Origin: a bacterium
GTDB taxonomy: Bacteria; Patescibacteriota; JABMPQ01; JAUVWW01
Length of the DNA stretch: 64,000 bases
Assembly (NCBI GenBank): GCA_030603885.1
Contig: JAUVWW010000001.1
Coordinates: 70,716-134,715 of the forward strand
Reading direction: 5' to 3'
The notes beneath the pieces were generated by a model. The model saw only the letters and a list, made by a program, of their open reading frames with translations, was not told the DNA's origin and made no database searches. Shown piece after piece: positions 1 to 64,000 of the stretch. Position numbers and translations under genes: made by a program. Every line of letters starts with the position of its first letter. Positions within the stretch are counted from its first letter, which is position 1.

Positions 1-19
1 CCAGGAAAGGAAAAAATCA

Positions 20-409
20 ATGGCAAGAATAGCCGGGGTAGAAATACCTCAAGACAAACAAATATGGATTGCTTTAACCTATATTTATGGCATAGGGAGT
101 ACTTTGAGTTCTAAAATTTTAAGAGAAAAAGGGATAGACCCCAAAAGACGGACCAAAGATTTGACCGAAGAGGAGCTTTCTAATTTAAGAGAAATTATTG
201 AAAAAAACCATAAGGTAGAAGGAGAGCTAAGACGAGCCAGGATGCTTGATATTAAAAGACTTAAAGAAATTGGAAGTTGGAGAGGTACAAGACATGCTAA
301 AGGGTTACCTGTGAGGGGGCAGCGGACCCGAACTAACTCAAGAACTGTCAGAGGTAATGTAAGAAGAACAGCAGGTTCAGGTAAAAGAACAGCACCCGAG
401 AAAACCTAA
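20..409 (+). CDS. rpsM: 30S ribosomal protein S13
   Basis: N-terminal [10 protein letters not shown]..., GIG motif and basic C-terminal tail typical of S13. Sits at the head of the S13-S11-S4-rpoA-L17 order. Confidence 0.93.
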
Positions 410-437
410 TTTAGGTACCTAATCAACTATAGTATCC

Positions 438-863
438 ATGGGAAAAAAACGCATTAAAAAAATTGAAGCAGAGAAGATAGAGATTAAAGCCAAGAAAAAG
501 AAAAAGATAGAACATAAGTTAACCAAAGGTAAAGCTTATATTCAATCTACTTATAATAATACTTTGATTACTATCACTGACATGGCAGGAAATGTCATTG
601 TTTGGTCTTCTGCAGGATCGATTGGATTTAAAGGTCCCAAAAAGGCTACCCCTTATGCTGCCTCATTGGTGGCTAAAAATATTGCAGAGAAGGTAAAGGA
701 TACAGGTCTTAAAGAGATAGATGTATATGTAAAAGGTATTGGTTCGGGTCGAGAATCAGCTATTAGAGCTTTGAATAATGAGGGTCTCTCAGTTATTTCT
801 ATAAAAGATGTTACTCCCATTCCTCACAATGGCTGTCGAGCGAGGAAAGTAAGACGAGTCTAG
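438..863 (+). CDS. rpsK: 30S ribosomal protein S11
   Basis: Conserved S11 core ([16 protein letters not shown]...[13 protein letters not shown]...[13 protein letters not shown]) with a Lys-rich N-terminal extension. Confidence 0.93.
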
Positions 864-886
864 TGTCAATATAACCTCATGTTATT

Positions 887-1507
887 ATGAAAATAAATGC
901 CGTATGTAGACAATGTAGACGAGCGGGTGTGAAGCTTTTTTTGAAAGGAGAAAAATGCTTCTCTGCTAAGTGTCCTATGGTAAAAAGAAAATATCCTCCT
1001 GGCGTTCATGGTCCAAAGGGCCCAGTGAGGCTAAGTGAATTCGGGATTCAGCTTCGAGAAAAACAAAAAGCTAAGAAGATTTATGGAATAAGAGAAAAAC
1101 AGTTTAGAAAATATTATGAGCATGTTTCTAAAAGAGACCAGCCAGGAGAGGAATTAATTAGACTTCTTGAGTCTAGATTGGATAATGTAGTTTTTAGATT
1201 AGGTTTTGCTACCTCAAGACATCAGGCAAGACAGAGTGTGAGCCATAGTCATATTAAAGTTAACAAACGAAAAGTAAATATCCCTTCATATCAAGTTAAA
1301 GTAGGAGATACTATAGAAGTTAAGCAAGAAAGTAGAAAGAAAGCTTTTTTTATTAATTTAACTAAGAAATTAGCCAAACTGAAACCTCCCTCCTGGCTAA
1401 CTGTTGATCCCAAGAATCTTTTAGGAGAAGTTACATCAACTCCTACTTCAAAAGAACTTGAGCAGAGTATTGACACCAGCCTTATTATAGAGTTTTATTC
1501 AAGATAA
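887..1507 (+). CDS. rpsD: 30S ribosomal protein S4
   Basis: N-terminal Cys cluster (CRQCRR...CFSAKC), an S4 RNA-binding domain, and the conserved alpha-operon position. Confidence 0.92.
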   Translation: MKINAVCRQCRRAGVKLFLKGEKCFSAKCPMVKRKYPPGVHGPKGPVRLSEFGIQLREKQKAKKIYGIREKQFRKYYEHVSKRDQPGEELIRLLESRLDNVVFRLGFATSRHQARQSVSHSHIKVNKRKVNIPSYQVKVGDTIEVKQESRKKAFFINLTKKLAKLKPPSWLTVDPKNLLGEVTSTPTSKELEQSIDTSLIIEFYSR

Positions 1508-1599
1508 TAATACACTAATCAAACACTAGTTCTATCACGAATCACACTAATTCGTATAATTAGTGGGAAAATTCGTGATTGATTAGTGAATCAAAATTC

Positions 1600-2535
1600 A
1601 TGGAGGAAATCTCATTGCCTAAGAACGTCGAAGTAAAAAAAGAAAAGGATAACCAGGCTACAATTGTAATTGAACCTTGTTATCCAGGCTATGGCACAAC
1701 AATAGGTAATGCCCTAAGAAGAGTGCTACTTTCTTCTTTGTCAGGGGCAGCAGTAACATCTATTAAAATAAAAGGAGCAGGGCATGAATTTTCTACTATC
1801 CCTCACATAAAAGAGGATATAATGGAAATCGTCCTCAATCTTAAAAATTTAAGGCTAAAAATACATACAAAAGAACCAGTAAAACTTCATTTGCTTAGCA
1901 AAGGCGAAAAGAAAATTTTAGCCAAGGATATAAAAGTCCCAAGCCAATGCGAAATTGTTAATCCTAGTCTTCTTATAGCTACAGCCACTCATAAAGATGC
2001 TGTATTAGATATGGAGATTGAAGCTAATCAGGGTAGAGGTTATGTGCCCGTAGAACAAAAAGAAAAAGAGGTTGAGGTAGGAAAGATTTTAGTAGATTCT
2101 ATTTTTACCCCGGTCTTAAAAGTAGGATATCAAGTTGAAAATGTTAGAGTCGGAAAAAGAACAGATTTTGATAAATTAATCTTGGATATTACTACCGATG
2201 GTACGCTAACGCCAGCTGAAGCTTTAGCACAGGTCTCTAAAATATTAATAGATCAGTTCTCTTTTATCTTCTCTAGCACTAAGCCCAAAGAGGTTCCCAA
2301 AGAAAGGAAAGAAGTTATTAAGGCAAAACCTAAAGAAGTCCCAGAGGCTACCCCCATTAAAGAGCTGAAACTTTCTACTCATACTTTCAATGTTCTAACA
2401 AAAGCTAAAATCGTCAGCGCAGGTGAGGTTGTAAAATTAACCGAAAAAGAATTGCTTGCACTTGAAGGACTCGGGAAGACAGCCTTGAAAGAGTTAAGAA
2501 AAGAGTTAAAAAAGTTGGGGCTGGAAATTAAGTAA
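1600..2535 (+). CDS. rpoA: DNA-directed RNA polymerase subunit alpha
   Basis: IEPCYPGYGTTIGNALRRVLLSS motif and a C-terminal alphaCTD-like region. The ORF track starts at a TTG at 1579; I prefer the ATG at 1600 (MEEISLPK...) but the start is uncertain. Confidence 0.88.
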   Translation: MEEISLPKNVEVKKEKDNQATIVIEPCYPGYGTTIGNALRRVLLSSLSGAAVTSIKIKGAGHEFSTIPHIKEDIMEIVLNLKNLRLKIHTKEPVKLHLLSKGEKKILAKDIKVPSQCEIVNPSLLIATATHKDAVLDMEIEANQGRGYVPVEQKEKEVEVGKILVDSIFTPVLKVGYQVENVRVGKRTDFDKLILDITTDGTLTPAEALAQVSKILIDQFSFIFSSTKPKEVPKERKEVIKAKPKEVPEATPIKELKLSTHTFNVLTKAKIVSAGEVVKLTEKELLALEGLGKTALKELRKELKKLGLEIK

Positions 2536-2541
2536 GTCTAA

Positions 2542-2892
2542 ATGACCCATCGTAAAAAGGAAAGAAAATTAGGTAGAAAAATAGGGCCGAGAAAAGCATT
2601 AGCCAAAAATCTCATCACATCGTTAATTTTGCATAATAAGATTAAAACTACCAAAGCTAAGGCTAAGTTTATCCAACCTAAAGTTGAAAGGATTATTACT
2701 ATAGCTAAAAAAAAGACCCTTGCTTCGAAGAGGCGCATTCACGCATTATTAGTTAGTAAAAAAGCAGAAAAGAAAATTATTAGCGAGTTGGTTGAGAAAT
2801 ACAAGGAGAGAAAGAGTGGTTTTACTAGAATTTTGAAAATTGGAAGAAGAAAAGGCGATGGGGCAGAGATGGTGCAGATAGAGTTTGTATAA
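2542..2892 (+). CDS. rplQ: 50S ribosomal protein L17
   Basis: MTHRKKERKLGR...LILHNKIKTT signature. It follows rpoA as in the canonical alpha operon. Confidence 0.92.
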   Translation: MTHRKKERKLGRKIGPRKALAKNLITSLILHNKIKTTKAKAKFIQPKVERIITIAKKKTLASKRRIHALLVSKKAEKKIISELVEKYKERKSGFTRILKIGRRKGDGAEMVQIEFV

Positions 2893-2934
2893 TCACGAAT
2901 TTAAATCAAATTTAGCCTCGAATATTCACCAATA

Positions 2935-3351
2935 ATGAGAACATATGTTCCCAAGAAAATCGAGCGCCGATGGCATCTAATTGATGCCAAGGATAAGGTA
3001 TTAGGAAGGCTAGCTGTCCAGGTAGCTACTTTACTTTCTGGGAAACATAAGCCAATCTATACTCCTAATATCGATGTAGGAGATTATGTGGTGGTTATTA
3101 ATGTTCAGGATATAAAAGTAACTGGAAAGAAATTGGAGCAAAAAAAATACTGGCGCTATACTGGCTATCCAGGAGGAATAAGAGCAAGAACTTTAAAAGA
3201 ACAAAAAGCTCAAGATCCAGCTAAAGTGATTGTCCATGCCGTAAGAGGAATGCTACCTCGAAACAGACTAAGGGAAGGAAGACTAAAGAGACTAAAAGTT
3301 TTTGTAGGAGCAGAACATCCATATAAGAAACAAATGACAAGTAAAAAGTAA
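2935..3351 (+). CDS. rplM: 50S ribosomal protein L13
   Basis: WHLIDAKDKVLGRLA...VVVINV signature; L13-S9 gene pair. Confidence 0.92.
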   Translation: MRTYVPKKIERRWHLIDAKDKVLGRLAVQVATLLSGKHKPIYTPNIDVGDYVVVINVQDIKVTGKKLEQKKYWRYTGYPGGIRARTLKEQKAQDPAKVIVHAVRGMLPRNRLREGRLKRLKVFVGAEHPYKKQMTSKK

Positions 3352-3369
3352 CAAATTGCTAATTGTTAT

Positions 3370-3819
3370 ATGCCCAAAACAATAACTAAGAAAAAAGAAG
3401 AAACTATAAAAAAAGAAATACCTAAACCAGCAGGTAAATATGTTTATGCTGTAGGTCGGAGAAAAGAATCTTCGGCCCGAGTGCGGCTTTATTCTGGAAA
3501 AGGTAGGATTACAATTAATAAAAAAGAGTATAGGCAATACTTTCCTATTTTTTATTTACAAAAGAAAGTTCTTGAGCCTCTAAGGTTAACAAAACTTCTG
3601 AATAAATTTGATATATCTATTAAAGTAACAGGTGGAGGAATCCGAGGTCAAGCCGAGGCTATAAGATTAGGAATTGCAAGATGTCTCATCAAACATGATG
3701 TTAAACTTAGACCCTCTTTAAAAGCAGCTGGCTTTCTAAAGCGTGATGCCAGAGTAAAAGAAAGAAAAAAGCCCGGTCTCAAACGTGCCCGCAAAGCTCC
3801 ACAGTGGGCTAAAAGATAA
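3370..3819 (+). CDS. rpsI: 30S ribosomal protein S9
   Basis: C-terminal GGGIRGQAEAIRLGIARCL...KRARKAPQWAKR is diagnostic of S9. Confidence 0.92.
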   Translation: MPKTITKKKEETIKKEIPKPAGKYVYAVGRRKESSARVRLYSGKGRITINKKEYRQYFPIFYLQKKVLEPLRLTKLLNKFDISIKVTGGGIRGQAEAIRLGIARCLIKHDVKLRPSLKAAGFLKRDARVKERKKPGLKRARKAPQWAKR

Positions 3820-3839
3820 ACAAGGCATATAACTATAAG

Positions 3840-5312
3840 TTAGTAAATTTTAGCTTGGTATATATTTTTTACTTTGTCTTTCTTGTCTATAAAATAAACC
3901 ACTTTTCCTTTCAATCTACAAGCCACTTTTGGATCATCAACATTTACTTTTCCTAATTCATAGACATTTCGTTTGTCTCTACCGTCAAGCTCTATTATCT
4001 TGATGGTATTTTTTACTACAAAAACAACGTGCTGGAAATCTGGATACCAGAGGCAGTCTTGGATTTTCTCTGAATAGCGGGTGATTAATTCCTGCTGAGG
4101 TTCTTCTAATTCGATATCAAAATCTTCGTCTACAAAACGTAACACAAAAATCTCATAATCATTTTGATAAAGTAATTTATGTTGTAAGGAATCCCACATT
4201 ACCTTTTGTGTTTTGTCTGAAATTTTTTGTAATTTATCTTCTTTATTTAAAATGTACAAAGCCTGGTCTTTTCCCAATCTTAAGACAACCCTTTTTTTGC
4301 CAGCTAGAATTTCACAGGATTCTTCAGCGCCTAGGTCTGAAATATCCGCAATTATCTCTTCCTCTAAAGTGGCTAAGCCCTTTTTTGCAAGTTGGAATGT
4401 TGGCTTAGATTTTTCAATATTCTCAGTATCTTTCAGCGTCTCAGTAACATAATACACATCTTGGTTTATTGTAGCAAAGTCTAGGACTTGAGTAGCTAGC
4501 ACAGGAGAAAGGGTTTTTCGATCTAATTTAATGCTATAGAAATTACCTTGATTTAGCCAAAAAATCTCATTCGAATCTTTAGGATGCCATTTAACCTTTT
4601 CCATTTCAAACTTAAATAGATCTTCTAGGAAAATTATATCTTGAGGTTGATTAGTATTAATGATTACATGATAAGTTAACTGATGTGGCTTAGTTTCTTT
4701 CTCGAAAGATTTTGTCTTATATTGAACTAGCACTTTTTCCGAATCTGGGGACCATTTTATATCAGAAAAAACAAGTCCTTCTAGGACTTTAGCAAACTCT
4801 TCTTTTGATTTTGGAAAAAGTTTTGAGGAGTTATGTGATGCTACATCTAGAAGCCAGATGCCTGCCTCTTCCCCACTGGTGATGGTATAGGCTATTTTCT
4901 TAGCATTAGGAGATAATACGTATTGATCAATTCCAGAATTGATAATTTGTGTCACCTCTGGCTCAGAGAGGAATAGCCTAGCATGTTTTATAGGGGTAGC
5001 TACTCTAAGTTCGACTGTTAACTTTTTCTCCCAAATACTATAACCCTCTTTTTGTAGTTTAACTACATAATCTCTAGGCACAAGATCTCTTATTCTGGCA
5101 TAGGTTCGTCTTGCTTTCAATTTGTCATTAACAAATATATTGACAGTCCTGGGTATGCATTTAACTGTGATCATACCCATCTGAGTTATCCTTTTTTGCT
5201 CAAAATCCCAGCGGAAGCCTGTAGCATAAAGAACTATCAAGGGAGCAATAATAAGAAAAGCAATTATAGCTAGGAAAAAGAGGAGTCTTCTGATGTGTAT
5301 ATTTATGGGCAT
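3840..5312 (-). CDS. hypothetical membrane-anchored protein with a PEGA-like domain and a TolB/WD40-like beta-propeller region
   Basis: N-terminal TM helix (LLFFLAIIAFLIIAPLIVLY). A PEGA-like segment (KCIPRTVNIFVND...RDYVVKLQKEGYS). The downstream propeller-like repeats (IKWSPDSEKVLVQY) are a weak call. Confidence 0.5.
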   Translation of the reverse strand: MPINIHIRRLLFFLAIIAFLIIAPLIVLYATGFRWDFEQKRITQMGMITVKCIPRTVNIFVNDKLKARRTYARIRDLVPRDYVVKLQKEGYSIWEKKLTVELRVATPIKHARLFLSEPEVTQIINSGIDQYVLSPNAKKIAYTITSGEEAGIWLLDVASHNSSKLFPKSKEEFAKVLEGLVFSDIKWSPDSEKVLVQYKTKSFEKETKPHQLTYHVIINTNQPQDIIFLEDLFKFEMEKVKWHPKDSNEIFWLNQGNFYSIKLDRKTLSPVLATQVLDFATINQDVYYVTETLKDTENIEKSKPTFQLAKKGLATLEEEIIADISDLGAEESCEILAGKKRVVLRLGKDQALYILNKEDKLQKISDKTQKVMWDSLQHKLLYQNDYEIFVLRFVDEDFDIELEEPQQELITRYSEKIQDCLWYPDFQHVVFVVKNTIKIIELDGRDKRNVYELGKVNVDDPKVACRLKGKVVYFIDKKDKVKNIYQAKIY

Positions 5313-5436
5313 AGCAAAGAATTTAGAATTTAGAACTAAGAATTAAAACTAGTATAAGTATGTTATCATATTTGTCGATTCTGTAAAGGTTTGCAAATTT
5401 TTTTTAGATGAGATACTATATATTAAAGTTATAATT

Positions 5437-6702
5437 TTGCTTTCTATGGAGAAATTCATTATTCAAGGAAAAAACCTACTTAAAGGAGAAATTTCTGTAT
5501 CTGGAGCCAAAAATTCGGCCCTAAAGTTACTTGCTGCTTCTATTTTAATCCCTGAAGAATGTAGAATTACTAATGTGCCGGATATTGCTGATATTAGGGT
5601 AATGGTTGATATACTTAAGGATCTTGGGGCTGAGGTAAGGCAGAAAAATACTCACGAATATATTATAAATACTAAGAATGTTAAAAAGACAGAGATTAAC
5701 CCGGATTTAGCTGCAAGACTTCGTTCTTCTATTATGCTGGTTACTCCTTTACTGGCTCGTTTTGGAGAAGTGAAATTTCCTTATCCCGGAGGATGTATTA
5801 TTGGAAAAAGGCCTATTGATATATTTCTAGAAGGATTTAAAGCTTTTGGAGCGGAAGTCGAGGAGAAAAATAGCTATTTTCATATCAAGGCAAAAAGATT
5901 AAAAGGATGTAGATTTGTTTTTCCTTGGATTGCTGTGACAGTAACAGAAAGTCTAATCATGGCAGCTATTTTGGCTGAAGGAACTACCATTTTAGAAAAC
6001 TGTGCCCAAGAGCCAGAGATTCAAGCTATGTGTGATTATTTCAATTCCTGTGGAGCAAAAATAAAAGGAGCAGGAACTTCTACTATAAAAATACAGGGAG
6101 TGAACGAAATTTCTGGTGGAACATTCCATGTCATTCCAGATAGAATAGAAACAGGGACATTTGCTGTTTTAGCGGCACTGGCTGGTGAAGGAATTAAGAT
6201 AAGTTCATGTAATCCTAAGCATCTTGAGGTTTTTTGGAAAATGTTAGGCAAAACAGGAGTAAAGCTTGACATAGAAAAAGATTTTGTCTATATTAAGAAA
6301 TCAAGTGATTTTAAGCCACTTGAGGTAAGAACTCATGAATATCCTGGTTTTGTGACAGATCTACAGTCCCCATTTACTGTTCTTTTGACTCAGGCAAATG
6401 GCTTAAGCTTAGTTCACGAGACTATTTACGAGGGGAGACTGCTTTATACAGACAAGTTAAACCGTATGGGAGCCAATATCATTATGTGTGATCCCCACAG
6501 GATAGTGATTCAAGGTCCAACTCCTTTGTATGGAGTAAAAATGGAAAGTCCAGATTTAAGAGCAGGTATGGCACTTTTGATAGCTGCTCTGACTGCCCAA
6601 GGAAAAAGCGAGATTGAGAATATTTATCAGATAGATAGGGGATACGAGAATATTGAGGAACGTTTAAAGAGGTTAGGAGCTGATATTAAAAGAGTAACTT
6701 AA
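5437..6702 (+). CDS. murA: UDP-N-acetylglucosamine 1-carboxyvinyltransferase
   Basis: EPSP-synthase-fold MurA signature (ISVSGAKNSALKLLAASIL, reactive-Cys region CIIGKRPID); length 421 aa. Confidence 0.9.
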   Translation: MLSMEKFIIQGKNLLKGEISVSGAKNSALKLLAASILIPEECRITNVPDIADIRVMVDILKDLGAEVRQKNTHEYIINTKNVKKTEINPDLAARLRSSIMLVTPLLARFGEVKFPYPGGCIIGKRPIDIFLEGFKAFGAEVEEKNSYFHIKAKRLKGCRFVFPWIAVTVTESLIMAAILAEGTTILENCAQEPEIQAMCDYFNSCGAKIKGAGTSTIKIQGVNEISGGTFHVIPDRIETGTFAVLAALAGEGIKISSCNPKHLEVFWKMLGKTGVKLDIEKDFVYIKKSSDFKPLEVRTHEYPGFVTDLQSPFTVLLTQANGLSLVHETIYEGRLLYTDKLNRMGANIIMCDPHRIVIQGPTPLYGVKMESPDLRAGMALLIAALTAQGKSEIENIYQIDRGYENIEERLKRLGADIKRVT

Positions 6703-6729
6703 TTACTAAATTACTAGATTGTTAAAATC

Positions 6730-7737
6730 ATGTTTGTTAAAAAAGTAGGCATAGACTTAGGTACTGCTAACACCCTAGTCTGTATTCCAAAAAAGGGAAT
6801 CATAATTAATGAGCCCACAGTGGTGGCTATCTCTTTGGATGATAATAAAATTTTAGCTGTAGGTATAGAAGCAAAAGAGATGTTGGGCCGAACCCCAGAA
6901 ACTATTGTAGCTTCTCGACCTATGAAAGATGGGGTTATTGCTGATTATAGAATTACAGAGGCTATGCTTAGATATTTTATAGGAAAAGCTTTGGGAAACG
7001 TAAGATTTTTTAGACCTGAGGTTATGGTTTCTGTTCCAGCTGGAATTACTTCTACAGAAAGAAGAGCAGTTATTGATGCCACTATGCAAGCAGGAGCCAG
7101 AGCTGCCTATATCATAAAAGAACCAGTGGCAGCTGCTATTGGAGCGGGAATTCCCATAGCCGAGTCTTCAGGTAATATGGTTATCGATATTGGAGGAGGG
7201 ACAACAGAGGTAGCAGTTATTTCTTTGGGTGGAGTTGTAGCCTGTGATTCAGCCAGATGCGCAGGAAATAAACTAGATCAGGCTATTGCTGAATATATCC
7301 GTAAAAAACATGGTCTAGCTATTGGAGAGCGAACTGCGGAAGACATTAAAATAAAGATTGGCTCAGCCTTGCCTCTGGAAAAGGAAGGGACCATGGAGAT
7401 TAAAGGTCGAGATATGGTGGCTGGCTTACCTAAAACTATTTCCATCACATCTAATGAAGTAACAGAGGCTATGCAAGAAAACTTGAGGACTATTATTCAG
7501 GTAGTAAAGAACGTCTTACAGGAAACCCCTCCCGAGCTATCAGCCGATGTGATTAATAAAGGAATGGTTTTAACTGGAGGTGGGGGGTTATTGAAAAATT
7601 TAGATAAGTTAATGACTAAAATAACCGGAGTTCCTTGCTATGTAGCCGATGATGCTCTTTTGTGTGTAGCTAAAGGGACGGTAATTGCCTTAGAACATTT
7701 AGATTCATATAAGAGGAGTGTACTTTCGACGAAGTGA
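6730..7737 (+). CDS. mreB: rod shape-determining protein MreB (paralog 1)
   Basis: Actin-fold phosphate-1 motif IDLGTANTLV and the conserved MreB core (DIGGGTTEVAVISLGG). Confidence 0.9.
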   Translation: MFVKKVGIDLGTANTLVCIPKKGIIINEPTVVAISLDDNKILAVGIEAKEMLGRTPETIVASRPMKDGVIADYRITEAMLRYFIGKALGNVRFFRPEVMVSVPAGITSTERRAVIDATMQAGARAAYIIKEPVAAAIGAGIPIAESSGNMVIDIGGGTTEVAVISLGGVVACDSARCAGNKLDQAIAEYIRKKHGLAIGERTAEDIKIKIGSALPLEKEGTMEIKGRDMVAGLPKTISITSNEVTEAMQENLRTIIQVVKNVLQETPPELSADVINKGMVLTGGGGLLKNLDKLMTKITGVPCYVADDALLCVAKGTVIALEHLDSYKRSVLSTK

Positions 7738-7793
7738 CATCCAACATCCAAACATAGTGTTTTAAATGTTTAGATGCTTAAATGTTTAAATGA

Positions 7794-8885
7794 ATGACAA
7801 TTGGTATCGATGCATCAAGAGCTTCAATTAGGCAAAAAACAGGGACAGAAGTTTACTCTTATAACCTGATTAAACACTTAGCTAAGTGTGACCATAAAAA
7901 CCAATATATTCTCTATACTAATCGAGCCTTAAAGTTCGATTTTTTATTACCTAAAAATTTCAAGGTTAAAGTATTACCTTTTCTGAGATTTTGGACACAG
8001 ATCCGGCTAGCCTGGGAAATGCTGATTAGGCAGCCAGACATACTCTTTATCCCTGCCCATACTATTCCCTGGATCCATCCCAAAAATACAGTAGTTACCA
8101 TCCATGGCCTGGAATATGAACATTTTCCAGAAGCTTACTCAGGGTTTGATCTTTGGCATCTAAGAAAATCTACAAGACTAGCCTCAAAGTGGGCAAAAAA
8201 GATTATTACTATATCTAAGAATACTAAAAAAGATTTAATTAAGTTTTATGGAGTGAAGGATGAACAGGTGAAAGTGGTACATCTTGGTTATCAGAAGTAT
8301 GAGGTACGAAGTAAGAAGTATGGAGTAGCGGAAACCCTCAGGTTTCCGAAGCCTTATCTTTTATTTATTGGTCGTCTTGAGAAACGCAAAAATTTAGTTC
8401 GACTAGTCAAAGCTTTTGCTCGATTGAAAAATAATAAGAAAATTGTTCATAAATTAGTTCTGGCAGGCAAGCCCGGCTATGGATACGAACAAATAAAGTG
8501 TTCAATAAAGGATTTGGATTTAGAGAAGGATGTCATTTTGCCAGGCTATATTTCAGACAAGGATCTGCCTTACTTAATAAAAGGTGCAGATGTTTTTGTC
8601 TATCCATCTCTATACGAAGGATTTGGCATGCCTATTTTGGAAGCCATGAATTTAGGAGTGCCAGTGGTGACTTCTAATACTTCAGCCCTGCCAGAGATAG
8701 CAGGAGAGGCGGCGTTGTTAGTTGATCCAAAAAGTCCAGATGAAATTGCCAAAGCAATATATAAGTTGATTGAGGATGAAGATTTTAAAGATAGGCTAGT
8801 AAGAAAAGGGCTTAAACAAGCCAAAAAGTTCTCTTGGGAGAAATGTGCTAAGGAGACATTGACAGTTTTAGAATCTCTGAGATAA
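7794..8885 (+). CDS. glycosyltransferase family 4 (GT-B, retaining)
   Basis: C-terminal E-x7-E region: YPSLYEGFGMPILEAMNLGVPVVTS. Confidence 0.8.
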   Translation: MTIGIDASRASIRQKTGTEVYSYNLIKHLAKCDHKNQYILYTNRALKFDFLLPKNFKVKVLPFLRFWTQIRLAWEMLIRQPDILFIPAHTIPWIHPKNTVVTIHGLEYEHFPEAYSGFDLWHLRKSTRLASKWAKKIITISKNTKKDLIKFYGVKDEQVKVVHLGYQKYEVRSKKYGVAETLRFPKPYLLFIGRLEKRKNLVRLVKAFARLKNNKKIVHKLVLAGKPGYGYEQIKCSIKDLDLEKDVILPGYISDKDLPYLIKGADVFVYPSLYEGFGMPILEAMNLGVPVVTSNTSALPEIAGEAALLVDPKSPDEIAKAIYKLIEDEDFKDRLVRKGLKQAKKFSWEKCAKETLTVLESLR

Positions 8886-8966
8886 GAAGATTCATCTGAG
8901 ATTTGTCAGGTAAGCTTAGATATGCTAAACTGACACCGAAGGATTTCGTAACTAAAGAATGTAAAC

Positions 8967-9929
8967 ATGGCTAATATCAAGTTCAACTGGCCCATTTGGG
9001 GGCATAAACGAATTATCAAGTCCCTGCAAAATAGCATCCTCAATGATAAATTAACTCATGCTTATTTGTTTTCTGGTCCTCCTCAGATAGGAAAAATGAC
9101 AGTGGCTCGATATTTTTTAAAATCTATTCAATGCCAAGGTAATATGAGACCTTGCCAAAAATGTGAATCTTGTCTCAGTATAGAAAGAAACACCCATCTA
9201 GATACTGTGATAATAGACCACGAAAATTCCATCAAAATTGAAGATATGCGAGAGCTCCAGCATAAGTTTAGTCTTAAACATCAGGTGGGATATAAAATTG
9301 CTCTTATAAATAATGCTGAAAATATGACAGAGGAGGCAGCCAATTCTATCTTGAAGTTTCTTGAAGAACCCAAAGGCAAAGCTGTAATTATTCTAATCAC
9401 AGAAGCTAAACAAGCACTTCTTCCTACTATTATTTCAAGATGCCAAATCATTAAATTTCTACCTGTTCCCATTGATATTATAAAGAAAGAGTTGTATAAT
9501 TTAAGCAAAGATAAGCAAAAAGCGAGTGAAATTTCCTCTTTGTCTTTAGGGAGACCTGGTTTGGCTAGAGCTTTATTAGAGAGTCCAGAGATTATTAAGA
9601 AACAACAAAAGTTAGTTAGTCAACTAGAAAGGTTGTACTCTGCCAGATTGCTGGATAGGGTTAATTTCGTAGCTAAAGTAGCCAAAGACAAAGCTCTAAT
9701 TTCCGAAATTCTAGATACCTGGCTTGCTTACTTTAGAGATTCGTTATTAGCTCTCCTGAGGCAAGGAGACCTAAGTATGAGGCAATCGAAAGAAAGATTT
9801 CCTAAACCTAAGAAGTATTCCAAGAAAGAGATTTTAAGGTTAATTAAGCAAATATACCAAACTAAGCTTTTGCTGTCTTGGAATGTAAATCCTAGATTGG
9901 CTTTAGAGAATCTAGTTATTTCATTCTAA
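8967..9929 (+). CDS. holB: DNA polymerase III subunit delta'
   Basis: HAYLFSGPPQIGKMT P-loop-like motif, a C-x2-C...C-x2-C zinc module and an SRC-like motif (ISRCQII). Confidence 0.8.
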   Translation: MANIKFNWPIWGHKRIIKSLQNSILNDKLTHAYLFSGPPQIGKMTVARYFLKSIQCQGNMRPCQKCESCLSIERNTHLDTVIIDHENSIKIEDMRELQHKFSLKHQVGYKIALINNAENMTEEAANSILKFLEEPKGKAVIILITEAKQALLPTIISRCQIIKFLPVPIDIIKKELYNLSKDKQKASEISSLSLGRPGLARALLESPEIIKKQQKLVSQLERLYSARLLDRVNFVAKVAKDKALISEILDTWLAYFRDSLLALLRQGDLSMRQSKERFPKPKKYSKKEILRLIKQIYQTKLLLSWNVNPRLALENLVISF

Positions 9930-9956
9930 TAAAATAACAAAATAACAATTTATTCT

Positions 9957-11009
9957 ATGAAAAAACTTATTGTGCTACTATTACCTATCTCCATTCTCTT
10001 TGTCTTTTGTGGTATCACTTGTCGAAGAGCACCCGAGGCAGCCGATACTGGAATCTTTAAAAGTATAAATTCAGGAGAAGATTGGAAACAGATAGCAAAA
10101 CTTAATGAAGAAGAAAGTATTGCTCAAGTAAGTGTTATTACTATAACCGTCGATCCGATCGATCCTAACGTTATATTTTTAGGAACAAAAGGAGATGGTG
10201 TGTTTAGGACAGAAAATGGAGGTGAGAATTGGATGCATACTCCTCTTTCATCTGGAGAATTTTATTCTATAGTAGTGGATCCTTCAGATGATAATATAGT
10301 ATATGCTGCTGGATTTCCTCAAGACAGAGGTAGGGTATATAAATCAAGAGACAGAGGAGTAACTTGGCAAGAAATATATACTGAGACCCATGAAGGAAGT
10401 AAAGTTTTAACACTAGCCATTAATAGAGATAGACCTAATGAAATCTATGCCGGAAATACCGAAGGAGCTATATTTAAAAGTCAAGATGGTGGAGAAAGTT
10501 GGGTAGTAGAAAAGTGGATGGATGAGAAAGCAGTAAAACAAGTTATATTTGGGCTAAAAGATACAAATAAAATCTATGTGGTTACAGAGACAGGTTTACA
10601 TAAAAGCTCAAATGGAGGCAAGGACTGGACTGATCTAACTAAAAATTTTGAAAGATTTAAAGAAGCAGATAGAATTTATGGCATAGTGGGTGATCCTTAT
10701 TATGATGATGGATTGTTTTCTGCTTCGGCCTATGGATTACTCAAGTCTACAGATGGAGGAAAAACCTGGAAAGAGATACAGCTTTTAGTAAGGCCAGGTA
10801 CATCGGTTTTGGCTTGTGTGGTCAATCCTCAAGACTCAAGACAGATTTATCTTGGTTTGGGTTCTACATTATATAAATCTACTGATGCTGGAAGAAATTG
10901 GACGACTCGTCACATTACGAATAACATTATCCGAGCTTTAGCTGTTGATCCAAAAACTCCATCTATTATCTATTGTGGGGTGGAAGTGAAAGAAGAAGAG
11001 GAGAAATAA
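9957..11009 (+). CDS. secreted BNR/Asp-box repeat beta-propeller protein
   Basis: Signal peptide. At least 7 S-x-D-x-G-x-T-W-type Asp-box repeats (SINSGEDW, TENGGENW, SRDRGVTW, SQDGGESW, SSNGGKDW, STDGGKTW, STDAGRNW). Confidence 0.75.
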   Translation: MKKLIVLLLPISILFVFCGITCRRAPEAADTGIFKSINSGEDWKQIAKLNEEESIAQVSVITITVDPIDPNVIFLGTKGDGVFRTENGGENWMHTPLSSGEFYSIVVDPSDDNIVYAAGFPQDRGRVYKSRDRGVTWQEIYTETHEGSKVLTLAINRDRPNEIYAGNTEGAIFKSQDGGESWVVEKWMDEKAVKQVIFGLKDTNKIYVVTETGLHKSSNGGKDWTDLTKNFERFKEADRIYGIVGDPYYDDGLFSASAYGLLKSTDGGKTWKEIQLLVRPGTSVLACVVNPQDSRQIYLGLGSTLYKSTDAGRNWTTRHITNNIIRALAVDPKTPSIIYCGVEVKEEEEK

Positions 11010-11026
11010 CACAATACAAATCGTAC

Positions 11027-11584
11027 ATGTATAAGGATATAATCGATTCTATAAAAAAAGAATGTGACAAAGCTTTTGATTATCTTAAAAAGGAATTGGC
11101 GGTCCTCAGAACAGGACGAGCCTCGAAAGCTTTAGTTGAAAATTTAATGGTGGATTATTATGGAACAAAAACTCCTCTATTTCAGCTTGCTAGTATTAAT
11201 GTTCCAGAAGCTCGTTTGATCATTGTCCAACCCTATGATAAGAATTCCATTAAAGATATAGAAAAGGCTATCTTGGGCTCTGAATTGGGACTTACTCCAA
11301 ACTTAGAAGAAAATATTATTAGGATTACCATTCCTCCTTTGTCTGAAGAAAGAAGAAAAGAATTGGTTTCTATCTTGCATCAGAAATTGGAAGAAGTAAA
11401 AACATCTATCAGAAATCACAGAGAGGAAGCCTGGAGAAAAATTAAAGAGCAAGAGTCTGAAGGATCCTTAACAGAAGATGAAAAGTATAAGGCTAAGGAT
11501 GAGCTAGATAAGCTAGTCAAGGAATATGACGATAAAGTAGATGAAATAGGGGAGGCAAAAGAAAAGGAAATCATGACAGTCTAG
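11027..11584 (+). CDS. frr: ribosome recycling factor
   Basis: RRF signature throughout (LAVLRTGRAS...IIRITIPPLSEERRKEL). I chose the ATG at 11027 (MYKDII...) over the overlapping upstream ORF-track start. Confidence 0.9.
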   Translation: MYKDIIDSIKKECDKAFDYLKKELAVLRTGRASKALVENLMVDYYGTKTPLFQLASINVPEARLIIVQPYDKNSIKDIEKAILGSELGLTPNLEENIIRITIPPLSEERRKELVSILHQKLEEVKTSIRNHREEAWRKIKEQESEGSLTEDEKYKAKDELDKLVKEYDDKVDEIGEAKEKEIMTV

Positions 11585-11728
11585 ACCTCAGGTATGCCTC
11601 AAAAACACGCGGTTCTGCCTTCGGCAGACCGCTTAGGTCTCGGCTCGCTTCGCTCGCCTCCGACATAGTTTTTTTTGGCATACCTCTCGGTCTTTAAAAT
11701 AGTAATTACTTCGTGAAACTTTCCAAAT
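11585..11728 (+). repeat. structured intergenic element: UUC-loop hairpin (tctgcc-ttc-ggcaga, 11614-11628) nested within a long-range inverted repeat (aggtatgcc ... ggcatacct)
   Basis: Inverted repeats read directly. It shares the 10-mer gcttcgctcg and the hairpin architecture with the elements at 32530 and 50187. Confidence 0.55.
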
Positions 11729-12844
11729 ATGTTATTAACCATCGTTATTTTTATATTAATCCTTGGTCTTTTAATTTTTGTCCATGAATTTGGTCATTTT
11801 ATTACGGCCAAGAGAGCAGGCTTAGAGGTTTCTGAATTTGGATTTGGTTTTCCTCCAAGGTTATTTGGAATAAAAAGGGGCAAAACTACTTATTCAGTCA
11901 ATCTTATTCCAATTGGTGGCTTTGTTAGGATTTTAGGAGAGCAAGGGGAGGAGCCTGAAAATCCTAAAAGTTTTGCTTCAAAATCTCCTGGGGTGAGGGC
12001 TAGAATTGTAGGAATGGGCGTGATCATGAATTTTCTTTTGGCCGTATTGCTTTTGACAGTTGGTTTTAAAGTAGGATTACCCACTGCCGTTTCGGATGAA
12101 GAGGAAGGCTTGAGAGATGTAAAGATTCAAGTTATGGCTGTAGCCAAAGACTCTCCAGCGGAAGCCGCAGATCTTCGGATTTGGGATGGGATTGTGGCTT
12201 TAGATGGAAACGAATTTAAAAAGATTGAAGAGATCCAAGGCCACATAAGAGAAAAAACAGGAGAAGAGATTGTTTTGACCATAAGACGAGGTCAAGATCT
12301 TCTTGAAAAAAAAGTTATTTCCAGAGAGCATTTCCCAGAGGGACAGGGAGCTTTGGGTGTAGGCCTCATAAAAACTGGAATTGTAAGTTATCCGTTCTTT
12401 AAAGCCATATGGATGGGTATCATTTCTACTTTGTCTATGATTCTAGCTATTATACTAGCCATTGCTGGTATAATAAAAGAATTATTACTTACTAGAACTA
12501 TCACTGCTGAGCTAGCAGGACCAGTAGGAATTGCAGTCATGACCGGACAGGTAGCTAGAATGGGATGGATTTATATCTTAAATTTTACAGCCATATTGAG
12601 TGTTAATTTAGGTATTATTAACGCTTTGCCCTTTCCTGCTTTGGATGGAGGAAGATTATTGTTTCTAGTCATAGAAAAAATCAGGGGCAGAAAAGTAAGT
12701 CCTAAAATAGAAAACATAGCTCACGCCATTGGTTTTGCACTACTGATGCTTTTAATAATTTTAATTACTTTCCGAGACATAGCTAGGTTTGGAGATAGGA
12801 TAATCCGGGCACTTAAAAATTTAATAGGGATATCAAGCTCCTAG
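11729..12844 (+). CDS. rseP: RIP metalloprotease RseP (site-2 protease)
   Basis: HEFGH zinc motif in the first TM, a PDZ region and a C-terminal LDGG motif. Confidence 0.88.
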   Translation: MLLTIVIFILILGLLIFVHEFGHFITAKRAGLEVSEFGFGFPPRLFGIKRGKTTYSVNLIPIGGFVRILGEQGEEPENPKSFASKSPGVRARIVGMGVIMNFLLAVLLLTVGFKVGLPTAVSDEEEGLRDVKIQVMAVAKDSPAEAADLRIWDGIVALDGNEFKKIEEIQGHIREKTGEEIVLTIRRGQDLLEKKVISREHFPEGQGALGVGLIKTGIVSYPFFKAIWMGIISTLSMILAIILAIAGIIKELLLTRTITAELAGPVGIAVMTGQVARMGWIYILNFTAILSVNLGIINALPFPALDGGRLLFLVIEKIRGRKVSPKIENIAHAIGFALLMLLIILITFRDIARFGDRIIRALKNLIGISSS

Positions 12845-12883
12845 TTTTAAGGCCTCGGGTATGCCTCTAATTCAAAAATAGTC

Positions 12884-14125
12884 ATGCTTCAATCTCAGTT
12901 ATTTACAAAAACTCTACACAAGCCTCCAAAGGAGGCAGAATCTCCATCTCATAAATATTTAACTCAAGCAGATTTTGTTGATTGTCTTGCTTCTGGGATA
13001 TTTAGCCTTTTGCCTTTGGGTTTTCGAGTACATAAGAAAATAGAGAATATTATTCGTCAAGAGATGGATAGTTTGGGAGGACAAGAGGTATATTTACCTA
13101 GTTTGCAGCCAAAAAACTTGTGGATGGAAACCGGACGTTGGAAAACTATAGAGCCTCCTCTGTTTAAGTTAAAAGATACACATAAAAAAGACTTGGCTTT
13201 AGGTTCTACTCATGAAGAGGTTATCACTGACATTGTCCGAAAGAGAATCAAATCTTATAAGGATTTACCTTTTACCCTGTATCAAATACAGGACAAATTT
13301 AGAAATGAGCTAAGGGCCACAGGTGGACTTCTTAGGGTTCGAGAATTTGTTATGAAAGATTTATATAGTTTTCATAGCGACTTTTCTGATTTAGATAAAT
13401 ATTACCATAAGGTAGCTAAAGCTTATGAAAATATATTCAAAAGATGTGGTATTAATGCCATCCAAGTAGAGGCCTCAGCTGGAACCATTGGGGGAGGGGA
13501 AAGTCATGAATTTATGGTCCTTGCTAAAACAGGAGAAGACAAAGTAGCGCTATGTCAAAAATGCAATTGGGCAGCTAATCTAGAAATAGGGAAGAAGTAC
13601 AAAGTGTGCCCTAAATGTAAAGGTAAGCTTGTTGTACAAAATAGTATTGAGGTTGGACATCTATTTAAATTAGGAGTAGAATATTCTAAAAAGATGAAAG
13701 CAAATTTTACAGATAAAGATGGAAAAGAGAAACCGATTGTTATGGGTTGCTATGGAATTGGTCTGGGAAGACTGATGGCTACAGTAGTGGAAGTAAGACA
13801 TGATAAAAAAGGAATCATCTGGCCCAAAAATATTTCTCCTTTTGATGTTCATCTTCTCGCTTTACAGCCAACGAACAAAAAAGTTGTTCAATTTGCTGAA
13901 AATTTGTATAAAACTTTACAAAAAAATAATATTGATATATTATATGATGACCGGGTAGTTAGTCCTGGAATAAAGCTAAATGATGCAGATTTAATAGGAA
14001 TACCTGTTAGGCTGGTGGTGAGTGAGAAGACTCAAGAGAAGAATGCAGTTGAGTTTAAACTCCGTAGCCAAAAAAAGATAAAGCTGATTAAAAAAGATAA
14101 AGTTGTTCAAGAGTTACTTAGGTAA
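12884..14125 (+). CDS. proS: prolyl-tRNA synthetase (short form lacking the INS editing domain)
   Basis: Class II motif 2 (FRNELRATGGLLRVREF), a C-terminal anticodon-binding domain, and a CxxC...CxxC zinc ribbon where the INS domain would be. Confidence 0.85.
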   Translation: MLQSQLFTKTLHKPPKEAESPSHKYLTQADFVDCLASGIFSLLPLGFRVHKKIENIIRQEMDSLGGQEVYLPSLQPKNLWMETGRWKTIEPPLFKLKDTHKKDLALGSTHEEVITDIVRKRIKSYKDLPFTLYQIQDKFRNELRATGGLLRVREFVMKDLYSFHSDFSDLDKYYHKVAKAYENIFKRCGINAIQVEASAGTIGGGESHEFMVLAKTGEDKVALCQKCNWAANLEIGKKYKVCPKCKGKLVVQNSIEVGHLFKLGVEYSKKMKANFTDKDGKEKPIVMGCYGIGLGRLMATVVEVRHDKKGIIWPKNISPFDVHLLALQPTNKKVVQFAENLYKTLQKNNIDILYDDRVVSPGIKLNDADLIGIPVRLVVSEKTQEKNAVEFKLRSQKKIKLIKKDKVVQELLR

Positions 14126-14135
14126 CTAAACAAGT

Positions 14136-15188
14136 ATGTTTGATAAATTATTTGGATCACTATCAAAAGATCTAGGAGTAGATTTGGGCACTGCTAATAC
14201 CCTGGTTTATGTTAAGGGAAAAGGCATTGTCATCAACGAGCCTTCGGTGGTAGCTTTTAATAAGAAGACTGGACAGATTTTGGCCATTGGAAACGAAGCC
14301 AGAAAAATGGTAGGAAAAACCCCTGCCCATATCGTAGCTTCAAAACCTTTGGTAGATGGAGTAATATCTGATTTTGAGGTAACGGAAAAAATGTTGAGAT
14401 ATTTTATAGAAAAAGTGCAAGGGGAAGGATTTTCTATTTTCCCAAAGCCCAGGGTAGTCATTGGTATTCCTCTAGGGGTAACAGAAGTAGAAAAAAGAGC
14501 GGTTGAGGATGCGACTATCTCTGCTGGAGCAAGAAAAGCTTACCTTATTGAAGAACCTATGGCTGCAGCTATAGGAGCCAGACTTCCGATTCAAGATCCA
14601 GCAGGATCTATGATTGTAGATATAGGAGGAGGAACTTGTGAAATAGCAGTAATATCTTTGGGCGGGGTAGTGACCTCAAAATCTTTGAGGATTGCTGGAG
14701 ATGAAATGGATCAAGATATAATTCAATTTGCAAGAGATAGCTATAACTTGCTTTTAGGAGAGAGAACAGCAGAAGAAATTAAAATAGCCATTGGTTCAGC
14801 CCATGAATTAAAAGAACCTCTTGAGACTATGATGCGGGGAAGAGATTTAATTACTGGACTTCCTAAAGAAGTAAAAATTAATGATCAAGAGACAAGAGAG
14901 GCACTTTCTAGAACCGTTCATCTTATAATCACTGCTATTAAAGATACTATTGAGGCTACTCCGCCAGAGCTGGTAGCTGATATTATGAAAAAGGGTATAG
15001 TTATGACCGGCGGAGGCTCTTTGCTTAAAGGTTTTGCTCAACTTGTTCAAGAAGAAACTAGGATGCCAACACATTTAGCCGAAGATCCTTTGACTTGTGT
15101 AGTAAGAGGATGTGGAGTTGTACTCGAAGATATTGATACTCTAAAAGAAGTGCTGGTTGCCACCCAGTATGAAAAACCATTAAGGTAA
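14136..15188 (+). CDS. mreB: rod shape-determining protein MreB (paralog 2)
   Basis: VDLGTANTLVYV and DIGGGTCEIAVISLGG motifs. It lies directly upstream of mreC. Confidence 0.9.
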   Translation: MFDKLFGSLSKDLGVDLGTANTLVYVKGKGIVINEPSVVAFNKKTGQILAIGNEARKMVGKTPAHIVASKPLVDGVISDFEVTEKMLRYFIEKVQGEGFSIFPKPRVVIGIPLGVTEVEKRAVEDATISAGARKAYLIEEPMAAAIGARLPIQDPAGSMIVDIGGGTCEIAVISLGGVVTSKSLRIAGDEMDQDIIQFARDSYNLLLGERTAEEIKIAIGSAHELKEPLETMMRGRDLITGLPKEVKINDQETREALSRTVHLIITAIKDTIEATPPELVADIMKKGIVMTGGGSLLKGFAQLVQEETRMPTHLAEDPLTCVVRGCGVVLEDIDTLKEVLVATQYEKPLR

Positions 15189-15218
15189 GAATGTCTAATG
15201 TCTAATTTTTAATGTCTA

Positions 15219-16013
15219 ATGTTTCGCAAGCCAGCTCAAATATTTACAATATCTATAATTATCATCATTGCCCTTATTGTTTTTCATCAACTAGGCTGGC
15301 TTAAATCTGCAGAGGGAATTGCATTGAGAGGTTTATCTCCCATCGGAGGTTTTTTTTATAAGGTAGGAAAAAGGACAGCTGATTTTTTTGGTTTGATAGG
15401 TTCTATTAGAGATTTAGAGAGACAAAACCTTGAGCTACAGGAAAAAGTAAACCAGCTTATAGTAGAAAATGCAAAGCTGAAAGAAGTAGAGAGAGAAAAT
15501 GAGCTGTTGCGTAAGCAGTTAGATTTCGTTAAATCTTCAGAACATAAGCTGCTTTCAGCTTTTATTGTAGCTTTTGACCCAAGTGGACTTTTTCAACTTA
15601 TTACTATAAATAGAGGAGAGAAGGATGGAGTTAGGCAAGGTATGCCAGTAGTTGTATCAGGAGGGATTTTAGTAGGGAAGGTTAAAGAAACAACCAGTAC
15701 AACTTCACAAGTACTTTTGATTACTGACTCATCCAGTAGCATTTCTGGCTTAATTCAGGAATCACAAGCCACTGGAGTGGTTAAAGGAGAAATGAAACTA
15801 GGATTGGTTATGGATATGATCCCTCAAGATGCAGAAGTAAAAAATGGAGATCGTGTTTTAACCTCTAGCTTAGGTGGAGAGTTTCCTGAAGGCCTAGTTA
15901 TTGGGCAAGTTGAAGAAGTACAAAGGCGTGAGGGTGAGCTATTTCAGAAAGCAAGAATAAAACCAGCTTGTGATTTTAGAGAATTGGAAATAGTTTCTGT
16001 AATATTAAAATAA
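15219..16013 (+). CDS. mreC: rod shape-determining protein MreC
   Basis: N-terminal TM, a coiled-coil (LELQEKVNQLIVENAKLKEVERENELLRKQL) and beta-rich C-terminal domains. It sits between mreB and the downstream mreD. Confidence 0.85.
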   Translation: MFRKPAQIFTISIIIIIALIVFHQLGWLKSAEGIALRGLSPIGGFFYKVGKRTADFFGLIGSIRDLERQNLELQEKVNQLIVENAKLKEVERENELLRKQLDFVKSSEHKLLSAFIVAFDPSGLFQLITINRGEKDGVRQGMPVVVSGGILVGKVKETTSTTSQVLLITDSSSSISGLIQESQATGVVKGEMKLGLVMDMIPQDAEVKNGDRVLTSSLGGEFPEGLVIGQVEEVQRREGELFQKARIKPACDFRELEIVSVILK

Positions 16014-18803
16014 ATGACCAAAGAAAAAGCTAAGAAGAAAATCAAAGAACTTGTTAAAGATTACGAAGGTATAAAAAAGAGAGGTGAGGTTGGGTTATAC
16101 AAAGAAGAGACTACGAAACAACGATTTATTCAGCCTTTATTTAAAGCTCTGGGTTGGGATTTCAAAGTTGATGTTTGGCCCGAGGAAAAGGTTTCTAAAG
16201 GCAGGGTAGATTACGCTTTTAAATTAAATAACATTACTAAGTTTTTTGTAGAAACGAAATCATTGAAGATAGGTTTAGATAATCCCGACTATGATAAACA
16301 AGTAATTAACTATGGTTGGCTTAAGGATATAACCTGGGTGGTCTTAACTAATTTTGAGGAGTTAAAAATCTTTAATTCGGAATTGAAAGAAGAAAACCTA
16401 GTTCTTGATTTAACTTATGATAGATATTTAAAAGATTTTGATGATCTTTGGCGTTTAAGTAAAGAAGCTTTTATAAAAGGAGAACTTGATAGATGGGCAG
16501 AAAAATATGGCAAGAAAGCCAAGAGATTGAAAGTAGGAGAACAACTTTTTGAGGATTTATTACAATGGAGAAAATTTTTATCTGATAATGTATATCAGCT
16601 TCTAGGTTTATCAAAAGAAGAGATCAGTGAGGGGGTTCAGAGAATTCTGGACCGCCTTATTTTTATAAGAACTGCTGAAGATAGGGGGATAGAAGAAAAG
16701 ATTTTACTTCCCAAGCTAAGAGAATGGGAAGATAAAGGACGTAAGCAAGAATTTATGGAAGTCCTTAGTAAGGTTTTTAGAGATTTTGATGAAGGATATA
16801 ACAGTGAATTATTTGATCATCATGACTGCGAGAAGTGGGGGTTGGGAACAGAAGTTTTAGAAAAAGTAGTTAAAGGATTGTATAAAACCAAAGATGGTTT
16901 GGATTATGATTTTAGTGCTATTGGTAGTGATGTGCTGGGTGGAATCTATGAGCAATATTTAGGACATTTATTAGAGACGATTAAAGGAGAAACCAAGGTG
17001 ATTAGTGGCCGTGCCAAACGCAAAGAAAAGGGAATTTATTATACCCCTAAATTCATCGTTGATTATATTGTTAAAAATACTTTAGGCGAAGTTTTGAAAA
17101 ATAAGAAACCAAATGAGATAAGGAAGTTAAAAGTTTTAGATCCGGCTTGCGGCTCTGGATCATTTTTACAGAGAGCTCATCAAGAGATTGTTGATTACTT
17201 AGAAGAAAAGAAATCAGAAATCAAAGATGAAAAGAGTAAACTTGGTGCTATCGCTAAATTAATAAAAGAAAAAGAGGGCAAAAAAGAACTTTCTGTAGCT
17301 CAAAAAATTGAGATTTTAAGAAATAATATTTATGGGGTAGATCTAGATCATCAAGCAGTGGAGATTGCTCGTTTAAATTTATTATTAAAGGTTCTTAAAA
17401 AGAGACAAAGACTTCCTTTACTTGATGATACTATTAAAGAAGGTAATTCTTTAATTTCTGGAGATGAGAAAGAGTTGAAGAAATATTTTGGAGATAAATG
17501 GAAAGAGAAAAAACCTTTCAATTGGAAAGAGGAGTTTGAGGAAGTTTTTAGACAAGAAGGATTTGATGTGATTATTGGAAATCCGCCTTATGTGGGTTCC
17601 TTAGAGATTTCAAAAACAAGTTCGAAAGGAGAAAAGGATTATCTCAAAGAAAAATATAGATCTGCTCGTGGCGTTTACGACTTATATGTAGTGTTTTTAG
17701 AAAAGTCCATCAGATTACTTAAAGAGAAAGGATTGTTAGGGTTTATAGTTCCAAATAAGTTTATGTCTACAGATTATGGATTCCATCTCAGAAAATATAT
17801 CTTGGAGAAATGTTCGATAAGAGAAATAATTGACGTGTCTAGTTTGTCTGTGTTTAAAGGAGTGGCAGTCTATCCAATAATCCTCATTTTACAAAAAGAA
17901 AAAAGAAAAAAATATAGGGATAGAAATCAACTTTTATTTAATGAACTAGAAAATATTAATAAATTAGATTTTAAAGAAGGTAGATTAGTTCACCAATCTA
18001 TCTTTACACGAAATAATAAATATGTATTTAGTAGTTTTATTAGTGAAGGTATGATAGGATTGATAAAAAAATTTGAGAAACATACCATTCCATTATGCAA
18101 AGTTTCTGACGTTAGTAGTGGCACAACCGGTTTTGATTATTCAAGATATGGAAAGTTGATTACAGAACAGAAGCCTGAAAAAGAATATAGAAAATTTATT
18201 ATCACGCGTAATATTGAACCCTATTATATTTCCTGGGGTAAAAGAATAAATTATTTAAAAAGGTCTTTCATTCATCCATATCTAGCTTATAGCAAAAAAA
18301 TTATTTCGAAAGGCAAATGGGATCTTTTTAAAGACAAAAAAATTACAATTAGAGGCCTATCAAAAAGATTAACTGCCGCTGCCGATAATGAAGGTTTTGC
18401 TTTAGGGGTAGGAGTTTACGCCTTAAGAAATTTGAAGATTAATAAGAAATTTCTTTTAGCTCTCTTAAATTCAAAGGTTCTAGATTATTATTATCGGGTA
18501 AAGTTCTCTTCAAAGCATCTCGCTGGTGGTTATTTGGGCTTTAATGTAGGACAACTTTCCCAGCTCCCTATTTATAGAATTGATCTCTCTAAAAAATCTG
18601 ATAAGGAAAAACATGACAAACTGCTTAGATTAGTAAATAAGATATTAGAATTAAATAAAGAATTACAGAAGTTTGGAGACAAGATTACAGATAAAAGAAA
18701 AAAGATCGAGAAAGAAATTGAGAGGACGGATAGGAAGATTGATGGGGTGGTATATAAATTGTATGGATTAACTAGAAAGGAGATTAAAATAGTGGAAAAT
18801 TGA
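16014..18803 (+). CDS. MmeI-family Type IIG restriction endonuclease / N6-adenine DNA methyltransferase (single-chain RM)
   Basis: N-terminal PD-(D/E)xK motif with D66...E80-x-K82 (VDYAF...VETK). AdoMet motif I (VLDPACGSGSFL). Motif IV NPPY (IIGNPPYVG). A C-terminal TRD-like region. 929 aa, which is MmeI-like size. Confidence 0.85.
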   Translation: MTKEKAKKKIKELVKDYEGIKKRGEVGLYKEETTKQRFIQPLFKALGWDFKVDVWPEEKVSKGRVDYAFKLNNITKFFVETKSLKIGLDNPDYDKQVINYGWLKDITWVVLTNFEELKIFNSELKEENLVLDLTYDRYLKDFDDLWRLSKEAFIKGELDRWAEKYGKKAKRLKVGEQLFEDLLQWRKFLSDNVYQLLGLSKEEISEGVQRILDRLIFIRTAEDRGIEEKILLPKLREWEDKGRKQEFMEVLSKVFRDFDEGYNSELFDHHDCEKWGLGTEVLEKVVKGLYKTKDGLDYDFSAIGSDVLGGIYEQYLGHLLETIKGETKVISGRAKRKEKGIYYTPKFIVDYIVKNTLGEVLKNKKPNEIRKLKVLDPACGSGSFLQRAHQEIVDYLEEKKSEIKDEKSKLGAIAKLIKEKEGKKELSVAQKIEILRNNIYGVDLDHQAVEIARLNLLLKVLKKRQRLPLLDDTIKEGNSLISGDEKELKKYFGDKWKEKKPFNWKEEFEEVFRQEGFDVIIGNPPYVGSLEISKTSSKGEKDYLKEKYRSARGVYDLYVVFLEKSIRLLKEKGLLGFIVPNKFMSTDYGFHLRKYILEKCSIREIIDVSSLSVFKGVAVYPIILILQKEKRKKYRDRNQLLFNELENINKLDFKEGRLVHQSIFTRNNKYVFSSFISEGMIGLIKKFEKHTIPLCKVSDVSSGTTGFDYSRYGKLITEQKPEKEYRKFIITRNIEPYYISWGKRINYLKRSFIHPYLAYSKKIISKGKWDLFKDKKITIRGLSKRLTAAADNEGFALGVGVYALRNLKINKKFLLALLNSKVLDYYYRVKFSSKHLAGGYLGFNVGQLSQLPIYRIDLSKKSDKEKHDKLLRLVNKILELNKELQKFGDKITDKRKKIEKEIERTDRKIDGVVYKLYGLTRKEIKIVEN

Positions 18804-18843
18804 TATGAGAAACGCTATCCAAAGTTGGTAAAAATAATTTTTT

Positions 18844-19671
18844 ATGAAGTTTGATTTGAGAAACTGGAAATATCCCAATTTAAAAAAGTTTCTAGAAAAT
18901 CCTTTAACTATGGAAGGTTTAGATTATGATTTTAAAGAAAAAATACCAGATACTAGAGATGAAAAAGGGAAGCGAAGATTAAGAGAAAGTTTTTGTGCTT
19001 TTGCTAATAGTGATGGGGGTTATATATTTTTTGGAATAGATAACAATAAAAGACCTAAAGGAATATATGAGAGCGATTACGAATTTGAAACAAAACTTAA
19101 CAGAATTGTAACTAAAAAGATACTTCCCTCGATTCCTGTTTCAAATTGGCAGATCGCAAAAGATATTAATTTGCCAAGATCAGATGGAGTAGTGTTTGTA
19201 GTGCATATTTTCCCAAGTTTGAGTATCGACAAACCCCATATGACGTCTGAAAGAATTTTTATAAGAGAGCATGGGGAAACTAAGGCGCTAGATGATGGAA
19301 GAGATGTCCAAAAATTATTTGCTGTGAAGTTTAATCGTTATAACATCAAAGAATTAGAATACGACTTAGAAGAGATTAAGGAATGTAGGTTTACTCCTGA
19401 TGAGATAGATGTAATTTATTTAAAACAGTTAAAACATTATTTAGAAAACCAGATTAAGAAGAGAATCCCTGGGTTTCATAGTTTAGATTCTAAGTTAGAT
19501 AGGATCATGCAGTTGTACGAAGAGATAAAGAAAGAAATGTCTGAGGGATATAGAACAAATCAGGCTTCTAACGTTCTGAATAGTGAGAAGTTAATGAAGA
19601 AAGAAGGTTTATTAGGTTCTTCTGTGAAAGAGTTTTTAAAAGAATACAAAAATCTACATAACATACCATGA
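18844..19671 (+). CDS. AlbA_2 / Schlafen-like domain protein
   Basis: Core SFCAFANSDGGYIFFGIDNNKRPKGI matches the AlbA_2 signature (AFANt-GGyliiGvdd...G). Its stop overlaps the next start (ATGA). Confidence 0.7.
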   Translation: MKFDLRNWKYPNLKKFLENPLTMEGLDYDFKEKIPDTRDEKGKRRLRESFCAFANSDGGYIFFGIDNNKRPKGIYESDYEFETKLNRIVTKKILPSIPVSNWQIAKDINLPRSDGVVFVVHIFPSLSIDKPHMTSERIFIREHGETKALDDGRDVQKLFAVKFNRYNIKELEYDLEEIKECRFTPDEIDVIYLKQLKHYLENQIKKRIPGFHSLDSKLDRIMQLYEEIKKEMSEGYRTNQASNVLNSEKLMKKEGLLGSSVKEFLKEYKNLHNIP

Positions 19672-22600
19672 GTAAACAGGGTCAATACAATTACAGCGGA
19701 ATAAATTTCCAATCCTGGGCAGCAATGTCGTTGTTCTTGCAGTATTTGCGTGATTCTGATTTCTCACATATTTATTTGGAAGCCCCTGAGTTTCAAGATT
19801 TCAATTTAGTTTTTAATGATGGGAGAAAAATTATTTGCGAAGCAAAAAGTTGGAAGAAGAAATTTAGTTTTGCTGACTTAAGAAAAATTCTTACCTCTAT
19901 ACTAGATAAAGAAAATATAGGCAAAAATGATGAAGTTCTGATAATTTGCAGAAATTTAGATAAGAAATTAGAAAAAAAAGTTGAAAATATTAAATATTTT
20001 AGAGAGATCATTGCCCCTTATTTTAATAAGGAAAAGAGATTTTCAAAAGAAGAAATTGAAGTTTTACCTAAAGTAAATTTCTGGAAAGTTTCTGGAAAGA
20101 TTAATGAAAAAATCATATATTCCCTTTTTAGTGAATTATTGAATTTCTGGATACCAGAAGAAGATTTGAAGAGGATAGTAGACAGTATTTTAATGCAAAA
20201 AATTTATAAATGTTCTGCCAAGGGAACAGCATTTACAAGAATAGATCTTTTAATGGAAATAGAAAGTTTAAAAAGAGAGGTTATTGAGAAAAGCGGTGAT
20301 TTCGATGAAAATAGAAGGAAAATCGAAGATCAGCTTAAAGATGTGATCAAAGCAATTAAAGATAATAAATCATTAGTATGGACTCATGGCAGAGTTTCTG
20401 CACTTTCTGCTCAGCCGAATTTAATGTATTTTGTACTCCAAAAGTTTAAAGAGAAGAAAATTGATAAACTTGAGGACTGGAAAGACTTATGGGAGCTTAA
20501 TAAAGTATATGCGTTTTCTTTCGATATATTTAAAATTTTCGAGAGCAATCTTCATAACAGGAAAAACAGGGTATACATTTTAAAATTTATTAGAGAGAAT
20601 CTCCTGGGCTTTAGAAGGTTTTTTAGATCAGACTTCTTTGAAATGGGTGTAGTAAAAATTATGAATGGAGTCATAGAACAAGATAAAACTTTGCTTAATG
20701 AAGCTTTTGAAATTGTAAAGGAATTATTAAAAAGATACGAAAATGAATACTTCTATCTTAAAAGTAATCAAGATTCAGAATGGAGAAGAGGAGAAATTTG
20801 TAAATTACTTAAGAAGATTTATGAGAATAGCGATGAGAGTCTAAAAAACAGAATTTATGAATTAATAACTAATCATTTCAATCTAATTGCAGATGATAGC
20901 GAGTTTAGTTATTATACTCCCGAAGTTGTATTTAAAATTTTAGAAAATTGCTTAACAGATGGTTGGAATAAATTTGAAAAAAGATTTATTGAATTAAGTA
21001 AAATTTTAGCGGAGCAATATGAAAAGTTTTACAAGCGATTTGGTAAAAAAACAAAATTCAAGGGTTGGGAATTAATGGGTGGAGTAACTACGTCTTGGGG
21101 CCATGATTATAAAGTAATAGATAGACACTTTATTAGATTTACTTTAAAACCCGCATTAGGGAAATATTATAAAACTAACAAAAAGAGATGTTGGTCTTTT
21201 GTGATGGGAGAGTGTATTTCAACTACAAACAGAGTTAGTAGAAAGGGTCCTGATTTTTTGAATCGTGCTTCAGTTTCTATTATTTTGGATAGGTATAGAA
21301 ATAGAAATGCCAAAGTATCTAATAAAGCTTTTAGGATACTAAAAGAGTTTATTTTATCGTGGAAAGGCATACCTCATAAATCCGATTTAATTTATCAGGA
21401 GCTCCGCGGAGATTTCTCAGATGATAAGAAATGGAAATTAGTAAAAATAAGCATTGATAAATATAAACTGCCCATTAATTCTTTCGTGGAACAGATTGTT
21501 TTGGAGCTAGCTAAAAAGAGACATAAAAAATCAAAGGAAATATTGAGAGGTTGGATTAGAGATCCGAAGTATTATAAAAGAGGAATTTTTGAAAGAAATG
21601 TAATTGTAAATATTTCTCAATTTTTAGATGTTTCGTTTAATGAGGGGGTAGAGATGTTTAAGGATTTTATTAATGGAGATTATTTTCTAAAGAAAATGGA
21701 TTATTTTAATGCTTTTGAGGCAGCAAGAGTATTAAATAAAATTATAGATAGAAATTTCAACACAGGGTTAGAAATTCTCGAAACCTTATCTCAAAAATTA
21801 AAATTAACCGATAACGAACAAATTTTATTGTGTAGTAGCTTGACTGACAAAGACGATTCTAAACAAGAAAATAAAAAGGTTTTAATAAAGATTTATGAAG
21901 AGTTTTTGGGTCCATTCTTAGATAGTTTAGATAATGATATTAAAAAAATTGAAAAGAGAATTACTCGGCCACAATCTAGAGAAGCAATTGTAGAATTTGC
22001 TGATGCCCTGGTTAAACATCAGAAAATTCCAGAGGCAATGAGAATAGTAAGATTGTTTGTTAATGATTCTGATCCTTGTACTCCGGAGAAGGTCGATTCT
22101 GAAGATCTCAAGGGAGAATATGATAAACATAAACAAATTGAGCAAGGCGAAGATACTCTTACTATTAATACTGTAAGAGGTCGGTGTGCTTGGGTATTAA
22201 TGAATTGTGCAGTTTTGGCTGGTAGGGACCATATCGAGGAAATTATTAATTTAACAGAAAAATTAACAAAAGACAAAAATTACTATATTCAATGGATGTC
22301 TTGCCATTCTTTATCTCAATTAGCAAGAAATCGGCTTACAATAATGCCTGAAAATAAAAAAGAACTATTCTTTAATAAAGATAGAGAAAAAGCATTGAAA
22401 ATGGCTAAAAGAGTTGAAAAAATCGCTTTTGAATTATTAGAAAAATTCTCTAAGCTAGGACCCAAGCCAAGAGATGTTTTGATGAGAGCATTACTAAAAG
22501 TATTTGATCATATAAGAGGATTAAACCAGAAAGATGCAAGATTATTACTAAAGAAAATTTCCAAATGCGGAGAGAAAGTTTTTAGTGAAGCCGCTCCATT

Positions 22601-23300
22601 GTTTATTTACTTTGCTGAATTTAGACAAAAAGATTTTAAGAATTGGAAATGGCAGATGCCAGAATTATACGATGATTTGGAAAATTTCGACAATAAAGAA
22701 TTCCAAAAGTTTTTAGAAAATATTCTTAAGAAGAGAAATTCAAAAATTAATTCTCATTTTGCTTGGCGTTTCTGGAAGCTTACAAAGGAATCTGTGTCGG
22801 ATAAGGCAGATATAAAAAATGTGGTTAAATATAGCGAAGCATTCGAAATATCCGACAGATATTTGAATATTCTTTCAGATAGCTACGACCATCAAACATT
22901 TAAAAATATTTATTACTTTATTCGAGAGAATGTTGATAAGCGATTTAAAGAGTGTTATAAACTTTGGCGAAAGTGCCTAGCAAAAGAAAAGCCTGTTATG
23001 GAAAAGTTAATAAAAGAGGAGAAAATATACGAAACATCTTGGTGGCCATTTTATCATAACGACGAAATCTTAACAATCATCAAACAAAAAGCTGGTAATA
23101 AAGAATTTTTGAATTCTTTTGAATTTTTATTGAATTATCCAAATGAGGCTAACATTGGTGATATAAAAAATGTAGTCGAAGTTTTGCAGAGTTTACCATC
23201 CAAGTATAATCAGAGAGTAGAAAAAATCTTTGAAATGTTGATAGATAGAGATCCAAATTTCTATGACATAAAAGAAAGCTGGGTAGAAAGAGAGAAATAG
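19668..23300 (+). CDS. large (1210 aa) uncharacterised protein: N-terminal PD-(D/E)xK-like motif plus a long alpha-helical repeat body, no P-loop
   Basis: N-terminal GINFQSW...IYLE...DFNLVFNDGRKIICEAKSWKK, a D...E-x-K arrangement reminiscent of DUF4297/NERD-type nucleases. No GxxxxGK[ST] anywhere. K/E/L-rich helical sequence throughout. Confidence 0.6.
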   Translation: MSKQGQYNYSGINFQSWAAMSLFLQYLRDSDFSHIYLEAPEFQDFNLVFNDGRKIICEAKSWKKKFSFADLRKILTSILDKENIGKNDEVLIICRNLDKKLEKKVENIKYFREIIAPYFNKEKRFSKEEIEVLPKVNFWKVSGKINEKIIYSLFSELLNFWIPEEDLKRIVDSILMQKIYKCSAKGTAFTRIDLLMEIESLKREVIEKSGDFDENRRKIEDQLKDVIKAIKDNKSLVWTHGRVSALSAQPNLMYFVLQKFKEKKIDKLEDWKDLWELNKVYAFSFDIFKIFESNLHNRKNRVYILKFIRENLLGFRRFFRSDFFEMGVVKIMNGVIEQDKTLLNEAFEIVKELLKRYENEYFYLKSNQDSEWRRGEICKLLKKIYENSDESLKNRIYELITNHFNLIADDSEFSYYTPEVVFKILENCLTDGWNKFEKRFIELSKILAEQYEKFYKRFGKKTKFKGWELMGGVTTSWGHDYKVIDRHFIRFTLKPALGKYYKTNKKRCWSFVMGECISTTNRVSRKGPDFLNRASVSIILDRYRNRNAKVSNKAFRILKEFILSWKGIPHKSDLIYQELRGDFSDDKKWKLVKISIDKYKLPINSFVEQIVLELAKKRHKKSKEILRGWIRDPKYYKRGIFERNVIVNISQFLDVSFNEGVEMFKDFINGDYFLKKMDYFNAFEAARVLNKIIDRNFNTGLEILETLSQKLKLTDNEQILLCSSLTDKDDSKQENKKVLIKIYEEFLGPFLDSLDNDIKKIEKRITRPQSREAIVEFADALVKHQKIPEAMRIVRLFVNDSDPCTPEKVDSEDLKGEYDKHKQIEQGEDTLTINTVRGRCAWVLMNCAVLAGRDHIEEIINLTEKLTKDKNYYIQWMSCHSLSQLARNRLTIMPENKKELFFNKDREKALKMAKRVEKIAFELLEKFSKLGPKPRDVLMRALLKVFDHIRGLNQKDARLLLKKISKCGEKVFSEAAPLFIYFAEFRQKDFKNWKWQMPELYDDLENFDNKEFQKFLENILKKRNSKINSHFAWRFWKLTKESVSDKADIKNVVKYSEAFEISDRYLNILSDSYDHQTFKNIYYFIRENVDKRFKECYKLWRKCLAKEKPVMEKLIKEEKIYETSWWPFYHNDEILTIIKQKAGNKEFLNSFEFLLNYPNEANIGDIKNVVEVLQSLPSKYNQRVEKIFEMLIDRDPNFYDIKESWVEREK

Positions 23301-23461
23301 GGATGGTTCTATTTTTCTAGATCCACTCACCAAAAAATCCCCTCCCTAACGTACCAATCTTTTAAGCTCCACAAAGAATCAAGAGAATTAATTGAGGAGG
23401 CGAAGAGGGAGGTGGAAAATTTAATTAAGAAATAATTTATGGAAATTTCAAGATAAGTTAC

Positions 23462-23995
23462 ATGAAAACTTTTTTCTTCATCCTCAGCCTCGTTTTTGTT
23501 ATCCTCCTTCAGGTAGCTTTTTTGCCTCATTTTACTTTATATCAAGCTATACCTAATTTAATCTTGGCAGTTCTTGTTTCTTGGTGTATACTTCAGAGTT
23601 ACAATCAAGCTTATGTATTAGCTTTCCTAGCGGGCCTATCTTTGGATCTTTACTCCGGAACTTTGTTTGGAATACATACTCTGACGCTAGTTTGCGTAGC
23701 CTTGATTACTTATTTAATTACTCAGCATTTTCTAAATAAAGACGATTTATTTACTAGACTAATGATAATTATTTTGGCTACTTTAGGCTATCAGTTTATA
23801 TTTTTAGGCTTTACATTTTTAGCCAAGCTATTACACTTAGTGGATTACAGTATCCCTTTATCCAACCAATATCTTGGTTTTCTTCTCTGGCAAATTCTAG
23901 TTAATGCTATAGTTTTACTTATAATTTTCCCTATGATAAAAGCTAGCCATAATTTTTTGCTGAGACATGAAAAGAGGGCAAGAGTCGAAGTATAA
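23462..23995 (+). CDS. mreD: rod shape-determining protein MreD
   Basis: Five-TM small protein with an MreD-like AFLAGLSLDLYSGTLFGIHTL motif. It lies immediately upstream of PBP2. Confidence 0.75.
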   Translation: MKTFFFILSLVFVILLQVAFLPHFTLYQAIPNLILAVLVSWCILQSYNQAYVLAFLAGLSLDLYSGTLFGIHTLTLVCVALITYLITQHFLNKDDLFTRLMIIILATLGYQFIFLGFTFLAKLLHLVDYSIPLSNQYLGFLLWQILVNAIVLLIIFPMIKASHNFLLRHEKRARVEV

Positions 23996-23997
23996 AC

Positions 23998-25956
23998 ATG
24001 ACTAATATGAAGGATCCATTTTCAACACCCAACTATCTTTCAGACAAAGAATCAAAAGGCAAAAAAATTACTCCTTCCAAGAGAGGGGATGAGTGGGAGG
24101 AGAGTCTTTTTGAAACAGACGAAGAAGAGGAAGTAAGAACTGTTCAACCTCTTTTTAATTATGCCAAAATAAAATGGCTGTATTTAATAGCCATTTTAGT
24201 CTTTTTAGTCCTAGCAAGTAGAATTTTTTATTTACAAGTTGTAGCTTCTGATGAATTCAGGCAGGCAGCTGAAGAAAATCGTTTTAGGGTCCATGTTATT
24301 CGGGCTCCCAGAGGAATAGTTTTAGATAGCCAAAGAAACCTTTTGGTTCGCAATATTCCTAGTTTTGATATTATAGCTATTCCAGCTGATCTACCCAAGG
24401 ATGAAAATGATAGGAGACAACTTTGGTCTACCTTAATGTCTAAAATTGACATTTCACAAGATGAACTAAACCAAGCTCTTTTAGATATAAATTATACTTC
24501 CTGGCAACCTATTTTGATTAAAAAGGGTATCCTGAGAGATCAAGCCTTGATTTTAGAAACTCAACTTCAAGATCTCCCAGGCATAGTACTAGAGAAAAAT
24601 CCTATCAGAGAATATTCTGAGGCTGAGTTTTTTGCTCACATCCTAGGCTATACTGGAAAAATTAGTCAGGAGGAATTAGAAAAAAGAGAAGATTATTTAC
24701 TAAACGACTACATAGGAAAATCAGGGCTGGAGTTATATTATGAAGATACTTTACGAGGAAAGAATGGGAAAGAGCAAGTGGAAGTGGCAGCTGGAGGTAA
24801 GCAGGAAAGGATTTTAGCTACAGAAGAGCCTATAACTGGTAGTGATTTGGTTCTATCGATAGAGAGAGATTTACAGAAAAAGATGCATGAACTTCTGAAA
24901 AATGGAATGGTTAAAGCAGGGTCCTCCAAAGCAGCTGCCATAGCTTTAGATCCCAGAAATGGTGAAATTTTAGGAATAGTTAGTCTTCCTTCTTATGATA
25001 ATAATTTATTTGCCAAAGGTATTAGTGAGGAAGACTACCAAAGATTAGCTCAGGATCAAGATCGACCTCTTTTCTCAAGAGATATATCCGGAACATATCC
25101 CCCTGGTTCTACTATAAAGCCAGTTATGGCGGCAGCAGGATTACAAGAGGGTGTAATTACCAGAAATACCATTATTAATGATACAGGCGTTATTACTGTG
25201 CCTCATGAATATAATCCTGATATTACCTATACTTATTACGGCTGGGCTAGAGGAGGGCTTGGTCCAATGAACGTAATTTCTGCTATTGCTAAGTCTTCGG
25301 ATATATATTTTTATACTGTAGGAGGAGGGCAAGAATCTTTGGGAATTAAAGGTTTAGGAGCAGAAAAAATTGCCGAATATTTTAAAAAATTTGGACTAGA
25401 GTCTAAGCTAGGCATTGATTTACCCAATGAAGCAGAGGGTCTTGTTCCTACTCCAGAGTGGAAAGAGAAAGCAAAAGGAGAAATGTGGTATTTAGGAAAT
25501 ACCTATCACGAGTCTATTGGACAAGGGGATGTACTAGTAAGTCCTCTGCAAGTGGTTTCTTGGACAGCAACCATTGCCAATGGAGGAAGATTATATAAAC
25601 CTCATCTAGTTAGACAAATTATTAACCCTGATGGTTCTACCCAAAATACTCAACCAGAAGTTATTCGATCAGATTTTATTTCAAGTTATAACATCAATTT
25701 GGCCCGCCAAGGAATGAGAGAAGCAGTCCTTTCGGGTTCAAGCGTAGCTTTAACTGATTTACCTATTGCAGCAGCTGGAAAAACAGGCACGGCTGAAACA
25801 GGCAAAGGAACTACTCATGCCTGGTTTATCTGTTTTGCTCCCTATGAAAATCCAGAAATTGCTCTTGTAGTTTTAATTGAAAAAGGAGGAGAAGGACACG
25901 AAACAGCAGTGCCTATAGCTAAAGAAATTTTGAAATGGTGGTTTGAGAATAAATAA
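23998..25956 (+). CDS. mrdA: penicillin-binding protein 2 (peptidoglycan D,D-transpeptidase)
   Basis: N-terminal TM, a PBP dimerisation domain, and transpeptidase motifs STIKP (SxxK), SSD/SxN region and KTGTAE (KTG). Confidence 0.88.
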   Translation: MTNMKDPFSTPNYLSDKESKGKKITPSKRGDEWEESLFETDEEEEVRTVQPLFNYAKIKWLYLIAILVFLVLASRIFYLQVVASDEFRQAAEENRFRVHVIRAPRGIVLDSQRNLLVRNIPSFDIIAIPADLPKDENDRRQLWSTLMSKIDISQDELNQALLDINYTSWQPILIKKGILRDQALILETQLQDLPGIVLEKNPIREYSEAEFFAHILGYTGKISQEELEKREDYLLNDYIGKSGLELYYEDTLRGKNGKEQVEVAAGGKQERILATEEPITGSDLVLSIERDLQKKMHELLKNGMVKAGSSKAAAIALDPRNGEILGIVSLPSYDNNLFAKGISEEDYQRLAQDQDRPLFSRDISGTYPPGSTIKPVMAAAGLQEGVITRNTIINDTGVITVPHEYNPDITYTYYGWARGGLGPMNVISAIAKSSDIYFYTVGGGQESLGIKGLGAEKIAEYFKKFGLESKLGIDLPNEAEGLVPTPEWKEKAKGEMWYLGNTYHESIGQGDVLVSPLQVVSWTATIANGGRLYKPHLVRQIINPDGSTQNTQPEVIRSDFISSYNINLARQGMREAVLSGSSVALTDLPIAAAGKTGTAETGKGTTHAWFICFAPYENPEIALVVLIEKGGEGHETAVPIAKEILKWWFENK

Positions 25957-25957
25957 T

Positions 25958-26806
25958 ATGACCATCAACGGTCAAAAAATAGCAGAAAATATTCTAAAAA
26001 GGCTGAAAAAACAAGTTTTGGATTTGAAGAAAAAAGGTATTGTTCCTAAACTTGCTGTAGTTTTAGTTGGTCAAGATAAACCATCTTTAGCTTATGTGCA
26101 TCAAAAAGAAAAAGCCTGTGATAAGGTTGGAATAGGTTTTAAACTTTATAAGTTTCCTAAGAAAATAAAAACAGAAACTCTATGTCGGAAAGTTAAGGCT
26201 ATCCAGAGACAGAAATTATCAGGTTTAATTGTTCAGCTTCCTTTACCTCGACATCTCAATACTCAAGCTGTCTTGGATTTTGTAGACCCAAAGATCGATG
26301 TTGATTGCCTTACTTCTTATAATATTGGCAAACTAGCTACAGAAACCCAAGAGATTCTACCTCCCACTTGTGGGGCTATCATGGACTTACTTAAAGCTTA
26401 CAAGATAGATTTAAAAGGAAAGCATGTAGTAGTGGTGGGAAGAGGGGACCTTGTGGGAAAGCCATTGAGCATCTTACTAACTCAAAAGCTTATTACTTTA
26501 ACTATCTGTACCAAGTTTACAAAAAATCTAGGCAAATTAACTAAACAGGCTGATGTTCTTATTTCTGGGGTAGGAAAGCCGAATTTAATTAGGGCTAGCA
26601 TGATAAAAAGAGGAGCCGTAGTTATTGATGCTGGATTTTACAAACGAGATAAAAAAGTGTATGGTGATGTAGATTTTGAGAAAGTGGTCAAGAAAGCCTC
26701 AAAAATTAGCCCGGTTCCAGGCGGAGTAGGACCAGTCACAGTAGCCAAATTATTAGAAAATGTTGTAAAATGCGCTAGTTTAAGCCAAAAATCAGGTTGT
26801 GGATAA
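25958..26806 (+). CDS. folD: bifunctional methylene-THF dehydrogenase/cyclohydrolase
   Basis: FolD motifs (VGQDKPSLAYV, VVVVGRGDLVGKP, PVPGGVGPVTVA). I chose the ATG at 25958 over the ORF-track TTG at 25943. Confidence 0.88.
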   Translation: MTINGQKIAENILKRLKKQVLDLKKKGIVPKLAVVLVGQDKPSLAYVHQKEKACDKVGIGFKLYKFPKKIKTETLCRKVKAIQRQKLSGLIVQLPLPRHLNTQAVLDFVDPKIDVDCLTSYNIGKLATETQEILPPTCGAIMDLLKAYKIDLKGKHVVVVGRGDLVGKPLSILLTQKLITLTICTKFTKNLGKLTKQADVLISGVGKPNLIRASMIKRGAVVIDAGFYKRDKKVYGDVDFEKVVKKASKISPVPGGVGPVTVAKLLENVVKCASLSQKSGCG

Positions 26807-26913
26807 CTTCGCTTGACAACATGTCTAGCTTGTAATAAACTCGGTTTATATTTTAAAGAGCCCTTTTTATTTTTGGGCACTTTTTAATGAACTTAATTAT
26901 TAATGAGTAAATC

Positions 26914-27369
26914 ATGGCTAAGAAGTTCATTACTCGAGAAGGATTAGAAAAACTAAAACAAAAATTAGACTATCTGAAATCACATCGTCGAAAGGAAATG
27001 GCTTTGCGTATCAAAAAATTAATTGAGCAGGGAGATATTGTAGAAAGTCCAGCCTATGATCAAGCACAGAATGAACTTCAAGAAGCGGAAGGAGAAATCC
27101 AACAGCTAGAAAATACTATTAAAAATTTGGTGGTTGCCAAAGTCAAAGAGAAGGATGTGGTTAATTTAGGCTCAAAAGTGACACTGCGCTATGATAAAAA
27201 CACAATAGAATATACAATAGTTGGTTTTGATGAAGCTGATCTTAGCCAAAACAAAATATCTTATGAGTCACCTATAGGACAAGCCCTCCTGAATCATAAG
27301 AGAGGGGATGTAGTAGAGGTGCAGACTCCAAAGGGCATGGTTAGATATAAGATATTGAGTGTGGATTAA
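26914..27369 (+). CDS. greA: transcription elongation factor GreA
   Basis: N-terminal coiled-coil with acidic tip plus a C-terminal FKBP-like domain. Confidence 0.88.
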   Translation: MAKKFITREGLEKLKQKLDYLKSHRRKEMALRIKKLIEQGDIVESPAYDQAQNELQEAEGEIQQLENTIKNLVVAKVKEKDVVNLGSKVTLRYDKNTIEYTIVGFDEADLSQNKISYESPIGQALLNHKRGDVVEVQTPKGMVRYKILSVD

Positions 27370-27396
27370 AATATATAACACATTGTATATAACATA

Positions 27397-27425
27397 AGTC
27401 CCGAGATAGGCTCGGGACTTTGATT
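27397..27425 (+). terminator. Rho-independent terminator after greA
   Basis: Perfect 9-bp stem agtcccgag / ctcgggact with loop atagg, followed by TTTGATT. Confidence 0.7.
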
Positions 27426-27482
27426 ATATATTTATTTTTGCTATACTAAAATCATACTAACATTTAAACATATAAACATAAC

Positions 27483-28952
27483 ATGCAGAAGAAATTAGAA
27501 GAGCTAAAAGCTTCTCGCTTAGAAAAACTAAAGGAAATTAGGAAAGCTAGTATTAATCCCTATCCTCAGAAAGGAAATAGGACTCATACTTTAGAAGAAG
27601 CAAGTAAAGATTTTGACAAGCTGCAGGATAAAAGTATAACTCTCTGTGGAAGACTAAGGCTCCTCCGTAGTCATGGAAAAGCTACCTTTGCGCACATTGG
27701 AGACGAATCAGGAAAATTACAGATATACTTGAAATATGACCAGCTAGGAAAGGAAAAATATAAATTCTTTAAAAACTTTGATATTGGTGATTTTATAGAA
27801 GTTAAGGGCGAGCTTTTTAAAACTAAAACTTCAGAAAAAACCCTAAGAGTAGAAGATTTTAGAATGTTGGCCAAAGCTATTCGTCCTCTTCCTGAAAAAT
27901 GGCATGGAATAAAAGAGAAAGAAGTAAGATATAGAAAAAGATATTTAGATTTGTTGATGAATCCCGATGTCAATGAGGTTTTTAGAAAAAGAGCTAAAAT
28001 AGTAAATCTGATCAGGGATTTTATGGAAAAACATGGCTTTTTAGAAGTGGATACTCCGGTTCTTCAGCCAGTCTATGGAGGAGCCTTTGCTAAACCATTT
28101 CAGACGACTCTTGATAGTTTGCATATGAAAGTCTATTTGAGAATTGCCAATGAGCTTTATCTAAAACGTCTTATCATTGGAGGCTATGAAAAAATCTATG
28201 AATTCTCCAAAGATTTTAGAAATGAAGGCATTGACAAAACTCACAATCCAGAATTTACCCAGGTAGAATTTTATTGGGCCTATAAAGATTACAATGATAT
28301 TATGAAGTTTGTTGAGGAATTATATTCTCATTTAGCTAAAGAGATCTTGGGTAGTCTAAAAATAAAATATCAAGGAAAAATGGTTGATTTTACTCCACCC
28401 TTCAAAAGACTAAAATTTGTTGATGCTTTGGAGAAATATTCTGGTATCAAGGGTATCTTAGATATGTCAAAAGATGAGCTTCTTAAAAAAGTTAAGAGTT
28501 TAAAAATAAAAGAACTAGAAGAGAAGAAGCATACTACCAAAGCTGAAATCTTAGAAGATCTTTTTGATTATTTTGTTCAGGACAAACTTTGGCATCCTAC
28601 TTTTGTTATTGATCATCCAAAGGAAACTACGCCCCTAGCTAAAGTCCATCGATCCGATCCTCGACTAGTGGAGAGGGTAGAGCCATGTATTTGTGGCATA
28701 GAGCTAGGAAATGGATTTACCGAACTTAATGATCCAGTTGATCAAAGAAAGAGATTTGAAGAGCAGCTTGAGGCAAGAAAAAAGGGAGCTTTAGAAACTC
28801 ATCCCTTGGACAAAGACTTTCTTGAAGCTATAGAATATGGTATGCCTCCCACAGGTGGTATGGGTATTCCCATTGATAGATTAACCATGATTCTAACGGA
28901 TTCTCCATCGATTAGAGATGTGATTTTGTTTCCCTTTATGAAGCAAAAATGA
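27483..28952 (+). CDS. lysS: lysyl-tRNA synthetase (class II)
   Basis: N-terminal OB-fold anticodon-binding domain. Class II core with NPEFTQVEFYWAY and GGMGIPIDRL motifs. Confidence 0.9.
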   Translation: MQKKLEELKASRLEKLKEIRKASINPYPQKGNRTHTLEEASKDFDKLQDKSITLCGRLRLLRSHGKATFAHIGDESGKLQIYLKYDQLGKEKYKFFKNFDIGDFIEVKGELFKTKTSEKTLRVEDFRMLAKAIRPLPEKWHGIKEKEVRYRKRYLDLLMNPDVNEVFRKRAKIVNLIRDFMEKHGFLEVDTPVLQPVYGGAFAKPFQTTLDSLHMKVYLRIANELYLKRLIIGGYEKIYEFSKDFRNEGIDKTHNPEFTQVEFYWAYKDYNDIMKFVEELYSHLAKEILGSLKIKYQGKMVDFTPPFKRLKFVDALEKYSGIKGILDMSKDELLKKVKSLKIKELEEKKHTTKAEILEDLFDYFVQDKLWHPTFVIDHPKETTPLAKVHRSDPRLVERVEPCICGIELGNGFTELNDPVDQRKRFEEQLEARKKGALETHPLDKDFLEAIEYGMPPTGGMGIPIDRLTMILTDSPSIRDVILFPFMKQK

Positions 28953-29503
28953 CCAAAGAAGAAGCTTTACAATTGATAAAGGAAAATATCCAAAACCAAA
29001 ACCTGATTAAGCACATGCTGGCTACTGAGGCTATTATAAAAGCCTTGGCTAAGAAATTTGGAAAGGATGAAGAACATTGGGGATTAACCGGACTTTTACA
29101 TGATTTGGATTTTGAAAAGACAAAAGATACACCTGAAAAGCATGGATTAGTGACAGCTGAAATTTTGCAGGATAAGGGTCTAGATGAAGAAATTATTGAG
29201 GCTATTAAGACACATAATGCAGAAATGCTTGGCCTTGAAAGAAAAACAGATCTAGATCATGCCTTAGCTTCTTCAGAACAGCTAACCGGTTTGATTGTTG
29301 GTTGTACTTTGGTAATGCCGGATAAAAAATTAGCCTCGGTTAAACCCGAGACTATTTTAAAAAAATTCAAAGACAAAAGTTTCACTGCTAATGTAAAAAG
29401 GGAGATAATTTTGGAGTGTGAGAAGTTAGACTTGAACTTAGAAGATTTTGTAAAACTGGGACTAGAAGCTATGCAAGGAATTTCAGAGGATTTAGGATTA
29501 TAA
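28949..29503 (+). CDS. HD-domain phosphohydrolase
   Basis: H...HD motif (LLHDLDF) in a ~180-aa protein. Its start overlaps the lysS stop (ATGA). Confidence 0.7.
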   Translation: MTKEEALQLIKENIQNQNLIKHMLATEAIIKALAKKFGKDEEHWGLTGLLHDLDFEKTKDTPEKHGLVTAEILQDKGLDEEIIEAIKTHNAEMLGLERKTDLDHALASSEQLTGLIVGCTLVMPDKKLASVKPETILKKFKDKSFTANVKREIILECEKLDLNLEDFVKLGLEAMQGISEDLGL

Positions 29504-29507
29504 AAAT

Positions 29508-29909
29508 ATGAATAGAGTGATGGTCTTTGGTACCTTTGACATTTTACATCCGGGTCACCTAAATTTTTTAAAACAGGCAAGAAAATATGGGGATTATTTG
29601 ATTGTGGTAGTGGGACGAGATAGGACAGTAGAGAAGGTTAAGGGTAAACTACCTAAACATAGTGAAAAAGAAAGAGTTAGGCAGATAGAAAAAACTGGAC
29701 TGACAGACAAAGTAATGCTTGGCTATCTAAAAGATCATTATAAAGTTATCCAAGAACATAAACCCGATCTAATTTGTCTGGGTTATGATCAAAATTCCTT
29801 TGCTGATGGCTTGCCAGAGGCGTTAAAAAGGTTTAAAATAAAGACTAGGATAGTGAGATTAAAGCCTTTTAAACAAGATATTTATAAATCGTCAAAACTT
29901 AATAACTAA
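29508..29909 (+). CDS. cytidylyl/adenylyltransferase-like nucleotidyltransferase (HxGH family)
   Basis: VFGTFDILHPGH signature of the (H/T)xGH nucleotidyltransferase superfamily (TagD/RibL/FAD synthase-like); 133 aa. Confidence 0.65.
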   Translation: MNRVMVFGTFDILHPGHLNFLKQARKYGDYLIVVVGRDRTVEKVKGKLPKHSEKERVRQIEKTGLTDKVMLGYLKDHYKVIQEHKPDLICLGYDQNSFADGLPEALKRFKIKTRIVRLKPFKQDIYKSSKLNN

Positions 29910-29920
29910 AGAGAAAAACC

Positions 29921-31138
29921 ATGAAAACAATCAAAAAATGGGGGATTGCTTTGGCAATCTTCTTTGTCTTACTCCTTGTTCCTTTGTCAGCTGTCTTGGC
30001 TTTTGATTTTAGAGCTGGGGACCAGATAGTCACTATTGGAAAGGATGAAGTTATTAATGATGATGTCATAGTTGCTGGTCAAGCAATTAATGTTGAAGGA
30101 ACTATTAATGGAGATCTAATTGCTGCTGCCAATACAGTAACTGTCTCAGGTGAAGTTAAAGGCAGTGTTATAGCTGGGGCAGGAACAGTAGATATTTCTG
30201 GAAAAGTAGGTAATGATGTCTTAGCTGGTGCAGGAATAGTTAATATTACTGGCGAGGTAGGAGATAATGTAATAGCCGGCGCAGGAAATTTGACTATCTC
30301 ATCCGGAGCCAAAGTTAAAAACGAAGTACTGGCTGGTGCAGGTAATTTTGATTTATCTGGTGAAGTAGGAAGTGTTAATGTTAGTACTGGCCAGGCTATA
30401 ATCTCTGGAAAAGTAGCAAAAAATGTTCATCTTAAAGCCAGTGAGCAAGTTGAGGTTACCTCTAGTGCTGATATAGGTGGAGACTTTAATTATAAAAGTC
30501 CAGAAAAGACAGAAATACCTCATGGGGCCAAGATAGGAGGAGAGACAAAGTGGGAAATAATTAAGGAAGCCAAAAGAAGAGCTAGAGGTCTTTATGGTAT
30601 TCCCTTTGCTCTTGGGTTTATGGGATTGGTGTTTAGTCTGTTTAGTAAGTTGGGATTGTTAATTTTAGGTCTGATTATTGTTTGGCTTGCTCCAAAACCC
30701 AGTAAAGAGGTAATAGATAAAATTACTAAAACACCTGGCTCAAGCTTTGGTTGGGGACTTTTGACTGTAATTGTGGCACCTATTGTCTGTTTTATAGCCC
30801 TTTTCACTATCATCGGAATACCCTTAGGATTAATTGGATTTGCTTTGTTAGGGATTGCTATCTATATAAGCAAGGTATTCCTTGGATTGTTTATCGGAGA
30901 AAAAATTATCAAAGCTTTTAGCAAGAACAAGCAGGTATCTTTATATGGTGCAGTAGCACTGGGTACTATCATTGTCATTATAGTTTCCTATATACCAATT
31001 TTAGGCTTTTTAGCCATAGGAATTGGTAGCCTCTTTGCCTTGGGAGCTTTGCTTATGGTTAAAAAAGAGCATTGTCTAAAGATTTGTGGACGAGAGCCTA
31101 AAGAAGTTATTCCAAAGGTTGAAGAAACTACGAAATAA
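29921..31138 (+). CDS. membrane protein with an N-terminal beta-helical (bactofilin-like) repeat domain and a C-terminal polytopic TM domain
   Basis: Signal/TM. About 20-aa repeats V[IL]AGAG-V-I[ST]G-V. At least 4 TM helices at the C-terminus. Confidence 0.55.
   Translation: MKTIKKWGIALAIFFVLLLVPLSAVLAFDFRAGDQIVTIGKDEVINDDVIVAGQAINVEGTINGDLIAAANTVTVSGEVKGSVIAGAGTVDISGKVGNDVLAGAGIVNITGEVGDNVIAGAGNLTISSGAKVKNEVLAGAGNFDLSGEVGSVNVSTGQAIISGKVAKNVHLKASEQVEVTSSADIGGDFNYKSPEKTEIPHGAKIGGETKWEIIKEAKRRARGLYGIPFALGFMGLVFSLFSKLGLLILGLIIVWLAPKPSKEVIDKITKTPGSSFGWGLLTVIVAPIVCFIALFTIIGIPLGLIGFALLGIAIYISKVFLGLFIGEKIIKAFSKNKQVSLYGAVALGTIIVIIVSYIPILGFLAIGIGSLFALGALLMVKKEHCLKICGREPKEVIPKVEETTK
30100..30420 (+). 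repeat. intragenic tandem repeat with ~60-nt period, encoding the beta-helix repeats
   Basis: Repeated gctggtgcaggaa...ggtgaagtagga units read directly. Bounds are approximate. Confidence 0.6.
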
Positions 31139-31162
31139 GTTCTTTTAAGCTTTAGATCATAA

Positions 31163-31193
31163 GCGGGGAGAATTTTCTCCCTGCTTTTTTTAT
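31163..31193 (+). terminator. Rho-independent terminator after the beta-helix membrane protein gene
   Basis: Stem gcggggaga / tctccctgc (one G-U) with loop attt, followed by TTTTTTT. Confidence 0.7.
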
Positions 31194-31241
31194 TTGAATA
31201 GAAATTTGTAATAATGTATAATGTGGATATAATATTCACAT

Positions 31242-32531
31242 ATGTTAGACATCAACCTCATTCGTAAAAACCCAGATTTAATCAAACAGGAAATAAAAAA
31301 GCGCCACATGAAGCTGGATGTGGACGAGCTTTTAAAGATAGACAAGAAGAGAAGAGATTTATTAGTCAAAATAGAGAAACTTCGGGCTAAGCAGAATAAG
31401 TTGTCAGACCAAATAGCTAGGCTTTCAGGAAAAGAAAAGCAAAAAGCTATTTTAGAAGGAAAAGCTTTAGCAAAACGAATAGATGAACAAGAGCCTAAGT
31501 TAAAAAAGACAGAAAACAAATTAAGAGATTTGATGTCTCTCTTGCCAAATATCAGTCATGAATCTGGTCCAGAAGGAAGGGATGAATCAGATAATGTGGT
31601 CATAAAAACCTGGGGAAAACTTCCGAAATTCAGCTTTAAGCCAAAAGACCATATTCAGTTGGGAAAAGATTTAGATCTGATCGACATGGAAAAGGCAGCT
31701 AAAGTTTCTGGATCAAGATTTTATTATCTTAAAAATGAGGCCGTGCTTTTAGAATGGGCTTTAGTAAATTATACCTTTGATCTTTTGAGAAAAAAGGGTT
31801 ATATTCCCATTCTTCCACCCCAGTTGGTTAATTATAATACCATGTATGGCTCTGGATTTTTGCCGGCTGAAGAATTTGAAATATACAATGTAAATTCCAA
31901 AGAAGATAACCTGTTTATCATTGGGACAGCCGAGGTTTCTATTTGTGCATATCATCAGAATGAACTCTTTGAAGAAAAAGATCTTCCCAAGAAGTACGTT
32001 GGATTTTCTACTAATCAGAGGAGAGAGGCAGGAGCCTATGGAAAAAAAACCTGGGGAATATTTAGGGTCCATCAGTTTGATAAAGTGGAGATATTTAAAT
32101 TTACAAAAGAAGACACCTCTTGGAAAGAGTTAAATGATATGATTGGGACTGCAGAAGAAATTGTCAAAGGTCTAAAATTGCCTTATCAGATAAGAAATGT
32201 TTGTTTAGGGGATTTATGTCGAAAATGTGCCAAGACTCAAGATTTAGAAGCCTGGATGCCAGGAAAGAGTCCTACAGGACCTAGGGGAGGAAAATATGGT
32301 GAGATTGGCTCTGGATCTAACTGTGCAGATTATCAAGCCAGAAGGCTGAATATAAAATATATTAATAAAGAAGGCAAAAAGCATTTTGTCCATACTTTGA
32401 ATTGTACAGCTTGTGCTATTCCTCGAACCCTGATTGCCATTTTAGAAAATTATCAGCAAAAAGATGGCTCAGTCTTGGTTCCTAAGGTTTTACAGAAGTA
32501 TTGTGGGTTTGAGAAAATAAAAAGAAAATAA
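31242..32531 (+). CDS. serS: seryl-tRNA synthetase
   Basis: N-terminal coiled-coil arm. Class II core (AKTQDLEAWMP, EIGSGSNCADYQARR). Confidence 0.9.
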   Translation: MLDINLIRKNPDLIKQEIKKRHMKLDVDELLKIDKKRRDLLVKIEKLRAKQNKLSDQIARLSGKEKQKAILEGKALAKRIDEQEPKLKKTENKLRDLMSLLPNISHESGPEGRDESDNVVIKTWGKLPKFSFKPKDHIQLGKDLDLIDMEKAAKVSGSRFYYLKNEAVLLEWALVNYTFDLLRKKGYIPILPPQLVNYNTMYGSGFLPAEEFEIYNVNSKEDNLFIIGTAEVSICAYHQNELFEEKDLPKKYVGFSTNQRREAGAYGKKTWGIFRVHQFDKVEIFKFTKEDTSWKELNDMIGTAEEIVKGLKLPYQIRNVCLGDLCRKCAKTQDLEAWMPGKSPTGPRGGKYGEIGSGSNCADYQARRLNIKYINKEGKKHFVHTLNCTACAIPRTLIAILENYQQKDGSVLVPKVLQKYCGFEKIKRK

Positions 32532-32580
32532 GAACCTGCTTCGCAGAACCTTGATTCTCGCTAGGGCTCGAAATAGGCTT
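32530..32580 (+). repeat. intergenic UUC-loop hairpin repeat element (aagaac-ctgc-ttc-gcag-aaccttgattct...gctcgaa)
   Basis: It shares the aagaac...aaccttgattct flanks with the element at 50187. The stem sequence differs but stays complementary. Confidence 0.55.
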
Positions 32581-32626
32581 AGAAAAATTGTAAAAAATTA
32601 TCTGTCAATAGTTTTATTTTTTATTT

Positions 32627-33766
32627 ATGTATACCACTTGGCTAGAGATTTCAAGATTCGCCATCAAACATAATCTTAAACAATTTAGAAAAATCATTGG
32701 GCCAAATATAAAGTTAATGGCTGTGGTCAAGAGTAATGCTTATGGTCATGGGATGATTGAGGTGGTTATAATTGCTTTAAATAATGGGACTGACTGGTTG
32801 GGTGTGGTTAATCTAGATGAAGCACTGAAACTTAGAAGAGCTAAAATAAAGGCGCCAATTTTAATATTGAGCTATTTTCCCTTTGAAGATTCAAAACAGA
32901 TTAGAGAAGCAATAAAAAATGAGATAGATTTACCAATATATAATCTCAAAATAGCTAAGCTATTGTCAAAAATAGCATCCAAAATAGGCAAGTCAGCTAA
33001 AACCCACATTAAAGTAGATACTGGAACTTCCAGGCTAGGTGTTTTAGTCAAAGATGCATTAGATTTTATTAGGAAAGTTAGACAATTACCCAATTTAGAA
33101 ACCCGAGGGATATTTACCCATTATGCAAGCTCCGAAGAGCAGGATCAGACTTTTACTAATAAACAGACAGAAGAATTTAGAAAACTGTTAGACGGGCTTA
33201 GGCAGGAAAATATAGAAATTCCCTTAGCTCACACTGCTTGTTCTGCAGCCTGTATTATTAATCCCCAAACTCATTCTGATATGGTTAGGATTGGCATCTC
33301 TTTCTATGGTCTTTGGCCAAGTCAAGATACCAAAAGACTAGCTCAGAAAGTTAGGCCAGAATTTAACCTTAAGCCAGTCCTAACCTGGAAGACTAGAATT
33401 ATACAAATTAAAGATCTGCCCGAGGGAACCACGGTTGGCTATGGCTGTACTTATGAAGTAAAAAGACCTACCAGATTAGCAGTTCTTCCTTGCGGATATT
33501 ATGAAGGTTATGATAGACTATTATCAAATAAAGGAGAGGTGCTAATTAAAGGAAAAAGATGTAAAGTTTTAGGTCGAGTTTGTATGAATTTAACCATGGT
33601 AGATGTTACAGATATTACTGATGTCAAAGTGGGGGATGAGGTGATTCTGATTGGAAAACAAGGTAGAGAAGAGATCACAGCAGAAGAGATAGCAGAAAAA
33701 ATTGAAACCATTAATTATGAAGTAGTTTCCAGGATAAATCCTAATCTATTGAGAATATATGTCTAA
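32627..33766 (+). CDS. alr: alanine racemase
   Basis: PLP-lysine motif AVVKSNAYGHG and a C-terminal beta domain. Confidence 0.88.
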   Translation: MYTTWLEISRFAIKHNLKQFRKIIGPNIKLMAVVKSNAYGHGMIEVVIIALNNGTDWLGVVNLDEALKLRRAKIKAPILILSYFPFEDSKQIREAIKNEIDLPIYNLKIAKLLSKIASKIGKSAKTHIKVDTGTSRLGVLVKDALDFIRKVRQLPNLETRGIFTHYASSEEQDQTFTNKQTEEFRKLLDGLRQENIEIPLAHTACSAACIINPQTHSDMVRIGISFYGLWPSQDTKRLAQKVRPEFNLKPVLTWKTRIIQIKDLPEGTTVGYGCTYEVKRPTRLAVLPCGYYEGYDRLLSNKGEVLIKGKRCKVLGRVCMNLTMVDVTDITDVKVGDEVILIGKQGREEITAEEIAEKIETINYEVVSRINPNLLRIYV

Positions 33767-34916
33767 AAAAATAACAATTGGCGTTATTTTTGGAGGTCGA
33801 TCCCAAGAACATGAAGTGTCTTTAGTCTCGGCTGCTTCGATAATGAAAGCTCTGGATAAGAAAAAATATAATGTGGTGCCTATTGGCATTACCAAGGAAG
33901 GAAAATGGATTGCCTCTGGTGATGCATTAGAACTTTTAAAGAGTGGAAAGATACCCAAACAATTAAAAGCAATTTTACCTCCCGATCCTACTGAGAAAAG
34001 ATTAATCAGCATGCAGGAAAAAAATAAAAAGCTAGTTCCTATTAAAAAAACTTTAGCTTCTGTTAGACCTTATCAAAAAATAGATGTAATTTTTCCAATC
34101 TTACATGGCCCTTATGGTGAAGATGGTACAGTCCAAGGATTGTTGGAGCTAGCTAATATTCCTTATGTCGGAGCTGATGTTTTAGCTTCCAGCATAGGAA
34201 TGGACAAAGTAATTCAGAAACAACTATTCAAACAGGCTGGCCTACCAGTTATAAAATATTTATGGTTTAAACAGACAAAACTTGGAAAGGTTAGAGGAGG
34301 TATAATTTTTAATGTAGAGAAAAAAATAGGCTATCCCTGTTTTGTTAAGCCAGCCTCGCTAGGTTCGTCTGTAGGAATTTCAAAAGCCAAAAAAAGAAGA
34401 GAACTAGATTTGGCTATCCATACTGCTTTTAAATATGATGATAAAATTTTAATAGAGGAAGCTATTGAAGGCCGAGAAATAGAATGTGCTGTTTTAGGAA
34501 ACGAGTATCCTGAGGCTTCTCTTCCTGGAGAAATAATTCCATCTCAAGAATTTTATGACTATAAGGCAAAGTATATAGACGGTGCCTCAAAAACTCTAGC
34601 TCCAGCACCAAATCTTACCAAGAAACAGATTAAAAAAATCCAAGATCTAGCTATTCGAGCTTTTAAGGCTATTGACTGCTCAGGCATGGCTAGAGTAGAC
34701 TTCTTGCTTCAAAAGAAACCTCCTAAAACGTATGTCAATGAAATAAACACTATCCCTGGCTTTACCTCAATTTCCATGTATCCAAAATTGTGGGAAGTCT
34801 CTGGAATTCCTTATCCTGAGCTTTTAGATCGTCTAATTCAGTTGGCGTTAGAAAAACACAAAACCAAAACTCAACTTAAGACTACCTATACCCCAAAAGA
34901 GAAATGGTATAAATAA
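33759..34916 (+). CDS. ddl: D-alanine--D-alanine ligase
   Basis: ATP-grasp Ddl signature (IGVIFGGRSQEHEVSL...). The alr-ddl-ftsQ context matches. Confidence 0.9.
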   Translation: MSKKITIGVIFGGRSQEHEVSLVSAASIMKALDKKKYNVVPIGITKEGKWIASGDALELLKSGKIPKQLKAILPPDPTEKRLISMQEKNKKLVPIKKTLASVRPYQKIDVIFPILHGPYGEDGTVQGLLELANIPYVGADVLASSIGMDKVIQKQLFKQAGLPVIKYLWFKQTKLGKVRGGIIFNVEKKIGYPCFVKPASLGSSVGISKAKKRRELDLAIHTAFKYDDKILIEEAIEGREIECAVLGNEYPEASLPGEIIPSQEFYDYKAKYIDGASKTLAPAPNLTKKQIKKIQDLAIRAFKAIDCSGMARVDFLLQKKPPKTYVNEINTIPGFTSISMYPKLWEVSGIPYPELLDRLIQLALEKHKTKTQLKTTYTPKEKWYK

Positions 34917-34937
34917 TAAAATCTCAAGACTCAAAAC

Positions 34938-34966
34938 TAAAAATAGGAGCTTTCCTATTTTTCTTT
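34938..34966. terminator. bidirectional-looking Rho-independent terminator after ddl
   Basis: Stem aatagga / tcctatt with loop gctt, flanked by an A-run upstream and a T-run downstream. Confidence 0.65.
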
Positions 34967-35034
34967 ATTTAAGCCAAAACTTGATAAAATAGCCTTAATA
35001 GTTTATACTTTTATAAGAAGACTAAACAAAATCT

Positions 35035-35937
35035 ATGATTTTTAAACGTAGAAAAAAATATACTGCTTGGAGACCTAAATATAGAGAACCTTTAGCCAGG
35101 AGAGGAATCTTTCAGTCAAGAAGAGCCAGTATCTCGCCTAAGATTTATGGACGTACCCAGAAAGCGACAAAATTTCAGACTTCTTCAAGAGCCCAGAAAA
35201 ATTTTTACTTAATTCTTACCCTACTAATTGCAGGAGGCCTTGTTTATCTTTGTTTATTTAGTAATCTTTTTAAGATAAAAAAGATCGTTTTAGTAGATAA
35301 TAAAGATGTTCATCTGTCCCAGATAGAAGAGATAGTTAGGCCTATTTTAGATGAAAAAAGATTTTTAGTTTTTCCGGGCGACAGTATTTTCTTGATGAAT
35401 ACAAAAAGTATAAAAACTGAACTTATTGATAAAATTCTCGAGATAGAGTCTCTTCAAATTAAAAGAAGATATCCAGATGTACTTAAAATAATAATTCAAG
35501 AAAAAGAACCCATCATTATTTGGATTACTCAAGACAGAGTATACTTTGTTGATAGAAAAGGAGAGATTTGTTATGAAATTTCAAGAGAAATATTACAAGA
35601 CACAGATCTGCCCATTGTCCAAGATAATTTAGGAAAGGAGGTAAAGCCTGATGATAAAGTTATTAAAGAAGATGTTGTTTCAGCTATCCAAAATATAAAT
35701 AAGAGATTTCAAGCCAAGACTGGATATGAGATTTTGTGTTTTGAGATTCCAGCCGCTATGGCACATGAGGTGCATGTAAAGACTAAGAGAGGTTTTAAAG
35801 TATATTTTAACTGTCAGCGAAGCACTGATGCTCAACTTGATGATTTGAATGCTGTCTTAGAACATCAGATCAAGAATCAAGTAGACCAGGTCAACTATAT
35901 TGATTTAAGAATAGAAGGGTGGATTTACTACAGATAA
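35035..35937 (+). CDS. ftsQ: cell division protein FtsQ/DivIB-like (POTRA)
   Basis: Basic N-terminal tail, a single TM, a POTRA-like domain (KKIVLVDNKDVHLSQIEEI); positioned after ddl. Confidence 0.7.
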   Translation: MIFKRRKKYTAWRPKYREPLARRGIFQSRRASISPKIYGRTQKATKFQTSSRAQKNFYLILTLLIAGGLVYLCLFSNLFKIKKIVLVDNKDVHLSQIEEIVRPILDEKRFLVFPGDSIFLMNTKSIKTELIDKILEIESLQIKRRYPDVLKIIIQEKEPIIIWITQDRVYFVDRKGEICYEISREILQDTDLPIVQDNLGKEVKPDDKVIKEDVVSAIQNINKRFQAKTGYEILCFEIPAAMAHEVHVKTKRGFKVYFNCQRSTDAQLDDLNAVLEHQIKNQVDQVNYIDLRIEGWIYYR

Positions 35938-35946
35938 TTAAGAATT

Positions 35947-36303
35947 ATGAATTTACGAATTTTTAAAAATCCATACTGGAAAGATAAATTTAATGTAATT
36001 ACTCAAGCTACCAGTGTATTAATTAATCTTATTATTTGGCTTATCCTCTTTTTTAAAATAGCTCCTCAGACCGCTCCTGTGGTCTTGCATTATAATATTT
36101 ATTTTGGTATAGACCTTATAGATCAGTGGTATAAAGTTTATTTTATTCCCGCATTAGGTCTTTTGTTCATCGCACTTAATTTAATTATTGGCCAAGCTAT
36201 ATATAAGCAGGAAAAATTAGCTACTTATTTCTTGTCTAGTGTAAGCTTGTTTAGTCAGGTATTATTACTTATTGCTAGCATTTGCATAGCCCTGGCCCAG
36301 TAA
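35947..36303 (+). CDS. hypothetical small membrane protein (3 TM)
   Basis: Hydrophobic helices only; no recognisable motif. Confidence 0.4.
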   Translation: MNLRIFKNPYWKDKFNVITQATSVLINLIIWLILFFKIAPQTAPVVLHYNIYFGIDLIDQWYKVYFIPALGLLFIALNLIIGQAIYKQEKLATYFLSSVSLFSQVLLLIASICIALAQ

Positions 36304-36325
36304 AATATAGTTTGTAGTCTAAGTT

Positions 36326-37831
36326 ATGAAAGTTTCTATTCAACAATTAAGAAAAAATCGCTTATTTCGTTTCTATGAGATCCTACCAGGAGCTTCTGCT
36401 TGGATTATTCTTTTAGGGCTCCTTGTACTTTGTTTTGCCTGGCCTTTGGCTGCAGCTATTTTTATTATTTGTTTTGATCTTTATTGGCTAATTAAAATAT
36501 CTTATCTGTCGATTTATCTAACCCATTCCTGCAAGATCTTGCAAAAAAATATCAAAATGGATTGGCTCGTCAAGTGCAAAAAATACTCTCATTTTAAAGA
36601 TATCTATCATTTAGTAATATTGCCTACCTATAAAGAAAAAATAGATGTGATTGAACCAGCTTTTTTAGCTTTGTTAAACTCTCATTATCCCAAAGATAAA
36701 ATGATAGTAGTTTTGGCTACAGAAGAAAGAGACAAAGAAAATGCCAAAAAAGCATCCAGATATATTCAAGAAAAATTTGGAGATAAATTCTATCATTTTA
36801 TGACCACCGTACATCCCAAAGATATTGTTGGAGAATTAGCGGGCAAAGGTTCTAATGAAACCTGGGCAGCTAAGCAGGTATTGAGGTTTATTGACCAAAA
36901 AAGAATTCCTTATCAAAACATCATAGTTTCTGTACTTGATGTGGATACTTGTGTTCATCCTCAATATTTTGCATGCCTTGCTTGGCATTATTTAACTACC
37001 AAAGACCCATACCAATCCTCTTATCAGCCTATACCTATGTATTTTAATAATATTTGGGACTCTCCAGCTTTGATGCGAGTAATTGCTTTTAACACTACTT
37101 TTTGGCAGATGATGCAACAGGGAAGACCAGAATCTTTATGTACTTTTTCTTCTCATGCTATGTCTTTTAAAACTTTAGTGGAAGTAGGATTTTGGCAGAC
37201 AGACTTAGTTTCTGAAGACTCTAATATTTTTTGGCAATGTTTCAGCCATTACAATGGAAACTATAAAGTTGTCCCTCTTTTGATTCCAGTATATATGGAT
37301 ACAGTCCTGGCTGATACCTTAAAACAAAGTCTTATTAATCAATATAAACAGCAAAGAAGATGGGCTTATGGAGCAGAAAATATTCCTTATGTTTTTTATC
37401 AGTTTACAAAAAATAGAGCCATTCCTTTCTTAAAAAAGCTGATCCAAGGTTTTATGTTATTTGATGGTTCGGTTAGTTGGGCTACTAATGCTTTGATACT
37501 CTTTTTTCTAGGCTGGCTTCCTTTGATTGTGGGGGGAGAAGCATATCAGACTACGGTCCTAGCTCAAAGTCTTCCCTTTGTTGTTCAGATCTTGATGACT
37601 TTGGCTATGATTGGCTTACTTTCTTCTGCTGCATTAAGTCTTTTGCTTTTGCCAAAACGACCTAAAAAATATGGTCGATTTAATATGTTGTTTATGTTGT
37701 TACAGTGGCTACTACTTCCTCTTTCCACTATTATTCTGGGTGCTATTCCTGCCTTAGATGCCCAAACGAGATTAATGTTAGGTAAGTATATGGGATTTTG
37801 GGTGACAGAAAAGGCACGCAAGAGAGATTAA
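36326..37831 (+). CDS. membrane-integrated processive family-2 glycosyltransferase (cellulose/chitin synthase-like)
   Basis: D, D-x-D (LDVDT) and Q-x-x-R-W (QQRRWAYG) motifs with flanking TM helices. Confidence 0.7.
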   Translation: MKVSIQQLRKNRLFRFYEILPGASAWIILLGLLVLCFAWPLAAAIFIICFDLYWLIKISYLSIYLTHSCKILQKNIKMDWLVKCKKYSHFKDIYHLVILPTYKEKIDVIEPAFLALLNSHYPKDKMIVVLATEERDKENAKKASRYIQEKFGDKFYHFMTTVHPKDIVGELAGKGSNETWAAKQVLRFIDQKRIPYQNIIVSVLDVDTCVHPQYFACLAWHYLTTKDPYQSSYQPIPMYFNNIWDSPALMRVIAFNTTFWQMMQQGRPESLCTFSSHAMSFKTLVEVGFWQTDLVSEDSNIFWQCFSHYNGNYKVVPLLIPVYMDTVLADTLKQSLINQYKQQRRWAYGAENIPYVFYQFTKNRAIPFLKKLIQGFMLFDGSVSWATNALILFFLGWLPLIVGGEAYQTTVLAQSLPFVVQILMTLAMIGLLSSAALSLLLLPKRPKKYGRFNMLFMLLQWLLLPLSTIILGAIPALDAQTRLMLGKYMGFWVTEKARKRD

Positions 37832-37850
37832 TTTTGTAAGTCCTTAAAAT

Positions 37851-38966
37851 ATGGCTATATCTTCAATAAATCTAGCAGATTTTTTACCTCCCTTTCTTAT
37901 TGCTTTTATACTAAGTATTCTTTTTACTTATCTTATCCGAAGGTTAGCTTTGCATTATAAGATCCTAGATTATCCCTCTCTTCCTAGGAAGATCCATAAA
38001 AAATCTGTTCCGCTTCTTGGAGGATTAGGACTATTTTTGGCTTTTACAGTTGTTTTGGGATATTATGCTCTTTTTACAGATAGAATTTTGGACAGCTATA
38101 TTTTAGGAAAATATCTTTTGGGAATCTTGGGGGCGGGAATAATTTTAATAATTGGTGGAATTTTAGATGACAAATTTTCTTTTAGGCCCTCACAACAATT
38201 TATTTTTCCAGCCTTGGCAGCTCTAGTAATTATAGCTTCGGGTATTGGAATTAATTATATTACCAATCCCCTGGGAGGATTAATTAGACTGGATACTGTA
38301 AAGTGGCAGATATTTACCTTAGGAGGCCTTCCTTATCATATAGTCTTGCTTGCTGATCTTTTTACTTTGGCTTGGCTTTTAGGGATGGTCTATACTACAA
38401 AGTTTTTAGATGGTCTAGATGGATTAGTTTCAGGTATATGTTGTTTGGGTTCTTTAGTTTTATTTTTCTTAAGCCTAAGAAAAGAAGTGATGCAGCCAGA
38501 GACAGCTTTGTTATGTATTATTTTAGCCGGGGTTGCTTTAGGATTTTTAATTTTTAATTTTCACCCAGCCAAAATATTTCTAGGTGAAGGAGGCAGTACT
38601 TTTTTGGGTTTTACTTTGGGAACTCTAGCTATTATTTCAGGAGGAAAAATTGCCACTGCACTTTTGTGTATGGGAATTCCTATTTTGGATGTGATTTGGG
38701 TAGTAAGCCGGAGACTAATTACAAAAAAATCTCCCTTTTTAGGAGACAAAAAACATTTACATTTTAGACTTTTAGATATTGGCTTTTCTCACCGGCAAAC
38801 AGTCTTGTTTTTATGGTTTATGTCGGCTTGTTTTGGAATTACTGCTTTGTTTTTGAAAAGCAGGGGAAAACTTATTGCCTTGGGAGTGCTAGCTTTTATT
38901 ATGATGGTTTTAGCTTTAATTTTGGTTTGGCTGTATAGACGAAAATATAAAAGTATGGTAAACTAG
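37851..38966 (+). CDS. polyprenyl-phosphate sugar-1-phosphate transferase (MraY/WecA family)
   Basis: Ten or more TM helices. DD motif (GILDD). FLDGLDGL motif. NFHPAKIFLGEGGSTFLGF motif. Confidence 0.75.
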   Translation: MAISSINLADFLPPFLIAFILSILFTYLIRRLALHYKILDYPSLPRKIHKKSVPLLGGLGLFLAFTVVLGYYALFTDRILDSYILGKYLLGILGAGIILIIGGILDDKFSFRPSQQFIFPALAALVIIASGIGINYITNPLGGLIRLDTVKWQIFTLGGLPYHIVLLADLFTLAWLLGMVYTTKFLDGLDGLVSGICCLGSLVLFFLSLRKEVMQPETALLCIILAGVALGFLIFNFHPAKIFLGEGGSTFLGFTLGTLAIISGGKIATALLCMGIPILDVIWVVSRRLITKKSPFLGDKKHLHFRLLDIGFSHRQTVLFLWFMSACFGITALFLKSRGKLIALGVLAFIMMVLALILVWLYRRKYKSMVN

Positions 38967-38986
38967 TAATTGAGTAAAGTAATAAA

Positions 38987-39307
38987 ATGACTACTTTTGC
39001 AATTATCAAAACAGGCGGCAAACAATACAAAGTCCAAAAAGGGGATGTTTTGGAAGTGGAGAAGTTGGAAGTAGGAAAGAAGAAAGAAGTGACATTCAAA
39101 GATGTTTTATTAGTTTCTGATGATAAGAAAATCAAGATAGGAAAACCCTTTGTAAAAGGAGTAAAGGTTACGGCTAAAGTCCTGGAGCCAGAAATGAAAG
39201 GTAAAAAAGTAACTATTATCAAGTTTAAAGCCAAAAAGAGATATAAGAAAAAGATGGGATTTAGGCCAAGGTATACCAGAGTGGAGATTTCTAAGATAGT
39301 TGCTTAG
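38987..39307 (+). CDS. rplU: 50S ribosomal protein L21
   Basis: MTTFAIIKTGGKQYKVQKGD signature. Confidence 0.9.
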   Translation: MTTFAIIKTGGKQYKVQKGDVLEVEKLEVGKKKEVTFKDVLLVSDDKKIKIGKPFVKGVKVTAKVLEPEMKGKKVTIIKFKAKKRYKKKMGFRPRYTRVEISKIVA

Positions 39308-39313
39308 TTTAAA

Positions 39314-39925
39314 TTAGTATTCTTTTCTTCCTTTCAAAGCATTACTCAAGGTCACCTCATCAGCATACTCTAGATCTCCACCAACTGGCAAACCCCGAGC
39401 AATTCGGGTTATTTTTATATTTAAGGGCTTAAGTAACTTGGCAATATACATAGCCGTGGCTTCGCCTTCCAAAGTAGGATTGTTAGCCAGAATAATCTCT
39501 TTAATTTTATCTTTCCCTTTTTCAACTCTATTTTGAAGCTCCTTGATTTTGAGCTGGTCAGGACCAATACCTTCAACTGGAGAAATAGAACCACCTAGAA
39601 CATGGTAAACTCCTTTATACTCACTAGTGCCTTCTAAGGCTACCATGTCTAAAGGCTCTCCTACTACACAAATAACAGATTTATCTCGATTTGAGTCTTT
39701 ACATATTGGACAAGGATCAGTTTCTGCAATATTTTGGCAGATAGAACAGCGGACAATTTTTTCTTTAAGTTCAGCCAGGGTTTTAGAGAATATCCCTAGT
39801 TCTTCTTTAGATTGTTTGAGTAAATAAAAAGCAAGCCTGGCTGCTGTTTTTTCACCGATTCCAGGGAGCTTAGTAAACTCATTGATTAGTTTTTTAATCG
39901 GGGAGGGTAGAGCGTTGGGCATCAA
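39314..39925 (-). CDS. recR: recombination protein RecR
   Basis: HhH, a C4 zinc finger (CSICQN...CPIC) and a Toprim domain. Confidence 0.9.
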
Positions 39926-39932
39926 AGTAAGA

Positions 39933-40229
39933 CTATTGTAAACCGGGTAAATTCATCTCGCCAGACTGCATTTTTCTAACCATAATCATTCTCACTTCTT
40001 TCATAGCCTTTTCAAAGGCTTCTTTTAAACCTTGTTCTAATTTTTCTTTTTGATTAGGGTTGATGAGAGAATTGTCAATTTCAATATTTTTAATTTCCTG
40101 ATTTCCATTTAAAGTAATTTTAATTTGTCCATCCAAAGTTTCACCAATGGCAGTTTCTTGAGCTAATTCTTGCTTAAGCTGGCTAGCCTGCTTTTTAAGT
40201 TGATTAAGTTGTTTAAGTTTGTCAAACAT
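39933..40229 (-). CDS. ybaB: nucleoid-associated protein YbaB/EbfC
   Basis: About 100-aa YbaB fold signature ([11 protein letters not shown]...[14 protein letters not shown]); the ybaB-recR pairing is canonical. Confidence 0.85.
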
Positions 40230-40233
40230 GATT

Positions 40234-41592
40234 TTATCCTTTATGTTTCACTTCTAAACTTCTAAAAGTTACTTTTTCTGGATCAAAATATAGCTCAATT
40301 TGGCCGGTTGGACCATTTCTATGTTTTTTAATAAAGATATCAGCAGTGTGCTGTCTTTCTGTGTTTGGTTTATAAAATTCTTCCCTATAGATAAACATGA
40401 CTACATCAGCATCCTGTTCTATAGAACCTGATTCTCTTAAATCAGCTAGCTGAGGTATTTGAGGAGATCTAGATTCTACGGCTCGAGATAACTGAGATAA
40501 GGCTAAAACTGGGATATTAAGTTCTCGAGCAATAGCTTTTAGTCCTCGAGAAATCTCAGAAACTTCTTGAACTCTACCTGCGCTTATGGAAGTAGAGGCT
40601 CCTTCCATAAGTTGAAGATAATCAACCACGATTAGTCCTATATTGTGTTCTGCTTGCAATCGCCTTGCTTTGGTTCTGATCTCCATTACATTATTAGTAG
40701 GGGAGTCGTCAATAAAGATGGGAGCTTCGGACAAAATTCCCATGGCATGGCCAATTTTAGGAAAATCATCATCTTCCTCTTTGTCAGAAAGTCTACCTGT
40801 CCTCATCCTCCAAAGATCTACATTAGCTTCAGAACAAAGAAATCTATCTCCTACTTGTTCTTTAGACATCTCAAGTGAAAATATTCCCACTGGAATCTTT
40901 TCTTTAGTTGCTATATGACGAGCTATATCTAAAGCTAGGGTCGTCTTTCCCATCGAAGGACGAGAGGCCAAAATAATCAAATCTGATTTCTGAAGCCCAG
41001 CTAAAAGATTATCTAAGTCCTTAAATCCAGTGGGAGTGCCTCGAAGCTTACCTTTCTCTTTATGAAGCTCGTCTATTCTATCAAAGGCTTCTATTAGTAC
41101 GTCTTTAATTGGAACAAATTTTTGTTTTAGATATTTTTGGGAAACATCAAAGAGGGTCCGTTCTGCTTTATCTAACAAAGGATCAATACTCTCTGTCTCT
41201 TGATATCCTAACTCTGTGATTTTTTGAGCCGCTTGAATGAGTCTTCTTAGGGTAGCTTTTCTCTGGACTATCTCAGCATAGTTTACTACGTGAGCAGCAG
41301 TCGGCACAGTATTAGCCAGAGAGATAAGATAGCTTCTTCCTCCAATTTCTTTAAGTTGCTCCTTTTCTTTTAGTTTGTTTGCTAAACTAACTACATCAAT
41401 TGGTTCTCTTGCCTCATAAAGTTCAAGCATGGCTTCAAAGATCATTTTGTGAATCTCTCTGTAAAAATCATCAGGTTTTATGATATCAGAAATTTTAACA
41501 ATGGCATCTTTATCTAAAAGCAGACAGCCAAGAACTGACTGTTCTGCTTCTATGTTTTGAGGCGGTAGTTTTTCGATGTCTGCTTCAGGCAT
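40234..41592 (-). CDS. dnaB: replicative DNA helicase DnaB
   Basis: N-terminal DnaB domain (NIEAEQSVLGCLL) and a RecA-like core with Walker A GKT-type (SRPSMGKTTLAL) and Walker B. Confidence 0.9.
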   Translation of the reverse strand: MPEADIEKLPPQNIEAEQSVLGCLLLDKDAIVKISDIIKPDDFYREIHKMIFEAMLELYEAREPIDVVSLANKLKEKEQLKEIGGRSYLISLANTVPTAAHVVNYAEIVQRKATLRRLIQAAQKITELGYQETESIDPLLDKAERTLFDVSQKYLKQKFVPIKDVLIEAFDRIDELHKEKGKLRGTPTGFKDLDNLLAGLQKSDLIILASRPSMGKTTLALDIARHIATKEKIPVGIFSLEMSKEQVGDRFLCSEANVDLWRMRTGRLSDKEEDDDFPKIGHAMGILSEAPIFIDDSPTNNVMEIRTKARRLQAEHNIGLIVVDYLQLMEGASTSISAGRVQEVSEISRGLKAIARELNIPVLALSQLSRAVESRSPQIPQLADLRESGSIEQDADVVMFIYREEFYKPNTERQHTADIFIKKHRNGPTGQIELYFDPEKVTFRSLEVKHKG

Positions 41593-41700
41593 TTATATTG
41601 TATTAACTGATTTAGGCTATTTAAGTAGAATCATTGTATCATATTCCAATATTAAAAAAAAGTCAAGAGTATACACAGAAAATACACATTTAATACACTC

Positions 41701-43149
41701 TTAACTCTTAACTTTCCAGACTGGTCCTTTATCCGTATCCTTAACTTCGACCCCTATTTTCCTTAACTTATTTCGAATTTGGTCTGCTTTTTTCCAATCT
41801 TTGGCTTTCCGAGCCCTTTCTCGTTCTTTAATTAGCCCTAAAATCTTAACTTCTTTGGCTTTTGATATCTTAGCTATCTTTTTTGCTTTAATTACTCCCA
41901 AAGCCTTATCAAAGTCCATTAAAAGCTTATGTAGTGCTTTGGCTTCAGCCTTATTAATCTTACCTTTGTCTAATAACTTATTTCCTTGTTTGACTAAATC
42001 AAAGATAGAAGCTAGTGCTTTTGGCGTGTCCAAATCATTGTCCATGGACTTTTCAAAGTTCTTTTTAGTTTTTTCTATCAACTTCTTAACAACAGGCTTT
42101 ACAGCTTTAGCTTTTAACTTTTGACTTTTAACTTTTAACTTGTTTAAAAATTCTCTTATTCTTTCCAGTCCTTCACTTACCTGGACCAATGCCTTTTCTG
42201 AAAAATCCATGTGTGATCTATAATGGGAGAGTAGGGTCAAGAATCTAAAATCTATAGGATCATATTTTTTCTTTTCCAAATCTCGCAGAGTATAAAAGTT
42301 ACCTAAAGATTTGGACATCTTTTTACCTTCGACTAGAAGATGCCGACAATGTATCCAATATCGAACAAATTTTTTGTTCGTGTAAGCTTCTGATTGAGCA
42401 ATTTCATTTTCGTGATGGGGAAAGATATTGTCTTCGCCGCCAGTATGGATATCTAAGGTAGGGCCTAGATATTTCATTGACATTACAGAACACTCAATAT
42501 GCCAGCCAGGATAGCCTATACCCCAGGGGCTTGGCCATTTCATGAGATGCTCCTTGGGAGCTTTGAGCCAGAGGAAAAAATCATAGGGATGACGTTTGTC
42601 TGGATGTGGTTCAAGTCTAGCCCCTGCTTTTAACGCCTCTAGAGGATTACCCGAAAGCTTTCCATAGTTTTTAAATCTAGTTATGTCATAAAAGACCGTG
42701 CCTTTAGCTTCATAGGCATAGTCTTTCTTAATTAAAACTTGAATTAATTTTATGATGTCTTGAAGGTGCTCTGTGGGACGAGGATACTTATAGGCTCTTT
42801 TAATATTTAGCTTATCAGTATCCTCTAGAAAAGCTTTCTCGTAAAATCGAGCAATCTCTTTTGGTGTCTTTTTTTCCTTTTTTGCAGCTTCAATAATTTT
42901 ATCTTTAGCAGCTTTAACATCATATCTTGTTAGATGTCCAACATCAGTAATATTCATTACTTGTTTTACTTTATAGCCTTTGTATTCTAAATATCTTCTT
43001 ATGGTATCAGCCATAATATAGGCTCTAAAATTGCCAATATGAGCAAAATCATAGACAGTTGGTCCACAATTGTACATTCTAACCTCACCTTTATGTAAAG
43101 ACTTAAAGATTTGTTTTTTTCTTAAGAGAGTGTTGTAGAATTTGAGCAT
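41701..43149 (-). CDS. cysS: cysteinyl-tRNA synthetase
   Basis: HIGH (FAHIGN) and KMSKS motifs. The N-terminus MLKFYNTLLRKKQIF matches the canonical CysRS start, so I set the start at 43149 and not at the ORF-track upstream ATG at 43245. Confidence 0.88.
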   Translation of the reverse strand: MLKFYNTLLRKKQIFKSLHKGEVRMYNCGPTVYDFAHIGNFRAYIMADTIRRYLEYKGYKVKQVMNITDVGHLTRYDVKAAKDKIIEAAKKEKKTPKEIARFYEKAFLEDTDKLNIKRAYKYPRPTEHLQDIIKLIQVLIKKDYAYEAKGTVFYDITRFKNYGKLSGNPLEALKAGARLEPHPDKRHPYDFFLWLKAPKEHLMKWPSPWGIGYPGWHIECSVMSMKYLGPTLDIHTGGEDNIFPHHENEIAQSEAYTNKKFVRYWIHCRHLLVEGKKMSKSLGNFYTLRDLEKKKYDPIDFRFLTLLSHYRSHMDFSEKALVQVSEGLERIREFLNKLKVKSQKLKAKAVKPVVKKLIEKTKKNFEKSMDNDLDTPKALASIFDLVKQGNKLLDKGKINKAEAKALHKLLMDFDKALGVIKAKKIAKISKAKEVKILGLIKERERARKAKDWKKADQIRNKLRKIGVEVKDTDKGPVWKVKS

Positions 43150-43185
43150 ATGCAGTTTAGGAATAGAGCCTTTAGGTTCTTTAAA

Positions 43186-43229
43186 GAAGCTTCCGCCTGT
43201 GGCGGATCCGCCTTTGGCGGAAAAGCTTC
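43186..43229. promoter_or_regulatory. 44-nt near-perfect palindrome in the cysS 5' leader, containing AAGCTT...GGATCC...AAGCTT
   Basis: gaagctt-ccgcc-tgt-ggcgg-atcc-gcc-ttt-ggcgg-aaaagcttc read directly. Two nested small hairpins (ccgcc-NNN-ggcgg) sit inside outer aagctt arms. Confidence 0.5.
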
Positions 43230-43265
43230 TACTCCATCTTACCATCTCCCAAAAATTTTATCAAA

Positions 43266-43306
43266 CAAAAGAGCACCTCTGAGATTTAAAGAGGTACTCT
43301 TTTTGT
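43266..43306 (-). terminator. Rho-independent terminator after the 43318-43980 gene
   Basis: An 11-bp stem (one G-U on the minus-strand RNA) with a 9-nt loop, followed by a U-rich tract. Confidence 0.65.
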
Positions 43307-43317
43307 TTCGGTTACTT

Positions 43318-43980
43318 TTATTTGTATAGGTAGTGCTCAACTGCCCACCAAGGCCAGTATTTGTATATGTAGTGCTCAATTGCCTGCCAAGGGTAGCGGC
43401 CTGCATAGACGCTGTCGTCATGCTCCAATTCCAGTTCTCTCAGATCATCATTTTTTGGACGGTTAACTGCCGTCATTTTTCCTGGAACAAGCTCTTCCTT
43501 TGTACTTTTTCTAACGATCCACTTGTCAAGCGGAAGTCCTTCCTCTCCATAATTCTCGTCGATGTAGTCTTCAAAATCTTCCTTGACATATTTCTCGTAA
43601 GCTGTAACATCTGGTTTTTCTATAGGTGTTCTTGATTCACAGAGAACAAAAGCATCATCTTTATTACTGATGAGATCACTAGGTTCCGCTGATCTGTAAA
43701 GCTTCTCCTCTGTGTTTGTTATAAGGACTATAGTACATTCAGCACCTATCATGCTACAAAATTCCTTACCAGTTTTACTTTCCCTGGGATACACCTGATA
43801 CAGTTTTTTATATTGAAGAGCTACTGCTTCCTCTTCAGTTATTGTTTTTGTAGTTACTGGTTGTCTTAATGTTGCATTTCTAATTCCAAAAAAAGCTGCA
43901 GCGGCTAGAGCAACAATTCCTATAACTAAGGCAATAGTTGCTGTTCGGGTGGCGACTCTAGTTTCTGTTGTTTGTTGCAT
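43318..43980 (-). CDS. hypothetical membrane-anchored/secreted protein, paralog A (W/Y-rich C-terminal repeats)
   Basis: N-terminus MQQTTETRVATRTATIALVIGIVALA is shared with paralog B. Strong SD (AAGGGGGTGAT) 4 nt upstream. C-terminal repeats WQAIEHYIYK / WWAVEHYLYK. Confidence 0.6.
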   Translation of the reverse strand: MQQTTETRVATRTATIALVIGIVALAAAAFFGIRNATLRQPVTTKTITEEEAVALQYKKLYQVYPRESKTGKEFCSMIGAECTIVLITNTEEKLYRSAEPSDLISNKDDAFVLCESRTPIEKPDVTAYEKYVKEDFEDYIDENYGEEGLPLDKWIVRKSTKEELVPGKMTAVNRPKNDDLRELELEHDDSVYAGRYPWQAIEHYIYKYWPWWAVEHYLYK

Positions 43981-44040
43981 TTTTATCACCCCCTTTCTTT
44001 GGGATTTCTATAGGATATCTATCTATTTTAAGTTTATCAT
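43898..44040. repeat. duplicated promoter/RBS/signal-anchor segment, copy 1 (pairs with 44756-44900)
   Basis: A near-identical ~145-bp block covers the first ~28 codons plus ~60 bp upstream of both paralog genes. Confidence 0.75.
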
Positions 44041-44157
44041 TATATAAATAGGTTGTCAATAACCTAAAATAATTTAAAAAATTATTTACAATTATGTCTA
44101 TAAATCAAAACAACCCCAGATAGAGGTTGTTTTGAAGTATGAAATGATTTTTGTTTT

Positions 44158-44838
44158 TTATAGGGGTGCTGCTTGTTCACCTGGAGGTATAGGATAAGTA
44201 TAGCATGTACCACTACAATCAATGTCTACACATCCAAATGGATTGCAATCGCCACCCCAAACACTACAGGCACAACCAGTAGTCCATCCTCCCCCCTCTA
44301 ATTTTACTTCACAGAAATCTTTAAAAGATCTTACTGGAATTACAAGAAGGGCTCTATCTGTCGGTCCGGGAAAAACTTGTAATACTTTAACTGGCGAACC
44401 AAGATCTTCTGTAGAAGCAACGAAATTTTGTTCAAAACATACTGTTTCATCTGGCTTAATTTCCTTATACAGTATATGTGCAACAGTTTCTTCGTTTTCC
44501 GGATCATAAAAAGTTTCTTCAAGAGTAACTTCATATCTCATGTCATCTCCTTCATAAATTGCTTTGTTACATTTTTCTGCAAGAAATATGTCATTGTTAT
44601 CCTTCAAATAGAAATTATAAGTTTCATCACAATAACTTAGATCTTCTCTTGATTTTTCCACGGTACCAGCTGGTTTAGTTACTGGTTTAGTTACTGCTTC
44701 ATTTACTGGTTTAGTTACTGCTTGTTGTCTTAGTGCCAGACCTCCCAGAGCACCTGCAGTGGCTAGAGCAACAATTCCTATAACCAAAGCAATAGTTGCT
44801 GTTCTGGTAGCTACTCTAGTTTCTGTTGTTTGTTGCAT
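44158..44838 (-). CDS. hypothetical membrane-anchored/secreted protein, paralog B (Cys-rich C-terminus)
   Basis: The N-terminal ~30 aa are identical to paralog A. The C-terminal ~45 aa carry 9 Cys (GCACSVWGGDCNPFGCVDIDCSGTCYTY). Confidence 0.6.
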   Translation of the reverse strand: MQQTTETRVATRTATIALVIGIVALATAGALGGLALRQQAVTKPVNEAVTKPVTKPAGTVEKSREDLSYCDETYNFYLKDNNDIFLAEKCNKAIYEGDDMRYEVTLEETFYDPENEETVAHILYKEIKPDETVCFEQNFVASTEDLGSPVKVLQVFPGPTDRALLVIPVRSFKDFCEVKLEGGGWTTGCACSVWGGDCNPFGCVDIDCSGTCYTYPIPPGEQAAPL

Positions 44839-44900
44839 TTTTTATCACCCCCTTTCTTTGGGATTTCCACTAGGATATTTATCTATTTTAAGTTTATCAA
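44756..44900. repeat. duplicated promoter/RBS/signal-anchor segment, copy 2
   Basis: See copy 1. The sequences differ at only a few positions. Confidence 0.75.
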
Positions 44901-44921
44901 TACAGAAATAAATTGTCAAAT

Positions 44922-45890
44922 TTATTTTAGCTTCTCTTTGGGTATATCTACCCATTCAGAAAGAATGTCTTTGATATCCTCAACAGTAACTTTGTCTTGC
45001 GGCTTTCCTTCTATGGCTAGCTTTGCTTTGGCGCAGGCCTCATCGATCAAATCTATTGCTTTATCAGGAAGATATCTATTTTTGATGTATTTTGCAGATA
45101 AATTGACTGCTGTTTTAATGACTTCATCTGAAATTTCTACTTTATGATAATCCTCATAAGCCTTGCGCAGTCCTTGTAATATTTTTATAGAATCTTCAAT
45201 TGATGGCTCTCGAACAATGACTGGTTGGAAACGTCTTTCCAGGGTCAAATCTTTCATAATATAATTTTCGTATTCTTCAGGAGTAGTAGCTCCTATAGCT
45301 TGAACCACACCTCTAGCTAAAGATGGCTTTAATATGTCAGAGGCGGCAACAGCCCCTTCTGTACCTCTTGTTTCTGTTAAGATATGCAGTTCATCAATAA
45401 ATAAAATAATACTTCTTTCGGCTCTCTCTATTTCACTTGTGATCCTCTTCATTCTTATCTCAAATTCACCTCTATATTTTGTTCCAGCCATAAGACCAGA
45501 AAGATCAAGATCTAGGACTCTTTTATCTTTTAGTCTTTCGGGCACTTTTCCTTCAACGATTCTTTGAGCTAATCCTTCAACAATAGCTGTTTTTCCTACA
45601 CCTGGGGGACCAATTAAAACTGGATTACTTTTCTTTTTTCGACTGAGAATATGGATGGTTCTAGCTATCTCTTTTTCTCGGTTAATTACTGGATCCAGCT
45701 CTCCCTTTCGGGCCAGTGAAGTTAGATCTTTAGAATAACGGTCTAAAGCTGGAGTTGGGCCTAGACCTAGACCTCTTATATCGCCAATTCTTCCTTTTAT
45801 TCTTCCTTTAAAATAATACCAAAAAGCAACAGCTGCTATGATTATAGCTAACAAAACGTACCAAAAATAATTATTAGTAGTTAGATCCAT
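44922..45890 (-). CDS. membrane-anchored AAA+ ATPase consisting of a Clp/Hsp100 NBD1 only
   Basis: N-terminal TM helix. [63 protein letters not shown] matches ClpA/B/C NBD1. The protein ends where the M-domain/NBD2 would begin. I set the start at the internal Met (MDLTT...) to avoid overlap with corA. Confidence 0.7.
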
Positions 45891-46792
45891 TTTTTTCTTA
45901 TAAAATATCCAAGCATTACTATAACTACACCTATCATTATAGCAGAAATTATCCAAAAAGCAAAGGGATGATCTAAAAAGGGCATCCAGGAGATATTCAT
46001 TCCATAAATTGAAACAATAAGGGTTAAAGGAAGCATAATAACTGAGATAATGGTCAACACTTGCATAGTAGCACTGGTTTTGTGAGAAATTAAAGAGTCA
46101 TTGGTTCGTTCCAAAGCTCGAATAGTATCAATTTCATTCTCCAAAGCAGTCCAAGCTTCAAGAGCCTTTTCTGTAAGATCTTCTAGTTTATTGGCCATTT
46201 TTTCTTCTGGTTTGAAATGATTTACTCTTTTTTCCAATTTTTGCATTACTCCAAGTTGGGGTCCAATGATTTCTCCAAAGTCTAAGATGTTTCTTTTGGT
46301 AAGAGCAATTTTTCTGACCATTTCTTTTTCTTTCCCTAAAAATATATCTCTTTTTATTTTTTCTATCTGTTTACTTAATTCCTCCAATAAAGGAAAATAA
46401 GCCACATGTAATTTTCTTAAAATAAAATAAAATAAAGAACCCACATTGGGATAGTCTTTTTTAATTTGTTCCTCATCAATATCTCTTAGAAACTTAGTGT
46501 AAGGTGGAATTTTTCCTGAATGAAAAGTAATGAGATAATCTTTTCCTACAAATATATCTAACTCTTGGGCTTCAGTTTCTCTTTCCTCTGTAAGGCAAAG
46601 GGGATATTTTACAATTAAAAAAAGATAGCCATTGTGCTGGACTAATTTTGGCTTTTGAGTAGGAATTTGGCAATCTTCGGTATCCAGCCTATAGAGATTG
46701 TATTTTTTAGCTAGCTCTTCTATTTTTCCTTTGGAGGGATTTTCCACATCCAGCCAAAGAAAATTTTTTGTTTTGAATTCTTTTGTTTTCAT
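45881..46792 (-). CDS. corA: magnesium/cobalt transporter CorA
   Basis: C-terminal YGMN motif followed by two TM helices. Confidence 0.85.
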
Positions 46793-46845
46793 ATACTCTC
46801 CTATTATCTATTAATTCTATCATATCCATTTCTAAAAGTCAATGG

Positions 46846-46874
46846 TTGATATTGATAAATAAATATGATATAAT
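46846..46874 (+). promoter_or_regulatory. sigma70-like promoter: TTGATA, 17-nt spacer, TATAAT
   Basis: Hexamers and spacing read directly; ~25 nt upstream of the ATG at 46900. Confidence 0.55.
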
Positions 46875-46899
46875 GTATATAGATAATTAGCTTCTAAAT

Positions 46900-47448
46900 A
46901 TGCCAAATCCAAGAGAACCCATTAAACGGGCAGAGCCTGCTAAACATCTAGAAGGCGAAAACAAAGAAAAAATTTCAAAAGAGGGTAGAGAGGCAGATAT
47001 TGAGAAGTTAAAGAGACGACTAGAAGAACGAGAAAAGGAACTATCCGAGATGCGAAAGGAAGTGGAGAAAATAATAGAAAAACCAAAACCAGAAGTTTTG
47101 TCAGAAAAAGCGGTCAAGGTTTTTGAAGAGGAAAGAAGAAAATTAAAAGAAGTCTTGAAGCCTGTTCCAGAAGAAGTAATGATAAAGCCAGGAAAAGCTC
47201 CTGTACCTCTTCCTCTAAAAATAAAAGAAGAAGAGGTCGAGATGGATCTAAAGAAAGTGATGGCTACGAAAAAACCAAAACAGGTAAAGACCTTAATTCA
47301 CCTTGCTTTTGACAAAGGTCTTTATCATTCTGTGGCTGTGGCTCTAAGACTCGATGACCCATATATCCTAGACGAATTCCATGATACCTTAGTGGATGAG
47401 CTTTATAATCTTTTGGTTAAAAAAGGAAAACTGAAAAGATTAAAATAA
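46900..47448 (+). CDS. hypothetical charged coiled-coil protein
   Basis: E/K-rich heptad-like sequence; no motif. Confidence 0.45.
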   Translation: MPNPREPIKRAEPAKHLEGENKEKISKEGREADIEKLKRRLEEREKELSEMRKEVEKIIEKPKPEVLSEKAVKVFEEERRKLKEVLKPVPEEVMIKPGKAPVPLPLKIKEEEVEMDLKKVMATKKPKQVKTLIHLAFDKGLYHSVAVALRLDDPYILDEFHDTLVDELYNLLVKKGKLKRLK

Positions 47449-47460
47449 CAACCTACTAAT

Positions 47461-49983
47461 ATGCCTATAGAGCCTACAATTGAAGCAATCGATTGGTACA
47501 TGGTTGGCTTTGTGGCCTTATTTGTGGCAATTTGTTTGGTTTTTGTACTGGCGGTCTTAGCTTTTGTTTTTAGATTTTTGAGATCCCGAAACATGGTTCC
47601 CAAATCCTTGAATATGGTTACTCTTTTGGTGATGGTTCCAAGAGAGCTAAGGGAGAAAGAGGCAGAGCCCAAAAAAGAAGAAAAAGATATCATTTCTGTA
47701 GCTGAGACTATGTTTGCCAATTTATCTGCTATCAAAGTTCGAGCCAATTGGATGAAGAATCTTCTTTTGGGAAGAGATTATCTTAGCTTTGAGTTGGTAG
47801 CCGTAAAAGAAGAAATTTGTTTTTATGTAGTTACCCCAAGGTATCTACAATCGTTTATAGAAAAGCAGATCCATTCTCAATATCCAAAAGCCTTAGTTCA
47901 AGAAGCAGGAGAATATAATATCTTTCAGCCAAAAGGCTTTGTTAAAGGAACCACATTAAAATTCGCCAAAAGATATTATCTTCCTATAAAAACTTATAAA
48001 ACTTTAGAGACAGATCCTCTAAATGCTTTAGCTGAAGCTTTGTCTAAGCTTTCTGAAAAAGAAGGAGCTTGCATCCAGATACTTATTAGACCTGCTCCAA
48101 AAGGTTGGGCAGCTAGAGGGAAAAAGATTGCCAGAGTCATGAAACAGGGAAAGAGTTTTGAGGAAGCTACTGGAAAAAATATTTTTTCTGAGATGTGGGC
48201 AGCTTTAACCAAGGAAGTTAAAAGAGCAGCTACTCCTGAAGAAGTAATAAAAATGAGACGTGCTTATGGATATGAGGAAGAGAAACCAAAAGTACTTACT
48301 CCCATGCAGGAAGAGATGGTCAAGGCTTTGGAGGAAAAAGCAGGCAAACTAGGATTTGAAACTAACATAAGAATAGTTGCCTCCTCAGATACAGAAGAAA
48401 AAGCTAAGATGCATCTGGATAACATAGTAGGAGCCTTTACTCAGTTTAGCCATCCTTATTTCAACAGTTTTAAATCAATTGGTGTTCCCAAAAAGAAATT
48501 AATTCGGGATTTTATCTTCCGTTATTTTGAAGAAGGTAAAAAATTTATTTGCAATACAGAAGAGCTAACTTCAATTTATCATTTTCCAACTAAATATCTA
48601 GAAGTTCCTCATGTAAAATGGCTTTTAGCTAAGCAAGCTCCACCTCCTTCTGATGCACCTAAAGAAGGCCTGCTTTTAGGAAAAAATATCTATCGAGGAG
48701 TAGAAACACCTGTCTATATCAAAGACGATGATAGACGTCGGCATATATACATGATTGGAATGACCGGGACTGGTAAATCTACCTTATTGCTAAACATGGC
48801 TGTTCAAGATATTAAAAATGGAAAAGGACTATGTGTTATTGATCCTCACGGAGATTTAATTGAAGCTATACTTGAGCATATTCCTAAAGAAAGAGCTGAC
48901 GATGTCATTCTCTTTGATCCTTCTGACTTGGAACGGCCTTTAGGCTTAAATATGCTTGAATGGAAAAGACCAGAGGAGAAAGATTCTGCTGTGGCAGAGA
49001 TGATTGCTATTTTTTACAAACTTTTTCCTCCGGAAATCATTGGTCCTATGTTTGAGCACAATATGCGTAATGCTATGTTGACTTTGATGGAGGATAAAGA
49101 ACATCCGGGAACCATTGCTGAAATCCCTAGGATGTTTACAGATACAGATTTTCAAAATTATAAACTAAAGAAAGTAAAAGATCCTGTGGTTAGAGCTTTT
49201 TGGGAAAAAGAGATGGCCAAGACTTCAGATTTTCATAAATCAGAGATGCTGGGATATTTAATTTCCAAAGTTGGTAGATTTGTGGAAAATGAAATGATGA
49301 GAAATATTATTGGCCAGGCAAAATCGGCTTTTGATGTAAGAGAAGTTATGGACGAAGGGAAAATTTTACTAGTTAATCTTTGTAAGGGTAAAGTGGGAGA
49401 AATAAATAGTCATCTTTTGGGTTTAATTTTAGTTTCTAAAATTATGATGGCAGCACTTTCTCGAGTGGATACTCCAGAAAAGCAAAGAAGAGACTTCTAT
49501 CTTTATGTGGATGAGTTTCAAAACTTTGTCTCAGACACCTTTGTTTCTATTATTGCCGAGGCTCGAAAATATAGACTAAATCTTATTATTAGCCATCAAT
49601 TTATTGGTCAGCTAGATGAGAAAATGAGAGATGCAGTTTTAGGTAATGCCGGAACCTTTACGTGTTATAGAATAGGGGTTGAGGATGCAGAAATAGCAGC
49701 CAAGGAATTTGATCCTATCTTTGACCAAACAGATGTTATTAATATTGAAAGATTCAATCTATATTTACGCTTGATGATAAACAACACTGCCTCAAAGCCA
49801 TTTTCTATGGCTGCTTTTCCTCCTCCTCCAGGTGGATCAGAAGAAGTAGCCAAAGCTGTAAAAGAGCTCTCTAGACTAAAACATGGAAAAGAGAAAAAAG
49901 TAATAGAAACCGAAATTTTAGAGCGAGCTAAACTTGGAGCTCCAATTAGAGAAGCAGCCATGGGAAGAGAAGTGAGTCTGTAA
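47461..49983 (+). CDS. membrane-anchored P-loop ATPase of the type IV coupling protein (VirD4/TraG/TraD) / VirB4-like family
   Basis: N-terminal TM helices. Walker A (MIGMTGTGKSTLL) followed by CVIDPHGD. Walker B (LYVDEFQNF). Downstream RK and sensor residues. Confidence 0.65.
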   Translation: MPIEPTIEAIDWYMVGFVALFVAICLVFVLAVLAFVFRFLRSRNMVPKSLNMVTLLVMVPRELREKEAEPKKEEKDIISVAETMFANLSAIKVRANWMKNLLLGRDYLSFELVAVKEEICFYVVTPRYLQSFIEKQIHSQYPKALVQEAGEYNIFQPKGFVKGTTLKFAKRYYLPIKTYKTLETDPLNALAEALSKLSEKEGACIQILIRPAPKGWAARGKKIARVMKQGKSFEEATGKNIFSEMWAALTKEVKRAATPEEVIKMRRAYGYEEEKPKVLTPMQEEMVKALEEKAGKLGFETNIRIVASSDTEEKAKMHLDNIVGAFTQFSHPYFNSFKSIGVPKKKLIRDFIFRYFEEGKKFICNTEELTSIYHFPTKYLEVPHVKWLLAKQAPPPSDAPKEGLLLGKNIYRGVETPVYIKDDDRRRHIYMIGMTGTGKSTLLLNMAVQDIKNGKGLCVIDPHGDLIEAILEHIPKERADDVILFDPSDLERPLGLNMLEWKRPEEKDSAVAEMIAIFYKLFPPEIIGPMFEHNMRNAMLTLMEDKEHPGTIAEIPRMFTDTDFQNYKLKKVKDPVVRAFWEKEMAKTSDFHKSEMLGYLISKVGRFVENEMMRNIIGQAKSAFDVREVMDEGKILLVNLCKGKVGEINSHLLGLILVSKIMMAALSRVDTPEKQRRDFYLYVDEFQNFVSDTFVSIIAEARKYRLNLIISHQFIGQLDEKMRDAVLGNAGTFTCYRIGVEDAEIAAKEFDPIFDQTDVINIERFNLYLRLMINNTASKPFSMAAFPPPPGGSEEVAKAVKELSRLKHGKEKKVIETEILERAKLGAPIREAAMGREVSL

Positions 49984-50032
49984 CAACTTAGAATTTAGCC
50001 AGTCCTAGGAAGAACAAAAAATAATCTAACAA

Positions 50033-50067
50033 CAGGTAAGGCTAAAAACCTTACCTGATTTATTTTA
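50033..50067 (+). terminator. Rho-independent terminator after the T4CP-like gene
   Basis: Perfect 9-bp stem caggtaagg / ccttacctg with loop ctaaaaa, followed by ATTTATTTT. Confidence 0.7.
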
Positions 50068-50186
50068 GTTTAATTAAGAAATTTAGATTAATTTATAGAT
50101 TGTTTGACATGATTTTTAAACTACTTTATACTAAAATAAGTTATTAACAACCTTCTAAATATAAAAACTCAAAAATAAAATAATAT

Positions 50187-50235
50187 AAGAACCTCACCTT
50201 CGGTGAGAACCTTGATTCTTGCTTCGCTCGAATTA
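50187..50235 (+). repeat. intergenic UUC-loop hairpin repeat element (aagaac-ctcacc-ttc-ggtgag-aaccttgattcttgcttcgctcgaa)
   Basis: See the elements at 32530 and 11585. It shares flanks with 32530 and the gcttcgctcg 10-mer with 11585. Confidence 0.55.
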
Positions 50236-50251
50236 AAAATATAAAAATAAA

Positions 50252-50866
50252 ATGCCAAAAAGAAAAATTAAGAAACAAAAAAACAAAGAAACACAAAAAC
50301 TAACTTCAATCCAGGAAATGATTACCTCTGCTGAAGCCAATCTTAAATCAGCCAAAGAGTTGCTTTTGGAAATTTTAGGAAAAGAGGCTAAGAGAGTGGG
50401 GCTTAAAAAAGAAGCTAAAAAACTTAAAGTTTTAGAAGAGGGGAAGATAATTGAAGGGATATTTGATGGCCGAAATATGATTGGGCCTGATGATCGGATT
50501 TACCCAATTCCGGCTAATTATGCCTCTAAATCCAAATTAGTCGAAGGAGATGTACTCAAGCTAACCATTGCTCCTGATGGCTCTTTTATTTTCAAACAGA
50601 TTGGACCGTGTGATAGAAAAAAGTTAATAGGAAAGGTAGTCAAAGAAAGCGAAGGAAATTATAAGGTATTGGCAAGCGGCAAATCTTATAAAGTGCTTTT
50701 AGCTTCTGTTACTTATTTCAAAGCTGAAGAAGGGGATGAAGTGACTATTGTAGTACCTAAAGAGAAAGAATCCACCTGGGCAGCCATTGAGAATTTAATA
50801 AAGAAGACAAAGGAGTCTGTTCTAAGCTCTGCTGAAGCTGAAGAAGAGCTAGAGGAGATAGGATAG
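50252..50866 (+). CDS. hypothetical protein
   Basis: Lys-rich N-terminus and an acidic C-terminus; no motif. Confidence 0.4.
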   Translation: MPKRKIKKQKNKETQKLTSIQEMITSAEANLKSAKELLLEILGKEAKRVGLKKEAKKLKVLEEGKIIEGIFDGRNMIGPDDRIYPIPANYASKSKLVEGDVLKLTIAPDGSFIFKQIGPCDRKKLIGKVVKESEGNYKVLASGKSYKVLLASVTYFKAEEGDEVTIVVPKEKESTWAAIENLIKKTKESVLSSAEAEEELEEIG

Positions 50867-50977
50867 ATATCGAGTATTAAAAACACATATCAAACATCAA
50901 AAATTTTGTGTATTTGGTTTGTGTTTTTTTATTTTTTCATGTTATAATTCATCTAGAAGTGTTCTTAAGTAAGACTT

Positions 50978-51430
50978 GTGAAACTTATCAAAAAAATCTT
51001 CCAAAGATTTCCGACTCTCCTACAGTTTATAAAATTTGCTATTATAGGTGTCTTGAATACGGCTATTGATTTTGGTATCCTCAACCTCTTGATGTGGGGT
51101 TTTGGAATGTATAAAGGAAGCTGGATATTGCTATTTAACACCATTTCTTTTTCAATTGCTGCTACCAATAGCTATTTTATTAATAAATATTGGACATTTG
51201 GTGAGCTCTCAAAAATAAGAGCAGGTCAGTTTGCTAAGTTTTTCATTATTAGTTTTGGAGGAGCGGTGATAAATTCTGGCATCGTCTTTAGCATCACCAC
51301 TTTCATTCCTCCCGTCTTTGGTTTATCCGAAGAACTTTGGGCCAATTTTGCCAAGGTAATAGCTACTGCCATTGCTTGGATTTGGAACTTCACCATGTAT
51401 AAATTTGTGGTATTCAAAAAAGCCTCATAA
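50978..51430 (+). CDS. GtrA-family membrane protein
   Basis: Four-TM small protein with the GtrA-like FAIIGVLNTAIDFGILNLL motif. Confidence 0.65.
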   Translation: MKLIKKIFQRFPTLLQFIKFAIIGVLNTAIDFGILNLLMWGFGMYKGSWILLFNTISFSIAATNSYFINKYWTFGELSKIRAGQFAKFFIISFGGAVINSGIVFSITTFIPPVFGLSEELWANFAKVIATAIAWIWNFTMYKFVVFKKAS

Positions 51431-51447
51431 AACTTAGTTAGTTTGAT

Positions 51448-52977
51448 ATGTACATCGCTTTATATCGAAAATATAGACCTAAAACCTTCTCTGAAGTAGT
51501 CAATCAAGAGCATGTAAAAAGAACTCTTATGAATGCCTTGAAACTAGATAAGGTCTCTCATGCTTATCTTTTTTGCGGACAGAGAGGAGTGGGGAAGACC
51601 ACCATAGCTAGAATTTTAGCCAAAGCAGTAAACTGTACCTCAAGGAAAGGAGCCGAGCCTTGTAATAAATGCGAGGCTTGTCAAGAAGTTATGCAGGGAA
51701 GATCTTTAGATCTAATTGAAATTGATGCTGCCTCAACTAGAGGGATAGATGAAATTAGAGAACTTAGAGAAAAGATAAAGTTTTCTCCCACAAGACTAAA
51801 ATACAAAGTATTTATTATCGATGAAGTACACATGTTAACCATAGAAGCCTTTAATGCTCTCCTAAAGACTTTAGAAGAGCCTCCGGCCCATGCCATTTTT
51901 GCTCTATGTACTACAGCGCCTCATAAAATTCCAGCCACTATATTATCTAGATGCCAAAGATTTGATTTTAAAAAAATAGGTCAAAAAGAGATTGTCGAAC
52001 ATCTAAGTAGTATTGCTAAGAAAGAAAAAATAAAAATAGATAAAGAAGCTTTAGAACTGATAGCTGCTAATTCTTCAGGCTCAGATAGAGATGCCCTTAG
52101 TCTTCTTGCTCAAGTTATAGCCTATGAAGATAAACATATCACTTTAGAGGAAGTTAAGTCTATTTTAGGCATTCCAGACCTTAGGGCAGCCCAAGACCTT
52201 GTAGAATTTTTAGCTCAAGGAAAGGCTGCAGAAGCTGTAAAACTAGTAAATGACGTCAATCAAAGTGGATATGATCTTGTACAATTCACAAAAAATATAA
52301 TAGCCTATCTTCGTCAAATTTTATTACTCAAGGTATCAAAACACCTAGTTTCTACTTTAGACCAAGAACAGCTCAAAAAAGCAATGGCCCAGGCTAAGCT
52401 TTTAACACACGAGCAAATATTAAACTGGATAGAGTTGTTTAATAATGCCAGAAGAAACATAGCTTCAAGTGTTTTGCCTCAACTTCCTTTAGAACTTGCT
52501 TGTGTGGAAGCAACTCAGCAAATAGCAAATAGCCAACAGCCAACAGCTAGAAATCCAAAGTCAGGACTGAAAGAAGCCGAATCAAAGAATAATACTAAGC
52601 ATGTTCCAGTAGTCTCTAACTCACAAACTAAATCAGCTCTGACCATTCAACAAATTCAGCAAAAATGGCCGGACTTTTTGACTAAAGTAAGATCTCAGAG
52701 TCACGGACTTAGTATTTTTCTAAGATCGGCAGAGCCTGTGGGGATGAAAGGGAACCAGCTGATCCTAGTTTGTGAACATGATTTTCAAAAAGAAAGAATT
52801 CGGGACCATAAAAATTTAGAATTATTGGAAAGACTTCTTGAACAAATTTATGGTTCAAAGTTAACTTTGAAATGCATATCCAAAGAGGATCTGCCAAGCC
52901 AAGAACAAAATAAAAAACAAAATTCCAAACTTCTTAATACTGCTTTGAAGGTTTTTGGTGGAGAAGTAGTAGAATAA
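51448..52977 (+). CDS. dnaX: DNA polymerase III subunit gamma/tau
   Basis: YRPKTFSEVVNQEHV start, P-loop GQRGVGKTT, a C4 zinc module (CTSRKGAEPCNKCEAC), DEVHML and SRC motifs. Confidence 0.9.
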   Translation: MYIALYRKYRPKTFSEVVNQEHVKRTLMNALKLDKVSHAYLFCGQRGVGKTTIARILAKAVNCTSRKGAEPCNKCEACQEVMQGRSLDLIEIDAASTRGIDEIRELREKIKFSPTRLKYKVFIIDEVHMLTIEAFNALLKTLEEPPAHAIFALCTTAPHKIPATILSRCQRFDFKKIGQKEIVEHLSSIAKKEKIKIDKEALELIAANSSGSDRDALSLLAQVIAYEDKHITLEEVKSILGIPDLRAAQDLVEFLAQGKAAEAVKLVNDVNQSGYDLVQFTKNIIAYLRQILLLKVSKHLVSTLDQEQLKKAMAQAKLLTHEQILNWIELFNNARRNIASSVLPQLPLELACVEATQQIANSQQPTARNPKSGLKEAESKNNTKHVPVVSNSQTKSALTIQQIQQKWPDFLTKVRSQSHGLSIFLRSAEPVGMKGNQLILVCEHDFQKERIRDHKNLELLERLLEQIYGSKLTLKCISKEDLPSQEQNKKQNSKLLNTALKVFGGEVVE

Positions 52978-52992
52978 AATTAACAATTAAGA

Positions 52993-54018
52993 ATGATTGA
53001 GATAGATGGCTCATACAAAGAGGGTGGGGGACAGATTTTGAGGACAGCTACCTTGCTTTCTTGTGTGACAGGAAAAGCCTGCCATATTTTTAATATTAGA
53101 AAAGCAAGACCTAAGCCAGGACTGGCTATTCAGCATTTACTAGGACTAGAAGCTTTAGCTAGACTATGCAATGCTAAATTAAAGGGAGCTCATCTTAGAA
53201 GCCAAGAGATTTGGTTTGAACCAACGAAGATTCAGGCTAAGCCTCTGGTAGTAGAAATTCCTACCGCAGGTAGTATAACTTTAGTCTTACAGACTTTAAT
53301 AATCCCAGCTTCTCAAGCAGAAAAACCGATTAAAATACATTTTAAGGGAGGAGCCACAGATACTCATTTTGCTCCAACAATAAACTATCTTCAATATGTC
53401 TTGCTGCCCATAATCTCTAAGATAGGCTATAAAATAAAGATAGACATAAAAAGAAGGGGATATTATCCAAAAGGAGGAGCAGAAGTCGAGGTTTTAGTCT
53501 ATCCAGTTAAAGAAATTAGGCCTCTTAAGCTAACTAATGCAGGCAAGCTTCGTAATATTTCTATTTTGTCATGCGCTTCTAAATATCTAGAAAAGGCAAA
53601 AGTAGCCGAAAGACAGGCTGAGGCTGCTGAAAAATTACTAATATCTAGTATTCAATATCCAATCTCTAAAAAGATTAAATATCTTGATACACTTTGTCCT
53701 GGTTCAAGCATTGATATCTTAGCTGAATTTGAAAATACTGTCCTAGGTGCTAATGCTTTAGGTAAAATAGGAAAGCGAGCTGAAGTAGTAGGAAAGGAAG
53801 CAGCTAAAATTTTACTTAAAGATCTATCTACAAAAACTTGTTTAGATAGACACATGACTGATCAGATACTTTCTTATATAGCCTTATCTAAAGGCACAAG
53901 CCAACTCTCAGTTGCCCAGGTAACCAATCATTGTCTAACCACCATGTGGGTGATTGAGAAGTTTATAGATGGAAAGTTTGAAATAAAAGAAAATATTATA
54001 AAATGGATTCCTTTTTAA
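52993..54018 (+). CDS. rtcA: RNA 3'-terminal phosphate cyclase
   Basis: MIEIDGSYKEGGGQILRTATLLS and downstream RtcA motifs. Confidence 0.85.
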   Translation: MIEIDGSYKEGGGQILRTATLLSCVTGKACHIFNIRKARPKPGLAIQHLLGLEALARLCNAKLKGAHLRSQEIWFEPTKIQAKPLVVEIPTAGSITLVLQTLIIPASQAEKPIKIHFKGGATDTHFAPTINYLQYVLLPIISKIGYKIKIDIKRRGYYPKGGAEVEVLVYPVKEIRPLKLTNAGKLRNISILSCASKYLEKAKVAERQAEAAEKLLISSIQYPISKKIKYLDTLCPGSSIDILAEFENTVLGANALGKIGKRAEVVGKEAAKILLKDLSTKTCLDRHMTDQILSYIALSKGTSQLSVAQVTNHCLTTMWVIEKFIDGKFEIKENIIKWIPF

Positions 54019-54019
54019 C

Positions 54020-55219
54020 ATGAACCAAATTTTTCTTGGAGCAATAAGTTTAATCATTGGCTATGGTTTAGGATCTATATCGATTTCTTATTTTTTAGGG
54101 AGATGGCTTAGAGGAATTGATATTAGAGAACATGGAACCAAGAAGACCGGAACAACTAATACTTACCTTGTTTTGGGTTTATGGCCAGCTGTTGCCACTG
54201 GTATATATGATTTATCAAAAGGTCTGGTTGCCATGGCTATAGCTCACTATCTTTTAGGGGCTCCTGAAATTTTTGTCTATTCTGCCGGTGTTCTTGCTAT
54301 TGTAGGACATATTTTTCCATTCTATTTGAAATTTAAAGGAGGACAAGGGGTGGCCACAGCTTTAGGTCTTCTTTTTTATTTTCTTTTTATTTTTGTTACA
54401 AAGCAGTGGTTTACTTGGCTTGGTCTTTTTATATTAGCTGGTTTATCTTTAATCTTTTTGTTCGTTTCAAGGCGCACTGGCTCTATTATTGGTCTTGCCA
54501 TCATTCCTAGTTTTTTAGTTTTTCTTTATCTTGACGCTCCTTTAAATTTACAAAGTATCTTTTTGGGCATCATTTTACTTTTTATTTTATACATTAATAT
54601 CTTTAATATTAAAAAGGATCATCTGATTCAAATCCCCAAGGAAAAGATTCCCGATGTTTCTAGTTGGCGTACAATCCTTCGACCTTTGGCTGTAATTTTT
54701 CCTCTTCTTTATTTTGTGATTGAAAAAAGAACGCTGTTGGTTCTTGTAGGTGGTGTAGCATTGTTCTTTATTATTGTAGATATTGTAAGGTTGATCTCTA
54801 GAAAAATTAATGTATTGCTTATCAAGGCAATCTTTATTAAACCTAAAGAGCTAAAAGTATTTTCTTCAATGAGCTTTTTTCTTATGGCTAGTTTTATAAC
54901 GATTTTGATTTTTAACAAAGAGATTGCTATTTTAGCTTTGACTTTTCTAATTTTTGGAGATTTATTTTCTAAAATTTTTGGCTCAGCTTTTGGAAAAATT
55001 AAATTCTTTAAAAAGTCTTTGGAAGGAAGTTTAACTTATTTCGCCACTTGTCTAGTCATAGGTTACATCTTTATTCATTTTATTTCCTTACCATTTTGGG
55101 TAATTTTAGTTGGCGGTTTGGCTGCTGCTATTACAGAAGTCTTGCCCATTGGTATAGATGATAATTTTACAGTGGCTCTGATTAGTTCAGCGGTGATGGA
55201 AGTTACAAAGGTGTTTTAA
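54020..55219 (+). CDS. plsY: glycerol-3-phosphate acyltransferase PlsY fused to a CTP-transferase-1 (CdsA/dolichol-kinase-like) membrane domain
   Basis: N-terminal PlsY motifs (GTKKTGTTN, HIFPFYLKFKGGQGVAT). The C-terminal ~200 aa carry a CdsA-family motif (GDLFSKIFGSAFGKIKFFKKSLEGSLTYF). Confidence 0.65.
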   Translation: MNQIFLGAISLIIGYGLGSISISYFLGRWLRGIDIREHGTKKTGTTNTYLVLGLWPAVATGIYDLSKGLVAMAIAHYLLGAPEIFVYSAGVLAIVGHIFPFYLKFKGGQGVATALGLLFYFLFIFVTKQWFTWLGLFILAGLSLIFLFVSRRTGSIIGLAIIPSFLVFLYLDAPLNLQSIFLGIILLFILYINIFNIKKDHLIQIPKEKIPDVSSWRTILRPLAVIFPLLYFVIEKRTLLVLVGGVALFFIIVDIVRLISRKINVLLIKAIFIKPKELKVFSSMSFFLMASFITILIFNKEIAILALTFLIFGDLFSKIFGSAFGKIKFFKKSLEGSLTYFATCLVIGYIFIHFISLPFWVILVGGLAAAITEVLPIGIDDNFTVALISSAVMEVTKVF

Positions 55220-55265
55220 GGATATAATTAAAATAAGAGATATTAATTATTAATCTAATAAATTT

Positions 55266-55574
55266 ATGAAAACAACCCCATCTCTAATCGGTTTTCTTGA
55301 GGCTCTAGGTGTCAGCATTTACTGTGCTTTAATTGCTTGGTTATTTTCTTTTATGGAAAAGTTCTTTGCTGGGCCTGGCTATACAAACATTGCTCTGATG
55401 CTGATTCTGCTTGTCTTCTCAGCAGCAGTCTGTGGCTTTCTTGTTTTTGGTTATCCTGTCTACCTAATTTTAAACAAACAGACAAAGAAAGCTCTATTTA
55501 TTCTTGGCTTTTGTGCTCTTTGGTTTGTAGGCATTATCTTAGTTTCGATTATACTAATATTGGTCTTTAAATAA
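55266..55574 (+). CDS. hypothetical small membrane protein
   Basis: Three hydrophobic helices. Confidence 0.4.
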   Translation: MKTTPSLIGFLEALGVSIYCALIAWLFSFMEKFFAGPGYTNIALMLILLVFSAAVCGFLVFGYPVYLILNKQTKKALFILGFCALWFVGIILVSIILILVFK

Positions 55575-55588
55575 ATATAAGATTTAAA

Positions 55589-56458
55589 ATGTTTAAATCA
55601 GTCATCAAATACCTTGCCATTGTTTTTGGCATCTCTTGGCTTATTGCTTTGGGTATTTATCTTGGTGGAGGACTGGGAAGCATTGCTGTCTTAGGATTGT
55701 ATCCTTACATGCTTGTTCCTGCTTTTGGTGCTTTTATTATGAGAAAGTTTGTGACCAAAGAAGGATTTAGGAACTCTGGTTTGAGATTTGGAAAACCAAG
55801 ATACTATCTCTATGCTTGGTTGATCATTGTAGGAATAATTGGTTTAGCTTATCTCTTAACAGTTCTTTTTGGCCTTTGTGATTGGGATTTAGGTTTAAGC
55901 AAACTGCCAAAGGAAATTTGGCAAAGTCTTCCAGAGGGATTTTCACCACTTTTACTCTTTGGAATAATCTTTTTTGCCAACACCACCATTGGTCCTATTC
56001 TTGGCATTCCCTTTACCTTCGGTGAAGAGTATGGTTGGCGAAGTTATTTGTTGCCTAAACTTTTACCCCTTGGTCGCTATAGGGCTCTAATTCTGCACGG
56101 AGCTATCTGGGGTCTTTGGCATGCACCAATAATTTTGATGGGTCATAATTATCCTGGCTATCCTTTATTAGGTGTATTTTTAATGATTATATTTTGTATT
56201 CTAGCTGGCATAATCCTAGGTTGGCTCTATTTTGCTTCAGGCAGTATCTTTGTCCCAGCTTTTGCTCATGGGGTAATGAATAATACTGCCTCAGCTTTGA
56301 TACTTATTGTCACTTTATTTAATCTTACTTTAGGAGGAATTACCGGAGCAATTGGTTTAGGGATTTTACTTTTAACCGTTTTAGTTCTTTATTGGACAAA
56401 AGCATTAAATAAAATTGATATTAAAAATTTACTAGTCGAAAAAAGGAGAAGTGAATAA
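55589..56458 (+). CDS. CPBP-family (CAAX) intramembrane metalloprotease
   Basis: EExxxR (EEYGWR), FxxxH (HGAIWGLWH) and HxxxN (FAHGVMNN) motifs. Confidence 0.8.
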   Translation: MFKSVIKYLAIVFGISWLIALGIYLGGGLGSIAVLGLYPYMLVPAFGAFIMRKFVTKEGFRNSGLRFGKPRYYLYAWLIIVGIIGLAYLLTVLFGLCDWDLGLSKLPKEIWQSLPEGFSPLLLFGIIFFANTTIGPILGIPFTFGEEYGWRSYLLPKLLPLGRYRALILHGAIWGLWHAPIILMGHNYPGYPLLGVFLMIIFCILAGIILGWLYFASGSIFVPAFAHGVMNNTASALILIVTLFNLTLGGITGAIGLGILLLTVLVLYWTKALNKIDIKNLLVEKRRSE

Positions 56459-56484
56459 TTTCCTTAGTCAAAAATTAAATTACT

Positions 56485-56509
56485 CTGCCACATTTTTGGC
56501 AGTTTTTTA
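56485..56509 (+). terminator. Rho-independent terminator after the CPBP protease gene
   Basis: Stem ctgcca / tggcag with a 6-nt loop, followed by TTTTTTA. Confidence 0.65.
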
Positions 56510-56619
56510 TTTGACAAGAAATTTAAAGCCTTGTGAAAAACAAAAAAGAATGATAAAGTAAAATAAGAAGTAACTTTAAAGAATTAATAAAACAGAAACA
56601 ACTTCATATAAAGGAATCC

Positions 56620-57747
56620 ATGAGTTTTTTAACCCTCATTTTCAAAAATCTATTTAGAAATAAAATCAGAACCTTACTTACCATTTTGGGTATTACCATT
56701 GGCATTATTACTATTTTTACTCTAAGTTCTATTACTGAGGGATTGAAAAAGGGCTATACAGAGTTACTCAAAGCTGGCAAAGCTGATTTTATGATCGGCC
56801 AAGCCGGGATAGCTGATCTTATGTTTTCCACTATTTCAGAAGACAAAGCCGAAGAAATTAGAAATATAGAAGGCGTTGATAATGCAGTGGGTGTTATAAT
56901 GACAGCAGTACCTATAGAAAATATGCCCTTCTTTGTTGTTATGGGTATAGAGAAAGAGGTAGTAGATGAAACTGAGATTTCTGGGATAGAGATTATTGAA
57001 GGACAGTCTTTTGCTAAAGAGGCAGAGAATGAAATACTTTTAGGTAAAATATCAGCCAAGAATCTTGACAAGCACATCGGAGATAAAATAACTTTGGCTG
57101 GGAAAGAGTTTAAAGTCACTGGGATTTCTGAGACGGGCAGTGTCTGGCAGGATGGAGGAGCTTTTCTTTCTTTAAAAACTTTACAGGCGATGCAGAAAAA
57201 AGAAGGAAAAATCACCATGATTATGGTAAAAAAGGATGTAGATGCAGATATTCATGAACTAACCCAAAGAATTGAAGATACTTATCCTGATGAGCTGGTG
57301 ACTATAAAATCAATAGATGAAATTAGTAAAGTGGACAAGGGAATGCAAGCAATAGACGCAACTACTTGGACTATATCTCTTTTAGCTATTGTTATTGGCG
57401 GAATTGGAGTAGCTAATACCATGATTATGTCGGTTTACGAGCGAACCCGGGAAATCGGAGTCCTGAGGGCTGTGGGATGGAAAAGGAGAAGAATCATAAG
57501 TCTGATTTTAGGTGAATCCTTTTTTATTGGTATCCTGGCAGCAGCAGTAGGAGCCCTTTTAGGAACAGGTGTAATTAAATTAATTATGCTGGTACCTCAA
57601 GTCTCGGCTTTTCTTGAACCATCTTATTCAATTAATATCTTTACTAGAGCTTTAGGAGTAGCTTTGCTGGTTGGACTTTTTGGAGGACTATATCCTGCTT
57701 ATAGAGCCTCAAGACTTTCTCCTTTAGAAGCCTTAAGATATGAATAA
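56620..57747 (+). CDS. ABC transporter permease, FtsX/MacB-like
   Basis: N-terminal TM, a large periplasmic domain and a C-terminal 3-TM FtsX-type bundle. Confidence 0.8.
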   Translation: MSFLTLIFKNLFRNKIRTLLTILGITIGIITIFTLSSITEGLKKGYTELLKAGKADFMIGQAGIADLMFSTISEDKAEEIRNIEGVDNAVGVIMTAVPIENMPFFVVMGIEKEVVDETEISGIEIIEGQSFAKEAENEILLGKISAKNLDKHIGDKITLAGKEFKVTGISETGSVWQDGGAFLSLKTLQAMQKKEGKITMIMVKKDVDADIHELTQRIEDTYPDELVTIKSIDEISKVDKGMQAIDATTWTISLLAIVIGGIGVANTMIMSVYERTREIGVLRAVGWKRRRIISLILGESFFIGILAAAVGALLGTGVIKLIMLVPQVSAFLEPSYSINIFTRALGVALLVGLFGGLYPAYRASRLSPLEALRYE

Positions 57748-58399
57748 TATAATTGAAGCAAAAAATTTAGTTAAGACTTACGAACAAGGTCGAGTGCGAG
57801 CTCTTGATGATTTAAATTTAGAAGTTAGGAGAGGAGAATTTGTGGCTATTCAAGGACCTTCTGGATCTGGAAAATCTACTCTTTTACATATGATTGGCGC
57901 TTTGGATCGGCCAACTTCTGGAGAAATTTTTGTTTGTGGAATGGATTTGACCAAAGTTAAAAATTTAGATGAATTTAGATCTAAGAAAATTGGTTTTGTC
58001 TTTCAGCTTCATAATCTAATTCCTACCTTAACTGCTTTAGAAAATGTGCTTATTCCCATGTTTGAGCTAAAACTTAAAAAGAAAGAAAAAATAAATAAGG
58101 CTAAAGAATTACTTAAACTTATAGGGCTAGAAAAGAGATTAAATTATATTCCTCCCAAACTTTCTGGTGGAGAAAGAGAAAGGGTGGCTATTGCTAGATC
58201 TCTTGCTAACGACCCAGAAATAATTTTAGCTGATGAGCCAACTGGTAATGTAGATTCTAAGACAGGAGAAAAAATAATCTGCTTACTTAGAGATGTTAAC
58301 AAGAAAAAGGGAACTACTTTGGTGGTAGTAACTCATGACTCAGTAATTGCTGAGCATGCTCCGAGAGTACTTAAACTTGTGGATGGGAAAATAGTTTAA
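57740..58399 (+). CDS. ABC transporter ATP-binding protein (MacB/LolD-like)
   Basis: Walker A GPSGSGKST, signature LSGGERERV, Walker B ILADEPTGNVD. Confidence 0.88.
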   Translation: MNNIIEAKNLVKTYEQGRVRALDDLNLEVRRGEFVAIQGPSGSGKSTLLHMIGALDRPTSGEIFVCGMDLTKVKNLDEFRSKKIGFVFQLHNLIPTLTALENVLIPMFELKLKKKEKINKAKELLKLIGLEKRLNYIPPKLSGGERERVAIARSLANDPEIILADEPTGNVDSKTGEKIICLLRDVNKKKGTTLVVVTHDSVIAEHAPRVLKLVDGKIV

Positions 58400-58412
58400 C
58401 CCAAATTAGTTT

Positions 58413-59291
58413 ATGTGGATTTTACTTTCAATTATAGCTGCTTTTATTTGGTCTATTGTTAATGTTATTGATAAAACAATAATGACCAGATTTATTAAAA
58501 GGCCAGTTATACCTGTGATTATTTCAGGCCTTTTAGGTATAGTTTTTAGTTTAATAATTTGGACTAAAAAATTTGTTTTACTTTCTGGCTGGCCTTTATT
58601 TCTAAGTTTGTTGGCTGGAGCAATTGCAGCAGTGGCTACTATTTTTTATTTTAAAGCAATAAAGATAGAAGAAGCATCTCGGGTTGTGCCGCTTTTTGCC
58701 ATGACTTTGATTTGGATTGTTGTTTTAGCAGTAATATTTTTAGGAGAAATTCTGACCATTCAAGAATATTTTGGCATTTTTATAATTTTTCTAGGTTCTG
58801 TCTTAATTTCGATTAAAAAGAGATTTAGATTTTCTCTGGGTAAAGTTTTTCTTTTAATGTTGTTAAGTACTATATTATATGCGGTAAATAGAATTCTCTA
58901 TAAATATTTAATGGGTGATTGGGATTACTGGACAGTCTTTAGCTGGACTAATATAGGATTCTTTTTAATAATGTTTCCTTTGTTTATTTATTATATTCCC
59001 ATCTTTAGAGAGACAATCAAGAAATACAAAGGCAAGGCCATGGGGTTAATAATAAGTAGTGAGTCCCTAAGTTTAATAGCCCTTATAATTTTTCTTGTGG
59101 CTATGTCTTTTGGCTTTGTTGCTTTGGTTTCTGCTGTCAATTCTGTTCATTATCTTTTTGTTTTTCTTTGGACTATTCTCCTTTCAATTTGGTTCCCTAA
59201 AATTATCAAAGAAGAACTCAAAGGTTCAATTATTTTCCTAAAGCTTTTGGCAATTGTTTTAATTATTGGCGGAGTTGTATTGGTGACTTAG
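58413..59291 (+). CDS. EamA/DMT-family transporter
   Basis: About 10 TM helices in two EamA-like halves. Confidence 0.65.
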   Translation: MWILLSIIAAFIWSIVNVIDKTIMTRFIKRPVIPVIISGLLGIVFSLIIWTKKFVLLSGWPLFLSLLAGAIAAVATIFYFKAIKIEEASRVVPLFAMTLIWIVVLAVIFLGEILTIQEYFGIFIIFLGSVLISIKKRFRFSLGKVFLLMLLSTILYAVNRILYKYLMGDWDYWTVFSWTNIGFFLIMFPLFIYYIPIFRETIKKYKGKAMGLIISSESLSLIALIIFLVAMSFGFVALVSAVNSVHYLFVFLWTILLSIWFPKIIKEELKGSIIFLKLLAIVLIIGGVVLVT

Positions 59292-59297
59292 ACACTA

Positions 59298-59497
59298 TGA
59301 AACTAAAAAATCAAACAGCTATAGTTTCTGGAGGGTTGTTTGTCCAGGAGCCACAGCTACTAAAATATATTTTGACATGATACCCGATGCCGATCCTAAA
59401 ACTTTACTTAAGCCAGAAGAAGTAGCTAAGGTAGCATTAAAATTATCTTTGCTAGATGTAAAAGTGAAAAGTGAGAGTTTGGTAGATATTTGTAAAT
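59298..59497 (+). pseudogene. remnant of a short-chain dehydrogenase/reductase (SDR) gene: N-terminal ~13 codons fused out of frame to the C-terminal ~55 codons
   Basis: One frame gives MKLKNQTAIVSGG (Gly-rich NAD motif start). The +2 frame gives ...VVCPGATATKIYFDMIPDADPKTLLKPEEVAKVALKLSLLD, a typical SDR C-terminus. The central ~180 codons are missing. Confidence 0.6.
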
Positions 59498-59510
59498 AGA
59501 GCACAGATAA

Positions 59511-59951
59511 ATGGATCTCCTAAAATATCAAAGAAAGAGAGAATTTAAAAAGACCCCTGAGCCAAAAGGAAAGATTTTTAAGACTAAAAAATATAGATTT
59601 GTAGTCCAAAAGCATCATGCTCGGCATCTGCATTATGATTTTAGACTAGAAATGGAAGGAGTACTTAAATCTTGGGCTGTACCTAAAGGACCCCCAGAGA
59701 AACCTGGAATAAAAAGGTTAGCTGTACAAGTCGAGGACCATCCAGTGGAATATATTGATTTTGAGGGCCAAATACCCAAAGGGCAATACGGAGCAGGAAC
59801 AGTAAAGATTTGGGACAAAGGGACTTACAAGCTTATATCTAAATCAGAGAACAGAATAAATTTTGAGTTATTTGGCAAAAAGTTAAAAGGACAGTATACT
59901 TTAATTAGATTTAGAAAACCAAAATACTGGCTTTTGATAAAGAAAAAATGA
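59511..59951 (+). CDS. stand-alone LigD 3'-phosphoesterase (PE) domain protein
   Basis: FVVQKHHARHLHYDFRLEMEGVLKSWAVPKGPP matches the LigD-PE signature. 146 aa. Its stop overlaps the next start. Confidence 0.8.
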   Translation: MDLLKYQRKREFKKTPEPKGKIFKTKKYRFVVQKHHARHLHYDFRLEMEGVLKSWAVPKGPPEKPGIKRLAVQVEDHPVEYIDFEGQIPKGQYGAGTVKIWDKGTYKLISKSENRINFELFGKKLKGQYTLIRFRKPKYWLLIKKK

Positions 59952-60928
59952 AACCTCAACAACTAAAAAAACTTTTGGTTTATCTCTCAAAGGACTATAC
60001 TATTTTTGGACCAGAAAAAGTGGGAGATAGATTGCTAATTAGAGAAATAAAAGATGCAAAAAAATTTAAGCTGGTTAACAAAAAACCATTTTATTCCCAC
60101 AAAGAATTTCTTATTCCATCCTCTCAAACTTTGTTTAATTATGATAAAAATAAGCTCTTAAAACCAAGAATAAAAAGAAAACAAGTACTCATAGGTATAC
60201 CCGTCTATGATTTGAAAGCCTTTACTTTATTACATGAGGTTTTTGAGAAGGATGTCTATTTTCAAGAAATCATCCGCAATATTATATTAATTGGTCACAG
60301 CCCGGTACCAGAAGAGACCACTTTTTATGAAGATTACGAAGAACATATACTAGAACACCTTAGGTTTGATATATTTTTAGAGTTTAAACCAAAAGGAGAA
60401 TTTAGAGTTTTTACTGGCTCAGAAGATGGCCAAAGGATTTTAGAAAAAGTAGGCATAAAAGATTATGAGCATGTTGAATATGCTGGGGCAGTGCCAGAGG
60501 AAGGTTTAGCTATCACAGAAAAGATAAAACAAAAGCTGGTAAAAAGTTCTAAAAATACCAAAATATGGAAAGAACTAAACAAAAGATGTATTGTCTGTGG
60601 CAAGTGCGTTATTTCCTGTCCTACCTGTTTTTGCTTTAATATCGATGATGAGCCTGCTTTTGAGAAAAATCAGGGAAGTAGAATTAGAGACTGGGGTGTT
60701 TGTTTTTATGAAGAGTTTTCTGAGGTAGCTGGAGGGGAGAAATTTCTGAAAACTATCGGAGATAGAATCTATAACTGGTATGATCATAAGTTTGTTAGAA
60801 TACCAAATGAATATACTTTGCCTGGCTGTGTAGGCTGTGGTAGATGCATCGAAGTCTGTCCTGCTAACATTGACCTTAGAAAAACATTTCGAGATTTGAA
60901 AAAATTATTAAAAAGTAAAAAATTATGA
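59948..60928 (+). CDS. Fe-S subunit, sulfhydrogenase beta (HydB)/AsrA-like
   Basis: Cys clusters CIVCGKCVISCPTCFCF and CVGCGRCIEVCP. Confidence 0.6.
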   Translation: MKPQQLKKLLVYLSKDYTIFGPEKVGDRLLIREIKDAKKFKLVNKKPFYSHKEFLIPSSQTLFNYDKNKLLKPRIKRKQVLIGIPVYDLKAFTLLHEVFEKDVYFQEIIRNIILIGHSPVPEETTFYEDYEEHILEHLRFDIFLEFKPKGEFRVFTGSEDGQRILEKVGIKDYEHVEYAGAVPEEGLAITEKIKQKLVKSSKNTKIWKELNKRCIVCGKCVISCPTCFCFNIDDEPAFEKNQGSRIRDWGVCFYEEFSEVAGGEKFLKTIGDRIYNWYDHKFVRIPNEYTLPGCVGCGRCIEVCPANIDLRKTFRDLKKLLKSKKL

Positions 60929-61113
60929 GACCAAAAGTAGATGAAGAAAAATGTACTGGCTGTGGCATTTGTGTCAATCTCTGTCCCAAGACTTTTAAGA
61001 TTGGTGAAGATGGCAAGGCTGAAGTCATTGGAGAGGACACCTGTGGAAAAGAGTGCGACTGCCAAGCTGCAAAAGACTCATGCCCAGTCCAAGCTATAAC
61101 ATTAGAAGAGTAG
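60925..61113 (+). CDS. small 4Fe-4S ferredoxin
   Basis: CTGCGICVNLCP plus a second Cys cluster; 62 aa. Confidence 0.65.
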   Translation: MRPKVDEEKCTGCGICVNLCPKTFKIGEDGKAEVIGEDTCGKECDCQAAKDSCPVQAITLEE

Positions 61114-61137
61114 CTATATGATTGCCACTAGCCACTA

Positions 61138-61956
61138 ATGAAGAACATATATCAGACAAAATTGGCTAAAATTATTGATATTAAAAAAGAGGCAGAAGAT
61201 ATTAAACTGTTTACTTTTAAATTCGTTAATAAAAAAGACCAGACTAGATTGGATTTTACCCCAGGCCAATATTTTATTCTCTCAGTACTTGGTTTTGGAG
61301 AGGCCCCTTTTGCTTATTCATCCTCTCCTGAAGAAAAAGATTATTTTCAGGTCTGCATTCAGGAAAAAGGCACCTTAACTTCTGGCTTATTTAAGCTAAA
61401 AAAAGGCGATAAGGTTGGCATCAGAGGACCCTATGGCAATGGTTGGCCAAAAGAGATATTTTCTAAAAGAAATCTTTTGCTTGTTGGTGGTGGTTTGGGT
61501 CTTTTTCCTCTCAGACCTTTAATTAGATCAGTAGTTCTTGCTCCTCAAAAATTCAAAAAGGTACAGATCTTCTACGGCAGTCGCTGTCCAGAGCTATTGC
61601 TGTTTAAAAAAGAATATAAACTCTGGCAAAGATATACTGATCTATGTTTAACCTGTGATCGACGCAGTCGAGGTTGGAAAGGACGGGTAGGAGTAATCAC
61701 CACCTTATTCGATAAAGTAAAGCTTGTAGAGGATCCAGTAGTTTTAGTTTGTGGTCCACCCATTATGTATAAATTTGTCATTCAGAAACTAAAAGAACTG
61801 AAATTTAAAGATAAAGATGTTTATCTTTCTTTAGAAAGACGTATGTATTGTGGTGTAGGCACCTGTCAGCATTGTGTAGTAGGGGGAAAATATGTCTGTA
61901 AAGATGGACCAGTCTTTTCCTATAAAGAAATAAAAGAGATGCCACAAGCAATATAG
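61138..61956 (+). CDS. FAD/NAD(P)-binding oxidoreductase with a C-terminal [2Fe-2S] (sulfhydrogenase gamma HydG / AsrB / PyrK-like)
   Basis: FNR-like fold motifs (GQYFILS, GPYGNGW, LVGGGLG) and C-terminal CGVGTCQHCVV...C. Confidence 0.65.
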   Translation: MKNIYQTKLAKIIDIKKEAEDIKLFTFKFVNKKDQTRLDFTPGQYFILSVLGFGEAPFAYSSSPEEKDYFQVCIQEKGTLTSGLFKLKKGDKVGIRGPYGNGWPKEIFSKRNLLLVGGGLGLFPLRPLIRSVVLAPQKFKKVQIFYGSRCPELLLFKKEYKLWQRYTDLCLTCDRRSRGWKGRVGVITTLFDKVKLVEDPVVLVCGPPIMYKFVIQKLKELKFKDKDVYLSLERRMYCGVGTCQHCVVGGKYVCKDGPVFSYKEIKEMPQAI

Positions 61957-61959
61957 ATT

Positions 61960-62568
61960 ATGATAAAAAAATTATTAGTAGCCACACATAATCCGGCAAA
62001 AGTTGAAGAATACAAAAAATATTTAGCAGATTTGCCTTTAGAAATTGTTTCTTTAGGTGATTTGAATATTACTAAGAAAGTTAAGGAAAATGGTAAGACT
62101 TTCAAAGAAAATGCTATTCTAAAAGCAGAAACTTACGGAAAATTGACTGGACTTCCTGCTATTACTGATGATGGAGGGCTAGAGATTGATGCTTTGGGAG
62201 GCGAGCCAGGGATTAGAAGCCGCAATTGGCTTGGATACAGAATGACTGATGAGGAAATGATTGGTGAGGTAATGAAGAGAATGGAAGGTGTGCCTAAGAA
62301 TCAACGAACTTGTCGATTGGTTGGAGTAATTGCTTTATTTACACCTCGAGATAAAATCTATACACAATACGCATGTAAAAGAGGCATAATATCTTTAAAG
62401 CCTTGTGAAAAAAGAGTTCCTGGATATCCTTTTCGTTCAATTTTCTTTCTACCAGAGTTTAAAAAATTTTATAGTCAATTGACTGAAGAAGAACATGAGC
62501 AGGTTAATCACCGAAAATTTGCTCTAGAAAAATTAAAGAAAATCTTAAAGAAAGGGGGTGATAAATAA
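61960..62568 (+). CDS. rdgB: non-canonical purine NTP pyrophosphatase (RdgB/Ham1)
   Basis: LVATHNPAKVEE start and downstream Ham1 motifs. Confidence 0.85.
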   Translation: MIKKLLVATHNPAKVEEYKKYLADLPLEIVSLGDLNITKKVKENGKTFKENAILKAETYGKLTGLPAITDDGGLEIDALGGEPGIRSRNWLGYRMTDEEMIGEVMKRMEGVPKNQRTCRLVGVIALFTPRDKIYTQYACKRGIISLKPCEKRVPGYPFRSIFFLPEFKKFYSQLTEEEHEQVNHRKFALEKLKKILKKGGDK

Positions 62569-62852
62569 TGTGCTACTCAATACCTGTAATTGCAGCTATT
62601 AGTACTTCCTTGGTCTGGCGTCAAAAAAGAGAACCAAATATTTGGTGGCTTAATTTGATGCTTTGGGGGGGTGCTTTGTTTGGAGTAATAGACCATCTTT
62701 GGAATGGAGAGCTATTTCTTATCTCTGAGAACATAGGCAAAGATTTAGCCTTAGGATGCGTGATTACTGCTGCCATATTTATCATTTGGAGAATAATTCT
62801 TGTCTTTGCCAAAAAAGGTCTTCTTCAAAAAAAGAAAATTAAGATATCTTAA
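62568..62852 (+). CDS. hypothetical small membrane protein
   Basis: Two or three TM helices. Confidence 0.4.
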   Translation: MCYSIPVIAAISTSLVWRQKREPNIWWLNLMLWGGALFGVIDHLWNGELFLISENIGKDLALGCVITAAIFIIWRIILVFAKKGLLQKKKIKIS

Positions 62853-62867
62853 TTTTTAGAATGAACT

Positions 62868-63065
62868 ATGTGTCTATCTATCCCAGGAAAAATTATTTCT
62901 AAAGAGAAAAATAAAGCATTGGTGAATATTAATGGTTGCAAATCAAAAGTTGATTGTCGTTTGTTAAATGTTAAGGTAGGGGATTATGTTACTGTTCAAA
63001 ATGGATTTGCTATAAGAAAAATAAATAAAAAAGAAGTTCAAGAAATACTAAGGCTTCTAAAGTAA
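62868..63065 (+). CDS. hypC: hydrogenase maturation factor HypC/HybG
   Basis: Diagnostic N-terminal MCLSIPGK and VGDYVTVQNGFAI; 65 aa. Confidence 0.8.
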   Translation: MCLSIPGKIISKEKNKALVNINGCKSKVDCRLLNVKVGDYVTVQNGFAIRKINKKEVQEILRLLK

Positions 63066-63083
63066 TTATCAATAAAAACTAAT

Positions 63084-63998
63084 ATGAAAGAAAACAAAGG
63101 TCTTATACTTGTCCTTTGCACTGCCCTAATCTCGGGGGTTTCTATCTTTATTAACAAATTTGGAGTCAAGGGAATTAACTCTTCAGTATTCTGTGGAATG
63201 AAAAACTTGGTGGTGGCTGTGTTTCTGATTTCTCTGATTCTAATTTTAAAAGAATGGAAGGTGTTAAGGCGCCTGCAGCGAAAAGACTGGCTCACTCTAT
63301 TTGTCATTGGTTTAGTTGGCGGAAGTGTACCCTTTCTACTTTTCTTTAAAGGATTACAAATGACTACTGGAGCTGAAGGTGCCTTTATTCATAAAACTTT
63401 ATTTATCTTTGTAGCCATTTTTGCTCTGATATTTCTAAAAGAAAAGCTACATAAAGGATTTATAATTGGAGCCCTGTGTCTTTTAGCTGGAAACGTCTTA
63501 CTTTTAAAATTAACTCATCCAATATTTGAGAAAGGCGATCTTTTAATCCTTCTGGCTATCATTCTTTGGGCAGCAGAGAATACCATATCAAAGTATGCCT
63601 TAAGGACTTTATCTCCTAGAATTGTTGCTTTTGGTAGAATGTTTTTTGGCTCACTTCTGATTATGGTGTTTTTAGCTGTTACTGGTCAGATCCATATTAT
63701 TGGCACTCTAACTGTCTCTCAGATAGGCTGGATTCTTATTACCTCTGCTTTTCTCTTCGGTTATGTAACTACCTGGTACACAGGAATCAAGTATACCCGT
63801 GTCTCTCAAGCTACTTGTGTTCTTACTCTAGGAGCTCCCATTACTTCCTTACTCTCACTTATCTTTTTACATCAGGCTTTGAGCTTTAAAGAAATCGCTG
63901 GTATGATATTGATTATTTTAGGTATAGTTTTAGTTATTGGCATAGCCAGATTATTTAGGAGATTAAAATTAACCAAACTAGCTCATGTTAGGAGTTAA
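63084..63998 (+). CDS. EamA/DMT-family transporter
   Basis: Ten TM helices. Confidence 0.6.
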   Translation: MKENKGLILVLCTALISGVSIFINKFGVKGINSSVFCGMKNLVVAVFLISLILILKEWKVLRRLQRKDWLTLFVIGLVGGSVPFLLFFKGLQMTTGAEGAFIHKTLFIFVAIFALIFLKEKLHKGFIIGALCLLAGNVLLLKLTHPIFEKGDLLILLAIILWAAENTISKYALRTLSPRIVAFGRMFFGSLLIMVFLAVTGQIHIIGTLTVSQIGWILITSAFLFGYVTTWYTGIKYTRVSQATCVLTLGAPITSLLSLIFLHQALSFKEIAGMILIILGIVLVIGIARLFRRLKLTKLAHVRS

Positions 63999-64000
63999 AA

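Follow-up and report, generated by a model that had tools for sequence, protein, structure and literature searches.

Small interspersed hairpin repeats are a kind of sequence that is already known. MIRUs (mycobacterial interspersed repetitive units) are 40–100-bp intercistronic repeats of operons, arranged head-to-tail, oriented with the genes, variable in copy number and with ends overlapping the adjacent genes, and the SPRITE of Streptococcus pneumoniae is a dispersed element resembling a Rho-independent terminator (PMC3184786). The definition of MITEs followed here comes from the same source (PMC3184786). The REP, BIME and REPIN sequences are short (21–65 nt), G+C-rich extragenic palindromes with many dispersed copies, and REPs often form part of transcripts, at the 3′ ends of genes (PMC3184786; PMC3337134, PMC3116915). 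In the REPs of proteobacteria, which are mobilised by RAYT Y1 transposases, the stem sequence is kept, and they have a 5′ GTAG-type tetranucleotide and act as inverted doublets (REPINs) around or with a RAYT gene. The modules of BOX elements include a unit of ~45 nt that is tandemly amplified between other modules. Elements of the IS200/IS605 type (IS608, ISDra2) have neither terminal inverted repeats nor a classical duplication, and carry subterminal hairpins, each after a short guide, with strand-specific insertion next to a short target of fixed sequence; the palindrome-associated elements derived from them (PATEs) measure several hundred nt in the known cases. Patescibacteria, for their part, have genomes that are among the smallest and most streamlined of bacteria, with very short intergenic spacers.

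Here, we analysed a 64-kb stretch of DNA (hereafter, the window) in which an initial annotation had pointed out three hairpin sites, named A, B and C in this work. B and C are members of one non-coding interspersed repeat family of 40–51 nt, "type 1", present in many Patescibacteria (CPR) genomes, whose units are composed, in this order, of TAAGAACC, a first hairpin (H1), (A)GAACCTTGA and a second hairpin (H2). Like REPs, type-1 units are short, G+C-rich, dispersed, non-coding and extragenic, but, in a comparison made on the repeats alone, they differ from them in a stem that is free in sequence (46 distinct H1), in TAAGAACC as 5′ flank, in the fixed TAAGAACC and GAACCTTGA and in their head-to-tail order. 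As in the BOX elements of S. pneumoniae, the type-1 arrays, including the composite ones of Curtissbacteria type, are modular and tandem, and, as in SPRITE, the bottom strand resembles an intrinsic terminator; however, type 1 has no sequence relation to either of them, starts at stop codons and has its terminator-like face mostly antisense. Head-to-tail units in operon spacers, ~80% of them in sense orientation and variable in number, also recall MIRUs, whose small ORFs are thought to couple translation, whereas type 1 has no common ORF (stop overlap in 17 of 67 arrays). In contrast to MITEs, type-1 units have no terminal inverted repeats. Their layout, TAA/GAACC-H1-GAACC-H2...TAA/ (slashes for the boundaries), is reminiscent of PATEs, a lead that concerns likeness of layout only, the type-1 units being far shorter (40–51 nt). 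The fixed single-stranded flanks, the free stem, the head-to-tail arrays, the stop-codon start and the terminator-like antisense face are what is new in type 1, as a variant of the known kind. Among the papers searched, combinations of Patescibacteria with REP, REPIN or MITE terms returned no description of such repeats, those for intergenic hairpin repeats returned TIGR arrays only, and a search by sequence did not find the type-1 core in a relevant context.

Hairpin sites of the window and the type-1 family

The window is AT-rich (G+C ~35%), carries almost all its genes on the + strand, uses TAA as 47 of its 63 stop codons and almost never uses Shine–Dalgarno sites (6 of 63 starts). Ordinary terminators made of a hairpin and a T-run are present in other spacers, and the canonical one located after the T4CP-like gene (Table 1) indicates that ordinary terminators are available to this organism. 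The three hairpin sequences were found where the initial annotation had placed them, between the genes that it had named: those of RRF and the M50-family protease RseP for A, with the ProRS gene (proS) beyond rseP, those of SerRS and alanine racemase for B, and those of a T4CP-like protein and a conserved hypothetical protein of 204 aa for C. The named homologues of these proteins belong to Patescibacteria, and an exact look-up of the RseP sequence of the window gave no recorded match. Six perfect hairpins with a TTC loop were detected across the 64 kb, and a G+C-rich stem with c-TTC-g closure was found only in A, B and C, all of them intergenic. Sequence AACCTTGATTCT is present exactly twice in the window (B and C), and so is GCTTCGCTCG (A and C), the count of near matches exceeding that of 97 out of 100 shuffles. 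A search of the whole window against Rfam 15 at gathering scores gave 0 matches, permissive Rfam searches around A, C and the array of locus L042 gave only noise (E ≥ 0.15), and no relics of tRNA or tmRNA were found when looked for in the window.

The three sites had been grouped together on the basis of their hairpins and of conserved flanks. The flanks are indeed conserved in B and C, but A carries neither TAAGAACC nor GAACCTTGATT; similarly, two hairpin modules are common to the three sites, but A has terminal inverted repeats and is an element apart.

Table 1. Coordinates of the repeat elements and of associated features in the window.
Feature	Position	Strand	Basis or remarks
CTC direct repeat left of A (partner 11686–11688)	11587–11589		Filled versus empty site; target-site duplication possible, ambiguous
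Element A, 96-nt palindromic, MITE-like, with two inner hairpins related to type-1 H1 and H2	11590–11685	+	Fold, comparison
A, left terminal inverted repeat AGGTATGCC	11590–11598	+	9/9 match with right repeat
A, inner hairpin Ha, CGGTTCTGCC-TTC-GGCAGACCG	11610–11631	+	Core CTGCCTTCGGCAGA is the commonest type-1 H1
A, inner hairpin Hb	11637–11664	+	Contains the 13-nt module CTCGCTTCGCTCG (11644–11656), the top of type-1 H2
A, right terminal inverted repeat GGCATACCT	11677–11685	+	9/9 match with left repeat
Solo left end of A (CCTCGGGTATGCCTC), between rseP and proS	12853–12867	+	In window and L157; absent from L158–L160
Copy B, type 1, TAAGAACC-H1-GAACCTTGATTCT-H2	32529–32576	+	R1 48.7 bits, E = 3e-11
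B, hairpin H1, CTGC-TTC-GCAG	32536–32546	+	Perfect-hairpin scan
B, hairpin H2, degenerate long form, TTGATTC-TC-GC-TAGG-GC-TC-GAAATAG	32551–32576	+	Sequence, R1
Canonical hairpin and T-run terminator of T4CP-like gene	50033–50057	+	Context of C
Predicted sigma-70-type promoter, TTGACA-17-TATACT	50104–50132	+	Consensus match only, 11/12
Copy C, type 1	50186–50236	+	R1 77.5 bits (seed member)
C, hairpin H1, CTCACC-TTC-GGTGAG	50193–50207	+	Perfect-hairpin scan, fold
C, hairpin H2, TTGATTC-TT-GC-TTC-GC-TC-GAATTAA	50212–50236	+	Lower stem with 2x2 pyrimidine internal loop

The first TAA of B (32529–32531) is the stop codon of serS. In its H2, the loop TAGG replaces TTC, and the copy folds no better than its shuffles (z = −0.24). 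Copy C folds better than shuffles (z = −3.8) and is located 15 nt 5′ of the ATG at 50252 and 3′ of both the canonical terminator and the predicted promoter, so that, with this promoter upstream, C would be in the 5′ UTR of the gene at 50252–50866.

A scan with the pattern AAGAAC-N11–15-AACCTTGATTCT, using one genome per species, gave at least 114 loci. Among the 121 pattern matches listed, the flanks of 50 enclosed a stem of 4 bp or more, against an expectation of ~2%, and all 50 were in Patescibacteria-type MAGs, while the other 71 were stemless, scattered over unrelated phyla and in about the number expected by chance. The labels of the host MAGs were Nealsonbacteria, Paceibacteria/Parcubacteria, Minisyncoccales, Curtissbacteria, "Patescibacteria group" and, for several TPA bins, Saccharibacteria; two bins were labelled Gammaproteobacteria, and the arrays of one of these match those of the Curtissbacteria bins. 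An absence of further copies, which would have spoken against the initial annotation, is clearly contradicted by the many found; the excess of stems also bears out its claim of a selected structure or a REP/MITE-like repeat as opposed to chance hairpins.

A covariance model (R1) was built, as had been proposed, from a seed of 15 full-length copies that included C but not B. In the window, R1 recovered B from outside the seed, together with C, and nothing else was significant (Table 1). In the other genomes, the first 100 loci yielded 75 R1 copies at E ≤ 0.001, to which loci L101–L114 added 10 at E ≤ 0.01, giving 85 further copies at E ≤ 0.01 among the listed loci, all of them in Patescibacteria-type MAGs, and an 8-kb block of an element-bearing genome often carries two or three separate arrays. 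A weak R1 match at 27395–27449 of the window (TTGATT-16-TATACT) is more plausibly an ordinary terminator hairpin that follows the gene at 26914–27369, plus a promoter, and it was not assigned to the family.

The distribution of type 1 is patchy. No type-1 copy was found in 37 serS-related metagenome loci (L115–L151; best SerRS only 49% identical), which served as a negative sample only, with no taxonomy assigned, nor, with the exception of L161, in ~60 kb from closer relatives of the window. A scan of IMG/VR gave three matches, all without hairpin and thus chance matches, and none of them a real copy.

The features that define type 1, to which both B and C conform, are TAAGAACC, a hairpin, GAACCTTGA(TT) and a second hairpin ending in (A/T)TAA; part of the invariance of this core comes from the search pattern used. 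The ends of H1 are constant (CT opening, AG closing), and the stem between them is free in sequence, with 332 of 346 stem positions (96%) in Watson–Crick pairing, 8 in G:T and 3 in A:C, and with TTC as the loop in 40 of 64 units. On the alignment fitted by the model, 97% of the cells were paired and compensatory double changes were detected at all six H1 pairs, as expected from the earlier statement that the stems vary and yet stay complementary. When the partner column was slid, pairing fell to 26–45%, and none of 500 shuffles reached the observed values. As a strand test, the asymmetry between G:U and A:C stands at 8 to 3, too small a count to point to either strand as the selected one. The long form of H2, TTGATTC-TC-GC-nnn-GC-TC-GAA(T/A)TAA, has a conserved 2x2 pyrimidine internal loop, and short forms (TTGATTC-TTC-GAATTAA, ATAC-TTC-GTAT) were also found, H2 being almost absent in some units. 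Other identities were considered for parts of the unit: TTGATT is not followed in the units by a consistent −10 at 16–18 nt, as a −35 box would be, and the registers did not fit in comparisons with K-turns or box C/D for H2 and with boxA or 16S mimics for the flanks.

With exact motif matches, dozens of further copies and strong covariation, a chance likeness of three AT-rich intergenic hairpins, to which the folding of B alone could have pointed, is already refuted.

Regarding the arrays, 50 of the 67 consist of a single unit, and the rest contain from 2 to 4 or more units in head-to-tail order, with a period of 39–51 nt. All arrays run head-to-tail on one strand, with no inverted doublets as in the REPIN organisation, and terminal inverted repeats are absent, as TAAGAACC and CGAATTAA, at the two ends, do not complement each other. 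Composite arrays of Curtissbacteria type combine two to four 21-nt hairpin units (TAAGCAAAGCTTTTCTGCGAA) with one type-1 unit. TAA starts every type-1 unit and also succeeds the last one; since the periods are not multiples of three and the units begin with TAA, they have no common ORF. These TAA...TAA bounds can be read either as target or as element.

Tandem units with conserved and variable segments are also what a guide-RNA array of TIGR-Tas or CRISPR kind would present, with the variable hairpin halves as spacers, and TIGR arrays have been reported from parasitic bacteria including Patescibacteria. However, TIGR spacers A and B show no covariation, and a nearby Nop-domain tas gene is part of the definition (PMC12045711), whereas the variable halves of type 1 are perfectly complementary, and no Nop-domain gene was found among the window neighbours (SerRS, Alr, T4CP-like, hypothetical). 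In addition, the units inside one array are usually identical, most copies stand alone, dispersed among housekeeping genes, and IMG/VR contained no real copies; such an origin is thus extremely improbable.

Element A

Element A is a separate, lineage-restricted and dispersed MITE-like palindrome of 96 nt that carries both hairpin modules. The longer inverted repeat in which the initial annotation had seen its hairpin embedded was located at both ends of the element (AGGTATGCC/GGCATACCT), and the half-repeat reported after rseP is present as well (CCTCGGGTATGCCTC, 14/15 match). The predicted fold (−41.8 kcal/mol, z = −5.9) has an outer 9-bp stem formed by these repeats, then an A/U stem and then the two inner hairpins. 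Model R1 failed to recover A as a type-1 member, with only a local match to the 13-nt core CTCGCTTCGCTCG (E = 0.64). The interior of A aligned to the type-1 consensus as CTGCCTTCGGCAGA...CTT...CTCGCTTCGCTCG, with a Smith–Waterman score of 38, versus 13.1 ± 2.2 for shuffles (maximum 25) and no more than 23 for other segments of the window.

Comparison with relatives showed insertion polymorphism. In L158 (RseP 81% identical, same gene order), the frr–rseP spacer reads tagACCTCGGTCTTTAAATTAG, without A, and the filled site of the window, tagAC(CTC){96 nt}(CTC)GGTCTTTAAAATAG (tail GGTCTTT), corresponds to the empty site tagACCTCGGTCTTT. The same spacer is of 11 and 19 nt in L159 and L160, respectively, also without A, and the 99% strain L157 has the element. 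A second A-type copy (L156:193–288), also of 96 nt and 84% identical, was found at another locus between two genes whose window counterparts overlap by ATGA (28949–28952). Both copies fold alike, with a UC/UC internal loop that is kept and with compensatory changes (A:U to G:C in the A/U stem, CUGCC/GGCAG to CCGC/GCGG, and GC-UUC-GC to AC-UUC-GU). About 20 nt of similar sequence beyond the inverted repeats are common to the two copies, which makes the true boundaries of A, and with them the CTC duplication, uncertain.

With terminal inverted repeats, a long hairpin fold, no ORF and insertion polymorphism, A fits the description of a MITE, even with boundaries that are uncertain, and it resembles Correia/NEMIS, RUP and ERIC in these features as well as in its length of ~100 nt and, possibly, its flanking short direct repeat. 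We know of no parent insertion sequence sharing its inverted repeats.

Position, orientation and turnover of type-1 units

The loci fetched from other genomes were read in 8-kb pieces with crude ORF calls as genes, and, by those calls, every type-1 copy is intergenic. In 17 of 67 arrays, B among them, an upstream ORF of 60 codons or more ends on the first TAA of the array. In a few others, the upstream ORF runs into the element and stops at its TGA (ccTTGAtt), and the next start codon is often 1–60 nt 3′ of the array. Between co-directional genes, 29 arrays are in sense and 7–8 in antisense orientation (~80:20), and the ratio at the locus level is ~70:30. In a descriptive hand tally, 14 of the 29 sense arrays were in spacers of up to 70 nt, as was 1 of the 7 antisense ones, antisense copies tending to be in longer spacers. 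GC skew was also set against the coding strand; within 8-kb pieces, the biases of replication and transcription are confounded.

The bottom strand of the unit reads as H1 followed by GTTCTTA(T/A) (GUUCUUAU), the complement of the conserved (A/T)TAAGAAC, and the minus-strand predictions of a terminator scan include B and C. The T-run rule was passed by 73 of 79 units on the bottom strand, which represent one conserved feature and not independent events, and by 2 of 79 on the top strand; in most units, the terminator-like strand is antisense to the flanking genes, and in the sense direction they do not qualify as intrinsic terminators. These motifs suggest that a type-1 unit terminates transcription in one direction only, and the terminator-like bottom strand may be behind the ~80:20 sense bias, as one-way termination would leave tight operon junctions mostly with the non-terminating sense orientation. 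Another possibility is that hosts retain the units because they terminate antisense transcription.

That the hairpins of the window are ordinary Rho-independent terminators of frr, serS and the T4CP-like gene, alike by coincidence, appears very improbable. They are G+C-rich and follow genes, and A contains a run of eight T, but this run is the strand of a stem that pairs with AAAAAC and not a terminator tract, and the A:U to G:C change in the L156 copy keeps the pairing and interrupts the run. In type 1, the top-strand tail after H1 is GAACCTTGATT, and the rule is passed there by only the 2 of 79 units mentioned; furthermore, C lies 3′ of a separate canonical terminator and of a predicted promoter, and tandem arrays are found within tight operon junctions.

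Type-1 units are not fixed features of particular genes, and their patchiness and high turnover are those of a dispersed repeat. An array lies between gene B and rplM in L051, whereas in the syntenic L075 it lies between gene A and gene B, and the element upstream of a gene in L001 is downstream of the orthologue of that gene in L042. Loci L036 and L042, 94% identical, differ in having 2 versus 4 identical units. In L096, elements abut the stop codons of two actin-family genes (MreB/FtsA-type) whose orthologues in the window (ending at 15188 and 7737) are followed by other short spacers with no element.

For neither B nor C did the alignments give a clean empty site. In L155 (SerRS 85% identical, same gene order), the serS–alr junction lacks B and presents a different hairpin at the same point after the TAA, plus an extra small reverse ORF, so replacement or divergence is possible there. 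Copy C was found at the same place in the 99% strain L161 (80.2 bits), with the canonical CTCGC, and L162, L163 and L164 (proteins 73–79% identical) carry no element 5′ of the orthologue.

Origin and significance of the repeats

The initial annotation had left two possibilities, a selected RNA structure and a mobile repeat, of which the repeat or mobile-element reading fits better, given that there is no link to genes, that junctions differ in syntenic genomes, that the tandem number varies and that close relatives differ by presence or absence. We consider it reasonably probable that the family of B and C is a dispersed and probably mobile one, REP/BOX/MITE-like in character. Type-1 units behave as dispersed DNA repeats, gained, lost and amplified in spacers, rather than as regulators of particular genes. 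We infer that the invariant flanks and the hairpin, conserved in structure only, could be the recognition unit of a copying agent, for which a single-strand transposase (HUH/Y1-type) or a host recombination or replication process are candidates. With a TAA at either end of the unit, insertion at a TAA stop codon would leave the upstream gene intact, and operons would mostly tolerate copies oriented so that sense transcription is not terminated, with selection presumably acting against polarity. Copies that are transcribed would add stable stem-loops to the mRNA.

Several observations count against mobility. No transposase or other mobilising gene, such as a RAYT or TnpA, was identified in the pieces read, and the TAA...TAA boundary of type 1 could belong to the element instead of being a target duplication. 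The near-invariant core (TAAGAACC...GAACCTTGA) from Curtissbacteria to Nealsonbacteria could equally mean a conserved host factor, the sense bias and the abutment to stop codons are also expected from a function at the transcript level, and type 1 has no terminal inverted repeats.

A different reading, possible but in our opinion rather doubtful, is that of a host-selected element of transcript punctuation, in which the stop codon and the stem-loops, in sense orientation, could shield 3′ ends, guide processing or separate the cistrons of polycistronic mRNAs, the antisense side would act as an intrinsic terminator blocking antisense transcription into the upstream gene, and a conserved protein or RNA of the host would bind the single-stranded GAACC motifs. 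The near-invariance of the flanks from one distant CPR class to another speaks for such a role, but no gene family is linked to the units and many related genomes have none. The 80:20 sense bias has to be weighed against the 20–30% of antisense copies, and the stop-codon start (17 of 67 arrays), with a downstream ATG often 1–60 nt away, against positions that shift between syntenic genomes and close relatives without B, C or a like-kind substitute. The terminator-like tail of the bottom strand in 73 of 79 units also points to punctuation, but ordinary terminators are already present where needed. The location of C between a predicted promoter and a start codon and the scarcity of Shine–Dalgarno sites in the organism of the window (6 of 63 starts) agree with this role, whereas the amplification of identical units 2–4 times, with variable copy number, does not. 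Punctuation and an origin as a mobile repeat are compatible and do not exclude each other.

The proposal of a mobile repeat can be taken further, to a more specific form that we regard as unlikely, in which type 1 would be the smallest known self-contained substrate of HUH-type ssDNA machinery, or of other copying machinery specific to Patescibacteria. Two halves, each with a guide and a hairpin (GAACC-H1, GAACC-H2), would fit in 40–50 nt, target TAA and amplify in tandem, the units being retained, in the tolerated orientation, as antisense terminators that protect operons. If this were true, ultra-small genomes would have domesticated punctuation elements of a new class.

The proliferation of type 1 in spacers means that streamlined genomes still carry dynamic non-coding DNA. 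The repeat is a ready marker for strain typing. It is also likely to break contigs in MAG assemblies, given that the contig of one relative stops within a hairpin module. In addition, it provides a starting point in the search for the enzyme or host factor by which GAACC-flanked hairpins are recognised, and, if the terminator-like face is functional, it would bear on the control of antisense transcription in AT-rich organisms that are poor in Shine–Dalgarno sites.

Palindromic and other hairpins in relatives

A second copy of the A-type element, the 96-nt MITE-like palindrome of the frr-rseP spacer, was found in a close relative (locus L156), on a contig whose partial SerRS is 92% identical to that of the window. 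This copy occupies a junction whose two genes overlap in the window by ATGA; three of its stems carry compensatory changes, and the UC/UC internal loop is retained.

At the exact position of B, the type-1 copy between serS and alr, an 85% relative (L155) showed a different hairpin, AACCAGGC-atacttaaggta-GCCTGGT, directly after the serS TAA. The flank downstream of it (TAGG...) is homologous to that of the window, and the junction includes an additional 71-aa reverse ORF ahead of alr. In a 72% relative (L159), the contig ends within a CTCGCTTCGCTCG hairpin module that lies in reverse orientation immediately upstream of frr; repeats of this kind may break short-read assemblies.

Bottom-strand face of the type-1 units

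When type-1 units (fixed flank, hairpin H1, fixed flank, hairpin H2) were read on the bottom strand, GTTCTTA(T/A) was found directly 3' of H1, both in the two window copies and family-wide in the loci of the genome scan (L001–L114). In the window copies, bottom-strand H1 plus this motif has the score of an intrinsic terminator. Across L001–L114, the T-run rule is passed by the bottom strand in 73 of the 79 units and by the top strand in 2 of them.

Separately, a hairpin, AAGTCCCGAG-ATAGG-CTCGGGACTT, followed by TTGATT-16-TATACT, lies downstream of the gene at 26914–27369, suggesting a terminator and then a promoter that would drive the gene at 27483. The match of this hairpin to the family model is weak (E about 1), and the type-1 count does not include it.

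Genes and spacers of the window

Shine-Dalgarno-like motifs, even under lenient matching, were detected at only 6 of all 63 gene starts, and TAA is the stop codon of 47 of the 63 genes. One small ORF (<80 aa) encodes a product, MRPKVDEEKCTGCGICVNLCPK...CPVQAITLEE, whose cysteine spacing resembles that of a small 4Fe-4S ferredoxin. Two adjacent genes have near-identical upstream regions and N-termini near-identical across 26 residues (MQQTTETRVATRTATIALVIGIVALA), with complete divergence beyond, a pattern suggestive of a signal or anchor module duplicated in tandem. Several spacers near the mreB/mreC genes are filled with AT-rich short tandem motifs.

Positions of the features in the window and in scanned or related loci
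Feature	Location	Position
Second A-type copy	L156	193–288
Gene overlap (ATGA)	window	28949–28952
Hairpin at B position	L155	2295–2330
CTCGCTTCGCTCG module at contig end	L159	1–26
Bottom-strand H1 + GTTCTTA(T/A)	window	32535–32547 (-); 50192–50208 (-)
Hairpin with weak model match	window	27395–27447
Ferredoxin-like small ORF	window	about 60925–61113 (+)
Adjacent gene pair	window	43318–43989 (-); 44158–44838 (-)
Near-identical stretches of the pair	window	43885–44059; 44743–44919
AT-rich tandem motifs aatgtctaatgtctaa and atgtttaaatg	window	15189–15218 and 7760–7793
AT-rich gaattgtgaattatgaattgagaattc-like tandem motifs	L158	7594–7669
AT-rich gaattgtgaattatgaattgagaattc-like tandem motifs	L159	4106–4179 and 5519–5587
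Composite array	L044	4256–4390

Composite arrays in Curtissbacteria-type genomes

Composite arrays were found in Curtissbacteria-type genomes at five loci (L044, L089, L026, L106 and L113), each consisting of two to four tandem 21-nt hairpin units, TAAGCA(A/G)AGCTTTTCTGCGAA, adjoining one type-1 unit, a modular build that recalls the pneumococcal BOX elements.

Follow-up and report, generated by a model that had tools for sequence, protein, structure and literature searches.

Inserted genes in the mre operon

In the window, i.e. the whole 64-kb stretch of DNA that was analysed, mreC and mreD are parted by three same-strand genes (16014-23300) and a 161-nt spacer, which together make up, in ORF coordinates, an insert of 7.4 kb (Table 1). 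The three ORFs lie exactly as described in a first-pass annotation of this DNA, and Pfam and NCBIfam confirmed its flanking genes, with mreC ending at 16013 and mreD and PBP2 resuming at 23462. The ATG of the first inserted gene follows the mreC stop codon directly (taaATG), as had also been noted. That annotation let the insertion end with the third gene, at 23300; the genes stand as given, but the inserted DNA extends to 23461, because mreC and mreD overlap or stand 2 nt apart in relatives. The mreC gene is intact to its last residues, with relatives aligning to residues 262-264 of 264, and the spacer contains a 44-codon open frame for which the search gave no significant match.

Table 1. 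Features of the insert and of the flanking mre genes
Feature	Position	Strand	Remarks
mreB	14136-15188		Identity by Pfam and NCBIfam
mreC, left flank	15219-16013	+	Pfam MreC 155 bits; NCBIfam TIGR00219 151 bits
Gene 1, predicted Type IIG restriction-modification enzyme	16014-18803	+	929 aa, Eco57I-like
Gene 2, predicted Schlafen (AlbA_2) nuclease	18844-19671	+	275 aa
Gene 3, 1210-aa protein	19668-23300	+	Nuclease head and solenoid
Cap4/HamA/LmuA-type PD-(D/E)xK nuclease domain of gene 3	19668-20387	+	Residues ~1-240
HEAT/ARM-like all-alpha solenoid of gene 3	20388-23300	+	~970 aa
Spacer, part of insert	23301-23461	+	161 nt
mreD, right flank	23462-23995	+	NCBIfam shape_MreD 67 bits
mrdA/PBP2, right flank	23998-25956	+	NCBIfam pbp2_mrdA 580 bits

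The first-pass annotation regarded the splitting of this operon as unusual, and comparison with related genomes bears this out. We found mreB, mreC, mreD and PBP2 to be contiguous in all 11 genome loci containing an MreC relative, and the three inserted genes, which were looked for in these mre operons, were absent from every one of them; the split can therefore not be regarded as part of a conserved core order. The two closest loci (L010 and L011), both from Parcubacteria/Patescibacteria MAGs with MreC identities of 41-43%, have in common with the window the order RseP-aaRS-MreB-MreC-MreD-PBP2, which L011 carries on to FolD. The compared genomes are all distant, and the insertion may be old and fixed. 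In composition, the insert had a GC content of 30.6%, the lowest of the window, versus 35.3 +/- 0.8% in other 7.4-kb segments, and a dinucleotide delta* of 91 versus 35 +/- 11. GC3 showed no difference, so the GC shift falls on the first two codon positions and not on the third.

In agreement with the earlier annotation, we found no tRNA within the 64-kb window, no direct repeats flanking the insert at its junctions, and no integrase within the island or adjoining it; a recombinase domain was likewise absent from all three genes by Pfam. The insert was accordingly not classified as an integrative genomic island, for which an integrase or recombinase, a tRNA target and flanking direct repeats would be expected. 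Terminator-like sites were predicted at neither junction and, since there is also no gap after mreC, transcription from the mre promoter probably extends through the inserted genes. The same features, same-strand orientation included, would fit a housekeeping or morphogenesis role deriving from the position in the mre operon. Such a role is extremely improbable, as the genes are missing from the mre operons of the 11 relatives, as no mre genes occur among the ~90 loci homologous to genes 2 and 3, and as every domain is of a nuclease or methyltransferase type that is usual in defence systems. The profile searches gave no housekeeping function for any of the three, in line with the first-pass view that they are unrelated to morphogenesis.

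Type IIG restriction-modification enzyme

Gene 1 is predicted to encode an ordinary Eco57I-like Type IIG enzyme that is complete in itself and combines on one polypeptide an HSDR_N-like N-terminal PD-(D/E)xK nuclease (D66...E80-x-K82; HSDR_N 24.8 bits, just under the Pfam cut-off), a gamma-class N6-adenine methyltransferase (VLDPACGSG at 374 and NPPY at 523) and target recognition via a TaqI_C domain. The scores were 162 bits for Eco57I, 93 bits for N6_Mtase and 47.6 bits for TaqI_C in Pfam, and 466 bits for REase_MTase_IIG in PADLOC. This is the full architecture of the Eco57I-like enzymes, from which gene 1 shows no notable difference. An earlier assignment to the MmeI-family Type IIG enzymes was correct as to Type IIG but not as to the family: among the MmeI models of Pfam, only MmeI_Mtase was matched (56 bits), beneath the stronger Eco57I match, and MmeI_N, MmeI_hel, MmeI_TRD and MmeI_C gave no match at E<=0.01. 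BREX and DISARM were also rejected, as the PglX and DrmMI models matched only via the shared methyltransferase domain, with the NCBIfam PglX models far under their cut-offs, and none of the other components (PglZ, BrxC and BrxL; DrmA, DrmB and DrmC) was present at the island. More than 7800 homologues of gene 1 were retrieved at E<=1e-50. This very large family mostly occurs without genes 2 and 3, and the two genes do not come after the nearest homologues of gene 1 (65% and 48% identity).

Schlafen nuclease and 1210-aa protein

Gene 2 is predicted to encode a prokaryotic Schlafen nuclease of the RNase type. Its Schlafen domain (residues 24-149) scored 70.5 bits against Pfam SLFN_AlbA_2 (PF04326; cut-off 25.3), and phmmer matched the chains of Schlafen 8, 12, 5 and 11, so that both searches agree with the first-pass designation as AlbA_2/Schlafen-like. 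The catalytic-type motif, E24-GLDY-D29-F-K31 (Ex4DxK), is intact, and the domain is followed by an unannotated tail of ~125 aa. Prokaryotic Schlafens are phage-activated tRNases with Ex4(E/D)xK as the defined catalytic motif, and a sensor is present as a fused domain in 97% of the described pSlfn proteins (Perez Taboada et al. 2026, PMC13056530). Among the 18 Schlafen-type proteins that we found at the position of gene 2 in homologous loci, the first E of this motif was kept in 17 and the motif as a whole was largely kept, with the K missing in two. Gene 2 thus resembles the pSlfn proteins in its PF04326 domain above the cut-off, its Ex4(E/D)xK motif and its defence-gene surroundings, and a DUF262-Schlafen fusion like EcoSlfn7 often adjoins the gene pair downstream in other loci. 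It differs, however, in being small and coupled to a separate 1210-aa protein instead of a fused sensor, and in that Schlafen shares this position with at least four other, interchangeable nuclease families.

The stop codon of gene 2 is overlapped by 4 nt by the ATG of gene 3, whose product had been described as having a nuclease-like N-terminus. We found this head to have a PD-(D/E)xK fold that resembles Cap4, HamA and LmuA, and an active site of the D...ExK form. E38, D44 and E58 are invariant; K60 does not vary in A2 (50 sequences) and is conserved to 90% or more in A1 and A3 (62 sequences). None of 50 N-terminal domains matched Pfam Cap4_nuclease (PF14130) at E<=0.1, and the head was linked by hhalign alone (E 1.8e-4, probability 48%) to f4, a family of small nucleases found in the place of gene 2 in other loci, which matches PF14130 with 27.8 bits. 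The AF2 model of the full-length protein had a pLDDT of 87.5 and a pTM of 0.62, and for the solenoid Foldseek returned only generic solenoids (CAND1 and karyopherins, for example) with TM-scores of 0.13-0.35. No Walker A motif or P-loop was found in the 1210-aa protein, and neither the protein nor its family was matched in Pfam, NCBIfam or PADLOC.

A conserved pair with exchangeable partners

Genes 2 and 3 had been singled out in the first-pass annotation as a likely uncharacterised system, and we found that a small nuclease and the large protein do form a conserved two-gene unit, one without a name, in ~90 loci. The large-protein family comprises ~320 cluster representatives, those with a named source coming from Patescibacteria-group lineages and from four further phyla, mostly candidate ones, and was not found in PLSDB plasmids, phage records or IMG/VR contigs. 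A co-directional gene of ~100-400 aa overlaps the large gene, or ends within ~100 nt of it, in 66 of the 74 listed loci with upstream sequence; in most of them there is an overlap, of 4 or 8 nt, and the overlap is kept across phyla. In 66 dereplicated loci, this partner belongs to one of at least five nuclease families that are unrelated to one another (~180-400 aa across the five), of which those other than Schlafen have invariant D...(E/Q)xK signatures, and f4 also matches PADLOC LmuA/HamA. The nearest large-protein relative of less than 90% identity agreed in partner family in just 28 of the 66, and swaps were seen between large proteins of 80-89.5% identity. A docking region shared among the partner families was not detected by hhalign, and members of f2 and f5 are naturally fused onto the solenoid (L035, P0208, P0172 and P0205).

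The small nuclease might also be a toxin that the large protein, as antitoxin or inhibitor, keeps in check; the pair would then serve not to sense phage but, as an addiction module, to stabilise the restriction-modification cassette. The translational coupling, in which the small nuclease gene precedes the large one, the fast, toxin-like swapping of partner families, and the N-terminal XRE-type HTH of some family members, as in autoregulated toxin-antitoxin and defence operons, are in keeping with this possibility. However, a 1200-aa antitoxin with a conserved catalytic nuclease motif of its own would be atypical, and the family is missing from the plasmid and phage collections searched, where addiction modules are common; we thus consider a toxin-antitoxin module improbable. 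Since many toxin-antitoxin-like systems are abortive-infection defences, this explanation overlaps the one preferred below.

Association with restriction-modification operons

A restriction-modification or methyltransferase gene was located within 3.5 kb upstream of the pair in 31 of 46 dereplicated loci, versus 2 of 38 downstream (Fisher p 1.6e-9), where only recurrent gene clusters were counted, so that 2/38 may under-count such genes. The gap to the partner gene was at most 50 nt in 14 of the 46 loci and in two more with less upstream sequence. The upstream systems belong to types I, II, IIG and III or consist of PLD-SNF2 plus a methyltransferase, and in a 70%-identical relative the place of the IIG enzyme is taken by a type III system. 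The pair therefore prefers a place at the 3' end of restriction-modification operons, whatever their type, a conserved and directional neighbourhood of the kind known for PrrC and PARIS. Of the three-gene island as first annotated, the pair as a system stands, and the restriction-modification gene is more than an unrelated neighbour, as the order of restriction-modification genes, small nuclease and large protein is recurrent and directional. The other 15 of the 46 loci have no restriction-modification gene within 3.5 kb upstream, indicating that the pair can stand alone. Its other neighbours are defence genes, namely nSTAND3, SIR2, TIR, GmrSD, Gabija-like and DUF262-Schlafen.

Defence genes generally cluster, 69.6% of prokaryotic Schlafen genes have a known defence gene no more than 10 kb away (PMC13056530), and most Type IIG enzymes do without the pair; the three genes could thus be independent systems that share one defence island with no functional connection. 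The one-sided distribution of restriction-modification genes is nevertheless not that of random island clustering, and the overlap of partner and large gene across phyla, together with the fusion proteins, also speaks against independence, which we regard as very doubtful.

Alternatively, the pair may be the restriction arm of an extended system, in which its nucleases would attack DNA or RNA lacking the mark of the upstream methyltransferase, and the three genes would make up one self/non-self system, as in BREX or DISARM. In about two thirds of the loci, the gene immediately upstream does contain a methyltransferase, has the same orientation and often overlaps; in L084, L086 and L040 it is a methyltransferase of ~500 aa without a nuclease domain; and both proteins of the pair are nuclease-like. 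Most of the upstream systems, however, are already complete (hsdR-M-S, mod plus res, or fused IIG), the methyltransferase class varies between gamma N6_Mtase and beta N6_N4_Mtase even among 70%-identical relatives, L001 and L007 have at least 9 kb of upstream sequence without a methyltransferase, and the partner in the present locus has an RNase-type Schlafen fold. This explanation is therefore rather unlikely.

Possible function and relation to known systems

Our preferred reading, to which as a whole we assign a probability of about 0.6, is that the insert is a cassette of defence genes gained by horizontal transfer, probably in a Patescibacteria genome, and that it would consist of two parts, an ordinary Type IIG enzyme and the pair as a second-line module. 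The pair is probably a new anti-phage module, and its position suggests an abortive-infection-type role attached to restriction-modification operons. The proposed mechanism is modelled on PrrC with EcoprrI, on PARIS and on the effector-plus-HEAT-sensor design of DSR2. The solenoid, which is the conserved core of the family, would presumably act as a sensor or scaffold holding both nucleases silent until restriction failed or was inhibited, or until another phage cue appeared; the Schlafen partner would then cleave tRNA and the Cap4-like head would cut DNA, so that translation and replication would stop, as a second line of defence. The conservation of the solenoid, which is even and fairly strong (mean column identity 47% across phyla), is unlike that of fast-evolving phage-protein sensors and counts against this reading. 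More tentatively, the pair may represent an unnamed anti-phage family in which a solenoid with a built-in Cap4-type DNase docks interchangeable nucleases, and which would have evolved specifically as a guard at the 3' end of restriction-modification operons, set off by a block or bypass of restriction. In that case it would be a general anti-anti-restriction layer, independent of restriction type, that has so far turned up mostly in Patescibacteria and other uncultured lineages.

The solenoid of DSR2 activates the effector upon binding a phage protein (PMC11263360). The large protein resembles DSR2 in having an N-terminal effector enzyme followed by a HEAT-like solenoid of ~1000 aa and no NTPase, but its head is a Cap4-type nuclease where DSR2 has a SIR2 NADase, similarity in sequence was not observed, and the pair has a second nuclease in trans and a restriction-modification link. 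With a PD-(D/E)xK head and no SIR2 match in Pfam, the 1210-aa protein was not counted as a DSR2, and at most it may work alike. Membership in the systems that employ Cap4, HamA, LmuA or Avs3 was rejected as well, since the cognate partners, SAVED/CARF in CBASS, the HamB helicase in Hachiman, the SMC protein LmuB in Lamassu and the STAND NTPase in Avs, are absent from the pair and from the island. Upx, a single-protein dual-nuclease defence of 1212 aa (PMC13099982), is similar in length, in PD-(D/E)xK chemistry and in having two nuclease activities per system, which are predicted for the pair; it was set aside because neither a sequence or profile match nor a C-terminal canonical PD-(D/E)xK nuclease was found. 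PrrC-EcoprrI, PARIS and the HEPN RNases, of which at least 16 clades are linked to restriction-modification systems and have been proposed as second-line defence (PMC3710099), likewise place a potential translation-stopping nuclease within a restriction-modification operon or at its end. The proteins of the pair are unrelated to these and have no ABC ATPase, HEPN or Toprim domain, but the association of the HEPN clades spans many restriction-modification types, as does that of the pair.

Organization of the insert

The second and third of the three genes lying between mreC and mreD, which encode a 275-aa Schlafen protein and a large protein of 1210 aa, overlap by 4 nt and were found to recur in other genomes as a two-gene unit with an exchangeable first member. 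The ORF map reproduced exactly the layout that the first-pass annotation had proposed for the mre operon and its three inserted genes, and the junction sequence showed the mreC stop abutting the first start codon of the island (taaATG). No terminator-like site was found at either insert junction, and the cassette is probably transcribed within the mre operon. As had also been observed, there is no tRNA across the 64-kb window and there are no flanking direct repeats at the insert junctions; the island contains no gene for a serine recombinase or a transposase.

Features of the mre operon and its insert
Feature	Position (nt)	Strand	Remarks
mreB	14136-15188	+	Flank confirmed by Pfam/NCBIfam
mreC	15219-16013	+	Left flank; Pfam/NCBIfam
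Gene 1, Type IIG enzyme (929 aa)	16014-18803	+	
Gene 2, Schlafen (275 aa)	18844-19671	+	
Gene 3, large protein (1210 aa)	19668-23300	+	
Spacer before mreD	23301-23461		161 nt
mreD	23462-23995	+	Pfam/NCBIfam
mrdA/PBP2	23998-25956	+	Pfam/NCBIfam; folD next, + strand

The large protein

The nuclease-like N-terminus noticed earlier in gene 3 was confirmed and can be specified more closely as a Cap4-type defence effector nuclease (the head, about residues 1-240). Neither gene 3 nor its N-terminal profile had a sequence match in PDB, Pfam, NCBIfam or PADLOC; comparison of gene 3 gave figures, unlabelled as to scale, of 15.4 for Acinetobacter Cap4, 14.3 for Hachiman HamA, 14.1 for Lamassu LmuA and 12.4 for Avs3, with restriction endonucleases at about 7-8 and below. 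Residues E38, D44 and E58 are invariant family-wide, and K60 is invariant in one of three alignments and conserved to at least 90% in each of the others. The remaining part is a solenoid of about 970 aa, for which full-length Foldseek searches returned generic HEAT/ARM solenoids only and in which no P-loop was found. It is evenly conserved (mean column identity 47%), with patches at residues 451-600 and 751-900, a pattern more in keeping with a conserved ligand than with a fast-evolving phage protein.

The family comprises more than 120 full-length homologues with 35-70% identity, and 323 representatives at 50% clustering. The few members with a named source come from the Patescibacteria group (Daviesbacteria, Parcubacteria), Margulisbacteria, Armatimonadetes and Deltaproteobacteria, every one being annotated as a hypothetical protein, and no relative was found in IMG/VR, PLSDB plasmids or GenBank phages. 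Its occurrence is mainly in Patescibacteria and further uncultured phyla, of whose immune repertoires little is known. Two variants (P0181 and P0198) carry an additional N-terminal XRE-type HTH, and in others, of about 1000 aa, the Cap4-like head is apparently missing.

Exchangeable nuclease-like partners

Phage defence by bacterial Schlafen nucleases was demonstrated as late as 2025-26. The AlbA_2/Schlafen-like identity proposed for gene 2 was borne out by a Pfam match to SLFN_AlbA_2 (70.5 bits), by phmmer matches to the structures of mammalian Schlafen 8, 12, 5 and 11, and by the segment E24-GLDY-D29-F-K31, which agrees with Ex4(E/D)xK, the catalytic motif defined by Perez Taboada et al. for phage-defensive bacterial Schlafens (PMC13056530). 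Judged from its sequence, the product is a prokaryotic Schlafen protein, with about 125 residues past the Schlafen domain that carry no annotation. Most described bacterial Schlafens (97%) have the sensor in the nuclease's own polypeptide (PMC13056530), whereas this locus points to another arrangement, in which the Schlafen would be one among several plug-in nucleases of a separate, large and conserved solenoid protein.

A word-based homologue search with gene 2 returned one relative only, and partner proteins were instead gathered from about 90 collected loci with a homologue of the large gene. In 66 of the 74 listed loci with upstream sequence, a gene of about 100-400 aa reads in the same direction and either stops within about 100 nt of the large gene or overlaps it, mostly by 4 or 8 nt. 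These partners belong to at least five families whose mutual similarity is not detectable: the Schlafen type found in the window (21 loci), f2 (about 300 aa, 18 loci), f3 (about 200 aa, 12 loci), f4 (about 265 aa, 9 loci), which matches Pfam Cap4_nuclease and PADLOC LmuA/HamA, and f5 (about 365 aa, 5 loci). With hhalign, neither significant similarity between most of the families nor a common C-terminal docking region among them was found. Since a D...(E/Q)xK-type signature is invariant in each non-Schlafen family and Ex4(E/D)xK is largely retained in the Schlafen type, all of the partners look like nucleases. The partner family switches even between large proteins sharing 80-89.5% identity, and the nearest relative of less than 90% identity had the same family in only 28 of 66 cases. 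Moreover, an f2 or f5 domain is fused to the solenoid in L035 (4316-8155), P0208, P0172 and P0205, replacing the Cap4-like head; at the sequence level, these fusions argue for an action of the partners on the solenoid.

In six loci (L025, L035, L036, L037, L039 and L079), a fusion of GmrSD_N (DUF262) and Schlafen domains of about 695 aa, matching in architecture the experimentally validated EcoSlfn7, lies directly downstream of the large gene, so that some islands have two Schlafen nucleases.

Association with restriction-modification systems

After dereplication to 66 loci, 46 had at least 1.5 kb of sequence upstream of the partner gene, and in 31 of these a gene for restriction-modification (RM) or a methyltransferase lay no more than 3.5 kb upstream, with few exceptions on the same strand. 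No more than 50 nt separated it from the partner gene in 14 of the 46 loci, and in two further loci with less upstream sequence. Downstream, where the count was made from recurrent gene clusters and may be too low, such a gene was found in only 2 of 38 loci (Fisher p 1.6e-9). It could be argued that the genes are coincidental neighbours within islands, but this is contradicted by the gene overlaps, the fusions and the one-sided RM bias. An earlier view that the RM gene is incidental to the pair, drawn from three contexts, was overturned by the 80-locus survey.

The upstream systems include Eco57I-like Type IIG enzymes, Type II methyltransferases of about 500 aa, hsdR-hsdM-hsdS (type I), Type III mod and res, a PLD-SNF2 helicase with a methyltransferase, and HpaII. 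For example, L101, which encodes the closest relative of the large protein (70% identity), has a type III system upstream instead of a IIG enzyme; the RM type is thus exchangeable and its position fixed. The remaining 15 of the 46 loci have no RM gene within 3.5 kb upstream, indicating that the pair can occur by itself. A methylation-dependent restriction arm is another conceivable role for the pair, a reading weakened by the loci without a methyltransferase, by the fact that upstream systems are complete in themselves and by the differing methyltransferase classes. That the partner is the endonuclease of an upstream Type II methyltransferase was rejected as an account of the loci in general, since partners are also found beside complete systems of types I, III and IIG and at loci lacking a methyltransferase. 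The one-sided link to every major RM type marks the pair out as a candidate general back-up to restriction; to our knowledge, this idea so far rests on few cases, e.g., PrrC and PARIS.

Other neighbours are mostly defence genes (nSTAND3, SIR2, TIR, GmrSD, Gabija-like, DUF262-Schlafen). In L039 and L069, the upstream methyltransferase is separated from the pair by inserted Gabija-like genes for an OLD-family ATPase-TOPRIM (548 aa) and a UvrD-like helicase (367 aa). Genes of one recurrent cluster, represented by a large serine recombinase (Resolvase, Recombinase and Zn ribbon) in L063, are found a few kb or less from the pair in eight loci (L063, L070, L077, L047, L074, L087, L089 and L095), and a Mutator-family transposase gene lies directly upstream in L025.

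Possible mode of action

We propose that the solenoid would serve as a sensor or scaffold and the nucleases as effectors kept inactive until infection. The Schlafen partner may cleave tRNA, by analogy with other bacterial Schlafens for which such cleavage has been shown (PMC13056530), and the Cap4-like head may cut DNA, as in CBASS, Hachiman, Lamassu and Avs3. The arrangement resembles DSR2, in which an effector is followed by a long HEAT sensor (PMC11263360), and its placement at the end of RM operons resembles that of PrrC with EcoprrI and of the HEPN RNases, at least 16 clades of which were proposed by Anantharaman et al. as second-line, suicidal back-ups of RM systems (PMC3710099). The pair could also be a toxin-antitoxin-like addiction module, a reading that overlaps with abortive infection.

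Membership of Upx, BREX, DISARM, Avs, CBASS and Lamassu was considered and rejected in each case. The suggestion that the pair is an uncharacterised system is upheld by its recurrence as a two-gene unit and by its matching, as a pair, no model in the libraries searched (Pfam, NCBIfam, and PADLOC for the solenoid protein); no description was found in the literature, a weak negative given the limited coverage of papers. The pair is nevertheless built from known effector types and follows a known sensor-effector logic.

The Type IIG enzyme and the mre operon

Gene 1 matched Eco57I (162 bits), N6_Mtase (93 bits) and TaqI_C (47.6 bits) in Pfam and REase_MTase_IIG (466 bits) in PADLOC, and has a nuclease signature (D66...E80-x-K82), the SAM-binding motif VLDPACGSG and the catalytic motif NPPY; by sequence, it is a complete Type IIG enzyme. 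The label "MmeI-family" was too specific, since the methyltransferase part alone matched the MmeI model, more weakly, and the other MmeI domains were unmatched. The enzyme is ordinary, its family numbering over 7800 homologues at E<=1e-50, of which many are from Patescibacteria and archaea, and genes 2 and 3 are absent after its closest relatives (65% and 48% identity). In L105, the gene of a 48%-identical relative overlaps by 4 nt that of a following 272-aa protein (10694-11512), which has no Pfam match and carries an RNCVVH (Rx4H, HEPN-like) motif; it may be another nuclease at the 3' end of an RM gene. A 29-nt near-repeat (83% identity; 16886-16914 and 18906-18934) specifies GLDYDF once in the Type IIG enzyme and once in the catalytic motif of the Schlafen protein, and is probably due to chance in AT-rich DNA.

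A scan for MreC in one genome per GTDB species found 11 loci, all from distant relatives, the closest two being Parcubacteria/Patescibacteria MAGs (MreC 41-43%, MreB 71-72% identity), which points to a Patescibacteria-like source for the window; exact-sequence look-up of MreC and the 1210-aa protein matched no contig. In all 11 loci, mreB, mreC, mreD and PBP2 were contiguous and the island genes absent, so the split is not a conserved core arrangement, and a housekeeping role, which the inserted genes could have had, is contradicted. The order RseP-aaRS-MreB-MreC-MreD-PBP2 is common to L010, L011 and the window (up to FolD in L011), with an mreC-mreD overlap of 4 nt or gap of 2 nt in L010 and L011. 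The split is real but mainly a curiosity, secondary to the pair, in that a defence cassette is tolerated inside the essential morphogenesis operon mreBCD-mrdA.

The composition of the insert (16014-23461) deviated from its surroundings in GC and dinucleotides but not in GC3. It is the lowest-GC stretch within the window (30.6%, against a mean of 35.3 +/- 0.8% and a minimum of 33.7% in other 7.4-kb windows), with a dinucleotide distance from the rest of 91 against 35 +/- 11; as GC3 shows no difference, the GC shift sits in codon positions 1 and 2.

The spacer before mreD contains a 44-codon open frame ending in KESRELIEEAKREVENLIKK before the stop, which had no significant match (best E about 0.2-1.4) and may be a decayed gene remnant, or nothing; its insignificant best matches fell in L039, L069 and L099, on the C-terminal ends of Eco57I/TaqI_C methyltransferases. 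A promoter-like hexamer pair, TTTGCA-16-TATAAT, lies at 23183-23210 (+), within the 3' end of gene 3 and about 250 nt before mreD, and could restore mreD-mrdA expression; it is a consensus match only, of a kind that shuffled sequence yields at least as often. At 6730-7737, about 6.4 kb upstream of the mre operon, a second MreB paralogue is encoded, which shares 50% identity with the operon's own MreB (14136-15188).

Follow-up and report, generated by a model that had tools for sequence, protein, structure and literature searches.

A predicted single-chain Type IIG restriction-modification enzyme and a putative defence gene pair in an island between mreC and mreD

The open reading frame at 16014..18803 of the window, the 64,000-nucleotide stretch of DNA analysed here, is by its sequence an intact single-chain Type IIG restriction-modification enzyme. 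Very probably it encodes a functional member of a large uncharacterised family that was acquired horizontally and that is MmeI-like in action yet outside the MmeI family.

Domain architecture of the enzyme

16014..18803, + strand: Type IIG restriction-modification gene, a single ORF with an ATG start (929 aa plus stop)
16014..16508, + strand: N-terminal PD-(D/E)xK nuclease domain, aa 1 to ~165, with D66/E80/K82 and then Q96xxxY100
16209-16211, 16251-16253 and 16257-16259, + strand: codons of D66, E80 and K82, respectively
16533..16988, + strand: helical spacer, aa ~174-325
17019..17993, + strand: gamma-class N6-adenine methyltransferase domain, aa ~336-660 (Pfam Eco57I 437-614, N6_Mtase 306-663)
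Residues 340-345: motif X, GIYYTP, invariant in homologues
17133-17168, + strand: motif I, VLDPACGSGSFL, residues 374-385, with DPACGSG from residue 376
17580-17591, + strand: motif IV, NPPY, residues 523-526
17994..18578, + strand: TRD of the TaqI_C type, aa ~661-855 (Pfam TaqI_C 732-853, E=2.3e-12)
18594..18800, + strand: C-terminal helical bundle, aa 861-929, with modelled helices at 861-885, 893-916 and 921-928

The best profile match overall is the PADLOC model REase_MTase_IIG PDLC03604 (E=8.9e-140, 466 bits, residues 5-718), and Pfam matches in the 929-aa protein comprise Eco57I, N6_Mtase, TaqI_C, and HSDR_N. The PADLOC E-value and that of Pfam Eco57I (E=1.8e-47) place the frame far beyond chance, and its ATG start codon is judged right because homologues begin at the same residue. 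A confident AlphaFold model (pLDDT 84.9, pTM 0.81) contains five domains, ordered as PD-(D/E)xK nuclease, helical spacer, gamma-class N6-adenine methyltransferase, TaqI_C-type TRD, and C-terminal helical bundle. Membership in Type IIG is indicated by catalytic PD-(D/E)xK residues and a methyltransferase in one chain, by gamma-class motifs in the order X, I, IV, and by a TRD within the chain together with the match to PDLC03604, a REBASE-derived profile. D66, E80, K82, motif I, and NPPY are all present in this plus-strand frame of 929 aa, as the sequence-only reading had claimed.

The nuclease domain is HsdR_N-like, combining D-X13-ExK with QxxxY. D66 lies within SKGRVDYAFKL and E80 and K82 within FFVETKSLK, and the model places the three residues on strands beta2 and beta3. 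Across 37 homologues (42-68% identity), D66, E80, K82, Q96, and Y100 do not vary, nor do methyltransferase motifs I and IV; the nuclease motif is retained in 64 of 67 full-length family ORFs. The proposed check for an intact triad against PglX-like loss thus comes out on the side of an intact one. The isolated N-terminus scores 32.4 bits against Pfam HSDR_N (cut-off 25.1), indicating membership in the HsdR_N / RecB-like group, and HSDR_N matches all 27 family N-termini. The Type I HsdR N-terminal nuclease (EcoR124I; Vibrio HsdR fragment 3H1T) likewise combines an HSDR_N match with the RecB-family QxxxY after ExK, and EcoR124I HsdR needs QxxxY for efficient cleavage (PMC2475608). Unlike Type I HsdR, the enzyme has no helicase motor, and its nuclease is fused directly to methyltransferase and TRD.

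The methyltransferase scores best against Pfam Eco57I (162 bits), followed by N6_Mtase (93) and MmeI_Mtase (56); its PDB matches are CamA, BseCI, TaqI, and PglX. Within the family, conservation is lowest in the TRD. A TRD of ~300 aa had been proposed, but in the model this region divides into a TRD of ~200 aa (~660-855) and a helical bundle of ~70 aa (861-929), the latter having a counterpart in MmeI residues 826-919.

Taken together, these domains suggest how the enzyme would act. Both activities would depend on one TRD, which would read a short DNA site. The SAM-bound methyltransferase would flip out and methylate an adenine in that site, and an asymmetric site would leave only one strand marked. 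The nuclease, carried on the helical spacer, would cut unmodified DNA at a fixed distance on one side, probably once two enzyme molecules have paired. Specificity could shift by exchange of the segment from just past NPPY to about residue 880.

Relation to MmeI, PglX, and other Type IIG enzymes

The sequence-only reading had described an MmeI-like single-chain Type IIG enzyme with a catalytic triad identical in register to that of MmeI. The single chain and the five-domain order, the latter shared with MmeI (Type IIL/IIG; PDB 5HR4), bear out part of this description. Domain lengths are similar, as are the overall lengths (929 vs 919 aa), and the enzyme, like MmeI, is without a companion methyltransferase within the window. 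The sequence-only reading had the MmeI triad right as D70/E80/K82, the MmeI paper giving the motif as VD70(X9)E80MK82. In a collinear hhalign alignment, weak and short of significance by itself (E=0.1), using an MmeI sequence verified against 5hr4, in which the MmeI nuclease is disordered, D66/E80/K82 fall opposite D70/E80/K82 and Q96/Y100 opposite Q94/Y98. MmeI_N also has matches among the family N-termini (10 of 27; best E=2.7e-6). These likenesses, together with the lack of a companion methyltransferase beside the gene, favour a true MmeI-family (Type IIL) enzyme that would cut 20/18 nt away and rely on one-strand modification, a reading that is nonetheless most improbable. Among the five Pfam domains of the MmeI family, only MmeI_Mtase passes, and it is outscored by Eco57I and N6_Mtase; MmeI_hel, MmeI_TRD, and MmeI_C have no Pfam match in the 929-aa protein, and MmeI_N reaches 15.3 bits under a cut-off of 27. 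The enzyme is therefore outside the MmeI family on profile evidence, though MmeI-like in build, and the claim of MmeI kinship does not extend to family membership.

Several further differences point the same way. Identity to MmeI is 16%, the TRD is of the TaqI_C type rather than MmeI_TRD, and the nuclease fits HSDR_N better than MmeI_N. MmeI is a marginal match in a PDB profile search (E=1.2e-4), in which CamA, BseCI, PglX, and TaqI score far better, and MmeI was not found in PDB sequences when the query was a profile of the family N-termini or the N-terminus of one member. Nor is the triad register identical, because D and E are separated by 13 residues here (D-X13-ExK) and by 9 in MmeI (D-X9-ExK); only the numbers of E and K coincide.

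The methyltransferase-plus-TRD part is nearer to the methyltransferase-only CamA, BseCI, and PglX than to any proven restriction enzyme. Its best solved relatives are the orphan methyltransferase CamA (7LNI) and BREX PglX/BrxX (8C45, 9EWZ), and PglX aligns across ~940-1000 columns, which would suit a methyltransferase of the PglX-like or orphan kind that has lost DNA cutting by its nuclease fold and only marks DNA, either in epigenetic regulation or within a BREX-like system. Such a role is highly improbable. With the NCBIfam model BREX_1_MTaseX (BREX-1 PglX) the score is 117 bits, where the cut-off is 500; the NCBIfam BREX-2, -5, and -6 models fall far under their cut-offs, and in PADLOC the PglX model reaches 102 bits where the Type IIG model reaches 466. 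A scan of the neighbouring genes and of ten further large ORFs of the window found no PglZ, BrxC, BrxL, or other BREX domain. In contrast to PglX/BrxX and CamA, the enzyme has a conserved nuclease triad and no BREX partners in the window, and it has both the nuclease and the spacer that CamA lacks. Triad and QxxxY are moreover invariant across a family diverged to ~30% identity, which is not expected of a dead domain. On these comparisons of sequence, the enzyme is not a nuclease-dead PglX.

The Type IIG assignment is shared with enzymes that carry an Eco57I-type methyltransferase (DrdV, BpuSI; PDLC03604), whose single chain likewise combines a nuclease, a methyltransferase, and a TRD. Companion methyltransferases are known for Eco57I and BpuSI, whereas none adjoins this gene: no second methyltransferase was found by Pfam among its neighbours in the window (mreC and the Schlafen gene). 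Family loci mostly have one methyltransferase ORF each, an observation counted in favour of the best explanation. More than 7,900 proteins belong to the family, the majority from uncultured bacteria and archaea, candidate phyla included. No biochemically characterised member was found among the relatives located, whose annotations are generic (e.g. 'N-6 DNA methylase'), and no characterised enzyme was identified inside the enzyme's own family, unlike other PDLC03604-type Type IIG enzymes.

Comparison with the nearest relative, P0002, shows where specificity might change. Identity is 82-100% across aa 1-500, up to NPPY, then 0-50% per 20-residue window across aa 541-880, and high again past aa 880; the TRDs are 0-30% identical and the remainder is near-identical. 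The segment after NPPY to about residue 880 looks, from this alignment, like a specificity-module swap between the two enzymes. New specificities have been engineered with MmeI, and near-identical scaffolds with swapped recognition modules could help to engineer others. On its own, the enzyme is one more Type IIG restriction-modification enzyme, and it represents a family thousands strong in candidate-phyla bacteria and archaea for which no characterised representative was found.

The island and the downstream gene pair

15219..16013, + strand: mreC, left island border (Pfam MreC E=1.3e-45)
18844..19671, + strand: Schlafen/AlbA_2 protein, 275 aa, gene '-1' of the pair (Pfam SLFN_AlbA_2 E=2.3e-19)
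19668..23300, + strand: 1210-aa protein, with an N-terminal PD-(D/E)xK-fold domain and then a long HEAT-like alpha-solenoid
23462..23995, + strand: mreD, right island border (Pfam MreD E=6.9e-10)
From 23998: pbp2, downstream of mreD

The restriction gene is the first of a three-gene island and is followed by genes for a Schlafen-type nuclease and a 1210-aa nuclease-plus-HEAT protein. Its ATG lies immediately 3' of the mreC stop codon, and it would have been acquired by horizontal transfer as the leading gene of this island between mreC and mreD. GC content is 0.28-0.33 within the island and 0.35-0.39 outside. The low island GC was counted in favour of the best explanation. No flanking direct or inverted repeats were found at the island ends and no tRNA genes in the window; promoter and terminator counts were the same as in shuffled sequence. 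Location within a mreBCD-pbp2 cell-shape operon is itself unusual. The context of the enzyme, with its island and rider genes, is unusual and possibly new.

The '-1' protein scores 70.5 bits against SLFN_AlbA_2 (cut-off 25.3), in keeping with membership among prokaryotic Schlafens, and its E24-x4-D29-x-K31 (E24GLDYD29FK31) fits Ex4(E/D)xK. A published study describes Ex4(E/D)xK as the catalytic motif of prokaryotic Schlafens and assigns these proteins to defence against phage. The Schlafen gene overlaps the gene for the 1210-aa protein by 4 nt. Residues E38, D44, E58, and K60 of the 1210-aa protein are invariant or nearly so, and its model (pLDDT 86.6) retrieves generic HEAT solenoids only in Foldseek. 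This protein has no match in Pfam, PADLOC, or NCBIfam, every one of its 136 full-length homologues is unannotated, and the family is absent from viral contigs. Identity with BrxC was considered and rejected, given the lack of profile matches and a solenoid that resembles generic ones only. No paper describing the gene pair was found in the literature.

The effector gene and the 1210-aa gene may form an undescribed, putative anti-phage module at the 3' end of restriction operons, one that would sense failure or inhibition of restriction and unleash a swappable effector; this proposal is tentative. The module would ride especially behind genes for single-chain Type IIG enzymes, at least three families of which are represented. 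An equally tentative reading, drawn from comparison of loci, joins all three genes in a composite defence unit, with the putative pair as a second line or guard that would fire when restriction is blocked or overwhelmed. Several observations speak for the composite unit. The pair is conserved as overlapping genes across loci, and at about half of those that could be assessed it immediately follows a restriction gene. Among dereplicated pair loci whose upstream sequence extends 4.5 kb or more (n=33), a same-strand gamma-methyltransferase or Type IIG ORF stands upstream of the pair at 16, compared with 1 of 24 downstream (Fisher p=2.9e-4). With all restriction types counted, restriction components (Type IIG, I, III, HpaII, ISP) make up about half of the distinct '-2' genes (n=59), and no methyltransferase family occurs among the 25 listed for the '+1' genes (n=56). 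A Gammaproteobacteria genome (L014) has the three genes in the same order, again overlapping, at 35-39% identity. Eight unrelated families occupy the '-1' slot, including Schlafen, Cap4 nuclease, CHAT, and Mrr, a variety typical of an effector swap.

Two related ideas about these loci were set aside. A common C-terminal adaptor across '-1' proteins was rejected, the C-terminal region being common only within the Schlafen group. That upstream methyltransferases elsewhere are nuclease-less, PglX-like proteins was rejected on their matches, starting at residue 1, to PADLOC Type IIG families 03596 and 03601.

Other observations tell against a composite unit. Of 80 genomic loci of the enzyme family only 1 has the pair, which is therefore dispensable for the enzyme. 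Roughly half of the loci with the pair lack an upstream restriction gene, and the variable restriction type of the partner speaks against a specific physical complex.

Comparable arrangements are known. PrrC is held by the EcoprrI Type I enzyme. Schlafen RNases are reported to serve as backup effectors beside BREX (PMC12839542), and the anti-phage role of prokaryotic Schlafens fits a composite unit in the same way. Like the pair, both systems encode a latent RNase-type effector inside or behind a restriction/modification operon. The pair differs in that its partner is an unannotated 1210-aa nuclease-HEAT protein, its effector slot varies, and it is known here from sequence.

Its occurrence behind many restriction types makes the pair more consequential than the enzyme itself. 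If the module reading is true, the three-gene island of the window would be one working unit. Should the pair prove to be a restriction-coupled layer of defence, it would be a new example of layered immunity and would give bacterial Schlafen nucleases a new role.

A three-gene island in the mreBCD operon

Three genes sit exactly between mreC and mreD (window 15219-23995), giving the order mreB, mreC, island, mreD, pbp2.

16014-18803 (+), Type IIG enzyme, 929 aa, the sole ORF there
18844-19671 (+), Schlafen/AlbA_2 protein, 275 aa
19668-23300 (+), 1210-aa protein; with the overlapping Schlafen gene it forms a conserved pair (18844-23300)

The ATG of the enzyme gene follows immediately after the mreC stop codon, and an alignment indicates that homologues share its first residue. 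GC content is 0.28-0.33 in the island (about 0.30) versus 0.35-0.39 in the flanks (about 0.37). Neither flanking repeats nor tRNA genes were found at the island ends. The island's place inside the mreBCD operon merits a look.

Domain layout and lineage of the enzyme

A scripted check of the translation confirms the ORF and motif residues named in the sequence-only reading: D66 lies within SKGRVDYAFKL, E80 and K82 lie within FFVETKSLK, and the methyltransferase motifs DPACGSG (motif I) and NPPY begin at residues 376 and 523. The top PADLOC model is the Type IIG restriction enzyme-methyltransferase family PDLC03604 (8.9e-140), whose match spans residues 5-718 and therefore includes the N-terminus. 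Pfam matches to the whole protein are Eco57I (1.8e-47), N6_Mtase (2.2e-26), MmeI_Mtase (4.5e-15), and TaqI_C (2.3e-12), along with a weak HSDR_N match. A confident AlphaFold model from 37 homologues (pLDDT 84.9, pTM 0.81) predicts a five-part single chain, which with the PADLOC match upholds the Type IIG call. The enzyme is an ordinary new member of this known kind, and its domain order is identical to that of MmeI, with nearly equal sizes.

Predicted parts of the enzyme (AlphaFold model) and corresponding parts of MmeI
Nuclease, alpha-beta-beta-beta-alpha-beta fold: aa 1 to about 165; MmeI 1-155
Helical spacer: aa about 174-325; MmeI 156-300
Methyltransferase, Rossmann-type: aa about 336-660; MmeI 301-620
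Target recognition domain (TRD), mixed alpha/beta: aa about 661-855; MmeI 621-825
Helical bundle: aa 861-929; MmeI 826-919

In 37 homologues (42-68% identity), the nuclease residues D66, E80, and K82 never vary, nor do Q96 and Y100 of a QxxxY motif. Full-length family ORFs taken from named genomes, whose identity in some cases is only about 30%, keep the complete D..ExK..QxxxY pattern in 64 of 67 cases. When isolated N-termini of the family (n=27) are scanned against Pfam, HSDR_N matches all 27 (this enzyme 32.4 bits, cut-off 25.1), HSDR_N_2 matches 18 (this enzyme E=0.0012, 19.4 bits, cut-off 25), and MmeI_N matches 10, with a best E of 2.7e-6 (this enzyme E=0.025, 15.3 bits, cut-off 27).

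The MmeI paper gives the nuclease motif as VD70(X9)E80MK82, motif I as FFDPACGCGNFL, and motif IV as GNPPF. The MmeI triad named in the sequence-only reading is correct, but the claim of identical register fails: D and E are spaced by 13 residues here versus 9 in MmeI, leaving only the E and K numbering in common. Because the MmeI nuclease is disordered in 5HR4, no structural superposition of the two nucleases is possible. An hhalign comparison of the family N-terminal profile with MmeI 1-183 (MmeI sequence verified against the PDB copy, residues 1-388) is collinear over 107 columns and pairs D66 with D70, E80 with E80, K82 with K82, Q96 with Q94, and Y100 with Y98; with an E-value of only 0.1, this weak alignment is supportive, short of proof. 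Together with the MmeI_N matches, it suggests that the two nucleases probably share one superfamily.

Membership in the MmeI family is rejected. MmeI_hel, MmeI_TRD, and MmeI_C have no match in the enzyme in the Pfam scan, and a PDB profile search reaches MmeI only at E=1.2e-4, the same search returning CamA (5.8e-52), BseCI (1.2e-37), PglX/BrxX (about 1e-30), and TaqI (about 1e-19). The enzyme therefore belongs to another Type IIG lineage. "MmeI-like" describes the layout and probably the nuclease superfamily, not the family.

An identity as BREX PglX, raised in the sequence-only reading, is likewise rejected. NCBIfam matches are limited to sub-threshold methyltransferase models (e.g., BREX-1 PglX at 117 bits, far short of its cut-off of 500), and the invariant nuclease triad is unlike PglX-like loss. 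No PglZ, BrxC, or BrxL gene is found among the neighbours and ten other large window ORFs, which comprise eight housekeeping genes (aminoacyl-tRNA synthetases, DnaB, DnaX, MurA-like, and others) and two without a Pfam match. Two ORFs amid housekeeping genes, 3840-5312 (-, 490 aa) and 29921-31138 (+, 405 aa), lack any Pfam match at E<=1e-5. An 840-aa protein (47461-49983), encoded among replication and translation genes, is weakly similar to type IV secretion coupling-protein and HerA-like ATPase domains.

Relatives and an apparent swap of the recognition module

More than 7,900 relatives fall below 1e-10. The best 120 are mostly full-length (roughly 820-1,040 aa, 39-65% identity) and, where named, are annotated only as "N-6 DNA methylase" or similar. 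The family occupies 80 loci in named genomes from many bacterial and archaeal phyla, nearly all metagenome-assembled; identity is 25-31% for plasmid-borne homologues from cultured bacteria.

The closest relative, P0002 (L007, 3349-6018), is a mosaic. Residues 1-500 are 82-100% identical to the enzyme; between 541 and 880, identity drops to 0-50% in 20-residue windows, and past 880 it is high once more. The left junction lies just past NPPY at about residue 530. This pattern suggests that recombination has replaced the recognition module while the scaffold stayed constant, as expected of enzymes selected to change specificity. The P0002 neighbourhood differs from that in the window, as its gene adjoins Mrr and HEPN/nucleotidyltransferase genes rather than the Schlafen pair.

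A conserved gene pair behind restriction genes

The Schlafen protein bears E24-x4-D29-x-K31, which fits the catalytic motif Ex4(E/D)xK reported for prokaryotic Schlafen tRNases. Its 1210-aa partner has no match in Pfam, PADLOC, or NCBIfam, and its 136 full-length homologues are all unannotated. The predicted structure (pLDDT 86.6) places a long, HEAT-like alpha-solenoid behind an N-terminal PD-(D/E)xK fold, in which E38, D44, and E58 show no variation and K60 hardly any. Foldseek retrieves nothing more specific than generic HEAT proteins, with low TM-scores.

The pair is present in 69 dereplicated metagenome clusters. At every locus with enough visible sequence, the large gene has a small gene just ahead of it, in most cases overlapping, and this position is filled by eight unrelated families in 67 cases: Schlafen (24), two unknown families (17 and 10), Cap4 nuclease (7), and others including CHAT and Mrr proteins. 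In roughly half of 59 distinct cases, the gene one position further upstream encodes part of a restriction system: Eco57I/TaqI_C single-chain enzymes (16), N6_N4 methylases (4), HsdS (3), ResIII (3), HpaII (2), an HsdR C-terminal domain (1), and Type ISP (1). On the downstream side (n=56), no methyltransferase appears in the 25 families listed of 42 matched. Once loci are dereplicated at 90% identity and at least 4.5 kb of upstream sequence is required, 33 remain, 16 of which have a same-strand gamma-methyltransferase ORF upstream; the downstream count is 1 of 24 (Fisher p=2.9e-4).

The restriction genes ahead of the pair vary. At L009 (3-8921), where the large protein shares 70% identity with that of the window, a complete Type III Mod (N6_N4_Mtase) and Res (ResIII plus endonuclease), in place of a Type IIG gene, precede the pair. 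Upstream enzymes at other pair loci are Type IIG of different PADLOC families (03596 and 03601). In an uncultured Gammaproteobacteria genome (L014, 7995-15093), a Type IIG gene of this enzyme's family, a Schlafen gene, and a 1194-aa gene recur in the same order, overlapping by 4 nt, with proteins only 35-39% identical to those of the window. Among the family's 80 loci the pair is present at only 1, so the enzyme can do without the pair and the association is optional.

A literature search found no published description of the pair. Schlafen RNases are reported to serve as backup effectors next to BREX systems (PMC12839542). The conserved pair appended to restriction genes, rather than the enzyme itself, is the part worth follow-up.

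Follow-up and report, generated by a model that had tools for sequence, protein, structure and literature searches.

Gene content of the locus

The analysed window, a 64,000-nt stretch of a Patescibacteriota contig (JAUVWW010000001.1), contained a three-gene island (Table 1) with a GC content of 0.29-0.32, compared with ~0.36 in its flanks. The genes bordering the island were identified by Pfam as MreC and MreD, in a mreB, mreC, mreD and pbp2 neighbourhood, and the island sits within this essential operon. The last two genes, encoding proteins of 275 and 1210 aa, had been proposed as a translationally coupled candidate defence pair. Both ORFs were intact, and the ATGA stop/start overlap was present as described. 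The 1210-codon ORF is far beyond what chance would produce, given that it lies in DNA of ~30% GC and has more than 130 full-length homologues.

Table 1. Features of the island and of its two downstream genes (window coordinates)
Feature	Position	Strand	Basis or remark
Low-GC three-gene island between mreC and mreD	16014..23461	.	GC content, Pfam on flanks
Type IIG (MmeI/Eco57I-like) restriction-modification enzyme, 929 aa	16014..18803	+	Upstream member of the three-gene island
Partner/effector gene, 275 aa: single-lobe Schlafen (AlbA_2) nuclease domain, then ~125-aa helical tail	18844..19671	+	Pfam, family profile
Schlafen catalytic motif Ex4DxK (E24-GLDY-D29-F-K31)	18913..18936	+	Motif definition in PMC13056530
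AlbA_2 domain proper, residues 24-149	18913..19290	+	Pfam envelope
ATGA stop/start overlap (translational coupling)	19668..19671	+	Seen in sequence
Large conserved protein, 1210 aa, constant cassette component	19668..23300	+	Homologue and cluster searches
Cap4/DUF4297-fold PD-(D/E)xK nuclease head, residues 1 to about 240	19668..20387	+	
Predicted catalytic core of head: E38, D44, E58-x-K60	19779..19847	+	Conservation, structure model
HEAT/ARM-type alpha-solenoid, residues ~280-1210, putative sensor or scaffold	20505..23297	+	

The 929-aa product of the first gene matched the PADLOC model REase_MTase_IIG (8.9e-140, residues 5-718) and the Pfam families Eco57I (1.8e-47), N6_Mtase, MmeI_Mtase and TaqI_C, together with a weak HSDR_N match at the N-terminus (residues 29-126). 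Its sequence combines an N-terminal nuclease region, a gamma-class N6-adenine methyltransferase and a target-recognition domain in one polypeptide, as in type IIG enzymes. An assignment to BREX (PglX) was rejected: BREX_1_MTaseX scored 117 bits against an NCBIfam cutoff of 500, and none of the BREX partners PglZ, BrxC and BrxL was found among the nearby genes.

A Schlafen domain protein lacking a fused sensor

The AlbA_2/Schlafen core originally read from the 275-aa protein was borne out by Pfam (SLFN_AlbA_2, PF04326; E 2.3e-19; 70.5 bits against a cutoff of 25.3), and a profile of its family matched the mammalian SLFN8/5/14/12/11 structures (best E 7.5e-12). The Ex4(E/D)xK motif, defined in PMC13056530 along with the tRNase and defence role of Schlafens, was intact as Ex4DxK in 19 of 22 Schlafen partners of the large protein family. 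E24 and K31 were invariant in the alignment (A4), and the motif of the window protein aligned with ESASIEFK of the SLFN C-lobe. By analogy with characterised bacterial and human Schlafens, the protein is predicted to be a tRNase.

The helical tail (~125 aa) matched no family, and no fused sensor was recognised in it. Whereas 97% of bacterial Schlafens (pSlfns) are fused to sensor domains (PMC13056530), the partners of the large protein are bare effector domains, which argues that regulation is supplied by the large protein.

Nuclease head and helical solenoid of the large protein

The large protein belonged to no family in Pfam, NCBIfam or PADLOC. PADLOC v2.0 component models returned 0 families at E<=1, Pfam Cap4_nuclease (PF14130) gave no match at E<=1, and no profile search placed the protein in a known non-defence family, in keeping with the original prediction. 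A word-indexed search yielded 136 homologues; the 120 matches listed shared 35-100% identity and were nearly all full-length. The family comprised 282 representative clusters in 1.84e9 proteins. It occurred mainly in Patescibacteria and, in a patchy manner, in Delta- and Gammaproteobacteria, Armatimonadota, Margulisiibacteriota, Elusimicrobia, Actinomycetota and archaea. It was known only from metagenome-assembled genomes, and was absent from plasmid, phage and IMG/VR collections.

The N-terminal head, initially described as a DUF4297-like PD-(D/E)xK domain, indeed had a Cap4-type PD-(D/E)xK fold, and its best matches were all defence nucleases. Across 63 sequences E38, D44 and K60 were invariant and E58 was at least 90% conserved, the four residues being placed on strands 1-3 of the structure model; the head is probably a DNase. 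The sole profile link of the large protein to Cap4 was a weak hhalign match (E 5e-4, 32% probability over 199 columns) with the Cap4-type family of partners. Short family forms without the head also exist.

Residues 240-1210 formed an all-alpha solenoid in the predicted structure (pLDDT 89.8) with structural matches to generic HEAT/ARM proteins only. Profile searches (Pfam, PADLOC, NCBIfam) found no NTPase family in the large protein, which agrees with the helical body without Walker A motif first reported. Conservation along the solenoid was uniform, without a hypervariable patch, unlike that of sensors tracking fast-evolving phage proteins.

An interchangeable partner slot upstream of the large gene

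Co-occurrence of homologues of the two genes, set as a test of the original prediction, was observed at 22 distinct loci, where the same slot was filled by 22 distinct homologues of the 275-aa protein. In a reverse check, further AlbA_2-partner homologues on adequate contigs also preceded a ~1200-aa family member, and no AlbA_2 partner of this subfamily was found in any other position. The pairing first proposed therefore holds, but it is not exclusive: at least seven unrelated families, AlbA_2 among them, occupy the slot. A partner gene of a recognised family lay upstream on the same strand, abutting or overlapping the large gene, in about 87 of 96 distinct loci (distinct partners: Slfn 22, CapA 22, Mrr-like 18, Cap4 10, C3 8, CHAT 5 and C6 2). 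The occupants other than Schlafens were two Cap4-like families, Mrr-like proteins, another D..ExK family, CHAT proteases and one unknown family. Catalytic-type residues were kept in each nuclease partner family, and the Cap4_nuclease and CHAT assignments were backed by Pfam. The Cap4-type family was the only one among the partners with (weak) PADLOC matches to LmuA and HamA.

The conserved unit is thus a variable effector gene followed by the large protein. The pairing is obligate, though about five loci lacked a recognisable partner, and is accompanied by translational coupling: partner and large gene overlapped by -4 or -8, or were separated by a gap of <=7 nt, in most related loci and in all partner families. 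The nearest-neighbour large protein had a partner of a different family in 52 of 77 cases, and partners differed even between large proteins 90-95% identical. Nucleotide homology began exactly at the start codon of the large gene, so that recombination breakpoints coincided with the gene boundary. At one locus (L062), the solenoid protein carried a CapA-type partner domain as an in-frame fusion.

Neither hhalign nor a comparison of C-termini revealed a docking element shared by the unrelated partners, and head-partner covariation was weak, which leaves unexplained how one nearly invariant solenoid would control seven enzyme families. Exchange exactly at the gene boundary, partners sharing no adaptor, near-identical large proteins tolerating any partner and a few large genes without one could also arise if the slot, lying between an R-M operon and the large gene, were simply a favoured insertion site for small nucleases acting alone, two independent defence genes without functional coupling being the outcome. 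This is improbable, since overlaps or short gaps were kept across all partner families, an in-frame fusion exists, AlbA_2 partners of the window subfamily were seen only before the large gene, and bare catalytic partners would be toxic or unregulated alone. Near-identical putative sensors combined with unrelated effectors amount to a natural experiment in modular immunity, in which control of different chemistries by a single scaffold can be tested.

Polar linkage to restriction-modification operons

Restriction-modification (R-M) genes took the same upstream position as the type IIG gene of the window in many related loci. The position directly upstream held a same-strand R-M gene in 30 of 77 loci, and the position directly downstream held one in 1 of 76; within 3.5 kb, the corresponding figures were 49 of 77 and 4 of 76. 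The linked genes encoded Type IIG, Type I (hsdRMS) and Type III-like (mod/res) systems, and their codons often overlapped those of the neighbouring gene. The pair is thus polar-linked to R-M operons of three types, and the upstream gene, mentioned in the original prediction, is part of this recurrent arrangement. Other neighbours included nSTAND3-Mrr, an OLD-family ATPase, GmrSD-Schlafen, HpaII, Vsr, integrases and serine recombinases, and some loci (e.g. L001 and L130) had no R-M neighbour.

Precedents exist for guarding of restriction enzymes: the PrrC anticodon nuclease is kept latent by EcoprrI, and PARIS senses Ocr. The cassette could likewise monitor the adjacent restriction enzyme, or sense anti-restriction proteins or DNA mimics, so that its nucleases fire only when restriction is inhibited. 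Besides the polar linkage to three R-M types, the uniform conservation of the solenoid, which suits a conserved target over diverse phage proteins, and the predicted tRNase activity of the window partner, resembling PrrC (PMC1484252), point in this direction. However, solenoids 85-95% identical were attached to different R-M types, making direct binding of one R-M enzyme unlikely; the closest relative, 70% identical, lies behind a ResIII gene and not behind one of Type IIG; the pair also occurs without nearby R-M; and Pfam, PADLOC and NCBIfam profiles revealed no homology to PrrC, RloC or PARIS components. Such a guard is unlikely; it would refine the trigger and is compatible with the main model set out below.

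The mobile context (recombinases and integrases), the position of the window island within an essential operon and the coupling of a small toxic-enzyme gene to its partner are also features that an addiction module would have, with the small nuclease as toxin and the large protein as antitoxin stabilising a mobile R-M island without phage sensing. This is quite improbable: a 1200-aa antitoxin with its own conserved, predicted active nuclease would be atypical, and unrelated "toxins" beside 95%-identical large proteins run against the usual toxin-antitoxin co-evolution. Toxin-first gene order and such size asymmetry are unusual for toxin-antitoxin systems. A housekeeping role in RNA processing or DNA repair, outside conflict, is very improbable given the rarity of the family, its patchiness across phyla, the low-GC insertion, the linkage to R-M and mobile elements, and the rapid swapping of partner enzymes.

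Proposed mode of action

The two genes probably belong to an as yet uncharacterised type of anti-phage cassette, mobile by horizontal transfer, that usually sits at the 3' end of an R-M operon and acts as a second-line abortive-infection layer. We infer this defence function from gene content and genomic context. In uninfected cells, the solenoid protein, through physical interaction with its partner, would keep in check both its own nuclease head and the sensor-less small effector. An infection cue escaping R-M would release or activate both effectors; such a cue might be an anti-restriction factor, DNA structures of phage origin or generated by restriction, or some other conserved trait of phage or host. 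The Schlafen partner may then cut RNA and the Cap4 head DNA, leading to arrest of the cell or phage. The HEAT/ARM solenoid would serve as sensor or scaffold, and the upstream gene as a plug-in effector slot. The need for a fused nuclease plus a second, separate effector is puzzling and counts against this model, as do the uniformly conserved solenoid, the failure to find a docking element common to the partners, the loci without an R-M neighbour or a recognisable partner, the headless short forms and the restriction of the family to metagenome-assembled genomes.

A broader version, which we consider unlikely, would see an undescribed, NTPase-free immune family in which a highly conserved HEAT-solenoid/Cap4 protein, as universal adaptor, arms any of at least seven unrelated effectors (an RNase, several DNases and a caspase-like protease) that are exchanged as entire genes. 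By sensing either failed restriction or one of its conserved by-products, the family would back up Type I, IIG and III systems as a generic fail-safe. If the defence role of the cassette is confirmed, it would represent a new anti-phage family at home in the poorly explored Patescibacteria/CPR, whose tiny genomes make every retained defence gene informative.

Relationship to known defence systems

The 275-aa protein shares with pSlfns the AlbA_2/Schlafen signature, the catalytic Ex4(E/D)xK motif and, as for many bacterial Schlafens, an association with R-M (PMC13462974). Characterised pSlfns carry the sensor in the same polypeptide, whereas here a ~125-aa tail is accompanied by a separate 1210-aa protein, and in the cassette DNases or CHAT proteases can take the place of the Schlafen. 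The pSlfn papers cited here make no mention of such a partnership, and a split, two-gene system would extend the Schlafen field. Schlafen RNases at R-M and BREX loci have already been recognised as "backup suicidal effectors" (PMC12839542, PMC13462974). The BREX-type examples similarly place extra nucleases, including Schlafen RNases, in one operon with methylation-based defence, but there the Schlafens occur as fusions with histidine-kinase-like and wHTH domains, a HEAT/Cap4 scaffold protein is not described (PMC12839542), and the window methyltransferase is a Type IIG R-M enzyme rather than PglX.

Among the closest known systems to the head are the Cap4-family effectors (CBASS Cap4, Lamassu LmuA, Hachiman HamA, the Avs3 N-terminal domain and HerA-DUF4297). 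In contrast to these, the large protein lacks a SAVED/CARF ligand sensor (Cap4), an SMC/ABC ATPase partner (Lamassu), a helicase (Hachiman), a STAND NTPase (Avs) and HerA. Membership of STAND/Avs (AVAST) was rejected, as the central STAND P-loop NTPase was not found in the large protein.

The original prediction of an undescribed module stood as far as the large protein family is new to Pfam, NCBIfam and PADLOC, but the combination of an effector with an NTPase-free repeat sensor has a precedent in DSR2. According to PMC10981675 and PMC11290490, DSR2 joins an N-terminal effector to a long HEAT-like helical sensor without NTPase and is activated by binding of a phage component; it resembles the large protein in size (~1000-1200 aa) and in the fusion of an effector to an NTPase-free helical sensor. 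Its effector is a SIR2 NADase encoded by a single gene without a plug-in partner, whereas the large protein has a Cap4 nuclease and lacks both the N-terminal SIR2 NADase and the DSR2-type C-terminal domain, on which ground membership was rejected. DSR2 was not among the top solenoid structural matches and no sequence relationship was detected. If confirmed, the cassette would add a further example, besides DSR2, to the NTPase-independent immune proteins that use repeat sensors.

PrrC/EcoprrI and RloC provide a latent RNase embedded in or attached to an R-M locus as a back-up once restriction is defeated (PMC1484252, PMC2610378). These are single proteins combining an ABC-ATPase with a HEPN-type nuclease and are tied to Type I loci, and neither domain (ABC-ATPase N-domain, HEPN-type ACNase C-domain) was detected by Pfam, PADLOC or NCBIfam in the two proteins of the window. 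The present cassette, in contrast, attaches to three R-M types with many effector chemistries, and this polar attachment makes the PrrC-era idea of dedicated back-up suicide modules testable.

A protein family built on a HEAT-type solenoid

The 1210-aa protein gave no significant match in Pfam, PADLOC v2 or NCBIfam profile searches, which placed it in no known non-defence family, and a PDB sequence-profile search returned only a weak alphaRep/HEAT match. A word-indexed search retrieved 136 proteins (35-100% identity, ~1200 aa), all labelled 'hypothetical'. When the C-terminal 931 residues served as an exhaustive phmmer query, 282 representative clusters among 1.84 billion matched, and 136 of these reached E<=1e-30. 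Most of the family belonged to Patescibacteria, and the rest to Delta- and Gammaproteobacteria, Armatimonadota, Margulisiibacteriota, Elusimicrobia, Actinomycetota and archaea; no family matches came from the plasmid, phage and IMG/VR collections. The nuclease-type D...ExK head noticed in the original prediction was recovered in 63 aligned members, with E38, D44 and K60 invariant and E58 conserved in at least 90%. Along the solenoid, conservation was uniform in the aligned family: no patch was hypervariable, and several polar residues (D485, D529, N532, R533, K571, R771, D800 and R837) were invariant, with H487 nearly so.

Short forms (~900-1020 aa) lacked the Cap4 head, their homology beginning at residues 252-343, and kept an upstream partner, CHAT-like proteases being prominent there. 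Such short forms, with large genes of ~900-1015 aa, occurred at loci L040, L042, L076, L081, L084, L088, L090 and L106. Some distant members of ~1270 aa (P0199, P0216) had an XRE-type HTH_3 domain fused before the head (Pfam E 1e-12 to 1e-14). The large gene was split or truncated by stops at L037, L039 and L048, a set that includes a Euryarchaeota MAG; pseudogenes or faulty assembly may account for these cases.

An upstream slot with several occupants

Loci carrying large-protein homologues were gathered from species-representative genomes (41) and metagenomes (80), with several more obtained via exact look-ups. Where there was room, the large gene almost always had a same-strand ORF of ~190-400 aa upstream, either overlapping it (-4 or -8) or separated from it by at most 7 nt; the predicted ATGA overlap joins the two ORFs in the window. 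Clustering of 96 distinct upstream proteins yielded Schlafen/AlbA_2 (22 distinct proteins, including that of the window), CapA (22; ~300 aa, Cap4-like), Mrr-like (18; ~200 aa), Cap4_nuclease (10; Pfam 1.4e-6, with weak PADLOC LmuA/HamA matches), C3 (8; ~360 aa, D..ExK), CHAT-like protease (5; Pfam CHAT 4.7e-7) and C6 (2; no family identity) partners. Catalytic-type residues were kept in every nuclease family. A few of the 96 were unrelated neighbours, and no recognisable partner was found at five loci.

The AlbA_2 and large genes had been proposed to form a module, and their pairing was indeed conserved, AlbA_2 being only one of several occupants of the slot. In addition to the 22 Schlafen partners preceding a large gene, further AlbA_2-partner homologues (L129, P0264, P0265) each had a ~1200-aa Pfam-less gene directly after them, and the contig bearing P0122 equals in length that bearing P0111. 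Since few matches came from word-indexed searches in which the 275-aa protein or its profile was the query, this reverse test of co-occurrence rests on that handful of cases and the 22 loci derived from the large protein. At L062, a CapA-type domain and the solenoid protein were encoded in one frame (hmmsearch E 9e-70), the former taking the place of the Cap4 head over its first ~178 residues, a Rosetta-stone fusion. A reading in which the two genes share an insertion hot spot without being coupled was given lower confidence.

An all-against-all hhalign comparison linked CapA with Cap4, Cap4 weakly with the head, and clusters C4, C5 and C9 with one another as CHAT-like, and no other families. 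The partners of L076 and L081, of two different types, shared a 78%-identical 95-aa C-terminal extension; the idea that it had broken away from the large protein was rejected, as it did not match the family profile.

Partner exchange and mosaicism

Of 77 large proteins, 52 had a nearest relative whose partner came from another family. Large proteins were 95% identical between L079 (Schlafen) and L082 (Cap4), 93% between L110 (C6) and L112 (Schlafen), and 91% between L016 (C3) and L020 (Schlafen); L079, L082, L010, L016 and L020 make up a 90-95%-identical set. In blastn comparisons, L079 showed 87-91% nucleotide identity to L082, L011, L085 and L107, and its homology was bounded by the start codon and stop of the large gene. 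Partner exchange is recent and cassette-like. In L091, L095 and L096, the solenoid was 86-95% identical to that of L079, L082, L016 and L020 and the head only 43-59%, which places a second breakpoint near residue 238, where nucleotide homology also broke off (near codon 238). No adaptor motif common to all partners, C-terminal or otherwise, was found by hhalign or C-terminus comparison, and head-partner covariation showed a small excess (3.6 vs 1.9 identity points, the pairs being non-independent). Together, the breakpoints, the missing adaptor motif and the weak covariation mark the architecture as a mosaic of three modules, namely partner, Cap4 head and constant solenoid.

The Schlafen partner of the window

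The AlbA_2 core predicted in the 275-aa protein was confirmed by Pfam (SLFN_AlbA_2, residues 24-149, E 2.3e-19). A profile of 19 orthologous partners matched the solved mammalian SLFN8, 5, 14, 12 and 11 (best E 7.5e-12) within the nuclease C-lobe, E24...K31 lying opposite ESASIEFK. The Schlafen RNase catalytic motif, Ex4(E/D)xK (PMC13056530), reads E24-GLDY-D29-F-K31 in the window protein and was intact in 19 of 22 distinct Schlafen-type partners, E24 and K31 being invariant in the alignment of AlbA_2 partners. The ~125 residues that follow the domain were helical and coiled-coil-like, and Pfam and profile searches assigned them to no family. The protein is thus a bare Schlafen nuclease, probably active, without a sensor domain, which is unusual, since 97% of bacterial Schlafens carry fused sensor domains (PMC13056530).

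A restriction-modification island in the mre operon

In the window, the pair and its upstream gene, a genuine Type IIG enzyme (PADLOC 8.9e-140), formed a three-gene block with a GC content of 0.29-0.32 (flanks, ~0.36), wedged between mreC and mreD of an mreB-mreC-mreD-pbp2 operon (Pfam). A BREX PglX identity for the methyltransferase was ruled out by NCBIfam profile comparison. The island splits the cell-shape operon into mreB-mreC and mreD-pbp2, and the mreC stop (16013) is followed at once by the R-M start codon (16014). As no terminator-like site separates the genes in 14136-25956, the island is probably transcribed together with essential morphogenesis genes; promoter and terminator counts over 13.8-24.2 kb were at shuffle level. 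A housekeeping function was given lower confidence.

Coordinates of features in the window and, with locus prefix, at loci carrying large-protein homologues
Feature	Position	Strand	Remark
mreC	15219-16013		5' flank of island (Pfam)
Island	16014-23300		splits the mre operon
929-aa R-M ORF	16014-18803		directly upstream of pair
275-aa ORF	18844-19671	+	intact
1210-aa ORF	19668-23300	+	intact
mreD	23462-23995		3' flank of island (Pfam)
CapA-solenoid fusion	L062:4316-8155		one frame
Integrase/excisionase pair	L130:5115-6609		adjoins cassette
GmrSD_N(DUF262)-AlbA_2 fusion	L053:6613-8706		just downstream of large gene
GmrSD_N(DUF262)-AlbA_2 fusion	L064:7200-9287		just downstream of large gene
GmrSD_N(DUF262)-AlbA_2 fusion	L065:7144-9231		just downstream of large gene
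GmrSD_N(DUF262)-AlbA_2 fusion	L067:9464-11551		just downstream of large gene
GmrSD_N(DUF262)-AlbA_2 fusion	L062:10187-11848		~2 kb downstream
GmrSD_N(DUF262)-AlbA_2 fusion	L046:5687-7390		directly upstream of partner gene
3' gene	L020:11667-12773		~360 aa
3' gene	L027:3753-4841		~360 aa
3' gene	L129:8914-9687		257 aa

Across the loci, an R-M gene lay directly upstream (same strand, gap <=150 nt) in 30 of 77 and directly downstream (any strand, gap ~200 nt or less) in 1 of 76; within 3.5 kb, the counts were 49/77 upstream vs 4/76 downstream. R-M linkage is therefore polar. Recurrent R-M neighbours comprised Type IIG, Type I hsdR/hsdM/hsdS and Type III-like N6/N4 methylases with ResIII helicases, alongside HpaII, C5-methylase with Vsr, nSTAND3-Mrr, OLD-family ATPase-TOPRIM and GmrSD-Schlafen fusions. 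A reading in which the cassette guards the R-M system, given lower confidence, would refine the trigger of the cassette model.

Large serine recombinases, integrases and transposases were also recurrent. Serine recombinases adjoined the cassette at 11 loci (e.g. L022, L016, L017, L028, L033, L034, L036, L037), and L130 had an adjoining integrase/excisionase pair, consistent with carriage on integrative elements. At L129, whose large protein is closest to that of the window (70% identity), the preceding gene was ResIII in place of a Type IIG gene, and a 54% relative had an adjoining integrase and excisionase and no R-M gene; the pair thus passes intact from one R-M type to another and can also occur on its own. 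A toxin-antitoxin or addiction module was a further reading given lower confidence.

Proposed function and related systems

The most economical reading takes the pair as a mobile anti-phage cassette appended to R-M systems. In this view, the solenoid protein would be the constant sensor or scaffold, its Cap4 head a DNase, and the upstream gene an interchangeable effector, in the window a Schlafen RNase that, like characterised Schlafens, would most likely cut tRNA (PMC13056530). Here the trigger and substrates are inferred, as are the phenotype and the interaction between the proteins. Three features pose the main difficulty for this model: conservation along the solenoid is uniform, unrelated partners fit it although no docking element was detected, and one system contains two nucleases.

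The building blocks are already known, and three designs follow a similar logic. In DSR2, a HEAT sensor carries a fused effector and there is no NTPase; in Avs3 or LmuA, a Cap4 head sits upon a regulatory body; the third comprises PrrC (PMC1484252) and what have been called 'backup suicidal effectors' at BREX loci (PMC12839542). The large protein, however, falls outside all these families by sequence or structure. The Schlafen-R-M association has been reported in the 2026 literature (PMC13462974, 'Cluster 4'). Literature searches found no HEAT/Cap4/Schlafen R-M-linked system described, nor any description or PADLOC model of the large protein family, the plug-in effector slot or the polar attachment to three R-M types. 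We rate the cassette as a sensor-effector defence module on a new scaffold family; overall, the original observation was confirmed and its interpretation supported with refinements.

Accessory genes at cassette loci

Six loci additionally carried a GmrSD_N(DUF262)-AlbA_2 fusion and thus have a second, independent Schlafen system, as this architecture was shown to protect E. coli (PMC13056530). The window had no gene of the type that, at L020, L027 and L129, abuts or overlaps the large gene at its 3' end; this gene, Pfam-less and PADLOC-less, could be an optional third component.
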